The position numbers were made by a program, and so were the translations under genes. 61,350 nucleotides of DNA from SAR86 cluster bacterium. GTDB lineage: Bacteria; Pseudomonadota; Gammaproteobacteria; Magnimaribacterales; TMED112. The DNA is taken from positions 1-61,350 of the forward strand of contig SHBL01000001.1 of NCBI GenBank assembly GCA_004321845.1, in the 5' to 3' direction. Below the pieces are notes generated by a model. The model saw only the letters and a list, made by a program, of their open reading frames with translations, ran no database searches and had not been told where the DNA came from. Shown here piece after piece: positions 1 through 61,350 of this stretch. Every line of letters begins with the position of its first letter. Positions within the stretch are counted from its first letter, which is position 1.

Positions 1-1176
1 TTGATGAGAAACAAAGGTGTAACCTTTTTTTGCATCTTCAAATTCTTTTTCCTGAAGTTTGACATAAGCTGTCATACCGTCTGCTACATATTCATTAGCT
101 AAGTTAAACATGCCGTGCCACATTGAATGTATACCAGCTAAAGTTATAAATTGAAATTTATAGCCCATTGCTCCAAGCTCTTTTTGGAACTTAGCAATAG
201 TTGCATCATCAAGATTCTTCTTCCAATTAAAAGAAGGTGAGCAGTTATATGCCAACATAATTTCTGGGTGGTCTTTCTTAATTGCTTCTGCAAAAGTTTT
301 AGCTTGTTCAAGATCTGGTTTAGACGTTTCACACCAAACAAGATCAGAATAGGGTGCATAAGCTAAGCCTCTAGAAATTGCTTGATCAAGACCTGCCTTG
401 CTTCTAAAAAAGCCTTCTGATGTTCTTTCGCCAGTTAAGAAAGGCTTATCATTTTCATCCACATCAGAAGTTACAAGATCTGCTGCATCAGCATCAGTAC
501 GTGCAATAAGAATAGTTGGAGTTCCTGAAACATCTGCTGCAAGCCTGGCTGCAACTAGTTTTTGTATTGCTTCTTGAGTAGGCACTAAAACTTTACCACC
601 AAGATGACCGCATTTCTTTACGCTTGCTAACTGGTCTTCGAAGTGAACGCCTGCAGCTCCTGCTGCTATCATTCTTTTCATCAATTCAAAGGCATTAAGG
701 TTTCCACCGAAACCTGCTTCAGCATCTGCAATAATTGGAGCGAAAAAATCAACTTTAGGATCTCCGTTAGAGCTCATCCATTCTATTTGATCTGCTCTTC
801 TAAAAGCATTATTAATTCTCGTGATAACTTTAGGTACTGAATCAACAGGATAGAGAGATTGATCTGGGTACATTGTGCCTGCTGAGTTATTATCAGCAGC
901 TACTTGCCACCCCGATAAATAAATTGCTTTTACTCCAGCTTTTACTTGTTGAACGGCTTGTCCACCCGTAAGTGCTCCTAGGCAATTTATGTAGTCTTCT
1001 GTGAACAGATAGTTCCAAAGTTTCTCAGCGCCTTTTCTTGCTAATGTACATTCAGGTTGCAAAGAACCTCTTAATTTGACAACTTCTTCTGCAGAATACG
1101 GTCTTTTCACGTGCTTCCATCTTGGGTTCTCAGCCCAATCTTTCTTTAAAGCAGTGACTTGATCACTTAAATTCAT
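1..1176 (-). CDS. aceA: isocitrate lyase, 3'-partial (runs off the window start)
   Basis: Absent from the ORF track because it has no in-window stop. My translation from the ATG at 1176 gives [40 protein letters not shown]... The in-frame ICL signature KKCGHLGGK is encoded at 592-618. The start abuts the aceB stop at 1177-1179. Confidence 0.9.
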
Positions 1177-2748
1177 TTATATACTCCTATATGCGGGCAG
1201 TGTGAGGAAATCAGTTAATTCGTCGCTCAAAACTAAATCTTTTAATAAAACTTTAGCTTCAACAAACTTACCTGAATTCAAAGAGTTTTGCCCAACCTCT
1301 TCTAAGACGATATTGTATTCTTCCTCTAATAGTTTTTCAAACGACTCCTTGGATGACACTAAACCGGTATCTAGCTTTACACTGTGCTTAACCCATTGCC
1401 AAAGAGAGCTTCTTGATATCTCAGCTGTAGCAGCATCTTCCATTAGACCATAAATTGGAACACACCCAACACCTCGCAACCAAGCTTCAATATATCTAAG
1501 CGATACGCGAATATTGGTTCTGAAGCATTCTTCAGTAAAACTGCCTGAACATGGTTCGATCAGATCATCTTGATTAATGACATCGTCCTCACGAAGAACA
1601 TGCAACTGGTTAGTTCTATCAAACTCGAATGCATTTGAAAAAACATTGTTAGCAATATCAGCAAGCCCAGGGTGAGCAATCCATGTGCCATCATGGCCAT
1701 TCTGAGTTTCAAGGGTTTTGTCGCTTAGAACTTTCTCGATTACAACTGCATTTTCATCAGAATCTTTTGAGGGTATTAGGGCAGCCATGCCCCCCATAGC
1801 AAATGCTCCTCTCTTATGACATGTTTTAATTAAAAGCCTTGAATATGCATTAAGGAATGGTTTATCCATGCCTACTTGATATCTGTCAGGAAGAAGTCTT
1901 GAACGATCATTTTGAAAAGTCTTAATGTAGCTGAAAATATAGTCCCACCTACCGCAATTTAATCCAACAATATGATCCTTAAGTTCATATAGTATTTCAT
2001 CCATTTCAAAAACTGCTGGCAATGTCTCTATAAGACAAGTGACCCTTACAGTTCCTCTAGGAAGATTTAGTTGGTCTTCAGCGTAATTAATCACCTCATT
2101 CCAATACCTTGCTTCCAAATGACTTTGTAATTTGGGGATATAAAAATATGGTCCTGAACCTCTATTAATAAGTTCCTTTGCATTATGAAAAAGATAATAG
2201 CCAAAGTCACATAGACAGCCTGGTGGATTAATGCCATTAATCTCTATGCCTTTTTCTAACAAATGTAAGCCTCTAACTCTACACATCAATACCGCTGTTT
2301 CATCGTTTAACTGATATTTTTTATCATTTGCAGGGTTTTCAAAGGTAATAGTCTTACGAACTGCGTCATGGAGATTTAATTGGCCGTTAGCTACGTTTTC
2401 CCATGTAGGGCTCAGAGAATCTTCAAAGTCAGCCATAAAAACTTTCACATCTGCATTCAGAGCATTTATAACCATTTTTCTCTCAACTGGTCCTGTAATC
2501 TCAACCCGCCTATCTTTTAAATCTTTCGGAATGTCCCTAACATGCCAATCAGAAGATCGAATGTCTTTGGTTTCATCTAAAAAATTTGGCAGTTTACCGG
2601 TATTAAATTCAGATTGTCTTTCTGCTCGTTTAGCTAATAAATCTTGAATTTTAGTTCCAAACTTACTGTGCAAGTCTTGCACAAATTTATTTGCTTCATC
2701 GGTGAAAATAATCTGTGTATTTTCAGGTATCTTAAAATTAAATTTCAT
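1177..2748 (-). CDS. aceB: malate synthase A
   Basis: 523 aa. Contains EITGPVERKMVINALNADVKVFMADFEDSLSPTW, typical of malate synthase A. The ATG overlaps the purB stop (TAATG). Confidence 0.92.
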   Translation of the reverse strand: MKFNFKIPENTQIIFTDEANKFVQDLHSKFGTKIQDLLAKRAERQSEFNTGKLPNFLDETKDIRSSDWHVRDIPKDLKDRRVEITGPVERKMVINALNADVKVFMADFEDSLSPTWENVANGQLNLHDAVRKTITFENPANDKKYQLNDETAVLMCRVRGLHLLEKGIEINGINPPGCLCDFGYYLFHNAKELINRGSGPYFYIPKLQSHLEARYWNEVINYAEDQLNLPRGTVRVTCLIETLPAVFEMDEILYELKDHIVGLNCGRWDYIFSYIKTFQNDRSRLLPDRYQVGMDKPFLNAYSRLLIKTCHKRGAFAMGGMAALIPSKDSDENAVVIEKVLSDKTLETQNGHDGTWIAHPGLADIANNVFSNAFEFDRTNQLHVLREDDVINQDDLIEPCSGSFTEECFRTNIRVSLRYIEAWLRGVGCVPIYGLMEDAATAEISRSSLWQWVKHSVKLDTGLVSSKESFEKLLEEEYNIVLEEVGQNSLNSGKFVEAKVLLKDLVLSDELTDFLTLPAYRSI

Positions 2749-4091
2749 TATTTAATTTCAGCTAGCTTTGCTGCTAAACCTATATATTTGCTGGGAGTTA
2801 AACCAATTAGTATTTTCTTGTATTCGTCGCTTTCTATAAGCTCTTCAACTGCTTTTAAATACATTTCCTTATCCATTTTTTTTCCTCTGGAAAGATGCTT
2901 TACTTGATCGTAACCATCTTTCTTGCCTTCAAGCCGCAGAAAGCTTTGTAATGCTTCTGTTAGCAACTCATATCTTTCTTCAAGATCGTTAGATATAACT
3001 TTTTTATCGGCTTCTAATTTATTAAGACCTTTCAGTGTTGAATTGATTGCAATTTCTACATATCCATAAGCTGTGCCAATGTTTCTCAATACAGTAGAGT
3101 CTGATAAATCCCTTTGAAGCCTAGAAACTGGAAGCTTTTCAGATAAATGGGAGAAAATAGCATTTGCTAGACCAATGTTGCCTTCTGCATTCTCAAAGTC
3201 AATTGGATTGACTTTGTGAGGCATGGTCGATGATCCCACTTCATCTTTGCTCATTTTTAAAGAGAAATAATCTAAAGAAATATATGTCCAAATATCTCTG
3301 TTCAAATCCAAAATTATCGTATTGAATCTTTGGATATTTTGGAAGAGTTCAGCCATATAGTCATGTGGTTCAATTTGAGTTGCAACAACTGTTAACTCAA
3401 TATCGAGGTGTTTTAAAAAAACCTTAGAATGCGATACCCAATCCTCACCAGGAAACGCTAAAAGATGAGGGTTATAGTTGGCTGTTGCTCCGCCCCATTT
3501 AGCGTAAAATTTTGACTTTAAAAGACTGGCATATTCTTTTTTGATTCTGGTTAGAAACACATTAATCTCTTTTCCAAGTGTAGTAGGGGAAGCTGGTTGA
3601 CCATGTGTTCTCGACATCATAGCTAAGTCTTTGTTTTTTTGAGCAAGAAGTTCTAATTCCTCTATTACTTGCTCTATCCAGCCCAATAGGCTGCCATGAG
3701 CTTGTTTTAACATCAGAGCATAACTAAGGCTGTTTATATCTTCTGAGGTTAAGAATATATGTATGACGCTTTGTACTTTCTCTGAATGCTTAAATTCTTC
3801 TGCAAGTGCTAGCTCAACAGCTTTTACATCATGGTTTGTAGTTTCTTCAATCTCTTTAACTCTTGCAATTAATGAATCTGGAATTGCTTTCAATAACTCA
3901 TCAATTTTTGAATTAGTTTCAGTGTCTTTTAGTTCGGGTTTAAAATTAGTTAAAAAATAGCTTAGCCATTCTATCTCTGCTATTAGTCTTGCTTTAATAA
4001 GTGCGTATTCAGAAAAATTTGCGCGTGATTTTTGGGTTTTTTCCCGATACCTACCGTCTAGTGGGGATAGATTATTAAGAGTGTCATTCAT
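2748..4091 (-). CDS. purB: adenylosuccinate lyase
   Basis: 447 aa. N-terminal LSPLDGRY motif and fumarate-lyase-family SSTMPHKVNP signature. Confidence 0.93.
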   Translation of the reverse strand: MNDTLNNLSPLDGRYREKTQKSRANFSEYALIKARLIAEIEWLSYFLTNFKPELKDTETNSKIDELLKAIPDSLIARVKEIEETTNHDVKAVELALAEEFKHSEKVQSVIHIFLTSEDINSLSYALMLKQAHGSLLGWIEQVIEELELLAQKNKDLAMMSRTHGQPASPTTLGKEINVFLTRIKKEYASLLKSKFYAKWGGATANYNPHLLAFPGEDWVSHSKVFLKHLDIELTVVATQIEPHDYMAELFQNIQRFNTIILDLNRDIWTYISLDYFSLKMSKDEVGSSTMPHKVNPIDFENAEGNIGLANAIFSHLSEKLPVSRLQRDLSDSTVLRNIGTAYGYVEIAINSTLKGLNKLEADKKVISNDLEERYELLTEALQSFLRLEGKKDGYDQVKHLSRGKKMDKEMYLKAVEELIESDEYKKILIGLTPSKYIGLAAKLAEIK

Positions 4092-5223
4092 AGACTTCGT
4101 AATTATACTCTCTATCTTCCGCCCAACTATAGTATTTCTTTGAAATTCTTTCCTTAATTACAGCTCCACCTAAACACTCTTCATTTTGGTAAATAACCGC
4201 AGATTGCCCAGGAGTAACTGCTGATACTGTTTCATGAAAATTGATCTTATTGCCTTTGGAAGTTTTGTAAATTGTTGCCTTGATCGGTTTTGATTGATAA
4301 CGAATTTGGACCTCACATGCCGAACCATTCACAAGTTCTGTATTTATCCAATGAACATCTTCGGTATAGCAACCCTCACTAAAGAGAAGGGGATTATCTC
4401 CACCCTGAACTACTGTGAGTTCATTATTTGACTGATCTTTGTGTGCAACATACCAAGAACTTTGCTCTCTACCTTTCACTCCCCCAATACCAATTCCTTG
4501 CCTTTGACCGAGGGTAAAATACATTAGTCCTTCGTGTTCACCTAATTTAATGCCGTTTTCATCTACGATTACTCCAGGTTTTCTGCCTAAAAAGTTTGAT
4601 ATGAAATCGTTGTAATTATTTTTTCCAATAAAACAAATTCCTACAGAATCTTTCTTATCAGCGTTAATTAATTTGTTATCATGCGCGATTGATCTAACTT
4701 GATCTTTTGTGAGCTCTCCAAGAGGGAAAATAGCTCTAGTTAGATCAGAACCTTTAACCTGATGTAAAAAATAGGACTGATCTTTTGAGCTGTCGACCCC
4801 TCTGAGCAATTTGATACTATTTTGGTTAGCATCAAGCCTTGCATAATGTCCAGTTGAAATATAGTCAGCACCAGTTTCTAAACAATAATCCAGAAAGGCA
4901 CCAAATTTTATTTCCTTATTGCAAAGGATATCAGGGTTAGGGGTTAAACCTTTGTGATGATCGGAAAGAAATTTTTTAAAAACTCTATCCCAATAATCAG
5001 ATGAAAAGTTTGCAAGATGCAAAGGTATACCAATTTGATCGCATACTTTCTCAGCATCTATGAAATCCTCTTCTGAGGTACATTCAATATTTGGAGCATT
5101 ATTAGTCCAATTCTTCATAAATATGCCTTGAACGTTGTATCCTGCTGATTTGAGAAGCAATGCTGTTACGGCTGAATCAACACCCCCTGATATGCCAACA
5201 ATCACTTTTTTTTGTTTTTTCAT
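4084..5223 (-). CDS. mnmA: tRNA 2-thiouridine(34) synthase MnmA
   Basis: PP-loop VIVGISGGVDSAV. I prefer the internal ATG at 5223 (MKKQKKVIV...) over the ORF-track start at 5274. Confidence 0.9.
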   Translation of the reverse strand: MKKQKKVIVGISGGVDSAVTALLLKSAGYNVQGIFMKNWTNNAPNIECTSEEDFIDAEKVCDQIGIPLHLANFSSDYWDRVFKKFLSDHHKGLTPNPDILCNKEIKFGAFLDYCLETGADYISTGHYARLDANQNSIKLLRGVDSSKDQSYFLHQVKGSDLTRAIFPLGELTKDQVRSIAHDNKLINADKKDSVGICFIGKNNYNDFISNFLGRKPGVIVDENGIKLGEHEGLMYFTLGQRQGIGIGGVKGREQSSWYVAHKDQSNNELTVVQGGDNPLLFSEGCYTEDVHWINTELVNGSACEVQIRYQSKPIKATIYKTSKGNKINFHETVSAVTPGQSAVIYQNEECLGGAVIKERISKKYYSWAEDREYNYEVYE

Positions 5224-5289
5224 ACTTATTGTCCAATGAGTCTTAATATTTAGTGTAAATGTAAGTATAATCAAGCCAAATTTTTAGCT

Positions 5290-6546
5290 ATGACATCATC
5301 AAAAATTAAACAACCAGCCCAAGGCGAAAAGATAACTTACAAAGATAATCAGTTAATTGTACCTGATAACCCGATTATTCCCTTTATAGAAGGTGATGGC
5401 ATTGGAGTAGATATAACACCTGTCATGATAGATGTTGTAAACGCAGCTGTAGCATCGGCATACGGTGGCAAGAAAAAAATAAGTTGGATGGAGATCTATT
5501 GTGGAGAAAAAGCAGTTGATGTTTACGGTAATGATGAATGGATGCCTCAAGAAACTCTTGATGCTTGCAAAGAATTCAATGTTTCAATCAAAGGCCCATT
5601 AACAACTCCAGTTGGTGGCGGTATTAGATCGTTGAACGTAGCTATCAGACAAAAACTTGATTTATATGTTTGCTTAAGACCTGTTAAGTATTTTGCTGGC
5701 ACGCCAAGTCCAGTGAAAAGACCAGATCTTGTTGATATGGTTATCTTTAGAGAGAACTCAGAAGATATTTATGCTGGGGTAGAGTTTGAAGCTAATACCG
5801 AAGAAGCAAAAAGATTAATAGGTATTTTGGGGAAAGAGTTTGGCGTTGAAAAGATTAGATTTACTGATAATTGCGGAATTGGTATTAAACCTGTTTCAGA
5901 AGAAGGCAGTAAAAGATTAATAAGAAAATCTTTTGAATATGCAATCCAAAATAATAGAGACTCAGTTTCTTTAATTCATAAGGGAAATATCCAAAAATTT
6001 ACTGAGGGTGCATTCAGAGATTGGGGCTATGAACTTGCTAGAGAAGAATTTGGAGGAAAACCATTAGATGGAGGGCCTTGGCATATTTTTAAGAACCCTA
6101 ATAATGGCAAAGATATAATTGTTAAAGATGTTATTTGTGATGCTTTTTTACAACAAATTTTGCATAGACCTGCTGAGTATGATGTTCTTGCTTCACCAAA
6201 TCTAAATGGTGACTACATCTCAGATGCTCTTGCAGCACAAGTGGGTGGAATTGGTATAGCTCCAGGAGCGAACTTGGGTGATACAACAGCTGTATTTGAA
6301 GCTACTCATGGAACAGCTCCAAAGTATGCAGGCCAAGATAAAGTCAATCCAGGCTCTCTAATTCTTTCAGCAGAGATGATGCTGAGGCATATGGGTTGGG
6401 TAGAAGCAGCTGACTTAATCATTAAGTCAATGGAGAAAACAATCCAGAAGAAAAAAGTTACCTATGACTTTGCAAGATTAATTGATGATGCAACAGAAGT
6501 AAGCTGTTCCGATTTTGGTAAACTATTAATCAAAAAATTTGATTAG
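5290..6546 (+). CDS. icd: NADP-dependent isocitrate dehydrogenase
   Basis: 418 aa. Length and motifs ([31 protein letters not shown]) match E. coli-type Icd. Confidence 0.93.
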
Positions 6547-6550
6547 ATAA

Positions 6551-6874
6551 ATGGCACAAGATGAGTTTTCTACTGGAACAGTAGAGCTTGAAGAAGCAGA
6601 ACTAAAAGTCGATAAACCTCCACTTTTTACAGTAGTTATTTTCAATGATGACTTCACACCAATGGAGTTTGTTGTATATGTCATACAAAAGTTTTTTGGG
6701 TTTGATCATGCCAAATCCACTGAAATTATGCTTGAAGTTCATTCAAAAGGAAGAGGGTTCTGCGGTGCTTTCTCACAGGAAATAGCAGAAACAAAATCAC
6801 AACAAATTAATCAATTCGCCAAAGAAAATGAACATCCTTTAAAAACAGATATTGAAGAATTAGGAAAAGATTAG
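6551..6874 (+). CDS. clpS: ATP-dependent Clp protease adaptor ClpS
   Basis: 107 aa with the ClpS core FNDDFTPMEFVVYVIQKFF. Sits immediately upstream of clpA. Confidence 0.9.
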   Translation: MAQDEFSTGTVELEEAELKVDKPPLFTVVIFNDDFTPMEFVVYVIQKFFGFDHAKSTEIMLEVHSKGRGFCGAFSQEIAETKSQQINQFAKENEHPLKTDIEELGKD

Positions 6875-6887
6875 ATATATTAGATAT

Positions 6888-9110
6888 ATGCTTTCAAAAG
6901 ATTTAGAAAATACTCTCAATTTATTATTCAAAGAGTGCTCTGATAATAATGATGAATTTGTAACAATTGAACATCTTTTACTTGTTTTAACACAAGAAGA
7001 TTCATCGAGAAAAGTATTTGATCATTTGTCTATTGACATAGATAGCCTTCAAAAAGAAATTAAAGAATACATAAAAAAGAATGTGCCCAAAGCTACAGAT
7101 AATAAAGAAATACAGCCAACCTTAGCCTTCCAAAGAGTATTACAAAGAGCAATCTTTCACGTACAATCTAGTGGAAAGACTGAAGTAAATGGTGAAAATT
7201 TATTGGCTGCACTTTTTTCAGAGAAAGAGAGTTATGCAGTTTATATGCTTAGCAGAAGAAATATCTCTAGATTAGATGTCGTCGAATACATTTCACATGG
7301 TAAAAATACTGCTGTCGAAACTGAAGAAAATGTTGAGGAATCTCCCAAAGAGAGCGAAACACATCCTGAATTTTTAACAAACCTTAATAATCTCGCAAAA
7401 GATGGTGAAATCGATCCACTTATAGGTAGAACTGATACTCTAAACAGACTTTTTCAAGTTCTAGGCAGAAGAAGAAAGAATAATCCAATCCTAGTTGGTG
7501 AATCTGGTGTAGGTAAAACAGCTATTGCAGAGGGCCTTGCCAAATCAATAGCGGATGGTAAAGCCCCAGAAATATTTAAAGACTACCAAGTGATGTCTTT
7601 AGATGTCGGAAGTCTCGTCGCTGGAACAAAGTATCGTGGTGATTTTGAAAAGAAAATGAAATCTATGATGGATTATCTGAAGAAGACACAAAAAATAATA
7701 TTATTTGTAGACGAAATTCACACGATAATAGGAGCAGGATCAGCTTCAGGAGGAGCACTTGATGCTTCTAATCTACTAAAGCCAGCACTAGCTAGAGGAG
7801 ATATTAAATGTATTGGGGCAACAACATACAAAGAATATCGACAGATCTTTGAACGCAATAATTCGTTATCACGTAGATTCCAAAAAGTACAAATCGATGA
7901 ACCTACAACTGAAGAAGCAATACAGATCCTTGAAGGCTTAAAGAATAAGTTTGAGCATTACCATGGCATAACTTACTCAAAAGAAGCTCTTAAATCAGCA
8001 GTTGAGCTCTCTAATAAATACTTACAAGACTCTAAATTACCTGATAAAGCCATTGATCTAATCGATGAAGCTGGATCACAAAAGAAACTGTCAAAGTCCA
8101 AAGGCAAAATTATTAGAAAGTCAGACATTGAAAGCTTAATTTCTAAAATTACAAAAATTCCTGCAATGCAACTTAATGCTTCTAGCAAGGAAAATCTTAA
8201 TAATTTAGAAGGCAACCTAAAGTCTGTAATATTTGGTCAAGATCACGCTGTAGATGATGTTGTATCAGCAGTTAAGACCTCTAAAGCAGGTATTGGTAAT
8301 GATGAGAAGCCTATTTGCTCATTTCTTTTTACCGGTCCTACTGGAGTTGGTAAAACTGAACTTACAAAGCAATTAGCATTTTTCTTAGGAATTGAGTTTG
8401 TCAGACTTGATATGTCTGAGTTCATGGAGAAACATAGTATCTCAAAACTCATAGGATCACCTCCAGGATATGTTGGTTATGAACAGGGAGGGTATTTAAC
8501 AGAAGAAATCAATAAGAAGCCCCATTCTGTCTTACTTTTAGATGAAATCGAAAAGGCTCACCCAGACATATTCAATATACTCCTTCAAATCCTTGATTAC
8601 GGCAATTTAACTGACAGTAATGGCAGAAATATAAATTTCAAAAATACCATTATTGTAATGACCTCAAATACAGGAGCAGTAGAGGCTGAAGGAGAGTCTG
8701 TTGGTTTCATAGAGCAAGGCTCGGAAGATAAATTTGAAAAAGCAGTCTCAAAAGCGTTTGCCCCAGAGTTTAGAAATAGGCTTGATGGGATTATTAATTT
8801 CAATAGTCTCTCAAACAATAACCTAGAATCAGTAGTAAAAAAACTCATCATTGAAGTTGAAGCTAAACTCAATGAGAAGGGCATAGATATTGAGTTTAAC
8901 GATGATGTTATCAAATTAGTTTTAGACGAGGGATATGACTCAAAATTGGGTGCCAGACCTCTATCAAGAGCGGTCGATAAATTAATCAAAAAGCCAATAT
9001 CTACAATGCTTATTGAGGACTCTATAAAAAGAGGGAGTTCAGTTCAATTGACAGTAAAAAGTGGAAAAATCATCCTAAAAACTGTGAACAGAAAAGAGAA
9101 GATTACTTAG
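6888..9110 (+). CDS. clpA: ATP-dependent Clp protease ATP-binding subunit ClpA
   Basis: 740 aa with two AAA+ modules (GESGVGKT and GPTGVGKT Walker A motifs) and a Clp N domain. Confidence 0.93.
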
Positions 9111-9321
9111 ATCTAAAAGTTATACGGCCCTTAGATAAATCATAAGGCGACATTTCAACAGTTACCTTATCCCCATTAAGAATACGAATGTAGTTTTTTC
9201 TCATTCTGCCTGAGATATGGGCTGTAATGACATGATCATTTTCAAGCTTCACTCTAAAAACAGTGTTAGGAAGGACCTCCATAACGGTCCCTTGCATTTC
9301 AATAGTATCTTTTCCTGCCAT
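9103..9321 (-). CDS. infA: translation initiation factor IF-1
   Basis: 72 aa; near-canonical IF-1 sequence ([28 protein letters not shown]...). Its 3' end overlaps the clpA 3' end by 8 nt. Confidence 0.95.
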
Positions 9322-9371
9322 TGGTTGCCTATTTTACTAGGTTAGCTTTAAATGTCACTTAAATTGCCAAA

Positions 9372-9872
9372 ATGAATGATATTCAGATACATGATCTAAA
9401 AAAAGCTGATAAGGGAATTTTAAAAGAAATATTTAAAATAAATGAAGGCTATAACCCATTTTTAGGGCCTCTTGAGTCATTAGATAACCTAATTGAGCTA
9501 ATAAAAAGATCAAATTACAGTGTATTTCTTACTAACAAAGAGCAAATATGCGCTTTTCTAGTAAGTTTTAGAGAAAATTCATCATACCAATCAAAAAATT
9601 ATGAGTTCTTTAAAAATAGGTTTGAAAGATTCTTTTATATAGATCGTATTGGAGTCGTTGAAAGCTTTAAAAATCAAGGTTTAGGAACTTTTATATACAA
9701 TAAAATAGATGCTATTTGTATAAAAGATAAATTGCCAATTTGTGCAGAAGTAAATATCGTTCCAATAAATGAGGAATCAATAAAATTCCATGAAAAAATG
9801 GGATTTAAAAAGGTTTCTGAAGCTTATTCAAATTCAAATTATGGTGTGAGATACTATGAAAAATGTATGTAG
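9372..9872 (+). CDS. GNAT-family N-acetyltransferase (substrate unknown)
   Basis: 166 aa. Acetyl-CoA binding-type motif IGVVESFKNQGLGTFIY. No closer family recognised. Confidence 0.6.
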   Translation: MNDIQIHDLKKADKGILKEIFKINEGYNPFLGPLESLDNLIELIKRSNYSVFLTNKEQICAFLVSFRENSSYQSKNYEFFKNRFERFFYIDRIGVVESFKNQGLGTFIYNKIDAICIKDKLPICAEVNIVPINEESIKFHEKMGFKKVSEAYSNSNYGVRYYEKCM

Positions 9873-10336
9873 AAGCTAAAAAAACTTTTAAAAAAAATAG
9901 ATCTGAAATACTAGATGCCATTAGATTACCGAATAATCTAGAAAATTATCATCCATTTTGTAAAGAGAATAAGGTAGAAAAATGGCCAGGAAAAGGGTCT
10001 ATAGATTATGTTAAATATTTAAATGGGCTCAAATATCGCAGGGATTTCGTAAAATGGGATGAGAGCGGATATGTGTTAGATATAGGGGTAAAGAGTAAGG
10101 TGGCTAGAGTAAAATGGCTTGTAGAGGGAAATTCAACACAGTCATCGTTAAAAATTACAATAAATCCCAAGCTACCATATAAAAACAAAATAATAAGAAC
10201 AATTATGTGGCATATATATATTAAATATAGGTTACAAATTTATATAAATAACGTCGTAGAAGGTTTTGCTGATTATATTGATACCAAAGAGAGGGTTCCA
10301 ATGAATAAATACGGCAAACATCCATGGTTTTCTTAA
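9863..10336 (+). CDS. hypothetical protein (orphan)
   Basis: 157-aa ORF overlapping the GNAT stop by 10 nt. No recognisable motif; coding status rests on ORF length and coupling only. Confidence 0.4.
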   Translation: MYVEAKKTFKKNRSEILDAIRLPNNLENYHPFCKENKVEKWPGKGSIDYVKYLNGLKYRRDFVKWDESGYVLDIGVKSKVARVKWLVEGNSTQSSLKITINPKLPYKNKIIRTIMWHIYIKYRLQIYINNVVEGFADYIDTKERVPMNKYGKHPWFS

Positions 10337-10832
10337 AACCAAAAATATTATGTTAAATAAATTTATCTACAATATTTAACAATTACTTTATAACCCTACA
10401 GAATAAGCTTTACAGTGGTTCTATATAATACATTTTAATCATATATATATTTAACATAATATATATTATGCGAAGTTATATGGGTGTGGATAAAAGTGTG
10501 GAAAAAGTTGGTAACCTCCCCCATAAAATTTAGATAGAATTTTCGATTTGTAAAAGTTAATAAAAAGTAATGTGGGGAAAAAATATAAAACTATAAAAAT
10601 TTGAAATTTTTTTAAAAAAAATAAAATTATTCTGATTTTTAAAAAAAACATACTTTCAATTTCTTCGTATAAAGTGATTTATTCATTGATAGTCGACTAC
10701 TATCTCTATTTTTATAAAATCTTCTTTAAAATGGACTTTAGGGCCCTATTTTCAATTTTTTATAAAATTGGAACAATTTTTACTAATTTTTATATTAATA
10801 TTGGATTTACTTACTCAAATATTGGATTTTTT

Positions 10833-13685
10833 ATGATTTACAGATTTATTTTGTTACTTACCCTACTCTCTTCTAATTATTTATCAGCGGACTTAATGAA
10901 ACCTACTTCATTATCTAAAGATTTATACGATATTAAAATTTTGAATGGGAATTACGATCCCTCTATCGAACATCCTGATAATTTTCTAGATTTTGACTAT
11001 GGCACTCGAGTTGCTAGTCCTCTTCAAATTGAAAATGCTATAAAAGCCTATTCTAATCAGTCTGATAGAATAAAAGTAGTTGAATATGGTAAAACACATG
11101 AAGGTCGTACTTTATATGCATTATATATATCTTCTCCAACTAACTTAGCCAATTTAGATAATATTCAAGCATCCATTTCTAAACTATCTGATGCTAGATC
11201 TACTTCTGATCGTGAAGCTAAATCCTTAATTGAATCGTTACCTGCTACTGCCTGGATGGCCTATTCTATTCATGGTAACGAAACATCTGGTGCAGATGCT
11301 GCATTAGGGATTATTTATCATCTGATAGCAAGCAATGATACTTCAGTAACCAACATGCTAGACAATATGATAGTAATTGTTGACCCTATGATGAACCCAG
11401 ATGGCAGAGATAGGTTTGTAAAATCTCTTGAGCAATATAGAGGGACATCACCAAATTATGATGATCAGTCTCTTTTGCATTCTGGTGACTGGCCTTATGC
11501 CAGAACAAATCATTATTACTTTGATCTTAATCGAGATTGGTTTTATCTTACTCAGCCTGAAACTCAAGGAAGAGTTCCTTTAATCAACAAATGGCGTCCA
11601 CAAATTCTAGTTGATGGTCATGAAATGGGTGCCCAAGATACGTTTATGACAGGACCTCCTAGAGAGCCAATAAATACAAATATTGACAGAGATTTAATTA
11701 AATGGGGTAATGTTTTTGCTGATGATCAAGCAAGAGCTTTCGATGATAATAATTGGCGTTTTTATACTGGGGAATGGCATGAAGACCTCTATCCTGGCTA
11801 CTCTTTTTACATTCAATTTAGAGGTAGTTTAGGAATCTTATATGAGCAATCCAGAATGTCTGAAGATGGTGTGCGAAGACCTGAAGGAACGATTCAGTCA
11901 TACAAAGAATCAGTCCATCATCAGTTTGTTAGTACCTTAGCTAACCTCAAAACTCTTGAAAAACATACGAAGGCTATGTATCAAGATTTCTGGGATGGAA
12001 GAAAATATAATGTCTCTAGAAATAGTGAATTTGCTAATCAAACCTTTGTTGTATTGCCTACAGAAAATATAGGCAGACTTAATACTTTTGCTAAAAAACT
12101 CCAAGCTCAAGATATTGAAATATATTTAAATACCAAACCGATACAAACTAAATCTGCTATAAAACAAAGTGGTGATTCTCAAGAAAATTACGTAATACCT
12201 GCTGGAAGTATGATTATTCCAAACCTGCAGCCAGAAGCACCTTTAATAGCAGCAATACTTGAATTTGATGCTGAAATAATTGAGTCAGTCCTTGAAGAAG
12301 AAAGAAGACAAACTTTAAAGAATGGTTCTTCAGTAATGTATGACACGACAGCTTTTAACTTAACAATGATGTATGGCCTGGAAGCAGTTACAGTTCAAGA
12401 GAATATTCAAGGAAATCTGTCGCAGTGGGAACCGTCAAAAGTAGACAATACTATCAATAAAGATGCTCTCATGTGGGCCGTAAATGGGATGGATGATCGC
12501 TCTGTAGCTTTTGCTGCTCGACTTATGGAGCTTGGTGTTGAAGTCAGAATTATAGACAAAGAATCTATTCTTTCAGATCAAAACCTGCCTCGAGGAAGCG
12601 TCGTTGTTATTGAAATGGATAATCCAAATTTTGAAAATTTAAGCTCTGTTGTTGGTTCTGTAGCTAGTGATTTAAGTATTTCGGTTGTATCAATAGATTC
12701 AGGTTTTGGGCCTGAGGAGCTTCCAGATTGGGGCGGTAGACATTTCAGGCTATTAGAACGACCTCAAATTGCATTAATGGCACAGCAAAACTTCAGCTCA
12801 TATGACGTTGGTGTGAGTTGGTGGTCTTTAGATCATCACCTTGGCATTAGGCATAGTATGGTAAATGGCTCTTCTGTTAGTTATGGAGATTTAACCCGTT
12901 ACAACACAATCATTATGCCAAGCGGCTATCAAGGGCTTTCAACCTCTGAAATGAATAGCTTAAGAGATTGGGTTAAGCAAGGCGGCACCTTAATTGCTCA
13001 TAATGGAAGTTCAAGAAGTCTTGCTAGTGAAAATGGAATTGGTTCGGTTAGACAAATTTCAAGCACATTCGATAAAAGTGAAGCCTATAACATGGATCTA
13101 CAGCGTGAATTTGGAGCTTTGAGTGTAGAAATTGATATGCAAAAGGTAAATGCAAACAAGGTAAATTTTGAAGTTGAATACCCTTGGGAAGCTAGTAAAA
13201 ATAAATTCAATAAAGCGCAGTTAGAAATGAGGGATAAGTGGCAGTCTTTGTTTATGCCATCTGGTGCTATTGTTGCCGGAAGGACTGATAATGAGCATTG
13301 GTTAACATTTGGAACGGTAGACACACTCCCGGTTTTATATGGTAATAACCCTGTTCTTATGACTAGCAATAATTCTGAAGCAGCTGTTCGAGTTGGACAG
13401 ATAATTGAAAATAAAGAAGCTACAAGCTATAGAACAATTAACTGGTCTGATATGCCGCCTAATACAGATCTTAATGTAAAAATGAGTGGGTTAGTTTGGC
13501 CAGAAGCTTCACAAAGGATTGCAAATTCAGCTTACTTGACTCGTGAAAGAGTCGGCAGAGGTCAGGTAATTTTATTTTCAGGAGAACCAAACTTTAGAGG
13601 AGCTGCTTTAGGAACAAATAGACTATGGCTTAATGCAGTAGTTTATGGAGCTGGATTAGGCACCTCATCTAGAATAGATCCATAA
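10833..13685 (+). CDS. secreted M14-family zinc carboxypeptidase-like protein with a large C-terminal extension
   Basis: HxxE zinc motif (YSIHGNETSG) and a distal His (VDGHEMG). Signal-peptide-like start MIYRFILLLTLLSSNYLSA at the ATG at 10833. The ORF-track GTG start at 10674 only adds low-complexity AT-rich sequence. Confidence 0.7.
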   Translation: MIYRFILLLTLLSSNYLSADLMKPTSLSKDLYDIKILNGNYDPSIEHPDNFLDFDYGTRVASPLQIENAIKAYSNQSDRIKVVEYGKTHEGRTLYALYISSPTNLANLDNIQASISKLSDARSTSDREAKSLIESLPATAWMAYSIHGNETSGADAALGIIYHLIASNDTSVTNMLDNMIVIVDPMMNPDGRDRFVKSLEQYRGTSPNYDDQSLLHSGDWPYARTNHYYFDLNRDWFYLTQPETQGRVPLINKWRPQILVDGHEMGAQDTFMTGPPREPINTNIDRDLIKWGNVFADDQARAFDDNNWRFYTGEWHEDLYPGYSFYIQFRGSLGILYEQSRMSEDGVRRPEGTIQSYKESVHHQFVSTLANLKTLEKHTKAMYQDFWDGRKYNVSRNSEFANQTFVVLPTENIGRLNTFAKKLQAQDIEIYLNTKPIQTKSAIKQSGDSQENYVIPAGSMIIPNLQPEAPLIAAILEFDAEIIESVLEEERRQTLKNGSSVMYDTTAFNLTMMYGLEAVTVQENIQGNLSQWEPSKVDNTINKDALMWAVNGMDDRSVAFAARLMELGVEVRIIDKESILSDQNLPRGSVVVIEMDNPNFENLSSVVGSVASDLSISVVSIDSGFGPEELPDWGGRHFRLLERPQIALMAQQNFSSYDVGVSWWSLDHHLGIRHSMVNGSSVSYGDLTRYNTIIMPSGYQGLSTSEMNSLRDWVKQGGTLIAHNGSSRSLASENGIGSVRQISSTFDKSEAYNMDLQREFGALSVEIDMQKVNANKVNFEVEYPWEASKNKFNKAQLEMRDKWQSLFMPSGAIVAGRTDNEHWLTFGTVDTLPVLYGNNPVLMTSNNSEAAVRVGQIIENKEATSYRTINWSDMPPNTDLNVKMSGLVWPEASQRIANSAYLTRERVGRGQVILFSGEPNFRGAALGTNRLWLNAVVYGAGLGTSSRIDP

Positions 13686-15130
13686 TGATAAAGAAGATTT
13701 TCAAGGTTTTATGGAAAAGCGCAACTGCATATGTAGTTGCTGGATTTGCATTAATTCAATTAGCAAGTGTTGTAGTAAATAATGTTTCTATTAAAGATAC
13801 TTTAGGGGTCTCTCAAGAATTATTTATGCAAACTTTATTTATTGGAGTGCCAGCATTCTTGCCTGTGTTCCTTTTATTGGCATATTTCTTAAGATCTGAA
13901 GATGACGAAATAGAAACAAATAAGGGTGTCGTCAGAAGTGATAACCTAATACCCAAAATTGGGGTGCTACCATTTGAGAATCTTAATAAAGATGAAGAAG
14001 GTTTATTTCTTGTTGACGGTATTGTAGAAGACTTAATAAGTGAGTTTTCTATGATAAAAGAGGTTGAAATTGTTTCTAGAAAAGCATGTTTCGAATGTAG
14101 GAAAGATGCGCTTTCTATTAATGAATTTGCCTCCAAATGGAATGCTGATTATCTAGTATCTGGAAGCATTAGAGCGGTAGAAGACAGGCTTAGGATATCT
14201 GTGGAATTATCTGAATCTGAAGATGGTAATGTACTTTGGTCAAATAAATATGATCGTGTTAAGAAGGATATCTTCGAAGTACAGGATGAAATTGTTAAAA
14301 AAATTATTAATCAAACTGTTGGAAATATTGAAATAAAAAGTCTTAAAAGAGCCTTTAGGAAACCTACAAAAAATATGACTTCATATGACTATATGCTCAA
14401 GGGAAGAGCCTTAAATCAGAAATATAACAAAGAATCTAATACTGAAGCGTTGAAAATGCTTAATTTAGCAATAGAAGCTGATAAAACAAACCCCCTGCCC
14501 TACTCCTGGAAAGCATGCACTATGGGCCAAGCTATAGGTATGGGTTTTGTAGACCAAACAGATGAATGGGTAAATGAGATGTTTGAAGCAATAAATTTTG
14601 CAAAAGAAATGAATGAAAATGATTGGAATGCTAATAGACTTTTGGGAGAGGTACACCTTTCCTTGCATGATTATGCTCAGACTCTAAAATTTGCCACAAT
14701 TTCTTTCAATGCTAACCCAAATAACCCTAATGTGATGTCTATTTACGGTGATGCACTGTTAAGAAACAATAAAATTTCAGAGGGAGTAAAAATGTGGGAG
14801 AAATTATATGGAATTGATCCTGTACCATTCGCAGATAGTAGCTCTGACAGACGAACAAATAATCTATTTTTTGCATATTTTTTAAATAACCAATTTGATG
14901 AATGTGAAAATATCTTTGATTCTATTAATGAACCCACTAATAGAACTTGGCTTCTTAGAACACATTTAAAAACTTCGCAAAATAAAGAATTTAAAAAAGA
15001 AAATTGGTATGAAAAGGGGCTTGAAGACTTTAAAAGTTTAGATTGGGAAAATGAGGTCGATAGATTTCATCTCAACAATGATAATTTGCAACAGGACCTT
15101 ATTTCAACAGCAAAAGCACAGTTCGCTTAA
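13685..15130 (+). CDS. membrane-anchored protein with a TolB-N-like domain and TPR repeats
   Basis: 481 aa. Two N-terminal hydrophobic segments, then IGVLPFENLNKDEEGLFLVDGIVEDLI (TolB-amino-terminal-like pattern) and a TPR-like C-terminal half. The start overlaps the peptidase stop (TAATG). Confidence 0.55.
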   Translation: MIKKIFKVLWKSATAYVVAGFALIQLASVVVNNVSIKDTLGVSQELFMQTLFIGVPAFLPVFLLLAYFLRSEDDEIETNKGVVRSDNLIPKIGVLPFENLNKDEEGLFLVDGIVEDLISEFSMIKEVEIVSRKACFECRKDALSINEFASKWNADYLVSGSIRAVEDRLRISVELSESEDGNVLWSNKYDRVKKDIFEVQDEIVKKIINQTVGNIEIKSLKRAFRKPTKNMTSYDYMLKGRALNQKYNKESNTEALKMLNLAIEADKTNPLPYSWKACTMGQAIGMGFVDQTDEWVNEMFEAINFAKEMNENDWNANRLLGEVHLSLHDYAQTLKFATISFNANPNNPNVMSIYGDALLRNNKISEGVKMWEKLYGIDPVPFADSSSDRRTNNLFFAYFLNNQFDECENIFDSINEPTNRTWLLRTHLKTSQNKEFKKENWYEKGLEDFKSLDWENEVDRFHLNNDNLQQDLISTAKAQFA

Positions 15131-15132
15131 AA

Positions 15133-15660
15133 TTAATCTCTGCGAATGCTTGATTTGATTCCATCTGGAACATAGCCGCCATCCTTATTCCATTCTTTTG
15201 ACTCTCCACTAAACATTTCATCTTCAAACCATTCAATAAAATCAGTATCACGCGTTACTTTCCAAAAATCCCATACACCTCTTGCTAACGGAGTTTTCAT
15301 TGTTCCTAACTTCAAAGCATTCATTCTGACTGTTAGGTGTTTTTCTTCAACGAAGCCCTTCTTGAATTTCTCATATACATCAAAAATATCCACCAAAGCC
15401 ATGACTATGAACATAGATGCTCTCCATTCTTCTCCATGTGTGAGTTTTCCTCCCCAATCTTTTGCTAGAAAATCAGCAAATTCAGAATCTTTTGCAGTTG
15501 CAAAATACCTTTCATATTGTCTTTGCGTAAGCGAGTGACCAAATTGGGCTTTTGTGATTTCATTTTGTTGGTGGATTTGAATGCCTAAATAAATAACCGA
15601 CACAACTACACCTAGTGCAGCTATAATTTGTACGATAATTATGATTGTGTCAGTAACCAT
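15133..15660 (-). CDS. hypothetical single-pass membrane protein
   Basis: 175 aa with an N-terminal TM helix (IIIIVQIIAALGVVVSVIYLGI). No recognised family. Confidence 0.45.
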   Translation of the reverse strand: MVTDTIIIIVQIIAALGVVVSVIYLGIQIHQQNEITKAQFGHSLTQRQYERYFATAKDSEFADFLAKDWGGKLTHGEEWRASMFIVMALVDIFDVYEKFKKGFVEEKHLTVRMNALKLGTMKTPLARGVWDFWKVTRDTDFIEWFEDEMFSGESKEWNKDGGYVPDGIKSSIRRD

Positions 15661-15671
15661 ACTTTAATAAT

Positions 15672-17063
15672 TTAACCTAAATAATTAATAATTTCTTTAG
15701 CAGCATCACGACCATGGGCTATTGCATGCACTGCCAAGCTTGATCCAATTATCATATCTCCACCTGCAAAAAATTTTGGGTTAGACGTTTGGTATTTATA
15801 AACATTACTCTTTAAAGAAACTAAACCTTGATCGGATATATCAATATTATTTTGTATTACAAAGTCTTGTGGGTCTGCTTGGTATCCAAATGCTATAACT
15901 AACTTGTCCATTTCAATTAGCTTTTCTGACCCTTTCATTAATATTGGCTTTCTTCTGCCTGATTTATCTGGCTCACCTAATTCAGTTGAACCAACTTTTA
16001 TTTTACGAATTTTTCCATTACCAATAATTTCTAGCGGTTGGGAGTTGAACATGAAATTTACTCCTTCTTCTATAGCATGGTTAATTTCTTTTATAGATCC
16101 TGGCATATTGTCTTTATCTCTTCTGTAAACACAGGTAACACTTTCAGCTTGCTGTCTAATAGCGGTTCTAACACAATCCATCGCAGTATCACCGCCACCA
16201 AGCACTACTACTTTTTGATCTTTAAAATTTAGACTTTCTGCATCTTCTTCTGACATTAAATATTCTGTATTTTTTATTAAATACGGTAAGGCTTCAATAA
16301 CTCCCTCTTTACCCTCTCCTGAAAGATTTCCTTTGATTGCTTCATAAGTGCCTAGACCTAAAAAAACTGCATCACTTTTCTTTTCAATTTCTTTCATCTT
16401 TGATTGGTCTACTTCGAAGTTTAAGATAAATTTAACTCCTAAATCCTCAAGAATTTTTCGACGTTTTAACACAATATTTTTTTCTAATTTAAATTCCGGA
16501 ATACCGTATGTTAAAAGTCCACCAATTTCTCTATACCTATCATAAACAGTACACTTAACACCTCTTCTAATAAGGTTTTCTGCACAAGCAAGGCCAGCAG
16601 GACCTGCTCCAATAATAGAAACTTTTTTATTAGTAAAATTATCTACATATTTTTTTGGTTGCCAGCCTTCTGCTAATGCTTTATCGGTAATATATTTTTC
16701 TATTTGACCAATAGTAACTGCTTCATAACCTGTATTGAGTGTGCATGCACCTTCACAAAGCTTTTCTTGTGGACAAATTCTGCCACATATTTCAGGAAAA
16801 GAATTAGTTTCATGACACAAATCTGCTGCTTCTTCTATCGATCCTTCCTGCGCTAATTTTAACCAATCAGGGATGTAGTTATGTAAAGGACATTTCCATT
16901 CACAATATGGATTTCCACAGTCCAGGCATCTACTAGATTGTTCTTTTACAGATTCCTGGGTTGTTGGCTCATATATTTCTCCAAAATCAATTTTTCTTGC
17001 TTTTACAGGCTTGGTATCAGGTTCAATCCTTTTAATATCTATAAACTCGAAATTTATTGACAT
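15672..17063 (-). CDS. gltD: glutamate synthase small subunit
   Basis: 463 aa. Cys clusters (CLDCGNPYCEWKCP) and an FAD/NAD GxGxxG motif (IIGAGPAGLA). Confidence 0.9.
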   Translation of the reverse strand: MSINFEFIDIKRIEPDTKPVKARKIDFGEIYEPTTQESVKEQSSRCLDCGNPYCEWKCPLHNYIPDWLKLAQEGSIEEAADLCHETNSFPEICGRICPQEKLCEGACTLNTGYEAVTIGQIEKYITDKALAEGWQPKKYVDNFTNKKVSIIGAGPAGLACAENLIRRGVKCTVYDRYREIGGLLTYGIPEFKLEKNIVLKRRKILEDLGVKFILNFEVDQSKMKEIEKKSDAVFLGLGTYEAIKGNLSGEGKEGVIEALPYLIKNTEYLMSEEDAESLNFKDQKVVVLGGGDTAMDCVRTAIRQQAESVTCVYRRDKDNMPGSIKEINHAIEEGVNFMFNSQPLEIIGNGKIRKIKVGSTELGEPDKSGRRKPILMKGSEKLIEMDKLVIAFGYQADPQDFVIQNNIDISDQGLVSLKSNVYKYQTSNPKFFAGGDMIIGSSLAVHAIAHGRDAAKEIINYLG

Positions 17064-20000
17064 TAAGCAGCATCCTCACGTGTTTTTTGGATAATTCTGC
17101 TAAGATTTTCTGCGAAAGGAGTAACTATCCAAAAGAGACTTTGAAATTTTTCAAAATCAGCTAAAATTTCTCCAGCTACTTCACTTTTTGTTTCTTTAAT
17201 AAATAAATGAATTCTGTCTTTAAGATAGGATCTATGTGCTTCCATTTCTTGGGAAGTAATTCTGTTAAAGGCAACAAGATCTTTATTGCATTTATCAACA
17301 AAACTTCTGTCTTGATCAAAAACATAGGCAAAACCACCTGTCATGCCAGCCCCAAAATTATTTCCAACTGGACCTAAAACAATAACTTCACCACCTGTCA
17401 TATATTCACAACAATGGTCTCCGCTACCTTCAATAATTGCTTTTGCACCAGAATTTCTAACGGCAAATCTTTCTCCAACTGTACCATTAACATATAATTC
17501 TCCACCGGTAGCACCAAATAAGCATGTATTACCAGCTAAAACAGATCTTTCTTCTTGTAAGTATTTATTTTTTTTAATTACAATCTTGCCCCCATTCATT
17601 CCTTTGCCAACATAGTCATTAGCTAGGCCCTCAAGTCTTAAATCTAAACCATTGGAGTTCCAGCAACCAAAGCTTTGACCTGCAGCACCTTTAAAATTTA
17701 AAGTTAGTTTTTCTGGAAATCCAGTACGACCGTACTTTTCAGCAATATCTCCTGATAACCTTGCACCAATTGATCTATGAGTATTCTTAATTTCAAAATT
17801 GAAGGAACCTGCTTTGCCATTGAAAATGTTTGTCTTAAGTTTTTTGTTTATGAGGTTTGTAAGCGATTCATCATTTAAAGAAATATTAATTTTATTTTTT
17901 GAAATAAGATTTGTCTGACTCTTATTTGGTCTATATCTCTCTTTTAGTGCTTCTAATCCCAATTTGATTGATTGGTCTCTGGTCTCTTCTTTAAATTCTA
18001 ATAAGGATGACTGCCCAATAACTTCCTCTAAGGTTCTAAATCCTAATAAAGCAAGGTTTTCCCTAACTTCACAAGCAGTGAATTCAAAGAATTTTTGAAC
18101 TTTTTCAACTTCACCAAGAAAATGTTCATCAATAATTCTTAGTTGTTGAGTAGCAACGCCAGTAGCACAATTATTTAAATGACATATTCTTAAATATTTA
18201 CAACCCATAGCTATCATTGGAGCTGTGCCAAAACCAAATGAATCTGCTCCAAATACTGCTGCTTTAAGTACGTCTTCAGCAGTCTTCAAACCGCCGTCTG
18301 TTTGTAGCCTCACATTAGTACGCAAATTGCTTTGTAACAAAGTATTTTGAGTTTCATGCATTCCTGTTTCCCAAGGAGAACCTGCGTGCCTTATAGATGA
18401 TATTGGACTGGCACCAGTTCCACCATCATGACCAGAAATAGTAATGAAATCTGCATTAGCTTTAACCACACCAGCTGCAACAATCCCTACTCCTGGTTCT
18501 GAAACAAGCTTTACTGATACTAAAGCATCTGGATTGACTTGCTTAAGGTCATAAATAAGCTGAGCAAGGTCTTCAATTGAGTAGATATCATGATGTGGAG
18601 GAGGTGAAATTAAAGTAATTCCTGGTTTTGAATATCGTAATTTGGCTATGTATGAGTCTACTTTGGAGCCTGGCAATTGCCCGCCCTCTCCTGGTTTAGC
18701 ACCTTGTGCAATTTTGATCTGAAGAACTTCTGCATTTCTAAGATAGTGAGGCGTTACACCGAATCTTCCAGATGCAACTTGCTTAATTTTTGACTCCATA
18801 TTAGTGCCATATCTCTTTGGATCTTCTCCTCCTTCTCCAGAATTGGATCTACAACCTAAACCATTCATTGCAGCCGCTAAAGTTTCGTGAGCAACTGGTG
18901 ACATCGAACCTAAACTCATACCAGCTGAATCAAATCTAGATAAAATATCTTCAATAGGTTCAACTTCTTCAATATCTAAAGGCTTTCTATTTGAATTTAA
19001 TTTAAAGAAGTCTCTTATTGCCAAAGGTTTTCTATTGTTAATATGTGATGAAAAATCTTTAAAGCCTATATATGAACCGACTTTCAGTGAATTTTGCAAG
19101 TTCATGACAACATCAGGATTATATGCATGATCTTCCCCATCATGTTTAAATTTATGTAAGCCTTTTGCTACTAAACTATTATCAACTCCTGAATGAATTA
19201 TCAGCATAATATTCTGATGTAAATCTTCAAAACAGTCGCCTTTAATTAAAGAGTAATTTGCAGGGAAACATATCTCATTAACTTGATCAGAGAAACCTAT
19301 AACTTCAAATAACCCAGATCCTCTATAACTTGAAACATTAGAAATGCCCATTTTTGACATTATTTTTAGCAGCCCTTTGTTTAAAGATTTTCTATATGAT
19401 GCACAAAGCTCATTGGACGTCAGCTCGGTTTGAATTTTATTAGATAATTTAAGAATAGTTTGCAACCCTAACCAGGGATGTACACATGTAGCGCCAAAAG
19501 CAATAAGACATGCAACTTGATGATTATCTCTTGCTGATGCGGTATTTACAATAATATTACATTTAGTTCTTAAATCATCTGCAATTAACTGGCTATGCAC
19601 TGCAGATGTAATTAATAAAGCGGGAATAACTGGGATCTTGGGGCTTGATTGTTTTTCATCGATAACTATGAGATTTGTGCCTAATTTTACAGCTTTCACA
19701 ATATCACTTATAACTCTATATATAGCAGTTTTCAGACCTTCTTCTTCAGAATATTCAAGTGAGAATCTCTTAACAGGAAACTTTTTATTTTTGAGCAATA
19801 AGTTAAATTTTTTATGCGAAAGAATTGGTGAATTAACTACTATCCTATTAGCATGCTCTTTAGTCTCTTCAAAAATGTTTAATTCAGGTCCGATGCAAGT
19901 TTCTAGAGACATTACTGACTTTTCTCTAAGTGAGTCAATAGGTGGGTTAGTTACTTGTGCAAATTTCTGTCTACAATTGTCATAGATAGACCTAATTTTT

Positions 20001-21478
20001 CTGCTTACTGGCGCTATAGGTGTATCATCTCCCATAGAACCAGTAGGCTCATTGCCCTCTAGTGCATAAGCTTTCAACATTTCAATCTCATCTGTTCCAA
20101 GCAAAAAATATTTAGCGGATTGATCAAAGTATTTTTTTGAAATTTCTTCTATTTTTGGGCCAGAATATTCATGTAGATTGGCTTCTAAATGCTTAGAATT
20201 TTCCTTTAACCAAGCTCTATAAGGTTTTGATTTTGATAATTTTCTATCAACTTCATCATTCATCATGAGTTGAGATAAATTTCTGTCAAATACAATTAAA
20301 CCGCCGGGTCCTAACCTATCTGTAGCTATCCTTCTTATATTTTTTTGCTCATTTGACCCTACTTCAGAGGACACGCAAACCGTGTCATCGTTAAAATACT
20401 CAATTCTTGCTGGTCTCAAGCCATTTCTATCTAAGAAACAAGAAACAAAATCTTTATTTTGAAAACAAATTAGAGCAGGGCCATCCCATGCTTCCATGTG
20501 CATTGAATTATATTCATGAAATGCTTTTTCATCTGGGTCCATTAAATCTGTGTTTTGCCAAGAAGGAGGAATAAGCATTCGTGCTGCTCTTCCAATATCT
20601 ATGCCACCCAAAGTAAATAACTCTAAAATATTGTCTAAAGATGAAGAATCAGACCCATTCTGATTGATTAAGGGAAAACAATCTTTAAGATCTCCAAAAA
20701 CTTTCGATTCAAAATTTTTAAATCTAGCTGTTGCCCAGTTACGATTACCAGATATAGTATTTATTTCGCCATTATGAGCTAAAACCCTATAGGGCTGGGC
20801 TAAGTGCCACTTGGGTGAGGTATTGGTAGAGAATCTTATATGAAAAGTAGCAGAAGCAACCGAGTGAGATAAATCTTCGAGGTCAGGATAAAATTTTGAG
20901 AAATAATCTGGAAGCACTAACCCTTTATAGATAATTGAATTAGATGAAAGACTGACACAATATAATTCCTTTTCAGGATTAAAATTATTATCAAAATACT
21001 TCTTAATTTTAAAAAAAGTTGGTTCCAAGTCTGGTTCAAAATTATTGGATTTTGGTGCAAAAAAGATTTGCATAATCTTTGGGCATGATTTTAATGCAAG
21101 CTCTCCTAAGATATCTTTATTAACTTTAAGTTCTCTTTGGGCAAGAATTTTTATATCAAAATCAGCACAAATTTTTACAATAATATCTTGGTAATCAAAA
21201 TTATTTTTTATAAAAAAAACGCCTACAGAAAAAAAGTTAGGTAGTATTAAGTTCTGTTCTTCAAGAAGCTTTTTTCGAAAATAATTTCGATCTAAATCGA
21301 TAAGAATTCCACAACCATCAGGCGTTATTCCATCATAACTTACAGCACCTCTATGCTTCATGTTGCATAAAGATATAAGTGCTCTAGAAATTATCGAGTG
21401 GCTAGAAGTATTATTCTTATTGAATATAACTCCAGTACCACAAGAATCATGATCTTGTAAAATAGGATTACCTTTCAT
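17063..21478 (-). CDS. gltB: glutamate synthase large subunit
   Basis: 1471 aa. N-terminal amidotransferase Cys (DSCGTGVI), FMN and GXGXG domains. Its stop overlaps the gltD start. Confidence 0.95.
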   Translation of the reverse strand: MKGNPILQDHDSCGTGVIFNKNNTSSHSIISRALISLCNMKHRGAVSYDGITPDGCGILIDLDRNYFRKKLLEEQNLILPNFFSVGVFFIKNNFDYQDIIVKICADFDIKILAQRELKVNKDILGELALKSCPKIMQIFFAPKSNNFEPDLEPTFFKIKKYFDNNFNPEKELYCVSLSSNSIIYKGLVLPDYFSKFYPDLEDLSHSVASATFHIRFSTNTSPKWHLAQPYRVLAHNGEINTISGNRNWATARFKNFESKVFGDLKDCFPLINQNGSDSSSLDNILELFTLGGIDIGRAARMLIPPSWQNTDLMDPDEKAFHEYNSMHMEAWDGPALICFQNKDFVSCFLDRNGLRPARIEYFNDDTVCVSSEVGSNEQKNIRRIATDRLGPGGLIVFDRNLSQLMMNDEVDRKLSKSKPYRAWLKENSKHLEANLHEYSGPKIEEISKKYFDQSAKYFLLGTDEIEMLKAYALEGNEPTGSMGDDTPIAPVSRKIRSIYDNCRQKFAQVTNPPIDSLREKSVMSLETCIGPELNIFEETKEHANRIVVNSPILSHKKFNLLLKNKKFPVKRFSLEYSEEEGLKTAIYRVISDIVKAVKLGTNLIVIDEKQSSPKIPVIPALLITSAVHSQLIADDLRTKCNIIVNTASARDNHQVACLIAFGATCVHPWLGLQTILKLSNKIQTELTSNELCASYRKSLNKGLLKIMSKMGISNVSSYRGSGLFEVIGFSDQVNEICFPANYSLIKGDCFEDLHQNIMLIIHSGVDNSLVAKGLHKFKHDGEDHAYNPDVVMNLQNSLKVGSYIGFKDFSSHINNRKPLAIRDFFKLNSNRKPLDIEEVEPIEDILSRFDSAGMSLGSMSPVAHETLAAAMNGLGCRSNSGEGGEDPKRYGTNMESKIKQVASGRFGVTPHYLRNAEVLQIKIAQGAKPGEGGQLPGSKVDSYIAKLRYSKPGITLISPPPHHDIYSIEDLAQLIYDLKQVNPDALVSVKLVSEPGVGIVAAGVVKANADFITISGHDGGTGASPISSIRHAGSPWETGMHETQNTLLQSNLRTNVRLQTDGGLKTAEDVLKAAVFGADSFGFGTAPMIAMGCKYLRICHLNNCATGVATQQLRIIDEHFLGEVEKVQKFFEFTACEVRENLALLGFRTLEEVIGQSSLLEFKEETRDQSIKLGLEALKERYRPNKSQTNLISKNKINISLNDESLTNLINKKLKTNIFNGKAGSFNFEIKNTHRSIGARLSGDIAEKYGRTGFPEKLTLNFKGAAGQSFGCWNSNGLDLRLEGLANDYVGKGMNGGKIVIKKNKYLQEERSVLAGNTCLFGATGGELYVNGTVGERFAVRNSGAKAIIEGSGDHCCEYMTGGEVIVLGPVGNNFGAGMTGGFAYVFDQDRSFVDKCNKDLVAFNRITSQEMEAHRSYLKDRIHLFIKETKSEVAGEILADFEKFQSLFWIVTPFAENLSRIIQKTREDAA

Positions 21479-21570
21479 AACATTAATTAAATGTTTTTCA
21501 TTTTTCTTTGTTGACTTTTTGATTATATAGTATTAATTTGGATAATGTTAACTCATAAATTGTGTTTATA

Positions 21571-21647
21571 ACCCATACTCCATGGGATAAAAGGAGCCCA
21601 TATAACATGGGTTAAAAGTTAGACCATCTCCATGGTAAAAAAGGAGC
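21571..21647 (+). repeat. two copies of a ~27-nt unit at 50-nt spacing, forming small CCAU/AUGG hairpins
   Basis: acccatactccatgggataaaaggagc (21571-21597) versus agaccatctccatggtaaaaaaggagc (21621-21647). Three 5-bp hairpins: 21572-76/21582-86, 21597-601/21607-11 and 21623-27/21632-36. Confidence 0.6.
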
Positions 21648-21700
21648 GAATCGTTCATCCAACTTGGGACGGAAGTAAGCAAACTGCTGAAGGAACGCGC
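21646..21700 (+). promoter_or_regulatory. glutamine riboswitch (glnA RNA motif) aptamer
   Basis: GCGAAUCGUUCAUCCAACUUGGGACGGAAGUAAGCAAACUGCUGAAGGAACGCGC. It carries the hallmark strings CGUUCA.CC, GGACGGAAGUA and GAAGGAACGC, with P1 pairing CGUUC/GAACG. It lies in the 5' leader of an ammonium-uptake operon. Confidence 0.78.
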
Positions 21701-21766
21701 TTAATTTTCTATGTATAAGGTTTGATCCTTTTTTTTATTACGCATTTTTTTAAAAAGGAGATGTTT

Positions 21767-22363
21767 ATGAAAAAGGGAATGATGACATTAGTCATGTTTC
21801 TTACGTTTACGGTATTTGCAGATTTATCTGCAAACTTTACTTATTCGACTAACTATATTTGGCGAGGGATGACCCAGACAATGGATGATCCTGGCTATAG
21901 TGGTGGATTTGATTATGCAGATGAATCCGGTTTTTATGCTGGAACTTGGGGCTCTAATGTGGCATTTGGTGGTGCAGGTCTTGAGCTTGATACGTATGCT
22001 GGATATTCCAGTTCTACTGATGGTGGATTTGATTACGACGTTGGTTACATCAGCTACGCATATCCTAGTGCTGGAGGAGATTTTGAAGAATTCTATTTTT
22101 CTGGATCATATGAAGGTATAGGATTTTCATACTACTCGCCTACAGCAGGTGATGCAGACTATATGGAAGTTTCTTATTCTGATGATTATGTAGGTGTCTC
22201 ATATGGTGATTACAACGGCTATGGCACAAACTTCCTAGTTTCCTATGCTTTTCCTCTATGGGGATATGATGCATCTGTTGGTTATAGTGAGTTTGAAGCT
22301 GAAACAGGTTCAGGCATGGAAGATGAAGACGGTCTTTTCTTCAGTCTTGGTGCGTCATTTTAA
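21767..22363 (+). CDS. TorF/Gcw_chp-family putative outer-membrane beta-barrel (porin-like)
   Basis: Signal peptide MKKGMMTLVMFLTFTVFA, then ANFTYSTNYIWRGMTQT...GFYAGTWGSNV and a Gly/Tyr/Ser/Asp-rich barrel-like composition. AAGGAG lies 6 nt upstream of the ATG at 21767. Confidence 0.7.
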   Translation: MKKGMMTLVMFLTFTVFADLSANFTYSTNYIWRGMTQTMDDPGYSGGFDYADESGFYAGTWGSNVAFGGAGLELDTYAGYSSSTDGGFDYDVGYISYAYPSAGGDFEEFYFSGSYEGIGFSYYSPTAGDADYMEVSYSDDYVGVSYGDYNGYGTNFLVSYAFPLWGYDASVGYSEFEAETGSGMEDEDGLFFSLGASF

Positions 22364-22391
22364 TCAAATTATTTTATAGGAGATAATCACT

Positions 22392-23672
22392 ATGGATGAA
22401 TTAGCGTTTGGTTTAAATACCTTTTACTTCGTTATGATGGGTGCACTTGTTATGTGGATGGCAGCAGGATTTACTATGCTCGAAGCAGGACTTGTCAGAA
22501 AGAAGAACACTGCGGAAATAGTTACCAAAAATATCGGATTATATTCAATTGCTTCTGTGATGTTTATGGTTTGTGGTTACTCAGCATTATATGCCTCTGG
22601 AGGAAATGGTGTATTGCCAGAATTTACCTTTGATTTTATGCACACAGAACCTGGATCTACTGAGGTAGAGTATGTAGATGGTGCAGTATATGCGGCGGGA
22701 GCATCTGACTTCTTCTTTCAAGTTGTATTTGTAGCTACAGCCGTATCGATCATATCTGGTGCAGTTGCAGAACGAATGAATCAATGGCCATTTTTTGCTT
22801 TAGCAGCTTTTGTGGCTGGATTCGTTTATCCAGTTCAGGGATACTGGAATTGGGGCGGAGGATTCCTCAAAACTGCGGTTGAAGACGGAGGATATGGCTA
22901 CATTGACTTTGCCGGCTCAGGTACTGTTCACCTACTTGGTGCAGCTTGTGCCCTTGCAGCAGCAATTTTCATTGGGCCTCGAATGGGCAAATACGGAAAA
23001 GTGACTGGTAAAATTGCTGGGATTTTTCCTAAAGCAAAAACAAATAAGCTTTATGGTGCGAATATGCCAATAGCAGCCCTGGGTACTTTTATTTTATGGC
23101 TAGGTTGGTTTGGATTTAATGGTGGATCTTGGTTGTCTGCACATACAGCAGAAGCTGCGCATGGATTCTCACATGTTGTCATGAATACAAATGCAGCAGC
23201 CGCAGGTGGGGTTGTAGCCTGTCTTATAGTAGCTAGAGTCTTTTTCAAGAAAACTAACTTAATTTACGCATTAAATGGTGCTATTGGTGGTTTAGTGGCT
23301 ATTACAGCAGGACCAGATACACCAACAGTGTTTGAAGCAACAATGATTGGTGCAACAGGAGGTTTGCTTTGTTATGGCTCTTTAGTTGCATTTGAACAAT
23401 TCTTTAAAGTCGATGATCCAGTTGGAGCTATATCTGCACATGGTACTGCAGGCTTATTTGGTGTAATGGTAGTTCCATTAACAAATGATGCTGCAACCTT
23501 TACAGGACAAGCTGCAGGAGTAGTATCAATAGCCGTCTGGGGATTTGTTCTTACTTACGTATTTTTATTCTTACTTAATTTCTTAGCTCCAGTAACAGCT
23601 TCAGAAGCTATTCAGAAGAAGGGATTAGATGCTGAGGAAATAGGAATAGAAGCTTATCCGGAATTTAATTAA
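22392..23672 (+). CDS. amt: ammonium transporter (Amt family)
   Basis: 426 aa, polytopic. Contains AGFTMLEAGLVRKKN and DFAGSGTVHLLG Amt signatures. Confidence 0.93.
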   Translation: MDELAFGLNTFYFVMMGALVMWMAAGFTMLEAGLVRKKNTAEIVTKNIGLYSIASVMFMVCGYSALYASGGNGVLPEFTFDFMHTEPGSTEVEYVDGAVYAAGASDFFFQVVFVATAVSIISGAVAERMNQWPFFALAAFVAGFVYPVQGYWNWGGGFLKTAVEDGGYGYIDFAGSGTVHLLGAACALAAAIFIGPRMGKYGKVTGKIAGIFPKAKTNKLYGANMPIAALGTFILWLGWFGFNGGSWLSAHTAEAAHGFSHVVMNTNAAAAGGVVACLIVARVFFKKTNLIYALNGAIGGLVAITAGPDTPTVFEATMIGATGGLLCYGSLVAFEQFFKVDDPVGAISAHGTAGLFGVMVVPLTNDAATFTGQAAGVVSIAVWGFVLTYVFLFLLNFLAPVTASEAIQKKGLDAEEIGIEAYPEFN

Positions 23673-23769
23673 GTATGAGCGAGAAAAGATCTGTTATTAC
23701 TCTCATTGTTTACCCCCTAATGTAATAGTTTTTTCTCGCTTTAACTTAGTTAAATAAAAAAAATTTATT

Positions 23770-23807
23770 AAGATGGTTTTATGAAATATAAAACCATCTT
23801 TTTTTTA
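23770..23807 (+). terminator. rho-independent terminator-like hairpin downstream of amt, enclosing the amidase start codon
   Basis: aagatggtttta / taaaaccatctt 12-bp stem with an 8-nt loop, followed by a T8 run. The ATG at 23781 spans the 3' end of the 5' stem arm and the first loop base. Confidence 0.5.
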
Positions 23808-25307
23808 TTTTTATCCACTTTTCTGATTGGTTCAGAGTCAATTCAATATCTATCAATTTCAGAGTTTCAAAAATCAATAGAGAATAGTGAGAATAAAAAA
23901 GTTTTCCTTAAATTTTATATAGAAAAAATTAACGAGTTAGACAAAGAAACAAACTCAATAATTTCTCTTTATAGTGCTGACAAACTTTATAAGTCTTATG
24001 TTTATGGTAAGAATAAGGATTGGCAAGGTATCCCAATACTTCTCAAAGACAATATTGATACAAAGGGTTTAGCAAATACTGCAGGATCAATTTCTTTGAT
24101 TGATAACTTCCCACGCAATGATGCTCAATTAGTTAGAAATTTAAAAAAATCTGGTTTCCTTATCCTAGGAAAAGCTAATTTATCAGAATGGGCAAATTTT
24201 AGAGGCGAGAACTCTGTAAGTGGATGGTCAAGTTATGGCGGGCAAACAAGAAATCCATACAACCTTGAGCTTAGTCCTTGTGGTTCAAGCTCAGGCAGTG
24301 CAGTAGCAGTTGCTCTAGGATTGGTGCCTGTATCAATAGGTACTGAAACTAATGGCTCAATAACCTGTCCTGCTTCAATTAATGGTGTTGTGGGTATAAA
24401 ACCTACCGTTGGACTAGTTAGTAGATATGGAATAATACCTATTTCCTCTACCCAAGATACTGCTGGACCGCTAGCTAAAAGTGTATTAGATGCAGCAATA
24501 GTTCTTCAAGCAATTGCAGGAAAAGACCCTAAAGATAAATATACGCATTCAATACCAAGCGATTATAATTTTGATGCTCTTACAAGATTAGATAAAAATT
24601 ATTTGAATAATAAAAGAATAGGTTTAATTACGCCAAATCAAAATGCACCAGATGAAGCATTTAGATTGATTGAAAAAGTTAAGCAACAACTAAAATTACT
24701 TGGAGCTGAAGTAATTGAAGTAAGTTTTGCTCCAGTGCCTCAAAACTTTTGGTCCTCTGCTTTATTCGTCCTTCAACATGAGTTTTACATAGGGCTTAAT
24801 AGTTACCTAAAAAAATCTAAATCAAAAATGCAGGACATGGAATCAGTTATAAATTTCAATAAATCAAATTCTGAGCAAGTTATGAGCTTCTATGGGCAAG
24901 AATATTTTATTAAAAGTGTTGATTCTGCTCCAGGAAAAACTATTGGAGACATTAGAACTGAAATTATATATCAAGAGTCTTTAGAAACTCTTGACTACGC
25001 TAAAAGAGCTATTGATAGTGCATTGGTTAATAATAAATTGGATGCTCTCGTAGGTCTAACCAGAAATACTGCTTGGAAAATTAATTATGAAACTGGAGAT
25101 GCTTTTGAGAACAGCTGGGGCAATGGAGCCTTATCAGCAATATCAGGCTACCCTCATATTACAATCCCTTTAGATTTTTCAGATAACCTCCCAACTGGAG
25201 TATCTTTTATGGGTGCAGCATGGGATGAGGTTAAACTACTTAATTTGGCTTATTCATTCGAGCAATATAACAACTTTTTACCTAGACCAATTCAAGACAA
25301 GAATTGA
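23781..25307 (+). CDS. secreted amidase (amidase-signature family)
   Basis: 508 aa. Signal-peptide-like N-terminus; AS-family Gly/Ser-rich motif GSSSGSAVAVA and a catalytic-type TQDTAGP region. Confidence 0.8.
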   Translation: MKYKTIFFLFLSTFLIGSESIQYLSISEFQKSIENSENKKVFLKFYIEKINELDKETNSIISLYSADKLYKSYVYGKNKDWQGIPILLKDNIDTKGLANTAGSISLIDNFPRNDAQLVRNLKKSGFLILGKANLSEWANFRGENSVSGWSSYGGQTRNPYNLELSPCGSSSGSAVAVALGLVPVSIGTETNGSITCPASINGVVGIKPTVGLVSRYGIIPISSTQDTAGPLAKSVLDAAIVLQAIAGKDPKDKYTHSIPSDYNFDALTRLDKNYLNNKRIGLITPNQNAPDEAFRLIEKVKQQLKLLGAEVIEVSFAPVPQNFWSSALFVLQHEFYIGLNSYLKKSKSKMQDMESVINFNKSNSEQVMSFYGQEYFIKSVDSAPGKTIGDIRTEIIYQESLETLDYAKRAIDSALVNNKLDALVGLTRNTAWKINYETGDAFENSWGNGALSAISGYPHITIPLDFSDNLPTGVSFMGAAWDEVKLLNLAYSFEQYNNFLPRPIQDKN

Positions 25308-26097
25308 GTCTTAATTTAATAACATCAAGACTTAAGTTGTTAGGTAGGTTTATTGATTTTTTTATATCTATTAATTTTTCTAGATTTATCAGGGATTCTT
25401 TGCTGTTTGATGTAACTCTACCTTTTTCAAGAAATATAAGATAATCAGTAAATTCTGAAATTTCATTTTTATCTTTTGATTGAATATTTCTGTTTTTCAA
25501 ATATAAATCATATTTCTCTATTTTTATTAATATTTCATCAATAGGTTTTTTAAGTTCACTTGGATTTTCTGTTAAAAAACATAGTGCATGTTCAGATAAA
25601 TCAAAGGATTTGGACAGAATATATTCTTTTACTTCTGGCACTGATGGTCTTGGAACTCTTGCTGTATGAAATCGACTTTTAATTGTTGCTGGAATCTGAG
25701 AAATATTATTAGTTGAAATGAATATAAAAGTATTAGGGCCAGTGTCCTCTGCAACTTTAAGCAATGAATTGTATCCGTCTACTCTAATATCTTCACCCCC
25801 TTGAATAAAGAGCAGTCTATTATTTGCAGTGCTTAGGTTGAGAAAGTCTCTTGGTTCCCTAAGATCAGATATTGGGATGTTGCTTTTTTCAGGGTCTTTT
25901 TTTAAAAAATAAAAGTTAGGTGAGGCTATATTTTCTAATTCGTAATTTGAGTAATCTCTACTATCTGTTTTGGAAATTATTGTTTTAACTATATTTCTTG
26001 AAATTTCGTTTATATTTTGTCCATCTGGACCACATAAGATTGTTTTAGGCTCTATGTTTCCTATTTTTTCAAGAAATTTTTTATCCCAAGGAAGCAT
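25282..26097 (-). CDS. holB: DNA polymerase III delta-prime subunit (short, divergent)
   Basis: YNSLLKVAEDTGPNTFIFISTNNISQIPATIKSRF parallels E. coli HolB ANALLKTLEEPP...LLATLRSRC. Conserved position after tmk. Confidence 0.72.
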   Translation of the reverse strand: MLPWDKKFLEKIGNIEPKTILCGPDGQNINEISRNIVKTIISKTDSRDYSNYELENIASPNFYFLKKDPEKSNIPISDLREPRDFLNLSTANNRLLFIQGGEDIRVDGYNSLLKVAEDTGPNTFIFISTNNISQIPATIKSRFHTARVPRPSVPEVKEYILSKSFDLSEHALCFLTENPSELKKPIDEILIKIEKYDLYLKNRNIQSKDKNEISEFTDYLIFLEKGRVTSNSKESLINLEKLIDIKKSINLPNNLSLDVIKLRLNSCLELV

Positions 26098-26698
26098 TTA
26101 GTTTTTCAATTGTTTTAAGTGTAATCTCATCTTTCAATTCATCAATGCTTTTAGTTGCATCCAAAGATATAACTCTTTCTGGGTTTTCAGATACTATCTC
26201 TAGATATCCTTTTCTCACTTTATCAAAAAATTCAATTGACTCACTTTCCATTCTATCCATTGCTCTATTAGATATCCTTTCTCGAGACATTTCAGCAGTA
26301 ATATCCATGTAAAAAGTTAAATCTGGGGTTAATAAATCTGAGCTGTTATGAATAAAATCTATAAAATCTTTACTTAAACCCTTACCAAAACATTGATAGG
26401 CAAACGTTGCATCTGAATATCTATCAGCAATTACAATGTAATCTTGACTGATCTTTTCTCTTAAGAAATTTTGATCTAGATGTTTCCTTGACGCATAAAG
26501 CAAAAGAGCTTCTGTAATAGGATCAACTTTTTCCACAGTATCTTGAAGAAAAATATCTCTTATTTTTTCTCCCATAAGAGTGGTCCCAGGTTCTCTTAGC
26601 TTAGCAACCTTATGTCCTAACTTTTTTAAATGTGATTCTAATAGATCAATTTGAGTAGATTTTCCTGACCCCTCAATTCCTTCAAATGAAATAAACAC
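26081..26698 (-). CDS. tmk: thymidylate kinase
   Basis: 205 aa with P-loop FISFEGIEGSGKSTQ. Confidence 0.9.
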   Translation of the reverse strand: MFISFEGIEGSGKSTQIDLLESHLKKLGHKVAKLREPGTTLMGEKIRDIFLQDTVEKVDPITEALLLYASRKHLDQNFLREKISQDYIVIADRYSDATFAYQCFGKGLSKDFIDFIHNSSDLLTPDLTFYMDITAEMSRERISNRAMDRMESESIEFFDKVRKGYLEIVSENPERVISLDATKSIDELKDEITLKTIEKLNASLG

Positions 26699-26706
26699 GA
26701 TATATA

Positions 26707-27744
26707 TTATTTACTGTAAATATATTTTTTTACAGCTTTATTATGTTCCTCGTATGTTTTTGAAAAGATATGTGACCCATCGCCTTTAGCAACAAAGAAG
26801 AAAAAATCACCAGGAGAAGACTTTATTGCAGCATCTATTGCGCCTTTAGATGGATAACAAATTGGTCCTGGTGGAAGTCCCTTTACCTGATAAGTGTTAT
26901 AAAGATTTTTATCATCTAGCACTGCTCTACCAATTTTTTTCCCATAATCCTGATAATAGCCATATGAGGAAGTTGGATCAGCTTGTAATTTCATATTTAT
27001 ATTTAATCTTGCAAGAAATACTGAGGCAATTGTTGCTTGTTCAGAAGCTAAAACTGCCTCTCTCTCAATAATAGAGGCAAGAATTAGTGCTTCTTGTTGA
27101 GACTTTAACGGGTTATTTTTGGGCTTGTTTTGCCATGTTCTTTCTAAGTACTCATCAAGGTATGACTGAGAATTAACCAAAACTTCAACCAAGTCTTGTT
27201 CATCGCTAAAGAAATAAGTGTCTGGCATAATTAAGCCCTCTTTGGAGAAGATCTCTTTCACCTCTGTGGGTACATTAAATTGTAAATTTTGACTTTGAAT
27301 TATGTCATCTAAACTATTTAAACTTTTCTTAGCTACTGTGCCCTCAATAACAGCAAGCTTAAATAACTGCACATCACCTTCTTTAAAGCGTGTAATTAGC
27401 TCTGAGATGCTTGAATTAGCTGGTATGTTATATCTTCCAGCTTTTATTAAAGGGTGGTCTTTAAATAAGTATTTGAACCTAACCCACCATGTGCTGTAGA
27501 GGTTATATTCTTCCTCTATATCAGCAAGTATTCCATAAAGGCTATCGCCCTTCTCAACTATAAAAGTTTGGTTGTGATCTTGGATAGGAATCTTTTGCTC
27601 AAGTGCATAATGGAGCTTTAGGGATATAAACAAAAACCCAAGAACTAGGAAAAAAAGGAAAGTTTTCTTAGCTATTGTTTTGGATCCAATCGACGGCACT
27701 CTTAATTGTTGTGATATTTTCAGCTTCGTCATCTGGTATTTCAA
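26707..27744 (-). CDS. mltG: endolytic murein transglycosylase MltG (YceG)
   Basis: N-terminal TM segment, ASIIEREA and [14 protein letters not shown] motifs. The only canonical starts (27744 and 27732) lie inside the acpP 3' end. Confidence 0.8.
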
Positions 27745-27901
27745 GACCGAATTCCTCTTCGAATGCCATTACCAATTCAACAGTATCTAGTGAATCTGCC
27801 CCTAAATCTTCTACAAAGGAAGAATCTGATGTGACATCATCTTTATTAACACTTAGCTGATTGCAAACTATTTCTACAACTTTATCTAGAACTTCGCTCA
27901 T
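27668..27901 (-). CDS. acpP: acyl carrier protein
   Basis: 77 aa with the phosphopantetheine-site motif [20 protein letters not shown]. Confidence 0.95.
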
Positions 27902-27933
27902 AATTACTCCTCAGTAAATTCGTAAAACATACA

Positions 27934-28635
27934 TTACTTCATAAATAGCCCGCCATCAACTACTAAAGTTTGGCCGGTTATATAATTTGATTCTTCGGAA
28001 GATAAAAAGTTCACTAGTGATGCTACATCTTCCACTTTTCCTGCTCTTTTAAGTGGGATCTTATCTAATATTTCTTGAGCTAAAATACCCTGTGTCATAT
28101 CGGTTTCAATAAACCCTGGTGCAATTGAATTTACTGTAATATTTCTGGAGCCCAACTCTTTAGCCAGAGACCTAGTAAAAGCGTCCACACCAGCTTTTGA
28201 TGCTGAATAGTTTGTTTGGCCTGGATTTCCCATTGAGCCTGAGATTGAACTTATATTTATTATTCTTCCCCATCTTCTTTTGAGCATACCTTTAACTACT
28301 AATTTAGTAATCTTGAATACTCCATTTAAATTTGTATTTATTACTTCATTCCAATCATCCTCAGACATTCTTAAAAAAAGATTGTCTTTGGTTATCCCTG
28401 CGTTATTAATCAAAATATTTGGTTCGAATTCCTCAACAGATACACTAAAAGCCTCTATCGAAGCATCATCAGAAATATCGAGATTAGCAACAGAAAGGTT
28501 TTCATGAGAAAAATCAAAATTTGAGGCATTTCGGCAAGTGGCAAGAACTTCATAACCATGCTCTAGTAAGCTTAGAACTATGCCTTTTCCTATTCCTCTG
28601 TTACCGCCTGTAACAATAACTTTCTTATTTACCAT
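27934..28635 (-). CDS. fabG: 3-oxoacyl-ACP reductase
   Basis: SDR with TGGNRGIGKG and YSASKAG motifs. I prefer the ATG at 28635 (MVNKKVIVTGG), 5 nt after the fabD stop. Confidence 0.9.
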   Translation of the reverse strand: MVNKKVIVTGGNRGIGKGIVLSLLEHGYEVLATCRNASNFDFSHENLSVANLDISDDASIEAFSVSVEEFEPNILINNAGITKDNLFLRMSEDDWNEVINTNLNGVFKITKLVVKGMLKRRWGRIINISSISGSMGNPGQTNYSASKAGVDAFTRSLAKELGSRNITVNSIAPGFIETDMTQGILAQEILDKIPLKRAGKVEDVASLVNFLSSEESNYITGQTLVVDGGLFMK

Positions 28636-29554
28636 ATTTATCAAGTAGTTCTTTAAATGTATCAATATTATCAAGAGATGAAAATGTTCCTTTAATTCTG
28701 TTTTGCTTTGCTAAGCTTGAAAGAACTTTATTAGGGCCAAATTCTATATGCTCATCAAGACCATATTTCTTCAATCTGTTCATTGATGATACCCACTGAA
28801 CAGGATTGGATATTTGTTCAGCAAGATTATTGCAAATCTCTTTAGTTGTTAATGGGATCTTTGCATGTAGGTTTTGTATCACTGGAAAACTTGGTTTTGC
28901 AAGATTAAGCTCATCTAAAACAAGTTTTAGTTTTGTGGAAGCAATATTCATTAAGCTTGAATGGGATGGCACAGATACTGCTAAATCAATAACTCTTTTA
29001 GCACCTTTATCAGCTAGTTCATTTTTTACTGCTTCAATCTCATCTGTATTACCTGCTATTACTGTTTGTAGTGGTGAATTTAAATTCACAGCCTCTAAAA
29101 ATTTAGCTTTTTTATCCGCTAATATTTTTTTAATACTTTCGCTATCCAGGCCAAGTACAGCTGACATCTTGGTCTTTGTATCCCCTTTGCTTTCTATCAT
29201 GAAAGTTGCTCGAAATTTTATAAACCTCAATGCATCTTTTACATTGAAACCACCAGCACATAAAAATGCAGACACCTCACCAAGGCTATGTCCTGCAGCC
29301 ACTTTTGGCATTGGGCATTTGTGCTTTTTCCAGATTTGAAAAAGCGAATAGCTCATCAACATTAATAAAGGTTGTGTGTAGTAGGTATCATTAAGCCTAG
29401 GGTCTTGAGTGAATATAATGCTTTTGAGATCTTCTTTATAGAATTCTTCACCAATAGCTAGAGTTTCTTGAAATTCAGGGAATTCTTGAAAATGCTCTTT
29501 GAACATTCCTGAATATTGAGCTCCCTGTCCAGGGAATAAGAATGAGAAAGCCAT
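28625..29554 (-). CDS. fabD: malonyl-CoA:ACP transacylase
   Basis: 309 aa. FLFPGQGAQ start and active-site GHSLGE. Confidence 0.9.
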   Translation of the reverse strand: MAFSFLFPGQGAQYSGMFKEHFQEFPEFQETLAIGEEFYKEDLKSIIFTQDPRLNDTYYTQPLLMLMSYSLFQIWKKHKCPMPKVAAGHSLGEVSAFLCAGGFNVKDALRFIKFRATFMIESKGDTKTKMSAVLGLDSESIKKILADKKAKFLEAVNLNSPLQTVIAGNTDEIEAVKNELADKGAKRVIDLAVSVPSHSSLMNIASTKLKLVLDELNLAKPSFPVIQNLHAKIPLTTKEICNNLAEQISNPVQWVSSMNRLKKYGLDEHIEFGPNKVLSSLAKQNRIKGTFSSLDNIDTFKELLDKYGK

Positions 29555-29560
29555 TAAAAT

Positions 29561-29770
29561 CTACTGTTGAATTTCTTCTTCAGATTCTTTTGATTTCTTT
29601 TTGAGATCTTTGACTAGCCTGCCTTTATAAAAACCATCTGCTGACATGTTATGTCTTAGATGTCTCTCACCTGAAACAGGGTCAGTAGCCAATGAATTGC
29701 TTGATAATGAGTCATGTGAACGTCTCATTCCAATTCTGCTTCTTGTTTTTTTACTTTTTTGTACAGCCAT
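29561..29770 (-). CDS. rpmF: 50S ribosomal protein L32
   Basis: [20 protein letters not shown] is a canonical L32 N-terminus. It carries a ~15-aa acidic/lysine C-terminal tail. Confidence 0.93.
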
Positions 29771-29847
29771 GAAGCATGCATTTTAAATCTTTTAATACTT
29801 ATTGTGAAGCATAATAATCAATTGAAATTATTTGTTAGAATAATAGT

Positions 29848-30165
29848 ATGTTAATCACAACCTCAGAGCATATTCCTGGAAAGAACATTATTAGCACAAT
29901 TGGTTATGTTAAAGGCAGTTCTGCAAGAGCTAGACACGCGGTAGCAGATATATTTGCTAGCCTTAAGAATATTGTTGGTGGCGAAGTGGAAGAATATTCA
30001 AGATTACTTCAACAAACGAGAGATCAAGCTGTAGAGAGGATGATGGCAGATGCAAAAAACAAAGGCGCTAATGCGATAATTTGTTTTCGCATACAAAGCA
30101 GCACTATCGCGCAAGGTGCATCTGAAGTCGTTGCTTACGGTACAGCTGTAACTATTGAAGACTAA
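29848..30165 (+). CDS. YbjQ/UPF0145-family protein
   Basis: 105 aa; MLITTSEHIPGK...GANAIICFRIQS pattern typical of YbjQ. Confidence 0.8.
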   Translation: MLITTSEHIPGKNIISTIGYVKGSSARARHAVADIFASLKNIVGGEVEEYSRLLQQTRDQAVERMMADAKNKGANAIICFRIQSSTIAQGASEVVAYGTAVTIED

Positions 30166-30689
30166 TAGGTATCTTCTTCTTCGAGAGGATTAGCTCCAAA
30201 CCTATTATCCTCGTAGCCACCTTTTCTCAAAAAAGCTAAACAATAAAGAAGAGTGACAAGATTTCCTGCTGCATCAAGCCTGACAGCTGCTGGCTCTACT
30301 GAAGGAAAAATTGCCATCCATATGCTCATAATACTGACAATGAAATAAGGAATTGCCCAATAGTAGCTTGCATCCAGGTCTTGTAACCTTCTGATAGTTA
30401 CAGCTAATGATGGTAAGAAGAAAACTAAAGCTAAAACGACTGCTGACAATCTAGTACCAATACCAAAACTTGAATCTAAAAGAAATTCTGTTGCTTGGCC
30501 CTCGTTTAAAGTTGCAACATACTCCCAATCAACACTTCCAAAAGTCGTAAAAGCTACTGCTGCACTTACCACGATCGATATAATTATGGTGAATAACAAG
30601 AAATACCACCATTCTGCTCTGCTTGCCCTACCGCTAAATGTAGAATATTTTTCTATTAATGCTGACTTTACTGCTTGACTAAAATTCAT
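30162..30689 (-). CDS. DUF805-family inner-membrane protein
   Basis: FSGRASRAEWWYFLLF motif followed by multiple TM helices. Confidence 0.7.
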   Translation of the reverse strand: MNFSQAVKSALIEKYSTFSGRASRAEWWYFLLFTIIISIVVSAAVAFTTFGSVDWEYVATLNEGQATEFLLDSSFGIGTRLSAVVLALVFFLPSLAVTIRRLQDLDASYYWAIPYFIVSIMSIWMAIFPSVEPAAVRLDAAGNLVTLLYCLAFLRKGGYEDNRFGANPLEEEDTY

Positions 30690-31414
30690 TTTTTCTCCCT
30701 TGTATAGACATCATATCTTATTGACGAACCATTAAATGATATAGCAGAGCTATCTTTTATACTAGCTGGTGCTCTCAATTCTTTCTTTATAACCAATCTT
30801 CTAAAGTCTGATTTAAAGAAATCATCTGATGGGTTATCGTACTCAGCAAGATACTTATCCATGAATTCCATTTGTTTAGTTCTTTTTAATCTTTTATTTG
30901 AATTAAACATTGGGTCAACATAGATAACATCGTAAGCTTGAGCTGAATCTAAAAATTTACGTGAATCGCTATTTTTGATAGTTATGTTATTTACAGCATC
31001 ATCAAAATAGGAATAATTTGGCAATTCATTAAGAGCCTCTTCCAGCAATATACAAAGACCAATATTCTTTTCAACAACAGTAATCTTTTGTCCCAGCAAA
31101 GCTAGTATGAATGCATCATGTCCAAGTCCACCCGTAGCATCTAATATCTTTTTTGGTTTAGCTGATTGTAGGGCAAATGCTTTCTTTAAAAGAGCTTCAT
31201 TTTGAAATTTTGTAATTCTTGAGTAAAACTTACCTTTTTTAAATGAATTGACTAATTTCATGCCGTTAAAGTGTAAAACTGACGGATTATCTAAATTAAT
31301 GTGTATATCAGGAAATTCTGGTCCAATTAATGGAACATCGTATTTAGAAGACAAATCTTTAGCTCGTTGAAAAAAGTCTGGATCTTCAGTTTTAATTCCT
31401 TTTATATCAGCCAC
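30686..31414 (-). CDS. rsmJ: 16S rRNA m2G1516 methyltransferase RsmJ-like
   Basis: ILDATGGLGHDAFILALLG and VIYVDPMF parallel E. coli RsmJ VVDATAGLGRDAFVLA and VVYLDPMF. Confidence 0.75.
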   Translation of the reverse strand: MADIKGIKTEDPDFFQRAKDLSSKYDVPLIGPEFPDIHINLDNPSVLHFNGMKLVNSFKKGKFYSRITKFQNEALLKKAFALQSAKPKKILDATGGLGHDAFILALLGQKITVVEKNIGLCILLEEALNELPNYSYFDDAVNNITIKNSDSRKFLDSAQAYDVIYVDPMFNSNKRLKRTKQMEFMDKYLAEYDNPSDDFFKSDFRRLVIKKELRAPASIKDSSAISFNGSSIRYDVYTREKK

Positions 31415-32166
31415 AACAACACAGAGCCTAAAATTAATCTATATAAAATAAAAGGTATATAACCTAGCTGTTTTACGAGCTTAATAAAGATAGAAATTGA
31501 AAAATAAGATACTGTAAATGTTGTTAAAAATGCTACAAATGTTGTTAATATGTTTATATCTTCTGTTAAAGTGTTTATATCTTTAAAGCTAAATAATAAG
31601 GCTCCTAGTATCGTAGGGATTGATAGCATCAAGGAATATTTAGCTGCTTCTTCTTTCTTATACCCTAGGATTAGTGACCCAGTTATAGCTGTTCCAGATC
31701 TTGAAGCACCTGAAATTAAACTGAAGGTTTGAAATACACCAATTACTATCGCATGTTTGATGTTCATATTTGAATTTGTTAGCTTGTTTGAGCTAATTTT
31801 CTCAGAAAATAGGAGTAATAATGCAAAAAATAAGTTTGCATATGCTATTGATGTTAATGACCATCTATAATCCCCTACACCCTCGACAAGCAAGACTATT
31901 AGAACAATAGGCAATGTGCTTATAGCCAGATAAACAAAGGATCTTGACATATAAAAGTTAATTCTTAGAAATTCATCTCTAAAATAAATCAAAACAGCTA
32001 GTAAAGTCGCAAAATGTACAGTGATATCAAACAATATGCCCTGATCTGGCCAGCCAAGCAACTTGCTAGGCAATAGTAAGTGTGCAGAACTTGAAATAGG
32101 CAAAAACTCTGTTATTGCCTGAATTATGCTCAAGACTATAGTTTGAAATATGCTTAAATCGTTCAT
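31402..32166 (-). CDS. uppP: undecaprenyl-diphosphate phosphatase
   Basis: 254 aa, polytopic. EFLPISSSAHL and SRSGTAITG BacA motifs. Confidence 0.85.
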   Translation of the reverse strand: MNDLSIFQTIVLSIIQAITEFLPISSSAHLLLPSKLLGWPDQGILFDITVHFATLLAVLIYFRDEFLRINFYMSRSFVYLAISTLPIVLIVLLVEGVGDYRWSLTSIAYANLFFALLLLFSEKISSNKLTNSNMNIKHAIVIGVFQTFSLISGASRSGTAITGSLILGYKKEEAAKYSLMLSIPTILGALLFSFKDINTLTEDINILTTFVAFLTTFTVSYFSISIFIKLVKQLGYIPFILYRLILGSVLLWLI

Positions 32167-32747
32167 TGGCTTTTGTGGTAACTGAGCTCTTTAATATAAT
32201 TAGGGTAATTTGAAGATAATTGATGGTTATCTTCCTTTAAAAGCATATTAAGGATATTAAGGGGTATCGCTGTACTCTCAACTTCCTCCAAAGAACCTAG
32301 AGCAAGCTGGTCTTTCTTAAGCCCAATATATTGTCCTTTGGGTATATTTTTGGCATTCTCACAATAGAAATCTTTACCTTCATGTCTGTAAAAAAAATCA
32401 TTTTTATTTCCCTTGATCACTGGAATCTTTTTGGGGCAATTAAAATTTAAAGCACTCAAGTTAGAGAAGGCATAAAATTCTTTCTCTAAAATTAATTCCA
32501 ATGTTTGTAAAAATGTGTAAGCTAGTCTTGCGCCTGTATATGAACCAGGGCCAGCTGCATAGGCCATTCTATCCAACTTGCTAAATTCAAAATCTGGTAC
32601 TGTTTCTCTCAATGTTTCTATCTTTTTATCCCAATTATTCCTTTTAACTATTTGCTCTTCTTTAAATAAAAATTTATATGACTGTCCATCATATTGAAGT
32701 GTAATGAAATGCATGTCTGAGGTAAGGTCTAAAACTAAGGCGTTCAA
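32163..32747 (-). CDS. tsaB: tRNA t6A biosynthesis protein TsaB (short)
   Basis: YAAGPGSYTGARLAYTFLQ motif of the YeaZ/TsaB family. Confidence 0.72.
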   Translation of the reverse strand: MNALVLDLTSDMHFITLQYDGQSYKFLFKEEQIVKRNNWDKKIETLRETVPDFEFSKLDRMAYAAGPGSYTGARLAYTFLQTLELILEKEFYAFSNLSALNFNCPKKIPVIKGNKNDFFYRHEGKDFYCENAKNIPKGQYIGLKKDQLALGSLEEVESTAIPLNILNMLLKEDNHQLSSNYPNYIKELSYHKSQ

Positions 32748-33379
32748 TTTGAAATGCTTTGACGAATAGATTTTGTTACTTCTTCTAGTGATTTTGAAGC
32801 ATCTATTTCAATAAATTTTAAATTCTTATTTCTATAGAAATCCAGAAGTGGTTCTGTTTCATTAAAATAAACATCTAATCTCTTCTTAATTACTTCTGGT
32901 GCATCATCTTCTCTTTGAATGAGTGCTTCTCCCGTAATATCATCAAAACCTTCTTTTTGTGGAGGGTTATGAATTACGTGATAGGATCTACCAGACGATG
33001 GGTGCACTCTTCTGCCTGACATACGATTAATAATTTCATCTTCTGAGATACTGAGGTATAAAACTAGATCTATTGATACATTAGCTGAATCAAGAGCTTT
33101 ACCTTGATCAAGGTTCCTGGGAAAACCATCTAATAAAAAACCTTTTTTGCAGTCATCTTCACTTATTCTTTGAACAAGCATTTCAACTATTATGTCATTT
33201 GGCACCAAAGTTCCTGATGATAAATAAGTTTGAACTTTATTGGCAAGCTCTCCCTCTGATCTGCTTACTTCCCTCATCATTGCTCCAGTTGAGATATTTG
33301 CAATATCAAAGTCTTTTTGAATTATTTCAGCTTGTGTGCCTTTTCCGGCGCCTGGCATCCCTAAAAGAATTAAGTTCAT
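32744..33379 (-). CDS. adk: adenylate kinase
   Basis: P-loop LLGMPGAGKGTQA and LLDGFPRN motif. Confidence 0.93.
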   Translation of the reverse strand: MNLILLGMPGAGKGTQAEIIQKDFDIANISTGAMMREVSRSEGELANKVQTYLSSGTLVPNDIIVEMLVQRISEDDCKKGFLLDGFPRNLDQGKALDSANVSIDLVLYLSISEDEIINRMSGRRVHPSSGRSYHVIHNPPQKEGFDDITGEALIQREDDAPEVIKKRLDVYFNETEPLLDFYRNKNLKFIEIDASKSLEEVTKSIRQSISN

Positions 33380-33732
33380 TTTTCTATAACTACAAAAGAT
33401 AAAGTATAACTATCAGTATTAGTTATTGATAGATGGTGTTTGGTTGCATCTAATTTACTGCTTCTTATCGATGGCTTTCCTAAATCATCTTTTTCGATAG
33501 AGATATCTGAAGGATAAATCCCTCTAAAGCCTGTTCCTAAAGCTTTAACAAAAGCCTCTTTTGCAGCAAATGATGAACAAAGAAAGTTAACTTTTGCATT
33601 CTCTTTTAGTTTGATAAATTCTTTTTTCTCAAAGTCTGAAAGCACTTTATCTAAGAATCTTTTGTCATATTTTTCATAAATAGCTTTCACCCTATCTCTT
33701 TGAACCAGATCAGTACCTATACCTAAAATCAT
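33376..33732 (-). CDS. acpS: holo-ACP synthase
   Basis: 118 aa; MILGIGTDLV start and FAAKEAFVKALG motif. Confidence 0.85.
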   Translation of the reverse strand: MILGIGTDLVQRDRVKAIYEKYDKRFLDKVLSDFEKKEFIKLKENAKVNFLCSSFAAKEAFVKALGTGFRGIYPSDISIEKDDLGKPSIRSSKLDATKHHLSITNTDSYTLSFVVIEK

Positions 33733-34406
33733 TTAAAAAATACTCTGCTCTTTATATTAAGTTCTTCGAAATAATACTCTATGGTTTTTCTGTTGATTTC
33801 TTTTGATGCTATTAGAGCCTCTCTTGAAAAACTTCTTTTTGAAATTTCATTTAATATTTTACCATCAAAACCACTGGCACTCTTTGAAAAACCAGATTGG
33901 GGTGAATACTTATATTTTTGCTCAAAATCTATGTCATTATTTGTGCCATATTCTGTAGAAAAATTTATTTCATACCCCAACACTCCTAGTAGATCTAATT
34001 CAAAGTTTCTTAATATATTTTCTATAGATTTTTTATCTTTGAGGTTAGAGATACAGTTTTTATAGATATCAAATAGCTCAGCTGATTCCTCTGATTGTGT
34101 TATAAGGAAATTTATTAGTTCATTGATATAAAATGCTGAGTAAAGATTTTCACTCCCTTTAAAGTCTTTAAATACCTCACATGGCTCAGCTAAATATAAT
34201 GTCTTTAGATCCGACCTTCCTCTAAAGTCTATATTTAAACACTGAAAGGGCTCAAGATTCCCAGAGAGCCTAGAATTCTTTCTTTTAGCACCTTTAGCTA
34301 CTGCATTTATTTTTCCGTTATTTTCACTTAAAAAAGTAACGATTAAACTGGTTTCTTTATATGGTCTTGAATGGATTACAAATGCTTTTTGATAGTTTGA
34401 ATCCAT
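33729..34406 (-). CDS. recO: DNA repair protein RecO
   Basis: MDSNYQKAFVIHSRPYKETSL parallels E. coli [20 protein letters not shown]. I chose the ATG at 34406, which overlaps the era stop (TAATG), not the ORF-track start at 34454. Confidence 0.8.
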   Translation of the reverse strand: MDSNYQKAFVIHSRPYKETSLIVTFLSENNGKINAVAKGAKRKNSRLSGNLEPFQCLNIDFRGRSDLKTLYLAEPCEVFKDFKGSENLYSAFYINELINFLITQSEESAELFDIYKNCISNLKDKKSIENILRNFELDLLGVLGYEINFSTEYGTNNDIDFEQKYKYSPQSGFSKSASGFDGKILNEISKRSFSREALIASKEINRKTIEYYFEELNIKSRVFFK

Positions 34407-35287
34407 TAGCTCTTGATACCAAAACTTTCTAAGCTTATTGGGTTGTTTACCCAATTCTTTTGTACCTTACACCAGAGTTTTAGGATAATTTTTTTTTCAA
34501 ATTTTTTCTCTAAGTCTACTCTTGCAGCAATACCTATAGATTTAATTTTTTCTCCACTTTTTCCTATGACTATGCTCTTTTGACTTTGCTTTGAAACATA
34601 GATGTTTGCACTTATCTCAAAAGTTTCTTTTTTCTCATCTAAATGTTCTATAACTACTGCTGTCTCATAAGGTAGCTCGTCTCCTAAGAGACGTATAACT
34701 TTCTCCCTGACTATTTCGCTTATTTCAAAATTCTTGCTTTGAAAACTAATTTCCTCGGGATAAAAAAACTCATTTTCTGGCAAAGCTTTCTCTAACTCTT
34801 TCTCTACTAGATCAATCCCATCATCATTTTTGGCTGAAATAGGGACAATGGCAAAAAAATCATCTTTCTGGAAAGTTTCTTCAACAAAAGTAAAAAGATT
34901 TTTTTTATTTTTTACTAAATCAATTTTATTTATAACAAGTATTTTCTTTGCAGTTGACTGATAAACCAATTCTAATGTTTCCCTGTCAATATCATCAAAC
35001 TTTGTTCCAGAAACCATGAAAATTATTACATCGACATCATGAATAACTTCTGATGGTTTCTTTCGAAGAACTTTATTTAAAGTTTTTTCACTTTTTTTAT
35101 GAATTCCTGGTGTATCTATGAATATTATTTGTGTTTTTTCTAATGTTTTGATGGCATAAATATTTGATCTTGTGGTTTGTGATTTATCGGCAGTAATTGA
35201 TACTTTTTTATCAAGAAATTTGTTTAAAAATGTTGATTTTCCAACATTGGTTTTACCAATAATTGTTGTATAGCCACACTTTATCAA
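34406..35287 (-). CDS. era: GTPase Era
   Basis: G1 motif IIGKTNVGKST, DTPG motif and a KH domain C-terminus (KLWCKVQKNW). Confidence 0.92.
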   Translation of the reverse strand: MIKCGYTTIIGKTNVGKSTFLNKFLDKKVSITADKSQTTRSNIYAIKTLEKTQIIFIDTPGIHKKSEKTLNKVLRKKPSEVIHDVDVIIFMVSGTKFDDIDRETLELVYQSTAKKILVINKIDLVKNKKNLFTFVEETFQKDDFFAIVPISAKNDDGIDLVEKELEKALPENEFFYPEEISFQSKNFEISEIVREKVIRLLGDELPYETAVVIEHLDEKKETFEISANIYVSKQSQKSIVIGKSGEKIKSIGIAARVDLEKKFEKKIILKLWCKVQKNWVNNPISLESFGIKS

Positions 35288-36186
35288 TTTATTTTTCCAA
35301 CCCTATCGGTAGATGGCCACTTGCCTGGTTTCCAGGACATCCAAATATATTCTGCTTTTCCCCAAATAACATCTTCACTAATATAACCCCATGCTCTACT
35401 ATCATTAGAGTTATCTCTATTGTCTCCGCTCACAAAATACATGCCCTCTGGTATTGTCCAGCTGCCACTTTGACCTGTTCTGTCCATATGTCTAATTGTA
35501 TATTCTTTACCTACATTTGATTCGATTAAAAGTCTTGCAGAATCATCCTGTAAGTAATTTTCTTGAGGCAAGACAACCCCATTTACGTAATATTTTTTAT
35601 TCACATACGTAACAACATCTCCACCTTTTGCAATTACTCTTTTAACGAAAGGTACTGTAGGTTTGTGTGGCGGGAAAAAGACAACTATCTCACCAACCTC
35701 CGGTCCAGTTGAAAATAATTTGTCACGACCTGTAAAAGGTATCTCTAAACCATAAGCATTTCTATTAACTAGAACAAAGTCACCTACTTCTAAATTTGGT
35801 CTCATTGACTCCGATGGTATCTGCCAAGGCTCATAAACATAGCCTCTTATAAAAAAAACTAAAAAAATATTAATAAACCAACCTCTGCTTTCTTTAATTA
35901 TTTCCTTATGTCCATTTACCAAAGAAGCGATAAATAAAATTAATGAAAAAAATGAATAAAAAGCCAGCAAATCTCCTATATTCCACTGCCTAACAAATAA
36001 TATTCCAATAATTAGTATTGATATTAATAAGCCTGATCTTTGAGCCCATCGATGAATATTTTGATTAAAGTTATTTGTTGCTTTCATCCAATACCAATGA
36101 ATTGCAATTGCACAAATAACTAAATTGAGAAATATAAATACAGGAACATTTGATATGGGCTGAATAAGGGAAAAGAATGTGCTCAT
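35284..36186 (-). CDS. lepB: signal peptidase I
   Basis: Catalytic-serine box [20 protein letters not shown] box and [11 protein letters not shown] box. Confidence 0.85.
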
Positions 36187-37970
36187 TTTTTGTCAGTGGA
36201 TAGGAAGCTTAAGAAAGCTTCTTGAGGCAGGGCTACTCTACCTATTTGTTTCATTTTCTTCTTTCCAGCTTTTTGCTTTTCAAGAAGCTTCTTCTTTCTT
36301 GTGACATCACCACCGTAAAGTTTAGCAGTAACATTCTTTCTGAAAGCTTTAACGCTCTCTCTAGCGATTATTTTACTACCTAACATGATTTGAATGGGGA
36401 TCTCAAACATTTGTCTTGGAATTACTTCTCGAAGTCTCTTGGCTATTTCTCTTCCTTTTCGCTCTGCTTGTGAACGATGCATTATCGATGAGAGAGAGTC
36501 TACCACTAGACCATTAATTGCCACATCTACTTTCACAAGCTTGGCAGTTTGAAACCTATCAAATACAAAATCAACTGATGCATATCCCTGACTTTTTGAT
36601 TTAAGAATATCAAAGAAGTCCATAACTATTTCAGATAATGGCATTTCAAAAATGATGGAAACTTGCCCACCTAAGTACTGTAAATCTTTCTGCACCCCTC
36701 TTTTAGACATAGCTAATTCAATTACATCTCCCACGTATTTATTTGGGCATAGAATAGTTGAACGTATTATCGGCTCTCTAATTTCTTGTATTTCATTTAC
36801 TGTAGGTAATTCGGCAGGAGAACTAATTGTTGATTCTTCTCCATTAGTTCTTAGTATTTCATATGCAACGCTTGGAGCTGTAGTTATCAAATCTAAGTCA
36901 TATTCTCTTTCCAGTCTTTCTTTCACTACTTCCAGATGTAATGTTCCTAGAAAACCACATCTGAAACCACTGCCTAAAATTTCTGAATTCTCAGGCTCAA
37001 AAGTAAGTGAAGAATCATTCAGGTTTAGTTTTTGTAAAGCTTCTCTGAAGGCTTGGTAATCATTTGAATCAATTGGAAAAAAAGATGCGAACACTTGTGG
37101 CTGAACTTCTTCAAAACCATCTAGTTCATTTGTATCAGGATGTTTTGAAGATATCAGAGTGTCTCCTACTGGAACAGACTTGAGATCTTTAACACTTGCA
37201 ACCAAATACCCAACTTCGCCTTCTTTTAATTCATTGCAAGGAACTTTCTTTGGTGTGAATTTCCCAATAGTATCAGCGGTATAAGTTTGGCCTGTGGATT
37301 TAACAATAAATTTGTCTCCTTTTTTTAGGGAACCACTAAAAATTCTAATTAATGAAATAACGCCAAGAAAATTATCGTACCAAGAATCGATAATAAGTGC
37401 CTGCAAGTTTTCTTCTGTACTTTTCTTTGGTGGAGGAACTTTTTGAGCTATCTGCCTTAATAATTCATTTAAGTTTGTTCCATCTTTTGCACTCACAAAC
37501 AATGCTTCCGATGCATCAATACCAATAATCTCCTCTATTTCATTTTTAACTCTTTCTGGTTCAGCTTGAGGAAGGTCAATCTTGTTAATTACAGGTATTA
37601 CTTCTAAACCAAGATCTATCGCTTTGTAACAAGTTGATAATGTTTGAGCTTCGACTCCTTGCGATCCATCCACGACAAGTAATGCGCCCTCACAGGCAGC
37701 TAACGATCTCGAGACCTCATAAGAGAAGTCAACGTGACCTGGGGTATCTATAAGGTTGAATTGATACTCTTCATCATCGACATAATTTAATGCCACTGAT
37801 TGAGCTTTTATAGTAATTCCTCGTTCTCTTTCTAATTCTAAAGTATCGAGAACCTGTGATTTCATTTCTCTTTTACTAAGACCTCCACAGAATTCAATTA
37901 TTCTGTCAGACAGAGTGGACTTCCCATGATCAATATGAGCAATGATTGAGAAATTTCTAATCTTATTCAA
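36183..37970 (-). CDS. lepA: elongation factor 4 (LepA)
   Basis: 595 aa; [20 protein letters not shown] and a LepA C-terminal domain. Confidence 0.95.
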
Positions 37971-39333
37971 CTGTTACTGCAACAAAAAAGTTGGAACCCT
38001 CTCTGGTTCCAAATACCGCTATTTTGTCACCTACAGCAAATGAATCAAGTGCATTTTTAAAATCTTCAACTTTTGAAATATCATAAGTCGTGTTGCCAGA
38101 TTTTATTTTGGTAATAATATCTCCGCTAAGAATTTGTCCTACAGCAGGAGAGTCTCTTGTTACTTGGACTACTCTTACACCAGTAAATTCTTCATTGTCT
38201 GTGTTCTCAAGTTCTAGTCCAAGAGGAAAGTTTGGTACATCTGGTTCATTATTGACTGGATCTGGTCTTTCTTGTGATGGAAGTTCTCCAACTTTCACAT
38301 ATAAATTTGTATACTCACCATCTCTGAATAATTTAATTTTTAGATTAGTTTTTGGCTTTGTCATCCCCACAGAGTGCTGCAAGTCCTTAAAGTAAATAAC
38401 ATCTTTTTTTCCAACTTTAACAATTACATCACCTGGCTTAATGCCGCCTTTTTCAGCTGCTCCATCTTTAACAACTGCCCTAACCAATGCTCCAATTGGT
38501 TTTTCCATTCCAAGAGCTTCTGCTAAATCGCTAGAAACTTCTCCACCCTGAACTCCTAGATAGCCCCTAGAAAATTTTCCGTTGTCTTTAAGCTGCTCAA
38601 CAACTTCAAGTGCTATGTTAATAGGTATTGCAAATGCCAAGCCTTCGTTTCCGCCTGACCTTGAAAAAATCTGAGAATTAATACCTATAACTTCTCCCTC
38701 GGTATTAAATAATGGGCCTCCAGAATTTCCCCTATTAACTGCTGCATCTGTTTGGAGATATGGGACATAGTCGCCTATACCTTGCCCAGAAGTTATGCCT
38801 CTGCCTGTTGCACTAATTATTCCGAATGTAACAGAAAAATCATAATTGTAGGGTGAACCAATTGCTATCACTCCATCCCCCTGCTCAACCTCATCAGAAT
38901 TGCCAATTTCAACTGGATCAAAATCATCCGAATCAATTTTTAGTAGTGCCAAATCACTTAATTCGTCCATACCTACAATCTCAGCTTTAAATTCCCTTCG
39001 ATCTAGAAACTTAACAAGAACTTCATCGGCACCCTGAACAACATGGAAATTGGTTATCACATATCCATTTTTGTCTATTACAAAACCAGACCCTGTGCTG
39101 ATTGATTCTCTTTCTTTTCCTCGCGGATCATTCATCTCTGGCATAGGTATGCCAAATTCTCTGAAAAGCTCCTCCGGGAAGCCTCCTAGTGATCTTCTGT
39201 TGTATTTAATTTTTCGAATAGATTGAATATTTACAACTGATTCAGATTGGTTCTTAACAAGTTCAGAAAAATCAAATTCGTGAGCATCCAGACTAAACAG
39301 AAATACTAGAATTATTGCTATAAACTTTTTCAT
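37963..39333 (-). CDS. periplasmic serine endoprotease DegP/MucD family
   Basis: Signal peptide, trypsin-like GNSGGPL motif and two PDZ-like regions. Position matches mucD between the sigma-E cluster and lepA. Confidence 0.88.
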
Positions 39334-39340
39334 TAATAAT

Positions 39341-40075
39341 TTATTTTACAGGTCTTATAGAGTTGAGGATTCTTTTTCCTGATTCAATATCTATATCACC
39401 AAAAATCGCAATAGTATGCGGCTTATCAGAATGAATTAGGGTTTTCTTAATCAAAATAAAATTTTCTTTTTTGTAAACACCATCGGGAAGATTAAGTGTA
39501 TTAGGACTATCGATAAAAATTGAGAATTCTTTTTTGTTAGCTTTATTTGTGAACCTATTACTTAATCTGTCGTCTGTATTGAAGCCTCTTGGCAACCATT
39601 GTGGCTGATATGCCACAGGCATAATATTTGTATTCACATTTGGTGCGTAGTGCCTGGATGCAAATTGCAAAATCTCATCTGTCTTAATATTTTCTAGAAT
39701 TTGTTTAGCTTCCACTGATGCTATTGATTGCTGCAATAACAAACTAGCCTTATTTTCATCTGTATTATTTATCGCATTATTTAGAATTGAATAACTTAAC
39801 AAGGCACCAACAGAGAATATAGTTATAGGCATAACAAGCCTTTGGTTAAAAGCAGAAAATAAATTTTTTAGTGACATATTTGCTAATTGCTGTTTAAAAC
39901 CAATGGGTTTTAAATCTTTTGCTGTATCACTTATTTCAATAATATTGAAATACAAATCTTTAAGCTCAGGTTTAGTCTTCATGTCTTTAATAAGACAATC
40001 TACTTCTTCTGTACTTAGCTCTCCGTCAACAAATGCAGATATTCTGCTAAAATCATAGTCTGAAATATTATTCAT
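39341..40075 (-). CDS. anti-sigma-E factor: RseA-like N-domain, TM helix and RseB-C-like periplasmic domain
   Basis: ISAFVDGEL resembles RseA LSALMDGE. TM helix LVMPITIFSVGALLSYSIL. C-terminal YQPQWLPRGF...FSIFI...IAIFGDIDIESGKRILNSI parallels E. coli RseB WTPTWLPQGF...FSFSV...ITIVGELPPQTAKRIAENI. Confidence 0.6.
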   Translation of the reverse strand: MNNISDYDFSRISAFVDGELSTEEVDCLIKDMKTKPELKDLYFNIIEISDTAKDLKPIGFKQQLANMSLKNLFSAFNQRLVMPITIFSVGALLSYSILNNAINNTDENKASLLLQQSIASVEAKQILENIKTDEILQFASRHYAPNVNTNIMPVAYQPQWLPRGFNTDDRLSNRFTNKANKKEFSIFIDSPNTLNLPDGVYKKENFILIKKTLIHSDKPHTIAIFGDIDIESGKRILNSIRPVK

Positions 40076-40611
40076 AATTTTTCTTTTAAATTCTCCATTA
40101 AATATTGTCTTGCTCTAAAAATTCTAGACCTTACTGTTCCAACGGGCACACTTGTTATGTTTGCAATTTCCTCATAATTCTTTGAATCTACTTCACACAA
40201 TATGTATGCTGTTCTCTGCTCTTCGGGCAACTCATTCAATAAGCTTTTTACCGATTCAAATAGCTCAGTATTCTCAATAGACTCAACAACGTTATTTGGG
40301 GCTGCAAGTGTACTTTCAAACCCTTCGTCTATCTGGCTTTCTCTAGAAGAATTTATTTTTGTAATTGCTAGATTAAAACCGATCCTATACAACCAAGTGT
40401 AAAAATTAGAATTTCCTTTAAAAGTTTCAATCTTTTCCCATGCTCTCATAAATGCTTGTTGAACAACATCTTCTGTTTCATGGTAGTTTCTTAAAATCTT
40501 GAATAAAGAATGATGAAGTCGGGTTTTAAAAGTAGTAAAAAGCAACTCGAATGCATTCGAGTCGCCTTTCTGTGAGAGCTCCACTAGTTGTGGAATACTA
40601 TTTTTTTTCAT
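40072..40611 (-). CDS. rpoE: ECF sigma factor sigma-E (RpoE/AlgU)
   Basis: 179 aa with sigma-70 region 2 and region 4 (PVGTVRSRIFRAR). Followed by the anti-sigma gene. Confidence 0.88.
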   Translation of the reverse strand: MKKNSIPQLVELSQKGDSNAFELLFTTFKTRLHHSLFKILRNYHETEDVVQQAFMRAWEKIETFKGNSNFYTWLYRIGFNLAITKINSSRESQIDEGFESTLAAPNNVVESIENTELFESVKSLLNELPEEQRTAYILCEVDSKNYEEIANITSVPVGTVRSRIFRARQYLMENLKEKL

Positions 40612-40647
40612 CTACACCTTTGATATTGAATTTTTAAATAAGTTCAT

Positions 40648-40881
40648 TTAATTAGCAAATTTTTTTAACTTTGGAAATTTCTCAGAAAATAGCCTTTTAT
40701 TTTTAAAGATTAGGTCGAAAAGCTCTTGATCATTAAGATCTAGCAATTTATTCAATTCATCTTTTTGGTTTGCATCCATATCCTGGAAGCCAGCAATAAG
40801 TTTTTTTACTACAAATGTAGTTTCCTTCATTCCTCTTCTTGATTTAAAATTTAATTTTTTAAGTAACAGATCATTATTCAT
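40648..40881 (-). CDS. sdhE: FAD assembly factor SdhE (YgfY)
   Basis: 77 aa; SRRGMKE (RGxxE motif) and DQELFDLI pattern. Confidence 0.8.
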   Translation of the reverse strand: MNNDLLLKKLNFKSRRGMKETTFVVKKLIAGFQDMDANQKDELNKLLDLNDQELFDLIFKNKRLFSEKFPKLKKFAN

Positions 40882-41608
40882 GGCATTAAGTTTTTCCTTA
40901 CCAAATTATACTTCGATATTAGTCAAAGGAGTTGATTCAGAAAAGCTTCTTCAAGGCCAGATATCTTGCGATCTTGCTCAAAATAAAAGGTATTTTGATG
41001 GGCTCTTCTGTGATGAGAAGGGTTACATTATTACAAATGCAGTAGTTATCAAAGATGACTTCTTTACCATTATCGTTAAAAAAAGTGTTTCCAAATTCCT
41101 AAAGGCAGAATTAGAAAAATTTGCAAAGTTTTTTAATTGTGAGGTTTCTGAGGAAAATCAGATTATTTATGGTGAATGTAAAAATAAAGTTTTCAAGAAA
41201 CATTTAGGAAAAAAGGATTTTCAAGAAACAAATATTGAATGGGATTTGCAGACTATGAAAAATTTCTGCTTCGATATTGAAGAACAACACTCAAATAAAT
41301 TCAGAATTAATGAGTTGGGATATAATTTTGAAGACTATGTTTCCTACGATAAAGGCTGTTATAGAGGACAAGAAATCATTGCTAGGTTAACTTATCTTGG
41401 TAAGAAGGTTAAGAAAGCAGTTGTATTCAATAATGCAATTGAATCTATATCAGACTCGTCCGGGAAAAAAATTGGAAAAAAGATTTTAGAGATACAATCA
41501 AAAAAATTTAATTTAACTCAGTTTTTTGTGGAGGAGAATGAGTATTATCATGAAGGTAAGAAAATTATTCCAGTTTCCAGCCAATGGGAACAAGACCAAG
41601 ATCTATAA
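40880..41608 (+). CDS. ygfZ: folate-binding protein YgfZ
   Basis: VKGVDSEKLLQGQISCDL and KGCYRGQEIIARL signatures. The start codon overlaps the divergent sdhE start (CATG). Confidence 0.75.
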   Translation: MALSFSLPNYTSILVKGVDSEKLLQGQISCDLAQNKRYFDGLFCDEKGYIITNAVVIKDDFFTIIVKKSVSKFLKAELEKFAKFFNCEVSEENQIIYGECKNKVFKKHLGKKDFQETNIEWDLQTMKNFCFDIEEQHSNKFRINELGYNFEDYVSYDKGCYRGQEIIARLTYLGKKVKKAVVFNNAIESISDSSGKKIGKKILEIQSKKFNLTQFFVEENEYYHEGKKIIPVSSQWEQDQDL

Positions 41609-42242
41609 GTTTTTTATTTGTTTTTGAAAAATGCTGGCAACCAAAAAACCCATTATGCGCTGATAGTGGTGAAGGATGAGAAGCTTCTAAAATATAGTTT
41701 CCATCACCAATTAGCATCCTCTTTTTCTTTGCATAATTTCCCCATAGAAGAAATATGATATTTTTTCTTTTTTGAATAAGGTCAATAGCTTTGTCAGTAA
41801 AATTTTCCCATCCTATAGTGGAATGAGAGGCTGCAATACCTGCACAAACAGACAAAGATGTATTCATTAAAAGTACGCCCTGTTTTGCCCAATGCGTTAA
41901 ATCACCATGAATGTTTTCAACACCCAAATCATTCTTCAATTCTTTAAAGATATTTATTAAAGAAGGGGGTAATTTTTGTTCTTTTCTAACAGAAAAAGCT
42001 AGACCATTAGCTACACCAGGAGTGTGATATGGATCTTGCCCTATGATTACAACTTTAACGTCTTCAAGTTTACAAATTTCAAAGGCTTTAAAATAATCTT
42101 TTGGGTTAGGCAAAACTATTTTACCTTGCTTATTATCAGAGATTAAACGAGCTTTTATAGCTTTAAAATATGGTTTTTTTATTTCGCTGTCGATAAATTT
42201 CTGCCAGCTTGATTGCTTATTCACTAGATAAAAATAGCACAT
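41565..42242 (-). CDS. ung: uracil-DNA glycosylase
   Basis: VVIIGQDPYH and ASHPSPLSA motifs. The 3' end overlaps the ygfZ 3' end by 44 nt. Confidence 0.9.
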   Translation of the reverse strand: MCYFYLVNKQSSWQKFIDSEIKKPYFKAIKARLISDNKQGKIVLPNPKDYFKAFEICKLEDVKVVIIGQDPYHTPGVANGLAFSVRKEQKLPPSLINIFKELKNDLGVENIHGDLTHWAKQGVLLMNTSLSVCAGIAASHSTIGWENFTDKAIDLIQKRKNIIFLLWGNYAKKKRMLIGDGNYILEASHPSPLSAHNGFFGCQHFSKTNKKLIDLGLVPIGWKLE

Positions 42243-42247
42243 TTTTT

Positions 42248-42270
42248 TTATCCACAGAAACTGTGGATAA
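42248..42270. promoter_or_regulatory. perfect inverted pair of consensus DnaA boxes (10-bp arms, 3-nt spacer)
   Basis: TTATCCACAG-AAA-CTGTGGATAA. Both 9-mers equal the TTATCCACA consensus. It sits 6 nt upstream of the ung ATG. Confidence 0.5.
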
Positions 42271-42491
42271 CTTTGGGGAAAAGTGCATCAAAATATCATA
42301 TATCCCATATAAGAAAATACTTTCATCAGATTGTATAAAAAATGAACAATATGTTTTTTACCAGTTAAAATCAGTGTTTCAAGCTATGCATTTAAATAAT
42401 ATTATTTTGATACAAAAAATATTAGTTAAAAGCGGCCAATGCTTATTCTTGTGTGAAAATCAATAGATATTGAAAAAAAAAGACGTTTTTT

Positions 42492-43676
42492 TTAGTAGCA
42501 AAGTCTTGCAATTGTAACACCACTGATTCTCTCTAGCTCTGAGACAATTGTGTGATTAATGTTGTCGTCGGTATCTATAATGTTGCATGCTAGTGTGCCA
42601 CGACTTTTGTTCACAAATTCTAAAATATTAATTTTATTTGAGGCTAAGCACTCTGCGATATTACTTATTATGCCTGGCTCATTTTTATTTGTTATGAACA
42701 GTCTATGCTTACCAATTTTTTCAGATTCTATATTAGGAAAATTTACGCTATTTATGATTCTCCCTTCCTTGATAAAATCACACAATTGAGAACAAGCCAT
42801 TACTGCACAATTTACCTCACTTTCTTTGGTACTAGCACCTAAATGCGGAAAAATTACTACATCTTTTTTTGTATTTAATCTTTGTAGTAATTGCTTTGTC
42901 GGAAAATCGGTTACATATTTATGTAAGTGCTGATTGTCTAAAAATTTTATCAAACTATTCTCATCAACTACCCCTCCTCTAGAGAAATTAATCAACACTG
43001 AGTTCTTTTTGAAAAGTTTTAATTTCGCCTCATTTATAATCCCTTTGGTATTTTTTGTTAAAGGAAGGTGTAGAGAAATAAAATCTGAGTTTTGCAAAAC
43101 CTCTTCCATACTTTCAAATCTTTGCAAGCTGCTTGGTAGGCGTAAAGCAGTATCAACAGTTAAGCCCGGGTCATAAGCATTCACTTTCATGCCTAAAGAC
43201 ATTGATTGTTCAGCAACCATAGAACCTATAGCTCCTAACCCTATTACTCCCAGCGTCTTGCCTTTAACTTCCTCTCCTTGATATTTTTTTTTCATTCCTT
43301 CAATCTCTGAACTTATTTCCTGATCGCTTTTACCTTCAGTAATCAATGAGTCCAAATTCCTATTTCCTGATACCAGATCCCTTCTTGACAGTATTAATGA
43401 GCAGATCACCATCTCTTTCACTGCATTTGCATTAGCACCAGGCGTGTTGAAAACCACGACACCATGTGATGAGCATTCGTCTATATTTATATTGTTTGTA
43501 CCAGCACCCGCACGAGCAATACCAAGAAGCTTTTTTGGTATTTGAAGTTCCGTCAAATCATGACTTCTTAGAACTATTCCTGAAGGGTTAGGGTCTTCAT
43601 TGGCTATTTGAAAGTTATTCAAATCAAAAATGTCTAAACCCTCTTTAGCTATGTTATTCAATATCTTTATTTTCAT
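42492..43676 (-). CDS. serA: D-3-phosphoglycerate dehydrogenase with an ACT domain
   Basis: 2-hydroxyacid dehydrogenase NAD motif GVIGLGAIGS and a C-terminal ACT-like region. I prefer the ATG at 43676 over the TTG at 43682. Confidence 0.85.
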   Translation of the reverse strand: MKIKILNNIAKEGLDIFDLNNFQIANEDPNPSGIVLRSHDLTELQIPKKLLGIARAGAGTNNINIDECSSHGVVVFNTPGANANAVKEMVICSLILSRRDLVSGNRNLDSLITEGKSDQEISSEIEGMKKKYQGEEVKGKTLGVIGLGAIGSMVAEQSMSLGMKVNAYDPGLTVDTALRLPSSLQRFESMEEVLQNSDFISLHLPLTKNTKGIINEAKLKLFKKNSVLINFSRGGVVDENSLIKFLDNQHLHKYVTDFPTKQLLQRLNTKKDVVIFPHLGASTKESEVNCAVMACSQLCDFIKEGRIINSVNFPNIESEKIGKHRLFITNKNEPGIISNIAECLASNKINILEFVNKSRGTLACNIIDTDDNINHTIVSELERISGVTIARLCY

Positions 43677-43746
43677 GATCAAGAGGTTTTAAAGAATACA
43701 CATTTATAAGCTTTATTTAAACGGGTATTACCAAATAAACGATATT

Positions 43747-43766
43747 TTATCCATAAGTTATCAACA
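43747..43766 (+). promoter_or_regulatory. two direct DnaA-like boxes upstream of nrdA
   Basis: TTATCCATA (43747-43755) and TTATCAACA (43758-43766), each with one mismatch to TTATCCACA; start-to-start spacing is 11 bp. Confidence 0.4.
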
Positions 43767-43772
43767 AGAAAA

Positions 43773-43819
43773 TTACAGCATATAGTGTCCAAATAAAAAA
43801 ATAACACAATATATTGTGT
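43773..43819. promoter_or_regulatory. tandem NrdR boxes
   Basis: ACACAATATATTGTGT (43804-43819) is a perfect 16-bp palindrome matching the NrdR box acaCwAtATaTwGtgt. TTACAGCATATAGTGT (43773-43788) has a perfect right half. Centre-to-centre distance is 31 bp. Confidence 0.7.
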
Positions 43820-43866
43820 TGAAATGCTTGAATGTCGGCACCATCTATAGAAAAATACGTAAAGTA

Positions 43867-46662
43867 ATGGAACAACAAGCAACACACAACATCCCGGAAG
43901 AAAAAAAGGACATAGCTCCTAATCAAGCAATGACACCGGGAAAGATCAGAGTCATAAAGAGAAACGGAAAAGTTGTTTCTTTTGAAGAAGAAAAAATCAA
44001 AGTCGCAATAATGAAGGCTTTTCTTGCCGTAGAAGGAGGCACAGCTGCTGGCTCTTCAAGAATACATGAAGAAGTCGACCAAATGGCTCAAGACATAATT
44101 GAAGTCTTTAAGAGAAGAATGCCATCAGGAGGAACAATCCACATAGAAGAAATCCAAGATCAAGTTGAACTTCAGTTGATGAGAAATGAACACCACAAAG
44201 TTGCAAGAACATATGTGCTATACAGAGAGGCGCGAAAAAATGAAAGAGTCGAAGAGAAACAAGACCTCAGCGTTGAGACGAGTGTCCAAGAGACAATTGA
44301 CGCCGCAGTCAAAAAAGCGTGTCATGGTCTAGAAAACCTTGATGAGAGTCTTCTTGCTTCCGAAATAAAAAATGCCACATATGAGGGCATCTCTGATAAA
44401 GATCTTGCAGATAGCATGCTTATGACTGCAAGAACCATGGTTGAGAAAGAACCAAATTATTCATATGCAACAGCAAGACTACTGTTAAACAATATGGAAA
44501 ATGAGGTTTGTGGTTTCTTGGGTATAAAAGAAAGAGAAAACAGAGCTGAAATGTACAAGCAAGCACTACATAAAACAATCGATAAAGGAATTGAGCTGGA
44601 TTTCATCAGCGAAGAGCTCAAAAAATTTGACCTGGAAAAGCTTGGATCAGCGATTCTAGAAGAGAGAGACTTTCAATTCAAATATCTAGGGCTTCAGACT
44701 CTCTACGATAGATATTTCATAACACATGAAGAAACTAGATATGAAATGCCTCAGGTTTTTTTTATGAGAGTAGCAATGGGTCTTGCGATAAACGAAACAA
44801 ATAAAAATGAGCGTGCTGTCGAATTTTATAAGCTGTTATCAAGCTTTGATTACATGAGCTCAACCCCAACACTATTCAATTCTGGTACCAATCGGCCCCA
44901 ACTTTCATCTTGTTATTTAACTACTGTCCCTGATGATCTTTCCGGGATATATGGCGCAATTAGAGATAATGCATTGTTATCCAAGTGGGCAGGAGGATTA
45001 GGAAATGATTGGACACCTGTTCGAGCTCTTGGCTCAAGAATTAAAGGCACAAATGGAAAAAGCCAAGGTATCGTGCCATTTCTCAAAGTATCAAACGATA
45101 CTGCTGTAGCTGTGAATCAAGGAGGTAAAAGAAAAGGTGCTTTCTGTGCATACCTAGAATGCTGGCATATGGATGTAGAAGAGTTCCTAGACCTAAGAAA
45201 AAATACAGGCGATGATCGAAGAAGAACACATGATATGAATACAGCTAATTGGATACCTGATCTATTTATGAAAAGGCTTGAGAAGAATGAAAAATGGACG
45301 CTGTTTTCCCCATCAGACGTGCCTGATCTTCATGATATTTATGGAACTGAGTTTGAAAGAAAGTACGAAGAATATGAAAAGATGGTGGAAGCAGGAGAAA
45401 TAAAATACTTCAAAACAATAGAGGCTAAAGACTTGTGGAGAAAAATTCTTTCAATGTTATTTGAGACCGGCCATCCGTGGGTCACATTTAAAGATCCATG
45501 CAATATCAGATCACCGCAAGGACATGTTGGAACTGTTCATTCCTCAAATTTGTGCACAGAAATAACTTTAAATACCAATGAAGAGGAAATTGCAGTGTGT
45601 AACTTGGGAAGCATTAACTTACCGCAACACATAGATGAAGGAAAAATAAATATTGAACAGCTCAAAGGTTCTGTAAAAACAGCAATACGAATGCTAGATA
45701 ACGTCATAGATATAAATTTTTACCCCGTACCACAAGCAGAGAATTCGAATAAAAAACATAGGCCCATAGGCTTAGGCTTAATGGGTTTTCAAGATGCTTT
45801 ATATAAGCTTGGTATTTCATATGACTCTGACGACGCAGTTGAGTTTGCTGACAGATCTATGGAACTAATAAGCTATTTTGCGATAGAAGCATCTTGTGAG
45901 CTTGCTGAAGAAAAAGGAGTATATGAAACATACAAAGGCTCTCTTTGGGATAATGGGATCTTCCCACTAGATTCTATTAATCTTCTCGCTGAACAAAGAG
46001 GCGAAGAGTTTATAGATCAGAATAGAGAAAAAACTCTTGATTGGGACAAGCTTAAAGAAAAGGTTGCAAAGCATGGCATAAGGAACTCAAATGTTATGGC
46101 GATTGCGCCAACTGCAACAATTGCAAACATAACTGGAGTTTCTCAATCTATAGAACCGACATACCAAAACCTCTACGTTAAATCTAATCTTTCAGGAGAG
46201 TTTACAGTTGTTAATCCCTACTTGATTGAAGAGTTAAAGAAAGAGAATCTCTGGGATGAAGTTATGTTAAGTGATCTGAAGTATTTTGAGGGATCATTGA
46301 AACAGATTAATCGTGTACCGGAACACATAAAAGAAAAGTTTAAAACTGCATTTGAAATAGAACCTAGATATATCGTGGAAGCAGCAAGCAGAAGACAAAA
46401 ATGGATTGATCAAGCACAATCATTAAACCTATACATTGCAAATGTAGATGGTAAAAAATTAGATATTACATACAGAATGGCGTGGTATAAAGGCCTCAAA
46501 ACAACGTATTATTTGAGAGCAATGGGAGCCACTGCGACTGAAAAATCAACGGTGGAGAGGAGCAGCTTGAATGCTGTACAATCAAATCAAGAAGCGCAAG
46601 CAACTGCGCAGGCACCAAGTGCTTGTAGCATACTTGATCCAGATTGTGAGGCGTGTCAATAA
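43867..46662 (+). CDS. nrdA: class Ia ribonucleotide reductase alpha subunit
   Basis: ATP-cone (IRVIKRNGKVVSFEEEKIKVAI), catalytic SNLCTEI and a C-terminal CxxC tail. I chose the ATG at 43867 (MEQQATH...) over the ORF-track start at 43816. Confidence 0.93.
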   Translation: MEQQATHNIPEEKKDIAPNQAMTPGKIRVIKRNGKVVSFEEEKIKVAIMKAFLAVEGGTAAGSSRIHEEVDQMAQDIIEVFKRRMPSGGTIHIEEIQDQVELQLMRNEHHKVARTYVLYREARKNERVEEKQDLSVETSVQETIDAAVKKACHGLENLDESLLASEIKNATYEGISDKDLADSMLMTARTMVEKEPNYSYATARLLLNNMENEVCGFLGIKERENRAEMYKQALHKTIDKGIELDFISEELKKFDLEKLGSAILEERDFQFKYLGLQTLYDRYFITHEETRYEMPQVFFMRVAMGLAINETNKNERAVEFYKLLSSFDYMSSTPTLFNSGTNRPQLSSCYLTTVPDDLSGIYGAIRDNALLSKWAGGLGNDWTPVRALGSRIKGTNGKSQGIVPFLKVSNDTAVAVNQGGKRKGAFCAYLECWHMDVEEFLDLRKNTGDDRRRTHDMNTANWIPDLFMKRLEKNEKWTLFSPSDVPDLHDIYGTEFERKYEEYEKMVEAGEIKYFKTIEAKDLWRKILSMLFETGHPWVTFKDPCNIRSPQGHVGTVHSSNLCTEITLNTNEEEIAVCNLGSINLPQHIDEGKINIEQLKGSVKTAIRMLDNVIDINFYPVPQAENSNKKHRPIGLGLMGFQDALYKLGISYDSDDAVEFADRSMELISYFAIEASCELAEEKGVYETYKGSLWDNGIFPLDSINLLAEQRGEEFIDQNREKTLDWDKLKEKVAKHGIRNSNVMAIAPTATIANITGVSQSIEPTYQNLYVKSNLSGEFTVVNPYLIEELKKENLWDEVMLSDLKYFEGSLKQINRVPEHIKEKFKTAFEIEPRYIVEAASRRQKWIDQAQSLNLYIANVDGKKLDITYRMAWYKGLKTTYYLRAMGATATEKSTVERSSLNAVQSNQEAQATAQAPSACSILDPDCEACQ

Positions 46663-46674
46663 ACGGAGGTAATT

Positions 46675-47973
46675 ATGTTAAGTTGGGAAGACTATTATAA
46701 AGACGAAGCACCGGTAAAAAAGGATGAAAAAAAGAGTCCTGAGCCGAGAGTAGCAGAAGTAACTGGAACAGAAAATGCTCAAGCAGTAGAAAATACTCAA
46801 GCAGTAAAAGTTCAAATACCAGATACAGATACGCTTGTAACTGAAGATATGAATTCAGAAGCTATGCAAGATATTGAAAACTACACAACAATGAAAGAGC
46901 CAACTGAAGCTGAGCTTGAAAAAGTTCGCGAAAGAATGGCAAGTGCTCTTGAGGGTAGAGTGCAAGTAGGTCAAAAAGCTATGATAAATTCAAAAGCAGA
47001 TCTAAACCAACTTGTTCCTTTCAAATATAAATGGGCATGGGAGAAATATCTTGATGGATCAGCAAACCATTGGATGCCTCAAGAAGTAAACATGACAGCA
47101 GACATAGCCTTGTGGAAATCAGAAGATGGTTTAACCGAAGATGAAAGAACGATAATAAAAAGAAGCTTAGGCTTCTTCTCAACAGCTGATTCTTTAGTTG
47201 CAAATAACGTTGTTCTTGCTGTTTATAAAAACATCACTAATCCTGAGTGTAGGCAGTATTTGCTTAGACAAGCATTCGAAGAAGCTATCCACACACACGC
47301 TTATCAATACTGTGTAGAGTCACTTGGTATGGATGAAGGTGAAATATTTAATATGTATAGAGAAGTGCCTTGCGTTGAAGCTAAGGCTGCATGGGGTCTA
47401 AAATATACTCAAGCACTTGAAGATCCGACTTTTGAGACTGGGACACCAGAAAACGATAAGCTTTTCTTATCAAATCTGATCGCTTTCTACTGTGTCTTGG
47501 AAGGGATGTTCTTTTATTGTGGATTCTCTCAGATCCTTTCAATGGGACGAAGAAATAAGATGACAGGTGTTTCAGAACAATTTCAGTACATCATGAGAGA
47601 TGAATCAATGCATGTTAATTTTGGAATAGATGTTATTAACTCAATCATTAATGAAAACCCAAGCCTTTGGGACGATGAAATGAAAAAGAGAGCTTCTGAC
47701 ATGATTATAGAAGGAACAGAGCTTGAAATTAACTATGCCAGAGACACAATGCCAAGAGGTGTTCTAGGCATGAATGCTAAGACAATGGAAGAATATTTAA
47801 AATATGTCTGTAATAGACGTCTTACTCAAATTAATCTTCCAGAAGCTTACCCAGGTGCTGAGAATCCTTTCCCATGGATGTCAGAAATCATGGATTTAAG
47901 AAAAGAGAAAAACTTTTTCGAGACGAGAGTAATTGAGTATCAGGTAGGCGGATCTCTAAAGTTTGACGACTAA
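46675..47973 (+). CDS. nrdB: class Ia ribonucleotide reductase beta subunit with a long acidic N-terminal extension
   Basis: Di-iron ligand motifs (EEAIHTHAY with the radical Tyr present; RDESMH). About 100-aa disordered N-terminus, as in Pseudomonas-type NrdB. Confidence 0.93.
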
Positions 47974-48016
47974 AGTTTTGCACTGCCTTAGGTCTGCAAC
48001 TATTGGCGGTGCTCTT

Positions 48017-48046
48017 AAAAAAAAAGGCTCATAAAGAGCCTTTTTT
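48017..48046. terminator. bidirectional rho-independent terminator
   Basis: A-run, ggctc, ataaa, gagcc, T-run between the convergent nrdB and SDR genes. Confidence 0.8.
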
Positions 48047-48064
48047 ATTTATGATAGAAATAAT

Positions 48065-48976
48065 TTAACTTTCTGATTTGCTAATTGTTTCTAGATGTTT
48101 GATTGCAACATCGCCGCCTTGGAATGGTCTTTTAGCATCTGTAGTGTCTGCAACTTCTGACCAATGATCAGCAACAGCTTCTGCATTGAACCCTTCATCA
48201 GTGCCAAAATACTTACCCATAGTTTCCATGATGTATGTATTTGCTACAACCCCTCCTCCAGCTTCTAAGATTTCTCCATTTGGAGCTTTTTCGCTAGCTA
48301 AGAAGACGACTGCAGGAATAATCAAACGTGGATCAAGCTTTTCTGCAAACTCAGCAGGAAATAAATGTTCTGTCATACGTGTTGTTGCAGTTGGAGCAAC
48401 TGAGTTGGTGTGAATGTTATATTTCGCACCCTCAAGCTTCAGTGTATTCATTAGACCAACAACACCCATTTTTGCTGCTCCATAATTGGTTTGACCAAAG
48501 TTGCCAAATAAACCTGAGGAAGAGCTTGTCATTATTATTCTTCCATATTCTTGATCTTTCATAATTGGAAATACTGTATGAGCGCATAATGCAGAACCCA
48601 TTAGATGAACATTAACGACTGTCACAAAATCTGACCACTCCATCTTTGCAAAAGATTTATCTCTAAGGATTCCTGCGTTATTAACAAGAATGTCTACTCT
48701 GCCCCATTTTGTCATAACATCTTCAACCATTGCTTTGACATCTTCTTCTGAACAAACATTTGCGCCATTTGCTAGGGCTTCGCCACCAGCAGCTTCTATT
48801 TCTTGCACAACTGCTTCAGCTGCAGATACAGAACCTCCAGAACCATCAACTGCACCTCCTAAATCGTTTACAACAACTTTTGCACCTCTTTGTGCTAACT
48901 CCAATGCATAACCTTTACCAATTCCACCACCTGATCCGGTGACGATGGCAACTTTTCCTTCAAAATCTAGTGACAT
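48065..48976 (-). CDS. SDR-family oxidoreductase (MFE-2-type 3-hydroxyacyl-CoA dehydrogenase-like)
   Basis: VTGSGGGIGKGYALELAQRGAKVVVNDLGG and YGAAK motifs. Confidence 0.8.
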   Translation of the reverse strand: MSLDFEGKVAIVTGSGGGIGKGYALELAQRGAKVVVNDLGGAVDGSGGSVSAAEAVVQEIEAAGGEALANGANVCSEEDVKAMVEDVMTKWGRVDILVNNAGILRDKSFAKMEWSDFVTVVNVHLMGSALCAHTVFPIMKDQEYGRIIMTSSSSGLFGNFGQTNYGAAKMGVVGLMNTLKLEGAKYNIHTNSVAPTATTRMTEHLFPAEFAEKLDPRLIIPAVVFLASEKAPNGEILEAGGGVVANTYIMETMGKYFGTDEGFNAEAVADHWSEVADTTDAKRPFQGGDVAIKHLETISKSES

Positions 48977-49069
48977 TCTCTGACTCCTTTAAAATAAACT
49001 GTTAGAGTGTAAATTCTAATGGAAATCGATCACAAGTAAACATAGAATAAAGATTATTTTTTACAAGAA

Positions 49070-50056
49070 ATGAAAGTAGTAGTAACAGGTGCAGCAGGTC
49101 AGATAGCATATTCCTTAATCCCTTTCCTTTGTGAAAAGGGTGTTTTCAGTTCCAGTAAAAAATTAGATTTAAATTTAGTTGAAATACCGCAAGCAATGGG
49201 CAGGCTAGATGGTTTTGTAAAAGAACTTGAGGATTCAGCTTACTCTACTGTTAATTCAATAAATACTTTTGACAAAATAGAAGATGCAGTTGTAGATGCT
49301 GATTGGTGTCTCTTGGTTGGATCTATACCTCGTGGAATAGTTTTAAATGGTAAGGAAATCAAAGAAAGATCAGACCTATTACAGATAAATGGCAGCATCT
49401 TTACAGAACAAGGAAAAGCAATTGGTGCGCGTGCAAAAGAACATTGCAAAGTTCTTGTTGTTGGAAATCCAGCAAATACTAATGCATTGATTGGATACAA
49501 AAGCGCAGGAAAAAATACTCAATTATGGCTGGCAATGACTATGCTTGATGCGCTTAGAGCAAAAGCACAACTGTCCCAAAAACTTGGTTGCCATGTTGAT
49601 GATATATACCGTTTGGCAATATTTGGTAACCACAGCCCAACAATGTTTCCTGATTTAGAAAATACATTAGTGGCTGGTAAAAACGCATACCAAGAGATAG
49701 ATGATCATGGCTGGGTTGAGAATGATTTTCTTCCCAAAATTCAACAAAGAGGTGCTGAAATAATCAAAGCTAGAGGTGCTTCTTCAGCATCATCAGCTGC
49801 TAGAGCTGCCTGTGACACTGTAAAAGCTGTTGAACATCCTACTAGATCAGGTGATGTTTTTAACGCTGCGGTAATGAGCGATGGTGCTTATGGTATGCCT
49901 GAGGGTATATTTTCTGGTTTTCCTCTAATCTCAGATGGTAAAGGCTCTGTTGAGATTGTTCGAGATTATAGTCTTAGTGATTTTGCAAAAAAAGGATTAG
50001 AGAAAACTGCAAATGAATTGGTTGAAGAAAGAGATTTAGTCAAAGATTTAATCTAA
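49070..50056 (+). CDS. mdh: malate dehydrogenase (LDH-like/cytosolic-type family)
   Basis: MKVVVTGAAGQIAYSL and VVGNPANTNA motifs. Confidence 0.9.
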   Translation: MKVVVTGAAGQIAYSLIPFLCEKGVFSSSKKLDLNLVEIPQAMGRLDGFVKELEDSAYSTVNSINTFDKIEDAVVDADWCLLVGSIPRGIVLNGKEIKERSDLLQINGSIFTEQGKAIGARAKEHCKVLVVGNPANTNALIGYKSAGKNTQLWLAMTMLDALRAKAQLSQKLGCHVDDIYRLAIFGNHSPTMFPDLENTLVAGKNAYQEIDDHGWVENDFLPKIQQRGAEIIKARGASSASSAARAACDTVKAVEHPTRSGDVFNAAVMSDGAYGMPEGIFSGFPLISDGKGSVEIVRDYSLSDFAKKGLEKTANELVEERDLVKDLI

Positions 50057-50422
50057 ACACCAACCTGAGAGATCTATATTGTTATTCTTATTAGGTTTGT
50101 TGCTTTCATATACCTGCCAACTTAAATTCCCTTCATTATCATAATATTTTGCCGTACCTTCTATTTTGCCTTTAGAAATTGGATACGTTCCCTTCACCAC
50201 TCCATTTGGATACCAAGTAGTTAACTCGCCATCCAGAATTCCGTTTTTATAGAATGATTGCTTTCCTATTTGACCATTGAGATACCATTTCTGATATAAG
50301 CCCTCTCTAATATCACCCTGAAGCTCAAATCTTTCTTTCAACTCACCTGTTTTGTAATGAGTTTCCACAGTCTCTGATTGCATAAAATTTGCTAAAAATA
50401 ATAATAGAATGATTCTAATCAT
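50048..50422 (-). CDS. secreted MORN-repeat (YwqK-like) protein
   Basis: Repeated G-x-W/Y-x-NG pattern (YQKWYLNGQ, TTWYPNGV, KYYDNEGN). Signal-like MIRIILLLFLANF from the ATG at 50422, 2 nt after the upstream stop. Confidence 0.6.
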   Translation of the reverse strand: MIRIILLLFLANFMQSETVETHYKTGELKERFELQGDIREGLYQKWYLNGQIGKQSFYKNGILDGELTTWYPNGVVKGTYPISKGKIEGTAKYYDNEGNLSWQVYESNKPNKNNNIDLSGWCLD

Positions 50423-51437
50423 TATTATTGCCACCTTGACCACCGCCACCTATACCAAAAGGCTCTCCTCTAATACAACCATAAATATAAGGAAAATCTT
50501 CAGTGGCATGGTAGTGGTATTCATAACCATGAGGGTTATCATGACTATGGCCATTACACTCATCCAAGTAAATTTCTAGATTATCCTTTTCAACGTACTC
50601 ATAGGCATCAAAAACATACCTTTGTGGATTCTGACCATCAATTAATTCATAGCTGCTTTGTGGTGATACAAGATTAACTCCATCGTTATTGGCATACTCA
50701 TATTCATTGAAAATTGGGAAGCCATCAGGTCCAAAACCTAAAATTAATGAGGTATATAAGATCTCTGGTTGCGGGTCTGTTGCAGGGTTAGCAGTTAAAC
50801 CATTGGGATTAAAACATCTAAAATTTAGTGCATGGTTATGATAGGCAAAAGCAGTATGCCCACCGCAATCATCTAAAATATTATTGTAGACAGGGTCACC
50901 GTAAGCTTGGTTTGCAGGCTGCCCTCCCTCTGTTGGACCAAAGATATTTAAGCCTGTATTAGTAAAACCCATATAACCAAGCACAACTGGGCCATTAGCA
51001 CCAATATTAGTAGGTTGTCTTGATACATCATAGGAAGGCTCAAGAGGTACACTCCATTGTTCATCTCTTTCAACCAAGTCATTTGGAGTCATTGGTATAA
51101 AACTATAGTGTGGAACAGAATTTGAATTTATAACTAGGTTTCCATTTGAACAAGACACCTGCAATCTTGGCATCATATTGTACTGTTCTCCTGGTCCAGG
51201 AGCTTCGCTAACATCTAAAAATGCTTCTTTGATATGTGTAGGGCAATTTTCATCCATTTCATAAACACCTGTTGGAGCTGGAGTTGGAGCTGGAGTAGGT
51301 TCTGGTGTTGGGGCTGGTGTTGGGGCTGGTGTTGGTATTGGTTCAGGAGCTGAAGATCCTCCACCACTTCCACCGCCACATGCTACAAGCAATATTGTTG
51401 TAATAACTATTTTTGTAAAATTTTTAATATTAAGCAT
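50415..51437 (-). CDS. lipoprotein with PT-rich linker and YHYH domain (function unknown)
   Basis: Lipobox [41 protein letters not shown] linker, and His-rich C-terminal CNGHSHDNPHGYEYHYHAT matching the YHYH-domain signature. Confidence 0.65.
   Translation of the reverse strand: MLNIKNFTKIVITTILLVACGGGSGGGSSAPEPIPTPAPTPAPTPEPTPAPTPAPTGVYEMDENCPTHIKEAFLDVSEAPGPGEQYNMMPRLQVSCSNGNLVINSNSVPHYSFIPMTPNDLVERDEQWSVPLEPSYDVSRQPTNIGANGPVVLGYMGFTNTGLNIFGPTEGGQPANQAYGDPVYNNILDDCGGHTAFAYHNHALNFRCFNPNGLTANPATDPQPEILYTSLILGFGPDGFPIFNEYEYANNDGVNLVSPQSSYELIDGQNPQRYVFDAYEYVEKDNLEIYLDECNGHSHDNPHGYEYHYHATEDFPYIYGCIRGEPFGIGGGGQGGNNND
51271..51342. repeat. imperfect 12-nt tandem repeat encoding the PT linker of the YHYH lipoprotein
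   Basis: Six 12-nt units: gttggagctgga x2, gtaggttctggt, gttggggctggt x2, gttggtattggt. Confidence 0.85.
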
Positions 51438-51448
51438 GTTATGTGGAC

Positions 51449-54400
51449 TTAGTTCTCCACAGTAAAACTATTGCCTGGTACTGTAAAGGTTTTACCATCA
51501 CTGAAAGTCACTACCAAAGGCTCATTATTAAAGTTATAAGCAACATAATTAATTTCATTATTCTTTTTAAAAGCTACTGCTGCAGGATGGTTAGCTGTGA
51601 GATCCCCAGTTCCTGTTTGTATATGGCCTAAAGCATTAAATGTATGCAACCAATGGTAAGTATGGGCTTTTGATTCACCAGCTTCAGTATTGTAGTTTGG
51701 TGCCATAGTTTCGTAGTCAGCTATAGCATTTTCAGAATCAACCATAGCCCATAGATTCCACCATAAATCTCGCCATTGATCTTCTGATAATCCAGATGGT
51801 TTGCCATTGGAAGACTCTGATAATCCTAATGTGACATAATCTTCCATATAATCTTTATATTGGCTAACGTGAAAAATTAATGGGTTTGAAGGTAGGCCTT
51901 GGATGCCAAGGATATGTGCATAAGCTGGACTAAACCAGGTTGAAAAATCTGCTCCTGCCGACCAAATTATTGAAGTTGTGATCTTGTCATAACCTGGGAT
52001 GAAATTATCGTAATCAGCTCCAAGGTTTTTATACCCATCAATGTTATTCCAATATTGCCAGTAGGCTGCTGAAGTGGAGGCGTGTAAATAGATGCCTTTG
52101 TTTACGAGTTCCTGGTTGTTAGTAATTAAGCCGTAAAGAATTATTGCACCATATGAATTTGCTGCTTCTGATGTTGATTCATTATTATTGCCTTGTAATG
52201 CATCTGCCTTACCATCAGCCCAAGAGAAACCATTAGCTGGATCAAAATTTCTTAATGAAGGGAACATTTCGTCACCAGGATCGCCTGCATAGTCTCGAAT
52301 AAGCAACTCAACCATTGGGCCATATTGTTCTTGTGAACACCAGCTTCTGTCTTGTCGACAAATTTCTGCTGCTGCTCTGACAAAATATCCATAATGGAAA
52401 TGATGGTCTGCAAGTCTTTGGTGGGAACCAAAAGCTTCTTCAATTCCTAATAAAGTATCCCACTCTTCATCGTAAACAAAATATCGCACCTCATCGAGAG
52501 CTCCACCTGTTTCAGCTGTAAACCAGTCTGAGAGCTGTGATTTAAGCCACTGTATAATTTGATCAGCTTCTTGATCCATACCAATTGCACGAGCAATGCC
52601 TGCTATCTCAGCTGCTTTACCATAAGCCTTTCCAGACCAATATGTATCTGTACTATTTATCCAACTATCTTCACCGCCCGTCATGTAATCTTGTATGAAC
52701 TGTTCAAGTGTATTCACATCATATGTATCTGGTATCGATGGCATTAAAGGCAAAATGCCTACAAAAGGAATTTGATAATCAAAAGATGATAGTTCAGCAA
52801 ACTTAACAATACCTCTAGCACTTCTGATTTTATATTCTGAAGTTTCTTGGTCAGAAAATTTCCAATGCATAGGGTGCATTCCAACAATAGTATCTACAGA
52901 GTTACCTTCAGAGTCTAAATAATTATGACTAACTGAAACTGTATTAGATGATCGATCAACTGAATAGTTTATATCTACTTCACTAACGATATTCCTTGCT
53001 TTACTGGCAAAAAAATTAGAAATATTATCAGACGGCATGCCATCTAAAATTGGTAAGTAGCTTACAGTAAATGAATGGTAGGCTTCGCCATTATCAGGTT
53101 TTGTCATCTCAATATTATTGCTAGAAATATTTGAAAAAACTGTTCCAACTGAGCCTGTTATAAGGAAATTATTTCTAATTCCAGCAACATCTGTCCAAAC
53201 TCCAAGATTATTATCAAATTCATAAAAAGTGCCTTTTTCATTACCATCTGAGGCCTTAGTTACAATAATTGGATCGCCATCAAAGACTGTAAAGTAAACA
53301 TATGGTGAGCCATGAACAAAAGTTGCCCTCATGATATTTGTCTCGTTATCAGCAGTCCATCCAACTGTAACTGAGCCATCACTATAATCAACTAAATATG
53401 CATTTAACTCTGAATGTTTTGAATTTGCGATTGCAATACCATCAAAGACTTCAGCAAATGGTTCAGGACCATCATATCGTGGAAAATTCCCAAAGAGTTT
53501 ATAACCTCCTGGCAATCCCATTAGCCTTGCACCTTTATTGCTTACTCTTGCTCGAATTGGGTCTGCAGTAATATGCGCTGTACCATTCACATCTCCTATT
53601 GTCATCTCTCCTAGAAATGGAATTGATCCCCACCACCTATGTGTTGGAACATTTTTTTCTTGCGCTGTATATTGTGGTTGTAGTTTTACAGGATTTCCTG
53701 AAGGAATGTTAGTTGATGCATCACAGCCCGATATTGCAGGCTCTACTACACCGGCATTATATATCCAGTTTCCAAAATCTACTGCACAACGATAACTATC
53801 AGGATTTATAGTATCTGATACATTGCCTGCTCCAAATTCAATTAAATTATAAGTTACCGGAGTTCCAGAACCTCCATCATTAGGATCCGTTGGTGGCGTT
53901 GCCCCATCTGCAATACCTGTGAAACGAACATTATCAATCTGGTATATTAGTCCTGCTCCCGTTTGAAATTCTGGGAAAAAGACCATTGGTGCAGTTATGC
54001 TTCCAAGATCCAGTTCACCACTTTCTGTTAATGAAGAGACAGGAAAATCAATAAACTCCCATTCACCTGTAGAATTAATGCCATTAACTGATAACTCTCC
54101 AGAGATTAACGAACCACTTTCAACCTTTACATAAAAACCACCAGATAGTTCAGAGGCTCCATCGTCAATAATTTTAATATCAAAAGATAAAGAGCCTTCA
54201 GAATAATCGCTGAGATTCACTGCAGGAGATGGTCCAATTACTAAGCCAGCATGCCCTGCATTTGATAAGTAAGTTACTTCTAATACTTCGCCTCTTTCTT
54301 CGTCAATAACAACTTCCCAATCAACACTTTCACAAGTTTCTGTGCCGCTAGTTTCATTAGTGCAATCTGAGTATCCATTTAATTCATCAAAAAATGATAA

Positions 54401-54646
54401 ATACGTATTTCCACCCCAAATATCTCCAACATTCCCATCATTTAGTACCGTTACATCCATGTCTGTTGGATCAGTATCTGGGGCTGGTGTTGGGGCTGGT
54501 GTTGGGGCTGGTGTTGGGGCTGGTGTTGGGGCTGGTGTTGGGGCTGGTGTTGGTATTGGTTCAGGAGCTGAAGATCCTCCACCACCTCCGCCGCAAGCAG
54601 TCAAAACTAGTATAGAAAAAATTGTAATGAGATTTTTTAACGACAT
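51449..54646 (-). CDS. lipoprotein GH81-family endo-beta-1,3-glucanase with PT linker and an N-terminal beta-sandwich-like module
   Basis: Lipobox VLTAC, (PAPT)n linker, and GH81 catalytic-region motifs DHHFHYGYF and [12 protein letters not shown]. The ATG overlaps the lysS stop (TAATG). Confidence 0.78.
54480..54551. repeat. six perfect copies of a 12-nt tandem repeat (ggggctggtgtt) encoding (PAPT)n
   Basis: Read directly from the sequence; the units are contiguous and identical. Confidence 0.9.
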
Positions 54647-56109
54647 TACTTTAATGTAGGGAAAAGAACTACATCTCTAATAGAACTTTTATTTGTCGCT
54701 AACATTACTAGCCTATCAATCCCTAAGCCTACACCCATTGCTGGTGGCATTCCATGTCTTAAAGCATTGATATAATCATCATCGTATAACATAGCTTCTT
54801 CATCACCAGAGTCTTTTTGCTTAACTTGCTGCATAAACCTTTCCTCTTGGTCGGTTGGGTCATTCAACTCACAGAAAAAATTTGCAAATTCTCTTCCAGC
54901 GATAAATAGTTCTATTCTATCTGTATAGTCTTTGTCATCATCTTTTCTTCTAGAAAGAGGAGAAACTTCATAAGGATAATCTTTAACAAATGTTGGTTTC
55001 CAAAGCTTCTTTTCAACGTGTTCTTCGAACAACTCAAGAAGCACCTTACCCCAACCCCAATCTTTTTTAATTTTTATGCCATTATTTTCAGCAGCGTTAA
55101 ATATTTGTTCTTCTGTATCAAGATCAGCTTTTAATTCATCTTTAACTAAATCTTTTAAAGATTTAACATCAAAGTCATTTTTTAAATCTAACTCTTTTTC
55201 TTCATATGTAATCGTTAGAGAGTCATTGACAGCCAATATGCTATCTTGAACTAATTTTTGTACAAATAAGGTAGTTTTCTTAAGCGTTCCATATGCTTCA
55301 TAGAACTCTAACATTGTAAATTCTGGATTATGTATCGTAGATAACCCTTCATTCCTAAAGTTGCGGTTAATTTCAAAAACTTTTTCAAAACCACCAACTA
55401 GCAGTCTTTTTAAATAAAGTTCTGGAGCAATTCTAAGGAATAATTCCTTATCTAGTGCATTGTGATGTGTTTTGAATGGTTTAGCATTTGCGCCTCCAGG
55501 TATAGGGTGCATCATTGGTGTCTCAACCTCGAGATACCCAGCTTCTTCTAAATTCTTTCTTATTGATTGGATAATTTTATTTCTTTTAACAAATATTTCT
55601 CTTGAATCCTTATTGCTCATTAAGTCTACATATCTTTGTCTGTAAATTTTTTCAATGTCGGTTAGGCCAGCATGTTTTTCTGGCATTGGATTTAAGGACT
55701 TAGTTATAAGCTTGAAATCTTTTACTTCGATGGTTAGTTCATCAGTTCTTGTTCTAAATAGAACCCCTTCAATACCGACGATATCTCCTAAGTCTAAATC
55801 TTTAACTTCCTCTAGCCTTTCTTCTAAATTATTTTTTGAGAAATAAGCTTGGATCTGACCAGAAAAGTCTTCAATTGTCATGAATACAACTTTTCCCATT
55901 TCTCTTTTAAGGACAACTCTACCAGCATTGCAAGCGGTTGCATTTTTCTTTTCAAGAACCTCTTTAGATAAACTACCAAAGTCCTCAATTAAATGGGAAA
56001 TTTCATATTTTTTTTCAAAATCGTTTGGATAGTTAAAGCCCTCACTTCGAAGTTTCAATAATTTAGCTTCTCTATCTTTCTGAACTTTTGATAAATTTTT
56101 AGTATCCAT
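54646..56109 (-). CDS. lysS: lysyl-tRNA synthetase (class II)
   Basis: 487 aa with an OB-fold N-domain and class II motifs (FRNEG, GLGIDRL). Confidence 0.95.
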
Positions 56110-57194
56110 TTTTTAAACTTTCTTTTATGAAGTTATTAATTTTACCATCTAAAACTGATTGAGTATTTGTTTCCTCATGCTTTGTTCTGATATCTTTTAT
56201 TCTAGATTGGTCCAATACATAAGATCTTATTTGGTTGCCCCAACCTATATCCGTTTTTGAATCTTCTATCTTTTTTATCTCCTCCTCCTTTTTTTGCATT
56301 TCCATTTCATAAAGTCTTGATTTGAGCTGCTTAATCGCTCGATCTTTATTTTGATGTTGTGATCTTTGAGATTGACATTGAACTACAAGTCCACTTGGAA
56401 TGTGAGTAAGCCTAACTGCAGAATCTGTTTTGTTAACATGTTGTCCACCTGCACCAGAAGCTCTATATGTATCAATTCTTACCTGTGACATATCCAAATC
56501 AATTTCAATGTCATCATCTATTTCAGGAGAAATAAAAACTGCAGCAAACGATGTATGTCTTCTGTTTCCTGAATCAAAGGGAGATTTTCTTACTAGTCTA
56601 TGAATCCCTGTTTCAGTCCTTAACCAGCCATATGCATACTGACCGCTAATATGGATACTCGCACTTTTTATGCCTGCTACATCTCCGACAGAGTATTCTT
56701 CAATCTTAACTTTAAAACCCATATCTTCAGACCATCTCATATACATTCTGTATAACATTTCGGCCCAATCTTGTGCTTCTGTACCGCCAGAACCAGATTG
56801 AATATCTAAGAATGCATTGTTAGGGTCTGTCTCTCTGGAAAAATATTTTTTTGTCTCTAATGAGTCAATTTCAGCATTTAGTTCAACTAAAGCACTATTT
56901 TGATTACTCAATTCATCTATTTCACCCAATTCAATAGATATGTTTATTAAATCTTTAATATCAGCAAGCTTGGTTTCAATAACATCAAACTCATGAATTT
57001 TTATTTCGAGTCCTATTTTGTCTTTATTAAGACCATTAAGCTTTTTGTGGTCTTTCCACAAATCTGGATCTTGTAATTTTTTTTCTAACTCTTCTAATTG
57101 ATTGTTAAGATTTTCAGGGTCAAAGAAACCCCCTCAATTCTTCAACTCTATCTGAAGTTTTATTTAAGAGTAAATTTAATTCTGCTTTATCCAC
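56099..57194 (-). CDS. prfB: peptide chain release factor 2, requiring a programmed +1 frameshift
   Basis: Frame 0: GTG at 57194, then 24 codons (MDKAELNLLLNKTSDRVEELRGFL) ending CTT TGA. The +1 frame continues DPENLNNQLEELEKKLQDPDLWKDH... through the SPF and GGQ (GAGGQHVN) motifs. Confidence 0.9.
57119..57134 (-). promoter_or_regulatory. prfB +1 frameshift site (internal SD-like AGGGGG + CTT TGA C)
   Basis: The minus strand reads AGGGGG TTT CTT TGA C, essentially the canonical RF2 autoregulatory site. Confidence 0.9.
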
Positions 57195-57891
57195 TTTCTA
57201 ATATCTTAATTAACTCATTTGCAGGTATATAACCTGAAAATTTTCTTCCATCTTCCAAAATAATTGTAGGTGTTCCTGTAATTCCAATCAAACTGCCTTT
57301 TCTAAAATGTTCATCAACTGGGTTATTACAATCTTTATTTTCAATATTTTCACCTTTCTTTAGCTTGTTTAGGGAATCTTTAGGGTCTGAACTGCACCAA
57401 GCACTTACCATGTCCTTATAAACTTCACTATCAAGACCATCTCTTGGAAAAGCAAGATAGTTAATTGTTATTCCATTTGATAAATATTGATCAATTTCAC
57501 TATGAAGCAGCCTACAGTAGCTACATGTTACATCTGTAAAAATTTTTAATTTAAACTTTTCATTGCTTGAAATAAAATCAATACTCTCATCTGCTTCAAT
57601 AGAATCAATAATATTTTTTATCAATTTACTTTCATATACATCGTTTAAACTTGTTATTTCACCGTTATTTAGTGCAATAACCTCGCCTGCCAAAACAAAT
57701 TTAAAATCATTTGAAACATAAAGAATTTGATTATTTGCTACATTTACCACATAAAATTCTGGAATTGATGATTCTTCAATAAAGTTTATGGGCAATCCAG
57801 CTGGTAAAATTTTTGAAATTTTACTTAACAGGTCTTCTTCAGAAACCAACGTAAAGAATGAAAAATATAAAATAAATATTAAATTTCTCAT
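57187..57891 (-). CDS. dsbC: thiol:disulfide interchange protein DsbC
   Basis: Signal peptide, CSYC active site and GTPTIILEDGRKFSGY motif. Confidence 0.8.
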   Translation of the reverse strand: MRNLIFILYFSFFTLVSEEDLLSKISKILPAGLPINFIEESSIPEFYVVNVANNQILYVSNDFKFVLAGEVIALNNGEITSLNDVYESKLIKNIIDSIEADESIDFISSNEKFKLKIFTDVTCSYCRLLHSEIDQYLSNGITINYLAFPRDGLDSEVYKDMVSAWCSSDPKDSLNKLKKGENIENKDCNNPVDEHFRKGSLIGITGTPTIILEDGRKFSGYIPANELIKILESG

Positions 57892-58787
57892 TAGCCTCTA
57901 GGGTGATGTTTTTTATGTAATTTTTGCACTTCAGCTTGAGCAACATGAGTATAAATTTGTGTAGTGGCTAGATCAGAGTGTCCTAATAAAAGCTGGACAG
58001 ATCTCAGATCAGCGCCATTATTTAACATATGGGTTGCGAACGCATGTCTCAAAGTATGTGGATGAACTTCTTTGCTTACATTAACTCTTTTCATATAAGC
58101 TTTAATTCTGTGCCAAAAACTATGTCTACTAATCTGCTTTCCATGTGTAGAAACAAAGATATTGTTATGATCTTTTCCCTTAGCCAATTTATCTCGAGCA
58201 TCTTGTAAGTATTTTTTAATCATTTTCATGGAATCATCTGTAAGTGGTATTAATCTCTCTTTACCACCCTTACCAATAACCTGAACAGAACCTCTTGTTA
58301 GATTTATATTATGTAGATTTAGACTAATTAATTCACTTATCCTCATACCAGTTGCATATAAAGTGTAAAGCATTGCCTTATCTCTTAACTCTATAGCTCT
58401 TTCTTCATTTGGAGCATCAAGAATTTGTTGTGTTTCTTCTACTGTAAGTGTTGTAGGTAAGAAGAGTCCTGATTTTGGAGAATCTATATTTAACATAGGA
58501 TTAATCTTCAGATGTTCTACTGAGATTAGATATTTATAAAAACTTTTAAGCGATGAGATATTTCTTGAAACTGTTTTTGAAGAAAAGCCTTTATCTAGAA
58601 GATGGCTTAAAAAAGATAAAATTAAGAAATGATCAGCCACCAAAACAGATTTTTCATTTTTCTCTAAGAAGTTTTTAAATTTATCTAAATCTGTTTTATA
58701 AGATGAGAGTGTATTTTGTGATAAGTTTTTTTCGAGCCAAAGGGAGTCTATGAAAGTTTCAATGAGTAATTTTGATTCGGACTGCAC
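57891..58787 (-). CDS. xerD: tyrosine recombinase XerD
   Basis: 298 aa with R...HxxR...Y catalytic pattern (HTLRHAFATH, LLGHSDLATTQIYTH). Confidence 0.88.
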   Translation of the reverse strand: MQSESKLLIETFIDSLWLEKNLSQNTLSSYKTDLDKFKNFLEKNEKSVLVADHFLILSFLSHLLDKGFSSKTVSRNISSLKSFYKYLISVEHLKINPMLNIDSPKSGLFLPTTLTVEETQQILDAPNEERAIELRDKAMLYTLYATGMRISELISLNLHNINLTRGSVQVIGKGGKERLIPLTDDSMKMIKKYLQDARDKLAKGKDHNNIFVSTHGKQISRHSFWHRIKAYMKRVNVSKEVHPHTLRHAFATHMLNNGADLRSVQLLLGHSDLATTQIYTHVAQAEVQKLHKKHHPRG

Positions 58788-59134
58788 TAACTAATTTTTT
58801 CTTTAATCCTAGCAGATTTTCCTGATCTTTCACGAATGTAATAAAGTTTGGACTGTCTCACTAAACCTTTTCTTTTAACAGTTATTGAATCTATTAAAGG
58901 GCTGTGAGTCTGAAAAGTTCTTTCAACTCCAACTCCATTAGAAATTTTCCTTACTATAAATGATGAATTAAGACCTCTATTTTTCTTACTTATTACCAGA
59001 CCTTCAAAAGCTTGGAGTCTTGTTCTCTGGCCTTCAGTAACTTTGACTTTAATTACAACAGTATCACCAGTTCTAAATTCTGGCTGTTCTTTAAGTTGAT
59101 CTTTTTCGATCTTTTCAATAATTTTTTTAGTCAT
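58787..59134 (-). CDS. rplS: 50S ribosomal protein L19
   Basis: 115 aa; [26 protein letters not shown] is a canonical L19 pattern. Confidence 0.95.
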
Positions 59135-59136
59135 TT

Positions 59137-59859
59137 TTATAATATAGAGTCTTCGTATTGACGTAATAATATCATTTCTTTTTCTGAAAGTTGCAATTGT
59201 TTAAATAAATCGGGGCGTTTTTCTCTCGTTACCCATAAACTATTGCCAATTTTCCATTCTTCAATTTTTTTATGGTCTCCTGACAGCAATATTTCAGGAA
59301 CTTTTGATCCCCTATATTCAAAAGGTTTTGTATATGAGTGCCCTTTTAACCTCGAAGAACTAAGACTGTCTTTAGTTACTGAATCTTTATTTCCAATAAC
59401 ACCTGGAATATTCCTAAGAATTGCATCAATAACTACTGATGCAGCTATCTCACCACCACTAAGAACATAATCACCAATTGAAAGTTCCTCATCAACATGT
59501 CTATCAATAAATCTTTGATCAATACCTTCGTATCTTCCACAAATAAAAGTAATGTTTTTAAATGAAGACAGTTCTATAGCTTTGTTTTGATTAAATAATG
59601 TGCCCTGTGGGCTTAAATTAATTACATGGCCAGGTGATTCTATAGAATGTAAGGATTTCTCAAGAGGTTCTATTCCTATCAACATCCCTTCTCCGCCTCC
59701 ATATGGGGTATCATCAACGCTGCCATAAGTATTGGTAGAAAATTCTTTTAAGTTTATAAGATTTAGCTCTGCAAAATTTTTTGTAATTGCTTTACCAGTA
59801 AGTCCTTTTAATGAGGATTCTATTATTTCTGGAAATAATGAAATTATATTTATATTCAT
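59137..59859 (-). CDS. trmD: tRNA (guanine37-N1)-methyltransferase
   Basis: [12 protein letters not shown] start, [10 protein letters not shown] and [11 protein letters not shown] motifs. The ATG at 59859 avoids overlap with the upstream gene. Confidence 0.92.
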
Positions 59860-59869
59860 ATTCTTTAAT

Positions 59870-60715
59870 CTATGCTTTTTTTGTGTGCTCAATCAAGAGT
59901 GTTGGAACATTATTAGTATGAGAGCTTATTGTGGCAACTAATGTACCTTCTTTTACGCCTGACCTAATATCTGAAACCTCAACATTATTTGCTACCAACC
60001 TTTTTCTAGTTTTCGATATATCTCTTACACCCCATGCCAATCCCCACAAAGAATCCTTTGGTGTATCTTCATCATTTTTTTCTTCGATGACTTCAATTGT
60101 TGTTTTATTTAATCTAAAAAATAAAATTCTTTTTTTCCAAGCTTCAACAAACTTATCTAAAGCCAACCTTATTCCAAATATATCTCTATATACCTTAATA
60201 AAACCGTTAATATCGTTAGTCTTGACTACAACTTGCTCTAATCTGCTTACAGTGCTTTTGTCTTTTGTAAATAATGGCAATCCTTCTGATTTATGCTCGA
60301 TAACAAAAGAAAATATGCCTCTTGTTAATTCATTTGGCAAAAATTGCAATAACCATTCTCTTTGTTCATTTTGTTCATTCTTTCCTTCTCCATCAGATAG
60401 TTCTGATAAAGAATGTCCACTTTTTTTAATAATCTCTCTGAAAGAGTTGATATCTTTTGTTCCTAAAACCAAACCTAATAAACTATCGCCTTTTTCCTTG
60501 ATAGTTTGCTTTACTAGGTCGGCGCCAATGCCTGATCCAGTTGCTGAAAGAAGCTCTAAATATGTGTTTTCAAAGTTAAATAGTACATTTGAGGTTCCAA
60601 GTGCATCATGGGCTCCACTCCAAACAGGTTTTAAACCTAAAATCTTTGTGTAATTTTCTTCTGCTGAATGTAAGTCTTCAACAACAATAATAATATGGTC
60701 GACAGTCTCAATCAT
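59870..60715 (-). CDS. VOC (glyoxalase/dioxygenase-fold) family protein, two-domain
   Basis: 281 aa. MIETVDHIIIVVEDLHSAEENYTKILGL is typical of the first beta-alpha-beta-beta-beta module. A second module lies around RLEQVVVKTNDINGFIKVYRDIFG. Confidence 0.6.
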   Translation of the reverse strand: MIETVDHIIIVVEDLHSAEENYTKILGLKPVWSGAHDALGTSNVLFNFENTYLELLSATGSGIGADLVKQTIKEKGDSLLGLVLGTKDINSFREIIKKSGHSLSELSDGEGKNEQNEQREWLLQFLPNELTRGIFSFVIEHKSEGLPLFTKDKSTVSRLEQVVVKTNDINGFIKVYRDIFGIRLALDKFVEAWKKRILFFRLNKTTIEVIEEKNDEDTPKDSLWGLAWGVRDISKTRKRLVANNVEVSDIRSGVKEGTLVATISSHTNNVPTLLIEHTKKA

Positions 60716-60732
60716 ATGAATCTAAGGGATGC

Positions 60733-61200
60733 TTATTCCCAATTTACATTTAGAATATTTTCTTCTAATTCAAATTTGCTAAGAAATTGGTCTTCTAATG
60801 GAATAATAATATCTTCTTGGTCTGTTTTAATAAATATAAGATCAGAAGCTCCATGATTCTCTAACTTATATATTTTACCCAGGGATCTGGAATTTTGATC
60901 AATGACCTCGCAGCCAATTAAATCATTCCAATAGATAGCGTCATCATCTTGACGCATATCTTCTTCAAGTACAAAAATTTCTTTGTTTACCAACTCCTTT
61001 ACATCATCAATAGAATCAATGTTTTCAATTTTTGCTATAAAAGATTTAGAAGTACTTATAAATTTTATTTTTATAGGATCATGATTCTCAAAAAAAAATT
61101 TTGTAAAAGCTAGAATATTTTTTGGGGGGTTGCAGTATGAAATAACATTAATTTCACCTTTCAAACCGTGGGTTTTCCCAAATTTTGCTACTGGGATAAT
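60733..61200 (-). CDS. rimM: 16S rRNA processing protein RimM (start uncertain, probably non-canonical)
   Basis: The ORF-track TTG at 61164 would remove the conserved N-terminal motif, yet in-frame IIPVAKFGKTHGLKGE (compare E. coli IVLGKMGSSYGIRGW) is encoded at 61162-61200 (ending at the TTG itself; KGE is ORF residues 2-4). There is no ATG, GTG or TTG upstream; candidates are ATT 61200, ATA 61206 and CTG 61230. Confidence 0.75.
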   Translation of the reverse strand: MIPVAKFGKTHGLKGEINVISYCNPPKNILAFTKFFFENHDPIKIKFISTSKSFIAKIENIDSIDDVKELVNKEIFVLEEDMRQDDDAIYWNDLIGCEVIDQNSRSLGKIYKLENHGASDLIFIKTDQEDIIIPLEDQFLSKFELEENILNVNWE

Positions 61201-61207
61201 TTTTATA

Positions 61208-61350
61208 CTACTGATCTTTCTTTTCTTCAGTATTTTCTTCTGCTGGAGCTTCCTCTGCTGCTTCTGCTGGAGCTTCCTCTGCTGCTTCTGCTGGAGCTTC
61301 CTCTGCTGGAGCTTCCTCTGCTGCTTCTGCTGGAGCTTCCTCTGCTGCTT
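61208..61350 (-). CDS. 5'-truncated CDS ending in an acidic Ala/Glu/Pro repeat tail; probably the C-terminal extension of ribosomal protein S16, by synteny
   Basis: The minus strand reads ...AAEEAPAEAAEEAPAEEAPAEAAEEAPAEAAEEAPAEENTEEKKDQ*, with TAG at 61208-61210. The position upstream of rimM-trmD-rplS suggests rpsP, but the S16 core lies outside the window. Confidence 0.45.
   Translation of the reverse strand, partial: AAEEAPAEAAEEAPAEEAPAEAAEEAPAEAAEEAPAEENTEEKKDQ
61238..61350. repeat. modular tandem repeat (15-nt tgctggagcttcctc and 9-nt tgctgcttc units)
   Basis: Pattern A B A B A A B A B(partial), running off the window end and encoding EEAPA and EAA blocks. Confidence 0.85.

Follow-up and report, generated by a model that had tools for sequence, protein, structure and literature searches.

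Cyanobacteria are the only organisms in which glutamine riboswitches have been proven functional; the gene they turn on there encodes an inhibitor of glutamine synthetase (GS) (PMC6212724). The leader of Synechocystis gifB is built on a three-helix junction, and its 3' flank pairs with the ribosome-binding site (RBS) (Ames and Breaker, 2011, and Ren et al., 2015, via PMC6212724). Structural and genetic work has established that, once the ligand binds, a C located 3' of P1 is recruited into a long-range G-C pair and a short helix adjoining P1 is melted (PMC6212724). A link between the glnA motif and amt genes was reported as early as 2010 (Weinberg et al., 2010; PMC2864571), and the glnA-motif RNAs of marine metagenomes lie before amt, glnA, gltB, and PII genes, often in tandem (PMC2864571; PMC9481103). 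In 2018, Klahn et al. obtained no matches to the Rfam family RF01739 outside cyanobacteria in RefSeq 80, described the riboswitch as confined to cyanobacteria and unassigned marine metagenome sequences, and stated that, for the metagenomic members, neither the hosts nor the way in which glutamine affects glnA and similar genes was known (PMC6212724). The glutamine-II riboswitch (Downstream-peptide motif, RF01704) has a related core and the same ligand as type 1.

In enteric bacteria, NtrBC/sigma-54 together with GlnK (PII)-AmtB ties the output of the ammonium transporter to the glutamine pool; this system is protein-based and acts on both transcription and transporter activity. "Candidatus Pelagibacter ubique" is a streamlined marine heterotroph without PII and NtrBC, and its post-transcriptional nitrogen control was proposed to be glutamine-responsive (Smith et al., 2013; PMC3870248). 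The structured leaders of its amt genes were presented as novel, with no ligand assigned (PMC3870248), and the restriction of RF01739 to cyanobacteria in RefSeq 80 argues that they are not members of that family.

The locus described here lies in a window (the whole stretch of DNA analysed) of 61,350 nucleotides. It shares with gifB the three-helix junction, the cores AUCGUUCA, CGGAAGUA, and GAAGGAACGC with the "linchpin" C, the presumed ligand, and a position 5' of a nitrogen-metabolism gene. It differs from gifB in its heterotrophic SAR86 host, in its target, which is a porin-ammonium transporter (Amt) operon and not a GS-inactivating factor, in a 3' flank that does not pair with the RBS, and in its aptamer, which is placed on the operon's strand 66 nt 5' of the porin start codon, enclosed by a candidate long-range helix and preceded by a conserved module of 74 nt; under the model preferred below, the sign of regulation is probably opposite too. 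The aptamer almost certainly belongs to the marine-metagenome population, given its marine source, the nitrogen-assimilation genes downstream, and the same aptamer, and it is set apart from those members by its assigned lineage (SAR86), a single copy as against tandem copies, and lineage-specific flanking elements. It has a real P3 stem where RF01704 has a pseudoknot, and membership of RF01704 was rejected at 10.5 bits against a gathering threshold (GA) of 33 (E 7.5). Like the enteric system, it would tie ammonium-transporter output to the glutamine pool, with the mRNA itself as the sensor, and its host, like "Ca. Pelagibacter ubique", is a streamlined marine heterotroph with a structured amt leader.

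The original prediction had named a glnA-motif riboswitch from the letters at 21652-21697, which were read exactly, and the Rfam search bears it out. With cmscan, RF01739 matched 21650-21701 (+) at 58.2 bits against a GA of 35 (E 2.9e-10), untruncated over model positions 1-53 of 53, and it was the sole gathering-level match across the 61-kb window among all 4227 Rfam families. A covariance model of our own, trained on 15 other proteobacterial aptamers, scored 61.2 bits at the same site and returned nothing else in the whole window at E<=10; likewise, no second or degenerate aptamer was detected with Rfam at E<=10 in 21300-21900. The window leader is thus a single-copy type and not tandem, whereas sister SAR86 leaders carry two to three aptamers. 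In the Rfam model alignment all invariant core bases are matched, namely AUCGUUCA, (A)CGGAAGUA, and GAAGGAACG in blocks at 21650-57, 21669-77, and 21689-97, together with the linchpin, C21698. The predicted GCG/CGC extension of the closing helix is also present (21646-48 with 21698-700), with an AAU bulge between it and P1.

Comparison with relatives points in the same direction. Across 129 distinct proteobacterial aptamers, 98.8% of cells are paired, and both-sided changes occur in all four P2 pairs and all three P3 pairs, while P1 is invariant because the search pattern held it fixed. The covariation score of this set, 0.51, was reached by none of 500 shuffles, which score 0.20, and compares with at most 0.09 in slid controls; the counts of pairs and changes are biased upward, since the alignment was fitted to the model. 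Compensatory changes in P3 are also found within the 21 orthologous leaders. By sequence and pairing, the aptamer is a type-1 glutamine riboswitch (glnA RNA motif) and a normal member of the known class, and with a probability of roughly 0.8 it acts as a functional riboswitch in the porin-Amt leader, in cis on its own mRNA.

The control region is common to gltB, and two other readings were weighed: a decayed or accidental match that has no function today, and an element serving the divergent gltBD genes. Either is extremely improbable: the match has an E-value of 2.9e-10 and lacks no core base, 21 orthologous leaders whose coding sequences share 65-90% identity all keep the aptamer, with compensatory P2/P3 changes, and the aptamer stands on the plus strand beyond the gltB leader, which the promoter scan places at ~37 nt and which is aptamer-free. 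On conservation, the decayed-copy reading is effectively refuted.

The nearest relatives of the window are a Gammaproteobacteria MAG at 86% nucleotide identity and the SAR86 SAG AG-349-I13 at 75.5%; the closest relatives carry SAR86 labels, and on sequence relatedness the host is a SAR86-clade marine gammaproteobacterium, from a lineage that has received little study, in line with the gammaproteobacterial assignment first proposed. The gene context, in Pfam and NCBIfam domains, is as predicted, with the aptamer ahead of the porin-Amt genes, divergent from gltBD, in a 288-bp control region between the gltB ATG at 21478 (-) and the porin ATG at 21767 (+) (Table 1). The porin and amt genes are 28 nt apart, and the Amt score on TIGR03644 is slightly under the cutoff of 514 bits. 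A three-gene operon including the amidase had been claimed; the gene order holds, and cotranscription of the amidase is uncertain in view of the 108-nt gap after amt and its 10-bp inverted repeat (23678-87/23731-40). The Shine-Dalgarno (SD) sequence is spaced 6 nt from the porin ATG. TTG 21722, given by the open reading frame lister as the porin start, was rejected in favor of this SD-preceded ATG.

Table 1. Positions of genes, signals, and RNA elements around the glutamine aptamer, numbered along the window.
Feature	Position	Strand	Basis or description
gltD, glutamate synthase, divergent	15672-17063	-	Pfam domains
gltB, glutamate synthase, divergent	17063-21478	-	Pfam domains
Candidate sigma-70 promoter of riboswitch operon, TTGACT-17-TAATTT	21512-17, 21535-40	+	By eye; putative
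gltB promoter, TTAACA-18-TATAAT, 11/12 matches	21522-21551	-	Promoter scan; conserved in relatives
Highly conserved 5' module (74-nt)	21572-21648	+	Identity over 21 orthologous leaders
Hairpin H1, CCCAU-ACUCC-AUGGG	21572-86	+	In 5' module
First SD-like sequence, AAGGAG	21591-96	+	In 5' module
Hairpin H2	21597-611, extendable to 21595-613	+	In 5' module
Candidate long-range helix, 5' strand GUUAGACC	21618-21625	+	RNAalifold consensus; in 5' module
Hairpin H3, ACCAU-CUCC-AUGGU	21623-36	+	In 5' module
Second SD-like sequence, AAAAAAGGAG	21637-46	+	In 5' module
P0 helix beside P1, GAGCG with CGCUU	21644-21648 with 21698-21702	+	MFE folds
Glutamine-I riboswitch aptamer (RF01739)	21650-21701	+	Rfam, own covariance model, P2/P3 covariation
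P1	21652-56 with 21693-97	+	
P2	21658-60 with 21667-69	+	
P3	21678-80 with 21686-88	+	
Conserved linchpin C, 3' of P1	21698	+	
CUAUG block	21709-21713	+	Complementary to CAUGG 21631-35 in 3' strand of H3
Candidate long-range helix, 3' strand GGUUUGAU	21719-21726	+	RNAalifold consensus
UCC-U8 tract, candidate anti-SD	21726-21736	+	Complementary to AAAAAGGA of true SD and to SD-like 21637-46
SD AAGGAG and porin start ATG	21755-60, 21767-69	+	Sequence; conserved in leader alignment
Porin gene, TorF/Gcw_chp-family putative outer-membrane protein, 198 aa, signal peptide	21767-22363	+	PF09694 9e-21; TIGR02001 82.9 bits vs cutoff 47
Ammonium transporter, marine subtype, own SD	22392-23672	+	PF00909 2.9e-80; TIGR03644 490 bits
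Amidase-signature enzyme	23781-25307	+	PF01425 5.5e-86

The candidate plus-strand promoter is kept in the relatives L006, L100, and L113, overlaps the gltB promoter on the opposite strand, and predicts a leader of ~220 nt with a transcription start near 21547. The promoter scan lists instead a weaker plus-strand site, TTGATT-16-GATAAT at 21519-46. A sigma-54/NtrC site of the TGGCAC-N5-TTGC type is absent from 21441-21948 with up to three mismatches allowed; two perfect sigma-54-type matches occur elsewhere in the window, both within open reading frames. The half-site TGCACCA of the GS-II leaders was discarded as an NtrC site by eye, its spacing being wrong.

Upstream of the aptamer, the 5' module stands out for its conservation: over the 21 orthologous leaders, mean pairwise identity reaches 95.7% there, 82.6% in the aptamer, and 74.3% in the coding sequence. 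It has no Rfam match at E<=10. Among the SAR86-type loci fetched, it occurs solely 5' of glutamine aptamers, in the leaders of three gene types (porin-amt, GS-II, and TonB receptor), with a fixed geometry in which a 6-nt A-rich linker is found in 24 of 24 unique units. Between paralogous units, the closing pair differs in a compensatory manner (C:G vs A:U), as does the second hairpin (CCC/GGG vs CUC/GAG).

These features raise the question of whether the module is the main determinant, as a second sensor or a protein or ribosome platform with the aptamer as one input to a composite SAR86-specific leader. This is judged unlikely: besides the conservation, the occurrence 5' of aptamers, and the paralogous hairpin changes, which speak for it, the module shows no covariation within orthologues, H3 is broken without compensation in 2 of the 21 leaders, and the ATP-grasp, small-ORF, and three-aptamer porin leaders of SAR86 lack it altogether; alternatively, the module may work as a DNA operator. 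Pairing of the CUCC loop with the downstream GGAG as an H-type pseudoknot was rejected as sterically implausible in our assessment, loop 1 being just 0-1 nt over a 4-bp stem, and the sole variation at this candidate pairing is a G-U-compatible GGGG in L061 and L080. Short reading frames that might encode leader peptides (AUG-GGU-UAA, behind the first SD-like sequence, and AUG-UAU-AAG-GUU-UGA, at 21711) were set aside, as orthologues do not conserve them. A promoter role for the module (-35 TTAAAA, -10 TAnnAn in GS-II leaders) was likewise dropped: the porin leaders do not fit it, and it leaves the compensatory hairpin changes unexplained.

A broader version, slightly less doubtful, takes the aptamer as one part of a composite SAR86-specific nitrogen-control leader, in which the module and the long-range helix would form an undescribed platform or a second sensing or binding domain; on this view, the module comprises three CCAU/AUGG hairpins, two CUCC loops, and two SD-like AAGGAG sites. 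Such a second domain could bind a protein, the 30S subunit, or another metabolite, and might invert or gate the output of the aptamer.

The candidate long-range helix of 8 bp encloses H3 and the aptamer; its 5' strand overlaps the first 3 nt of H3, and its 3' end adjoins the CCU-U8 tract, which is complementary to the RBS. Its eight pairs are retained throughout the 21 leaders, with two one-sided compatible changes and no compensatory ones, the 3' strand having been fixed by the metagenome search pattern used to collect the leaders (AGGTTTGA held fixed). Its ensemble probability is 0.91, and we estimate that about two 8-bp matches with G-U allowed would arise by chance between regions of this size. 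A related GUUUrAC block is also kept 3' of the aptamers in other SAR86 leaders. In P0, the 5' strand overlaps the second SD-like sequence and the 3' strand starts at the linchpin C. It is paired in 85.7% of cells over the 21 leaders; as a universal feature it was rejected, since it holds in the window's subclade, and in the sister subclade it is out of register or weak. The CUAUG block is kept in 18 of the 21 leaders, and the remaining three have CCAU, which is able to pair with AUGG. The CCUUU core of the UCC-U8 tract is present in all 21 leaders, and L027 and L053, SAR86 porin leaders with three aptamers, have a comparable UCCUUU-N3-4-AAAGGAG hairpin beside the SD. The anti-SD pairing is of low complexity (A-run versus U-run), with just 4-5 bp in one subclade.

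In the preferred model, the aptamer would read the intracellular glutamine pool as a measure of nitrogen status. Binding of glutamine would weaken the closing helices, namely the long-range helix and P0, the latter holding the C that the ligand-bound aptamer recruits. The 5' strand of the long-range helix would then refold into its own local hairpin, and the freed 3' strand with the UCC-U8 tract would pair with the RBS AAAAAGGAG (21752-60); with the RBS sequestered in this way, translation of the nitrogen-scavenging operon would drop at high glutamine. That glutamine turns the operon off is rated at even odds on this modelling, and that the regulated step is translation rather than termination is held a little more tentatively.

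The same parts may be assembled into a switch of the opposite sign, a possible though less favored reading. Here, glutamine would pull C21698 from the P1-attached helix and free the SD-like AAAAAAGGAG, which would pair with the UCC-U8 tract (9 bp) and unmask the true RBS. The linchpin and helix-melting steps are those established for the gifB ON switch (PMC6212724), and the flank CAUCUUU of the SAR86 small-ORF leaders pairs directly with AGGAGAUG in the same ON design. In the window, the SD-like sequence matches the UCC-U8 tract as well as the true SD does, and L100 and L128 share a matching U/A change, seen by eye, in this putative pairing. Some glnA-motif genes were inferred to be down-regulated on nitrogen depletion (Weinberg et al., 2010; PMC2864571), and one SAR11 Amt paralogue, SAR11_1310, is made solely in nitrogen-replete cells (PMC3870248), so repression by glutamine cannot be assumed for every amt gene. 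Against this, it would be physiologically odd for a porin and transporter that scavenge ammonium to be under positive feedback, P0 does not overlap the SD-like GGAG in one subclade, the long-range pairing (~85 nt) would compete with a local one (~20 nt), and the folding models contain no such switch.

The folding models themselves are to be read with care. Partition functions were computed for three states, namely with the aptamer imposed and its linchpin C left unpaired, with the aptamer free, and with P1 disallowed, and these folds gave no consistent change in SD/AUG accessibility for the window leader and 20 orthologues. The test was equally blind on the leaders expected to be ON, the cyanobacterial and small-ORF controls, which showed no effect either, and its failure there makes it uninformative about SD masking rather than negative. 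In seven leaders of one subclade, forcing the bound aptamer lowered the long-range helix probability in four and moved the SD-like GGAG onto the CUCC loop.

The terminator scan called no canonical intrinsic terminator, taken as a G+C-rich hairpin of 5 bp or more with a U-tract directly behind it, on the plus strand in 21702-21766, where AAGG/CCUU provides a local stem of just 4 bp; the earlier description of this stem plus a U-run (21718-21736) as no convincing terminator therefore stands. The UCC-U8 tract could still supply the U-run for a terminator that is weak or atypical. Action on transcription would mean that the long-range helix, or the AAGG/CCUU hairpin, forms with CC-U8 (21727-36) an aptamer-dependent atypical terminator, or that the AU-rich spacer serves as a ligand-gated entry site for RNase E or Rho. 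An A-tract, the 8-bp helix, and a run of eight U are set terminator-like around the aptamer domain, a U-run of 7-9 nt is kept in the window's own subclade, and the spacer, rich in U, is predicted to have little structure. These arrangements are outweighed by the empty scan at CC-U8 with its short local stem, by a long-range stem with three G-C pairs (in the window, two G-C and one G-U) closing a loop of ~95 nt, and by the sister subclade, in which the U-run is broken (CCCUUUAGAUUC, CCCCCUUUUCAUUC) and the remainder is conserved. Transcriptional control is unlikely, and translational repression by glutamine is kept as the working model.

Candidate outer helices around glutamine aptamers are not limited to SAR86. 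In all the alphaproteobacterial tandem riboswitches analysed, an analogous outer helix of -10 to -12.5 kcal/mol joins the linker, which begins with the linchpin C of aptamer 1, to the 3' tail. By analogy, outer helices that involve the flank of the linchpin C could be a general and hitherto undescribed mode of glutamine-riboswitch action in marine heterotrophs controlling amt, glnA, and gltBD.

The glnA motif was found in 119 genome loci, of which 86 are labelled proteobacterial, from marine Alpha- or Gammaproteobacteria. The view of the motif as mainly cyanobacterial or marine metagenomic is thereby qualified, in that a non-cyanobacterial host is in itself not rare. In marine Proteobacteria, the genes behind the motif include amt, glnA, GS-II, gltB, gltD, and small DUF4278 genes. 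The original prediction also suggested that RNA-level sensing may replace PII control of Amt. This idea is weakly addressed: no PII homologue is encoded within the 61-kb window and no glnK adjoins amt, and riboswitch and PII coexist elsewhere, as a PII gene lies directly 5' of riboswitch-glnA in at least 13 alphaproteobacterial loci.

The window and the 119 loci assign many orphan motif sequences to abundant ocean heterotrophs, namely SAR86, SAR116, and Pelagibacteraceae-related or -labelled lineages, in which the aptamer fronts core genes of ammonium assimilation (amt, GS, and GOGAT). The comparative data add two new features, the 5' module and the conserved candidate long-range helix, and the leader offers a concrete construct of ~250 nt with specific mutable helices. 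If glutamine represses Amt here, the leader would correspond, in a streamlined genome and with RNA alone, to the NtrC and PII circuit, providing negative feedback equivalent to the NtrC/GlnK control of enteric amtB, and it would bear on how dominant bacterioplankton respond to nitrogen limitation.

The sequence at 21652-21697 (CGUUCAUCCAACUUGGGACGGAAGUAAGCAAACUGCUGAAGGAACG) reads exactly as originally predicted, and both that observation and its main interpretation hold up, the aptamer being a genuine representative of an already known class of riboswitch. The proposed Rfam comparison gave RF01739, 'Glutamine riboswitch aptamer (glnA leader)', which spans model positions 1-53 of 53 at 58.2 bits (gathering score 35; E 2.9e-10), and this was the sole gathering-level match on both strands of the whole window among 4227 Rfam families. 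A permissive Rfam scan of 21300-21900 (E<=10) added only noise and a sub-threshold echo of the related Glutamine-II family (10.5 bits vs 33), so the leader has one aptamer and no tandem. A covariance model (R1), built from 15 other proteobacterial aptamers (alignment A2), scored the aptamer at 61.2 bits and found no further one in the window.

The search with R1 recovered 165 aptamers from 97 non-cyanobacterial sources. Among their 129 distinct sequences, standard pairs occupy 98.8% of cells and all pairs of P2 (4/4) and P3 (3/3) show changes on both sides, counts that are somewhat inflated since the alignment was fitted to the model; P1 is invariant, having been fixed by the search pattern. 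The covariation score was 0.51 vs 0.20 after shuffling (0/500 shuffles reached 0.51) and at most 0.09 with partners slid. From metagenomes, 24 further copies of the window-type leader were gathered, and 21 distinct ones were aligned (A1); across these orthologues, all from the same operon, P3 has compensatory changes, P2 varies in length and sequence, and the core is invariant. The probability that the element is a functional cis-acting glutamine riboswitch of the porin-amt operon is put at about 0.9.

The host was earlier claimed to be gammaproteobacterial, which agrees with its nearest relatives: the gltBD-leader-porin region shares 86% identity with an uncultured Gammaproteobacteria MAG contig (L002), 75.5% with the SAR86 single-cell genome AG-349-I13 (L113), and 69% with SAR86 MED-G79 (L100). 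By these identities the genome belongs to the SAR86 clade; the G+C of the window is 34.6%.

The predicted porin-Amt-amidase operon stands in part, as porin and amt are very likely co-transcribed, and co-transcription of the amidase is uncertain in view of its longer gap and an inverted repeat that could be a terminator or attenuator cutting it off the riboswitch transcript. The amt product scores 490 bits with its nearest NCBI model, slightly below the 514 cutoff. Divergent gltB and gltD lie upstream, as had been described, and the gltB promoter leaves a leader of ~37 nt with no aptamer; the candidate plus-strand promoter would give a leader of ~220 nt. Both promoters use the same ~40 bp (21512-21551) on opposite strands, a layout kept in the related loci L006, L100, and L113, and RNA polymerase bound at one promoter may thus keep the other from being occupied. 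The control region has no sigma-54-type site, and the 61-kb window has no PII homologue.

Features of the riboswitch leader, its operon, and related loci (L-numbers)
Feature	Position	Strand	Remarks
Riboswitch-operon promoter (candidate)	TTGACT 21512-17, TAATTT 21535-40	+	17-nt spacing; kept in relatives
gltB promoter TTAACA-18-TATAAT	21551-21522	-	near-consensus
5' module	21572-21648	+	six parts
Module part 1			hairpin CCCAU-ACUCC-AUGGG
Module part 2			SD-like AAAAGGAG
Module part 3			hairpin CCCAU-AUAAC-AUGGG
Module part 4	21618-25		GUUAGACC, 5' strand of candidate long-range helix
Module part 5			hairpin ACCAU-CUCC-AUGGU
Module part 6			second SD-like AAAAAAGGAG
GAGCG	21644-48		inside second SD-like sequence
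Aptamer, RF01739 match	21650-21701	+	
Linchpin C	21698		begins CGCUU
CUAUG	21709-13		conserved
GGUUUGAU	21719-26		3' strand of candidate long-range helix
UCC-U8	21726-36		candidate anti-SD
Porin SD AAGGAG	21755-60	+	
TorF/Gcw_chp putative-porin family protein	ATG 21767	+	198 aa, signal peptide; PF09694, TIGR02001
Ammonium transporter	28-nt gap after porin	+	nearest model 'marine subtype' TIGR03644
Inverted repeat, amt-amidase gap	23678-23740	+	10 bp, AGCGAGAAAA with UUUUCUCGCU, 43-nt loop
Amidase-signature enzyme	108-nt gap after amt	+	
Full leader before another gene	L125:1987-2210	+	first gene ATGGAAGAATTAGC...
DUF4278 ORF, SAR86 genome	downstream of L086:4363-4476	-	MTSYYRGIKV...
DUF4278 ORF, Porticoccaceae MAG	downstream of L051:7394-7505	+	MATYYRGFKV...

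Across the 21 orthologues, the 74-nt 5' module in front of the aptamer is best conserved, with a mean pairwise identity of 95.7% (minimum 90.5%), followed by the aptamer (82.6%), the CDS over its first 450 nt (74.3%), and the spacer 3' of the aptamer (65.9%). The module, which has no Rfam match, includes three CCAU/AUGG hairpins, of which two carry CUCC loops, as well as a pair of SD-like AAGGAG sites. A lone unit of the module type stands before the aptamer in SAR86 GS-II and TonB-receptor leaders (L061, L064, L071, L080, L023), and in all loci fetched such units were seen only 5' of glutamine aptamers. On the metagenomic contig L125, the full module, the aptamer, and the GGUUUGA leader stand before a first gene other than the porin, and from this arrangement the leader apparently moves as a whole.

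RNAalifold and single-sequence ensembles suggest a candidate long-range helix around the third hairpin and the aptamer, with an ensemble probability of 0.91 without constraints, falling to 0.81 when the aptamer is enforced. All 8/8 pairs are kept in 21/21 sequences, although the 3' strand was fixed by the metagenome search pattern and a chance match of such size is not improbable; the changes are one-sided and compatible only, with 0 compensatory. The helix and the third hairpin are mutually exclusive because the helix overlaps the hairpin's 5' strand, and the hairpin's 3' strand is a possible partner for the conserved CUAUG. Directly after the helix lies a conserved CC(U)n tract; in the window it is as complementary to the second SD-like sequence as to the true SD region AAAAAGGAG, which makes it a putative anti-SD. 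As earlier claimed, the terminator scan detected no canonical terminator between aptamer and SD; an atypical one is allowed, in which the helix is followed by CC-U8.

According to published work cited in PMC6212724, the bound ligand draws the C that follows P1 into a G-C pair over a long range, and a short P1-attached helix melts; in gifB, the RBS is thereby freed. In the window, CGCUU pairs with GAGCG, a register not kept in the sister subclade. Bound glutamine would, in the proposed model, loosen the closing helices, the 5' strand would return to its local hairpin, and the freed 3' strand with the CCU-rich tract would mask the RBS, so that high glutamine would lower translation of a nitrogen-scavenging operon. 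The odds that glutamine turns the operon OFF are judged about even. Such a sign would agree with how amt is controlled physiologically and with the linchpin mechanism; that translation is the step regulated is proposed more tentatively. The opposite sign, ON with glutamine, is rather unlikely, and would work if the freed SD-like sequence could titrate the CCU tract. Constrained partition functions did not tell the OFF, ON, and terminator models apart, and failed too on leaders expected to be ON.

Analogous to the candidate helix of the window, the outer helix of alphaproteobacterial tandem riboswitches encloses aptamer 2. Their linker CAUGC-N1-3-GUUAU starts with the linchpin C belonging to aptamer 1. 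Its duplex with the 3' tail AUAGCU-N2-3-GCAUG has an energy of -10 to -12.5 kcal/mol in all the tandems of this class that were examined (e.g., L026:6004-6190, L025, L005, L003), with some compatible variants (GGUUA with UAACU or UAGCU). In SAR86 and other gammaproteobacterial leaders (L016, L098, L099, L030, L119, L022, L008, L109), the flank CAUCUUU after the last aptamer is directly complementary to the SD/start region AGGAGAUG, the same design as in the ON switch of Synechocystis gifB. For the small basic ORFs that follow these leaders (46-61 aa, several with FFPYYL at the end), Pfam gave no match. The gltB/gltD leaders of other Gammaproteobacteria (L017, L111, L019, L029) carry a single aptamer right behind a clear sigma-70 promoter, followed by the mutually complementary CACCAAAC, GUUUGGUG, and AUCAUCAAAC, with the linchpin C at the start of CACCAAAC; by their complementarity, these could form alternative, attenuator-like hairpins. 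Two small ORFs directly behind tandem aptamers match DUF4278 (Pfam E 6e-7 and 1e-4). This domain is that of IF17, a factor by which cyanobacteria inactivate glutamine synthetase and which has so far been regarded as confined to them.

A strict core pattern scanned in one genome per GTDB species yielded at least 119 loci, sorted by record title into Cyanobacteria (at least 31), Alphaproteobacteria (at least 52; SAR116, Pelagibacteraceae, and many GORG single cells), SAR86 (at least 17), other Gammaproteobacteria (at least 13), other Proteobacteria (at least 4), and unlabelled records (at least 2). Among the proteobacterial matches listed, the genes directly 3' are amt, glnA, a GS-II-like gene, gltB, gltD, TonB-dependent receptor, circularly permuted ATP-grasp, and TorF-type porin genes, and small ORFs including those of DUF4278 proteins. 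Circularly permuted ATP-grasp type 2 (PF14403, 468-481 aa) is a recurrent target in two proteobacterial classes (L005, L009, L018, L020, L033, and L055 in Alphaproteobacteria; L066, L105, and L117 in SAR86), which hints at a role of these proteins in nitrogen or glutamine-linked metabolism. At many alphaproteobacterial loci (L007, L025, L041, L054, L065, L083, L085, L087, L096, L104, L110, and others), the tandem-riboswitch-glnA unit directly follows a PII (glnB-like) gene, so that those genomes have PII as well as the glutamine riboswitch.

The motif was described from 'cyanobacteria, marine' with amt, PII, GS, and GOGAT as associated genes (Weinberg 2010, PMC2864571), and RefSeq matches were later placed exclusively in cyanobacteria, the glutamine effect and taxonomic affiliation of metagenomic glnA-upstream copies being stated as not known (Klahn 2018, PMC6212724). 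Further reports list 157 doublets and 4 triplets (Sherlock 2022, PMC9481103), occurrence of the motif in myophages of OM43 and SAR11 (a 2022 paper), and, in passing, RF01739 within SAR86 deletions (a 2025 long-read metagenome paper). From this literature, the aptamer class and its amt link were already known, and its presence in SAR86 was noticed but unstudied; the lineage and gene context are barely touched, yet common in current genome collections. What raises the window leader above an ordinary member is its highly conserved 5' module and the recurrence of aptamer-enclosing helices in marine heterotrophs, and it makes the mode and direction in which glutamine switches control amt, glnA, and gltBD directly testable.

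Follow-up and report, generated by a model that had tools for sequence, protein, structure and literature searches.

The closest characterised relatives of the predicted laminarinase described here are BhGH81 from Bacillus halodurans (5T49/5UPI) and CtLam81A from Clostridium thermocellum (6FOP), to which it is homologous from around residue 420 to the C-terminus (E values of 1e-73 to 1e-85), with the DHHFHYGYF and E-x-x-x-E motifs conserved. BhGH81 reportedly carries CBM6 and CBM56. GH81 enzymes of this type are inverting endo-laminarinases (PMC8949617), and gammaproteobacterial laminarin loci combine GH16, GH17 and GH3 enzymes with TonB-dependent or MFS transporters (PMC10108472). The YHYH family (PF14240) was called 'enigmatic' by Iyer et al. 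(2021), who predicted a Zn-dependent, tail-associated hydrolase with a site of three histidines and an aspartate (His3+Asp; PMC7824862). A further point of comparison is the MbnP/MbnH 'metallo-mystery pair', in which the periplasmic copper-binding MbnP, a tryptophan-rich protein with a WxW motif (PMC11951088), is matured by a neighbouring metalloenzyme.

In this study, a window of 61,350 nucleotides from a SAR86 cluster bacterium was analysed, in which genes for a GH81 protein, a YHYH protein and a MORN_2-repeat protein follow one another on the minus strand, at the positions at which an earlier note had placed them. The locus resembles the described laminarin loci in that a laminarin-directed enzyme is encoded by a bloom-associated marine gammaproteobacterium, but GH81 stands alone, with no transporter, regulator or second glucanase in the window, and it lies in a prfB–lysS housekeeping operon rather than in a glycan-utilisation locus. 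In contrast to BhGH81, the predicted lipoprotein has a Gly-run/(PAPT)n tether and, instead of CBM6 and CBM56, an additional N-terminal module of ~230 residues. The YHYH protein shares the invariant histidine triad and aspartate of its family; it stands alone, however, as a lipoprotein in a free-living bacterium, and is not a phage tail fusion. In the vsp/vlp systems of Mycoplasma and Borrelia, a conserved 5′ leader/linker segment is the recombination substrate by which mature domains are re-assorted behind an expression site, and at the SAR86 locus different lipoprotein genes likewise share a 5′ leader/linker that would serve as such a substrate. Unlike in those systems, no signs of switching or of antigenic variation, no site-specific recombinase and no silent cassettes were found at the SAR86 locus, and the outcome would be the gain of an accessory enzyme behind a housekeeping operon of a streamlined marine heterotroph.

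The GH81 gene within a housekeeping operon

The segment prfB–lysS–YHYH–MORN, convergent with mdh, is a conserved housekeeping segment of SAR86, and mdh is kept in all SAR86 loci compared (Table 1). In the window, the TAA stop codon of lysS overlaps the ATG of the GH81 gene by 1 nt (TAATG), and 11 nt separate the GH81 stop codon from the YHYH start, which confirms the tight coupling of these two genes noted earlier. The MORN start had been placed 2 nt after the YHYH gene; the likely ATG at 50422 instead overlaps the YHYH stop codon by 8 nt (ATGATTAG) and yields a product of 124 aa, as does the gene call in locus L078, with GTG at 50449 as an alternative start. The 3′ end of the MORN gene overlaps mdh by 9 nt. 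The GH81, YHYH and MORN_2 genes are all translationally coupled to lysS. The large open reading frames of the window encode ClpA-like, M14 peptidase, GltB, amidase, LepA, NrdA and similar proteins; as previously observed, a TonB-dependent or SusCD-type receptor is not among them, and the combination of a glycoside hydrolase with such a transporter and a regulator that marks a polysaccharide-utilisation locus is absent from the window.

Table 1. Features of the lysS–mdh region (positions in the window).
Feature	Position	Strand	Evidence
lysS (lysyl-tRNA synthetase)	54646..56109	-	tRNA-synt_2 Pfam annotation in L078; junction sequence AAAGTAATGTCG
Leader A: ribosome-binding region and signal peptide, probable ancestral YHYH leader now driving GH81	54596..54666	-	Leader identities
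GH81 endo-beta-1,3-glucanase lipoprotein gene, 1065 aa	51449..54646	-	Glyco_hydro81C, 6FOP/5T49 matches
Tether copy 1: lipobox Cys18, Gly run, SSAPEPIP, (TPAP)n; contains repeat 54488-54594	54479..54595	-	Repeat; L006 homology ends at 54479
3,095-nt segment: mature GH81, stop, 11-nt spacer, leader B (MLNIKNFTKIVITTILLV...)	51384..54478	-	BLASTN breakpoints
GH81 N-terminal module, residues ~57-290, roughly 230 aa	53777..54478	-	Conserved in marine GH81 clade
GH81 core, residues ~291-1065, with both catalytic-region motifs	51452..53776	-	Alignments to 6FOP, BhGH81
YHYH-family lipoprotein gene, 340 aa, with leader B and tether copy 2	50415..51437	-	PF14240
Tether copy 2: Cys20, Gly run, (PAPT)n; contains repeat 51270-51376	51270..51383	-	Repeat; homology breakpoint
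YHYH domain	50466..51056	-	Conservation in 65 sequences
MORN_2-repeat protein, 124 aa from ATG 50422	50048..50422	-	Pfam MORN_2
mdh (malate dehydrogenase), conserved right border of locus	49070..50056	+	Ldh_1_N/Ldh_1_C

The assignment to GH81, made previously from motifs, was borne out by the Pfam profile Glyco_hydro81C (PF17652), a model of the C-terminal (alpha/alpha)6 catalytic domain, which matches residues 663–992 with an E value of 1.3e-41 and 143.5 bits (cut-off 25.6), and by solved GH81 structures (6FOP, 7.8e-85, query residues 436–1063; 5T49/5UPI, ~3e-73, query residues 418–1065). The DHHFHYGYF motif occupies residues 747–755 (52382–52408) and aligns to the same motif in 6FOP and BhGH81, and ESTSEA occupies residues 823–828 (52163–52180), with NQESSSEA as its aligned counterpart in BhGH81; the catalytic-region motifs match BhGH81 column for column. 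The Asp of DHHFHYGYF and the two Glu of E-S-x-S-E, which we take to be the acidic catalytic residues from their role in RmLam81A and BhGH81, are conserved in the window protein. The N-terminal module gave no Pfam or PDB sequence match; it is kept in all close GH81 homologs (100% query coverage down to 55% identity) and may be CBM-like. Full-length homologs with 55–98% identity are found in marine Gammaproteobacteria. The lipobox LVLTA-C18 agrees with the pattern [LVI][ASTVI][GAS]C and is followed by the Gly run and the (TPAP)n linker, and the lipoprotein tether ascribed to the protein (LTAC lipobox, Gly run, linker) is thus present.

The YHYH lipoprotein and its companions

The YHYH assignment likewise held, with PF14240 matching residues 128–324 over profile positions 2–193 of 193 (6.8e-19, 69 bits, cut-off 25). 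The lipobox LLVA-C20 also agrees with the pattern and is directly followed by a Gly run, and the predicted lipoprotein shares the tether architecture of GH81, as had been noted; its globular part begins GVYEMDENC. Homologs numbered 131, and in 65 sequences H194 (50856–50858), H200 (50838–50840), H202 (50832–50834) and D292 (50562–50564), the putative metal ligands, are invariant (65/65), in agreement with the His3+Asp prediction (PMC7824862). N106 and N295 are also invariant, E170, D181 and D238 are nearly so, and the domain contains three conserved Cys pairs. The His-rich stretches that had drawn attention, HNHALNF and CNGHSHDNPHGYEYHYH, are present, and four residues of the putative metal site are invariant, but most of the striking histidines are not features of the family: H299 and H303 belong to an insert that only SAR86 has, ahead of the second motif (3/65 sequences), H308 is His in 26 and H310 in 37 of the 65. 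The window protein has YHNH as its first motif (Y in 50/65, N in 5/65) and YHYH as its second. The AF2 model has a pLDDT of 86; the structure search found no solved relative, and the fold-level matches are only other YHYH proteins, from cyanophages and ChoanoV1.

Among 62 distant YHYH loci, an unnamed secreted beta-rich partner was detected by HMM at 47, of which 42 have it downstream on the same strand. Other recurrent neighbours are sulfatases, a second YHYH protein, dienelactone hydrolase and others. The sole neighbour related to glycoside hydrolases is a convergent alpha-amylase-family gene in L086. There is no glycoside hydrolase among the recurrent neighbours at these 62 loci, and co-localisation of YHYH with such enzymes is essentially absent in the loci sampled. 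Neither the window nor any SAR86 locus contains this partner. We infer that YHYH has as its conserved companion the MORN protein in SAR86 and the beta-rich secreted protein elsewhere, not glycoside hydrolases.

The YHYH protein might be a metal-scavenging or metal-trafficking lipoprotein rather than an enzyme, accompanied elsewhere by an MbnP-like, Trp-rich partner of copper-binding type and equipped in SAR86 with a His-rich loop (HSHDNPH) that would boost capture in a metal-poor ocean. The invariant His3+Asp site and the SAR86-specific insert are consistent with this, as are the near-invariant TWWP, W48 and W52 and an invariant His in the partner. As in the MbnP/MbnH pair, a secreted protein rich in Trp and in beta structure accompanies YHYH outside SAR86, and the only PDB fold matches of appreciable probability for the partner model are six MbnP chains (7L6G; E values of 0.013–0.30, probability up to 0.93). 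This match is, however, marginal (TM about 0.35, rmsd 8–9 Å, none at E<0.001), and no sequence-level link to MbnP was found in NCBIfam or Pfam even at a permissive E<=1/10. Moreover, the partner has TWWP rather than WxW, the recurrent neighbours include neither CCP_MauG nor genes for copper or zinc transport, YHYH itself is no di-haem peroxidase, and SAR86 lacks the partner; the additional conserved polar residues (N106 and N295, nearly E170, D181 and D238) suggest a substrate site. We therefore regard a role in metal handling as unlikely.

The MORN assignment was sustained by Pfam MORN_2 (PF07661; 8.4e-09, 35.1 bits, cut-off 29.6, two stretches), and the protein carries a hydrophobic export signal at its N-terminus. 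The MORN gene lies downstream of YHYH in all 17 SAR86 loci with that region visible. Proteins of the YwqK family are built of MORN_2 repeats. YwqK itself is the antitoxin of YwqJ (PMC8321402), and with this precedent, the overlapping stop and start codons, the 17/17 co-occurrence and the hydrolase predicted by Iyer et al., one could propose an enzyme–inhibitor pair, in which a cell-envelope-degrading metallohydrolase, as suggested for the YHYH domains of phage tails, is neutralised in the producer's periplasm by the exported MORN_2 protein. Such a pairing appears improbable, in that the window protein matches no curated NCBIfam model (E<=0.1), no toxin, toxin-delivery or secretion-system genes lie nearby, the pair belongs to a housekeeping operon and YHYH outside SAR86 lacks MORN as a companion.

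Probable recombination at the tether-coding sequence

The slot upstream of YHYH was compared in about 12 SAR86 species genomes in which it is visible, with flanks of ±10 kb. In 10 of the 12 species lysS directly abuts YHYH–MORN (L002–L006, L008, L010–L012 and L014), in one, that of the window, the slot holds GH81, and in one (L007) it holds an unrelated tethered lipoprotein of 662 aa. A tblastn search over 15 SAR86 loci detected GH81 only in L001, 98–99% identical to that of the window, and no GH81 remnants in the empty slots. The arrangement of the window recurs in independent assemblies (L078–L080, L085 and L090) and is therefore not a chimera. GH81 was found within 10 kb of none of the 62 distant YHYH loci, and YHYH, MORN or the YHYH partner at none of 79 other loci encoding GH81 relatives; an MFS transporter follows the GH81 relative at 12 of 80 loci. 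GH81 and YHYH are neighbours in a single species-level lineage only.

Leader A (−20 to +75) is 99% identical to the YHYH leader of L006, and 92, 91 and 88% identical to those of L003, L004 and L002, respectively, whereas the window's own YHYH leader shows only 46–62% identity to the leaders of its relatives. The two tether copies form a direct repeat of 107 nt with 92% identity, and positions 6081–6200 of L006 (~120 nt, coding for the Cys, Gly run and (PAPT)n) are matched twice, on either side of 54478–51384. The 3,095-nt segment between them is missing in relatives whose slot is unoccupied (BLASTN against L006, L002 and L008), and homology to their YHYH genes restarts at tether copy 2. The insert junctions thus fall within the tether-coding sequence (lipobox Cys, Gly run, (PAPT)n), with boundaries that are approximate to a few nucleotides because they are located in repeats. 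The independent insertion in L007 follows the same layout, with 128 nt duplicated. Both slot-captured proteins are tethered surface proteins, which fits tether-dependent recombination and is also compatible with a shared-surface functional island. A GH81 with 85% identity, with its own leader and the same tether, is present at another locus (L083/L093); a donor of leader B was not found in the loci compared. L085 has the same GH81–YHYH pair behind a large adhesin-like gene and a third leader, so a single event is too simple a history. The tether common to GH81 and YHYH is the footprint of recombination and, as this tether and the adjacency reflect recombination history, they are not evidence of a common sugar substrate.

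We consider it probable (about 0.7) that an accessory GH81 gene was placed between lysS and a conserved, independent YHYH gene in one species-level lineage by recombination at the tether. GH81 now employs the ribosome-binding site and signal peptide of the resident YHYH gene, with lysS coupling retained, and YHYH has the second, dissimilar leader B. The mechanism would be homologous recombination at the tether-coding repeat, either by Campbell-type integration of a circularised tethered-lipoprotein gene or by double crossover with a donor in which two tethered genes were present; a tandem duplication of the tether is a further possibility. The direction is assigned by parsimony only, one gain being set against at least three independent losses. 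The reverse, with GH81 ancestral at the locus, repeatedly lost through the tether repeats, and the window in the original state, is a doubtful history: recombination across the 107–120-nt direct repeat would delete GH81 and regenerate exactly the lysS–leader A–YHYH order of the relatives, but YHYH and lysS identities nest the window lineage among relatives that lack GH81, close relatives of the GH81 are found at other loci, and in L007 another gene was independently gained at this site. In either direction, gain or loss, it follows that no selection keeps GH81 with YHYH.

Least probable of all is the proposal of the earlier note that YHYH assists GH81 on extracellular beta-1,3-glucan, by oxidation, binding or hydrolysis, in a dedicated three-gene laminarin operon, for which the 11-nt gap, the common tether, the surface lipoprotein captured in L007 and the fusion of phage YHYH to lectin-like and baseplate modules, which makes a glycan role of the family conceivable, might be cited, whereas the adjacency occurs in 1/12 SAR86 species, 0/62 distant YHYH loci and 0/79 GH81 loci, recombination explains the tether sharing, YHYH–MORN is conserved without GH81 in a housekeeping operon, and the predicted mature YHYH N-terminus (lipidated Cys, Gly run, PAPT linker) lacks an LPMO-type histidine brace.

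In conclusion, judged from sequence, GH81 is a predicted outer-membrane-tethered laminarinase and would be an accessory trait of one lineage. The YHYH protein is most probably independent, constitutively co-expressed and disulfide-stabilised, a predicted metal-dependent enzyme, and is most likely an envelope metalloprotein without relation to laminarin. The locus is thus read as an accessory laminarinase beside a conserved gene without assigned function.

Gene content and setting of the trio

The three genes that follow lysS encode a GH81 glucanase, a YHYH-domain protein and a MORN protein. The 1065-residue product matches Glyco_hydro81C in Pfam (1.3e-41) and, among solved structures, 6FOP (7.8e-85) and BhGH81 (5T49/5UPI, ~3e-73) in phmmer searches; its DHHFHYGYF (residues 747–755) and E-S-T-S-E-A (823–828) motifs align with their equivalents in solved GH81 structures, while its N-terminal module has no PDB or Pfam sequence match. 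The 340-residue product matches PF14240 (YHYH; 6.8e-19) and the last product matches MORN_2 (8.4e-09). The GH81 protein adds one more ordinary member, in an unusual genomic setting, to a well characterized family, and the YHYH protein belongs to a family that is known but uncharacterized. In both, the signal peptide ends at a lipobox Cys, after which come a Gly run and a (PAPT)n linker, together referred to here as the tether. The matches bear out, with small corrections, the trio and the common lipoprotein tether described in an earlier note.

The junctions are tight: the stop of lysS and the start of GH81 overlap in TAATG, and 11 nt separate GH81 from YHYH. MORN, previously placed 2 nt after YHYH, most likely starts at ATG 50422, overlapping the YHYH stop by 8 nt; from there it encodes 124 residues, equal to the gene call in the independent assembly L078. 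As noted earlier, no TonB-dependent receptor is found among the large ORFs of the window. Promoter and terminator scans gave nothing above chance. The mdh and MORN genes converge and share their last 9 nt, with no terminator-like structure detected between them. prfB shows a programmed +1 frameshift site of classic form, with a Shine–Dalgarno-like GAGGGGG ahead of CTT TGA C and the frame continuing in +1. Elsewhere in the window, a 1003-residue protein has an M14 zinc-carboxypeptidase domain confined to residues 123–307, and the stop of its gene overlaps the start of a 481-residue ORF with no Pfam match; a megablast search of nrdA against plasmids found nothing.

Coordinates of the features discussed (L numbers denote comparison loci)
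Feature	Location	Strand	Remark
GH81, YHYH and MORN	window 50048–54646	minus	three tightly packed ORFs
GH81	window 51449–54646	minus	lipoprotein
YHYH	window 50415–51437	minus	lipoprotein
MORN	window 50048–50422	minus	
mdh/MORN overlap	window 50048–50056		convergent 3′ ends
Direct repeat	window 51270–51376 and 54488–54594		107 nt, 92% identity
BLASTN left block	window 56200→54479		L006 4479–6200
BLASTN right block	window 51383→49000		L006 6081–8469
prfB frameshift site	window 57095–57140	minus	
M14-domain protein region	window 10674–15130	plus	
Tethered lipoprotein in the lysS–YHYH slot	L007:7277–9265		662 aa
YHYH called as two ORFs	L078:11210–12243		GCA_045560165.1; 77 + 280 aa
Gene upstream of the GH81–YHYH pair, and third GH81 leader	L085:1–3756 and 3757–3860		98% identical relative
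Partner examples	L018:11033–11863		outside window
	L022:11044–12273		outside window
	L081:10150–10938		outside window
	L087:6053–6910		outside window

The YHYH family and its companions

The YHYH protein has 131 homologs at E ≤ 1e-3. In an alignment of 65 sequences N106, P134, G162, C191, H194, H200, H202, C208, G239, D292, C294, N295 and G296 are invariant, and E170, D181, D189, D238 and two further Cys pairs are nearly so. Iyer et al. (2021; PMC7824862) had predicted a His3+Asp site, with which this core agrees; they described the domain as enigmatic and suggested a tail-associated hydrolase dependent on metal. Beyond this prediction we found no functional study of YHYH in the literature. 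The His-richness that had been taken to suggest a metal centre is a family feature only in part: H194, H200 and H202 are invariant, but the HSHDNPH stretch is a SAR86-specific insert and the second 'YHYH' histidines vary, with His at position 308 in 26 of the 65 sequences and at position 310 in 37. The AlphaFold2 model is confident (pLDDT 86, pTM 0.80) but has no solved relative, the best Foldseek match in the PDB having an E value of 0.45; a YHYH profile retrieved nothing from PDB sequences at E ≤ 10, and there was no match in PHROGs. The BFVD matches of the model are other YHYH proteins only, namely those of cyanophage structural or baseplate proteins and of ChoanoV1. A histidine brace of the LPMO type is excluded, since mature YHYH begins with the lipidated Cys and linker.

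Outside SAR86, the recurrent companion is an unnamed secreted, Trp-rich protein, here called the partner, which a profile detects in 47 of 62 YHYH loci, downstream on the same strand in 42 of the 47. It also occurs in L081 and in the SLH–YHYH loci L087 and L088. At least three phyla are represented, the partner being encoded in Acidobacteriota and Myxococcota, in other Proteobacteria and in an SLH-bearing lineage. In L081 an arylsulfotransferase gene follows the YHYH–partner pair. The partner has no Pfam, NCBIfam or PDB-sequence match, even at permissive thresholds. It has near-invariant W48, W52 and TWWP and one invariant His, and the Bryobacterales versions carry an additional N-terminal domain with a NEGHAHLYLNGEK motif. 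Its AlphaFold2 model is beta-rich (pLDDT 86), and the sole PDB matches of appreciable probability are six chains of MbnP (7L6G; E 0.013–0.30, TM ~0.35). MbnP, a periplasmic Cu protein rich in Trp, has a WxW motif, and its Trp is oxidized to kynurenine by the adjacent MbnH (PMC11951088). The resemblance is a weak lead, not a finding.

YHYH and its downstream partner may be the two components of a metalloprotein system of the periplasm or cell surface, widespread and so far undescribed, that is analogous to MbnH/MbnP; in it a His3+Asp YHYH would mature or work with a metal-binding partner. SAR86 would have swapped this partner for the MORN-repeat protein and fixed the new pair within the prfB–lysS operon. 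Held jointly with the view of the tether repeat developed below, this reading has a probability of roughly 0.15. Apart from that reading, YHYH itself is most probably a metalloenzyme of the envelope, a metal-handling protein being the less likely option; it would act together with MORN and have no connection with laminarin. A metal-trafficking role is possible though doubtful. An enzyme–inhibitor pairing of YHYH with MORN seems unlikely. MORN follows YHYH in 17 of the 17 SAR86 loci in which the region is visible (HMM) and never lies beside YHYH outside SAR86.

Linkage of GH81 to YHYH and probable recombination at the tether

A scan of the genome collection with a 14-sequence YHYH alignment gave 77 loci, the best 15 of which are from SAR86-clade genomes. 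tblastn of the window proteins and ORF maps show a conserved SAR86 order of lysS, YHYH and MORN with mdh convergent, YHYH directly adjoining lysS in L002–L006, L008, L010–L012 and L014. Among these 15 loci GH81 is present in L001 only, which is 98–99% identical to the window. The GH81-bearing arrangement appears again in the independent assemblies L078–L080, L085 and L090 and is therefore real; it is confined to one species-level lineage. In L078 the division of YHYH into two ORFs implies a frameshift within the (PAPT)n repeat, through either repeat instability or assembly error.

The distant loci agree. GH81 occurs within ±10 kb of none of the 62 non-SAR86 YHYH loci. Neighbours within 5 kb were clustered and the recurrent clusters scanned with Pfam: they comprise an unnamed family (27 loci), sulfatases (24), a second YHYH (14), dienelactone hydrolase (11), ADP-ribosylglycohydrolase (8), a xylose-isomerase-like TIM barrel (7) and histidine kinases, with sigma-54 response regulators in some loci, and no glycoside hydrolase. 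Four pre-annotated YHYH contexts are in accord, their sole glycoside-hydrolase-family gene being a convergent alpha-amylase-family gene in Ornithinimicrobium; on the basis of the recurrent clusters and these contexts, the absence of glycoside hydrolases near YHYH holds for GH81 and for recurrent families only. The 24 sulfatase-bearing loci, in Bryobacterales (L026–L028, L036, L038–L040, L044, L050 and others), hold 46 sulfatase genes in that 5-kb range, often together with dienelactone hydrolase, ADP-ribosylglycohydrolase and the second YHYH paralogue. The pattern may come from sponge symbionts whose genomes are rich in sulfatases, not from a tie in function.

In the reverse comparison, relatives of GH81 with 58–100% identity were found in 80 metagenomic loci, 64 of them with at least 1.2 kb of downstream sequence. 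lysS lies upstream of GH81 in L090 only, the window's own arrangement, and YHYH, MORN and the partner are absent from the other 79. The usual neighbours are housekeeping genes (gltX, dxs, ispA, GST and a glyoxalase-II-like gene), 12 of the 80 loci have an MFS transporter beside GH81, and the SAR86 tether is borne by just two of 68 GH81 ORFs. In this marine clade (L094–L169) GH81 is usually a solitary gene outside classical TonB-receptor PULs.

The 5′ ends bear on how the pair arose. In DNA alignments over −20 to +75, the GH81 leader is 99, 92, 91 and 88% identical to the YHYH leaders of L006, L003, L004 and L002, respectively, to which the window's own YHYH leader (MLNIKNFTKIV…; leader B) is just 46–62% identical. 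The two BLASTN blocks shared with L006 overlap there, so that 120 nt of L006 (Cys, Gly run and linker) are present twice in the window; the 3,095-nt segment between the tether copies consists of mature GH81, its stop, 11 nt and the second leader. The same geometry distinguishes L007 from L008, with a 1,867-nt insert and a 128-nt duplication of leader and tether. The L007 insert, a second and independent insertion at this site in another SAR86 species, carries a tethered lipoprotein without a Pfam or PDB sequence match; its repetitive sequence pattern might indicate a beta-helix. Within ~335 kb of SAR86 DNA the tether is limited to YHYH, GH81 and this gene. In L083 and L093 an 85% identical GH81 lies at another locus with its own leader and the same tether. 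Given the tether duplications, the leader capture and the tethered GH81 elsewhere, recombination at the tether repeat is enough to account for the adjacency as well as the common architecture.

Upstream of the L085 pair is a gene of at least 1251 codons, the product of which ends in a YadA-like autotransporter anchor. In this pair GH81 bears a third leader (..KKLITSFLAIMIVVAC), which suggests repeated leader swapping at the tether, and YHYH keeps leader B. The history of the pair is more than one simple event. A simple Campbell model, in which leader B was once a GH81 leader, is unsupported, the 98% identical L085 GH81 having the third leader and YHYH there leader B.

We infer that homologous recombination at the tether repeat brought GH81 to this locus, where it would now be produced constitutively with lysS as an outer-membrane-tethered laminarinase. 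The tether repeat of the YHYH gene could then be a recombinase-independent docking site for accessory surface enzymes such as GH81, the other half of the joint reading. The restriction of GH81 to L001 could alternatively mean that the gene was ancestral at the locus and repeatedly lost; this is improbable, and it would still not rescue a functional coupling of GH81 and YHYH. The proposal of the earlier note that YHYH acts on the same glucan as GH81 is very unlikely, the adjacency being lineage-restricted, the tether explicable by recombination and GH81 and YHYH not found together in the other loci sampled.

Implications for SAR86 and the YHYH family

Variable surface lipoproteins of Mycoplasma and Borrelia undergo leader- and linker-mediated re-assortment of genes. 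The SAR86 case is similar, but is one of accessory-gene gain; the capture, more than once, of genes for tethered surface proteins at a single linker repeat points to a simple way of diversifying the surface proteome. Tight spacing and a common N-terminal architecture can, in streamlined genomes, arise as by-products of recombination, and a tempting lead, YHYH as a new beta-glucan auxiliary activity, is removed as unsupported. The YHYH fold is widespread, in marine bacteria, diatoms and cyanophages, and its companions (MORN in SAR86, the partner elsewhere) are the right proteins to co-express when probing it.

In conclusion, laminarinase capacity is an accessory trait: of the 12 SAR86 species genomes examined, it is present in a single species-level lineage, and we found no report of a SAR86 GH81 in the literature. 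A predicted laminarinase that belongs to a housekeeping operon and has neither transporter nor regulator near it bears on the differences in glycan use among SAR86 ecotypes.
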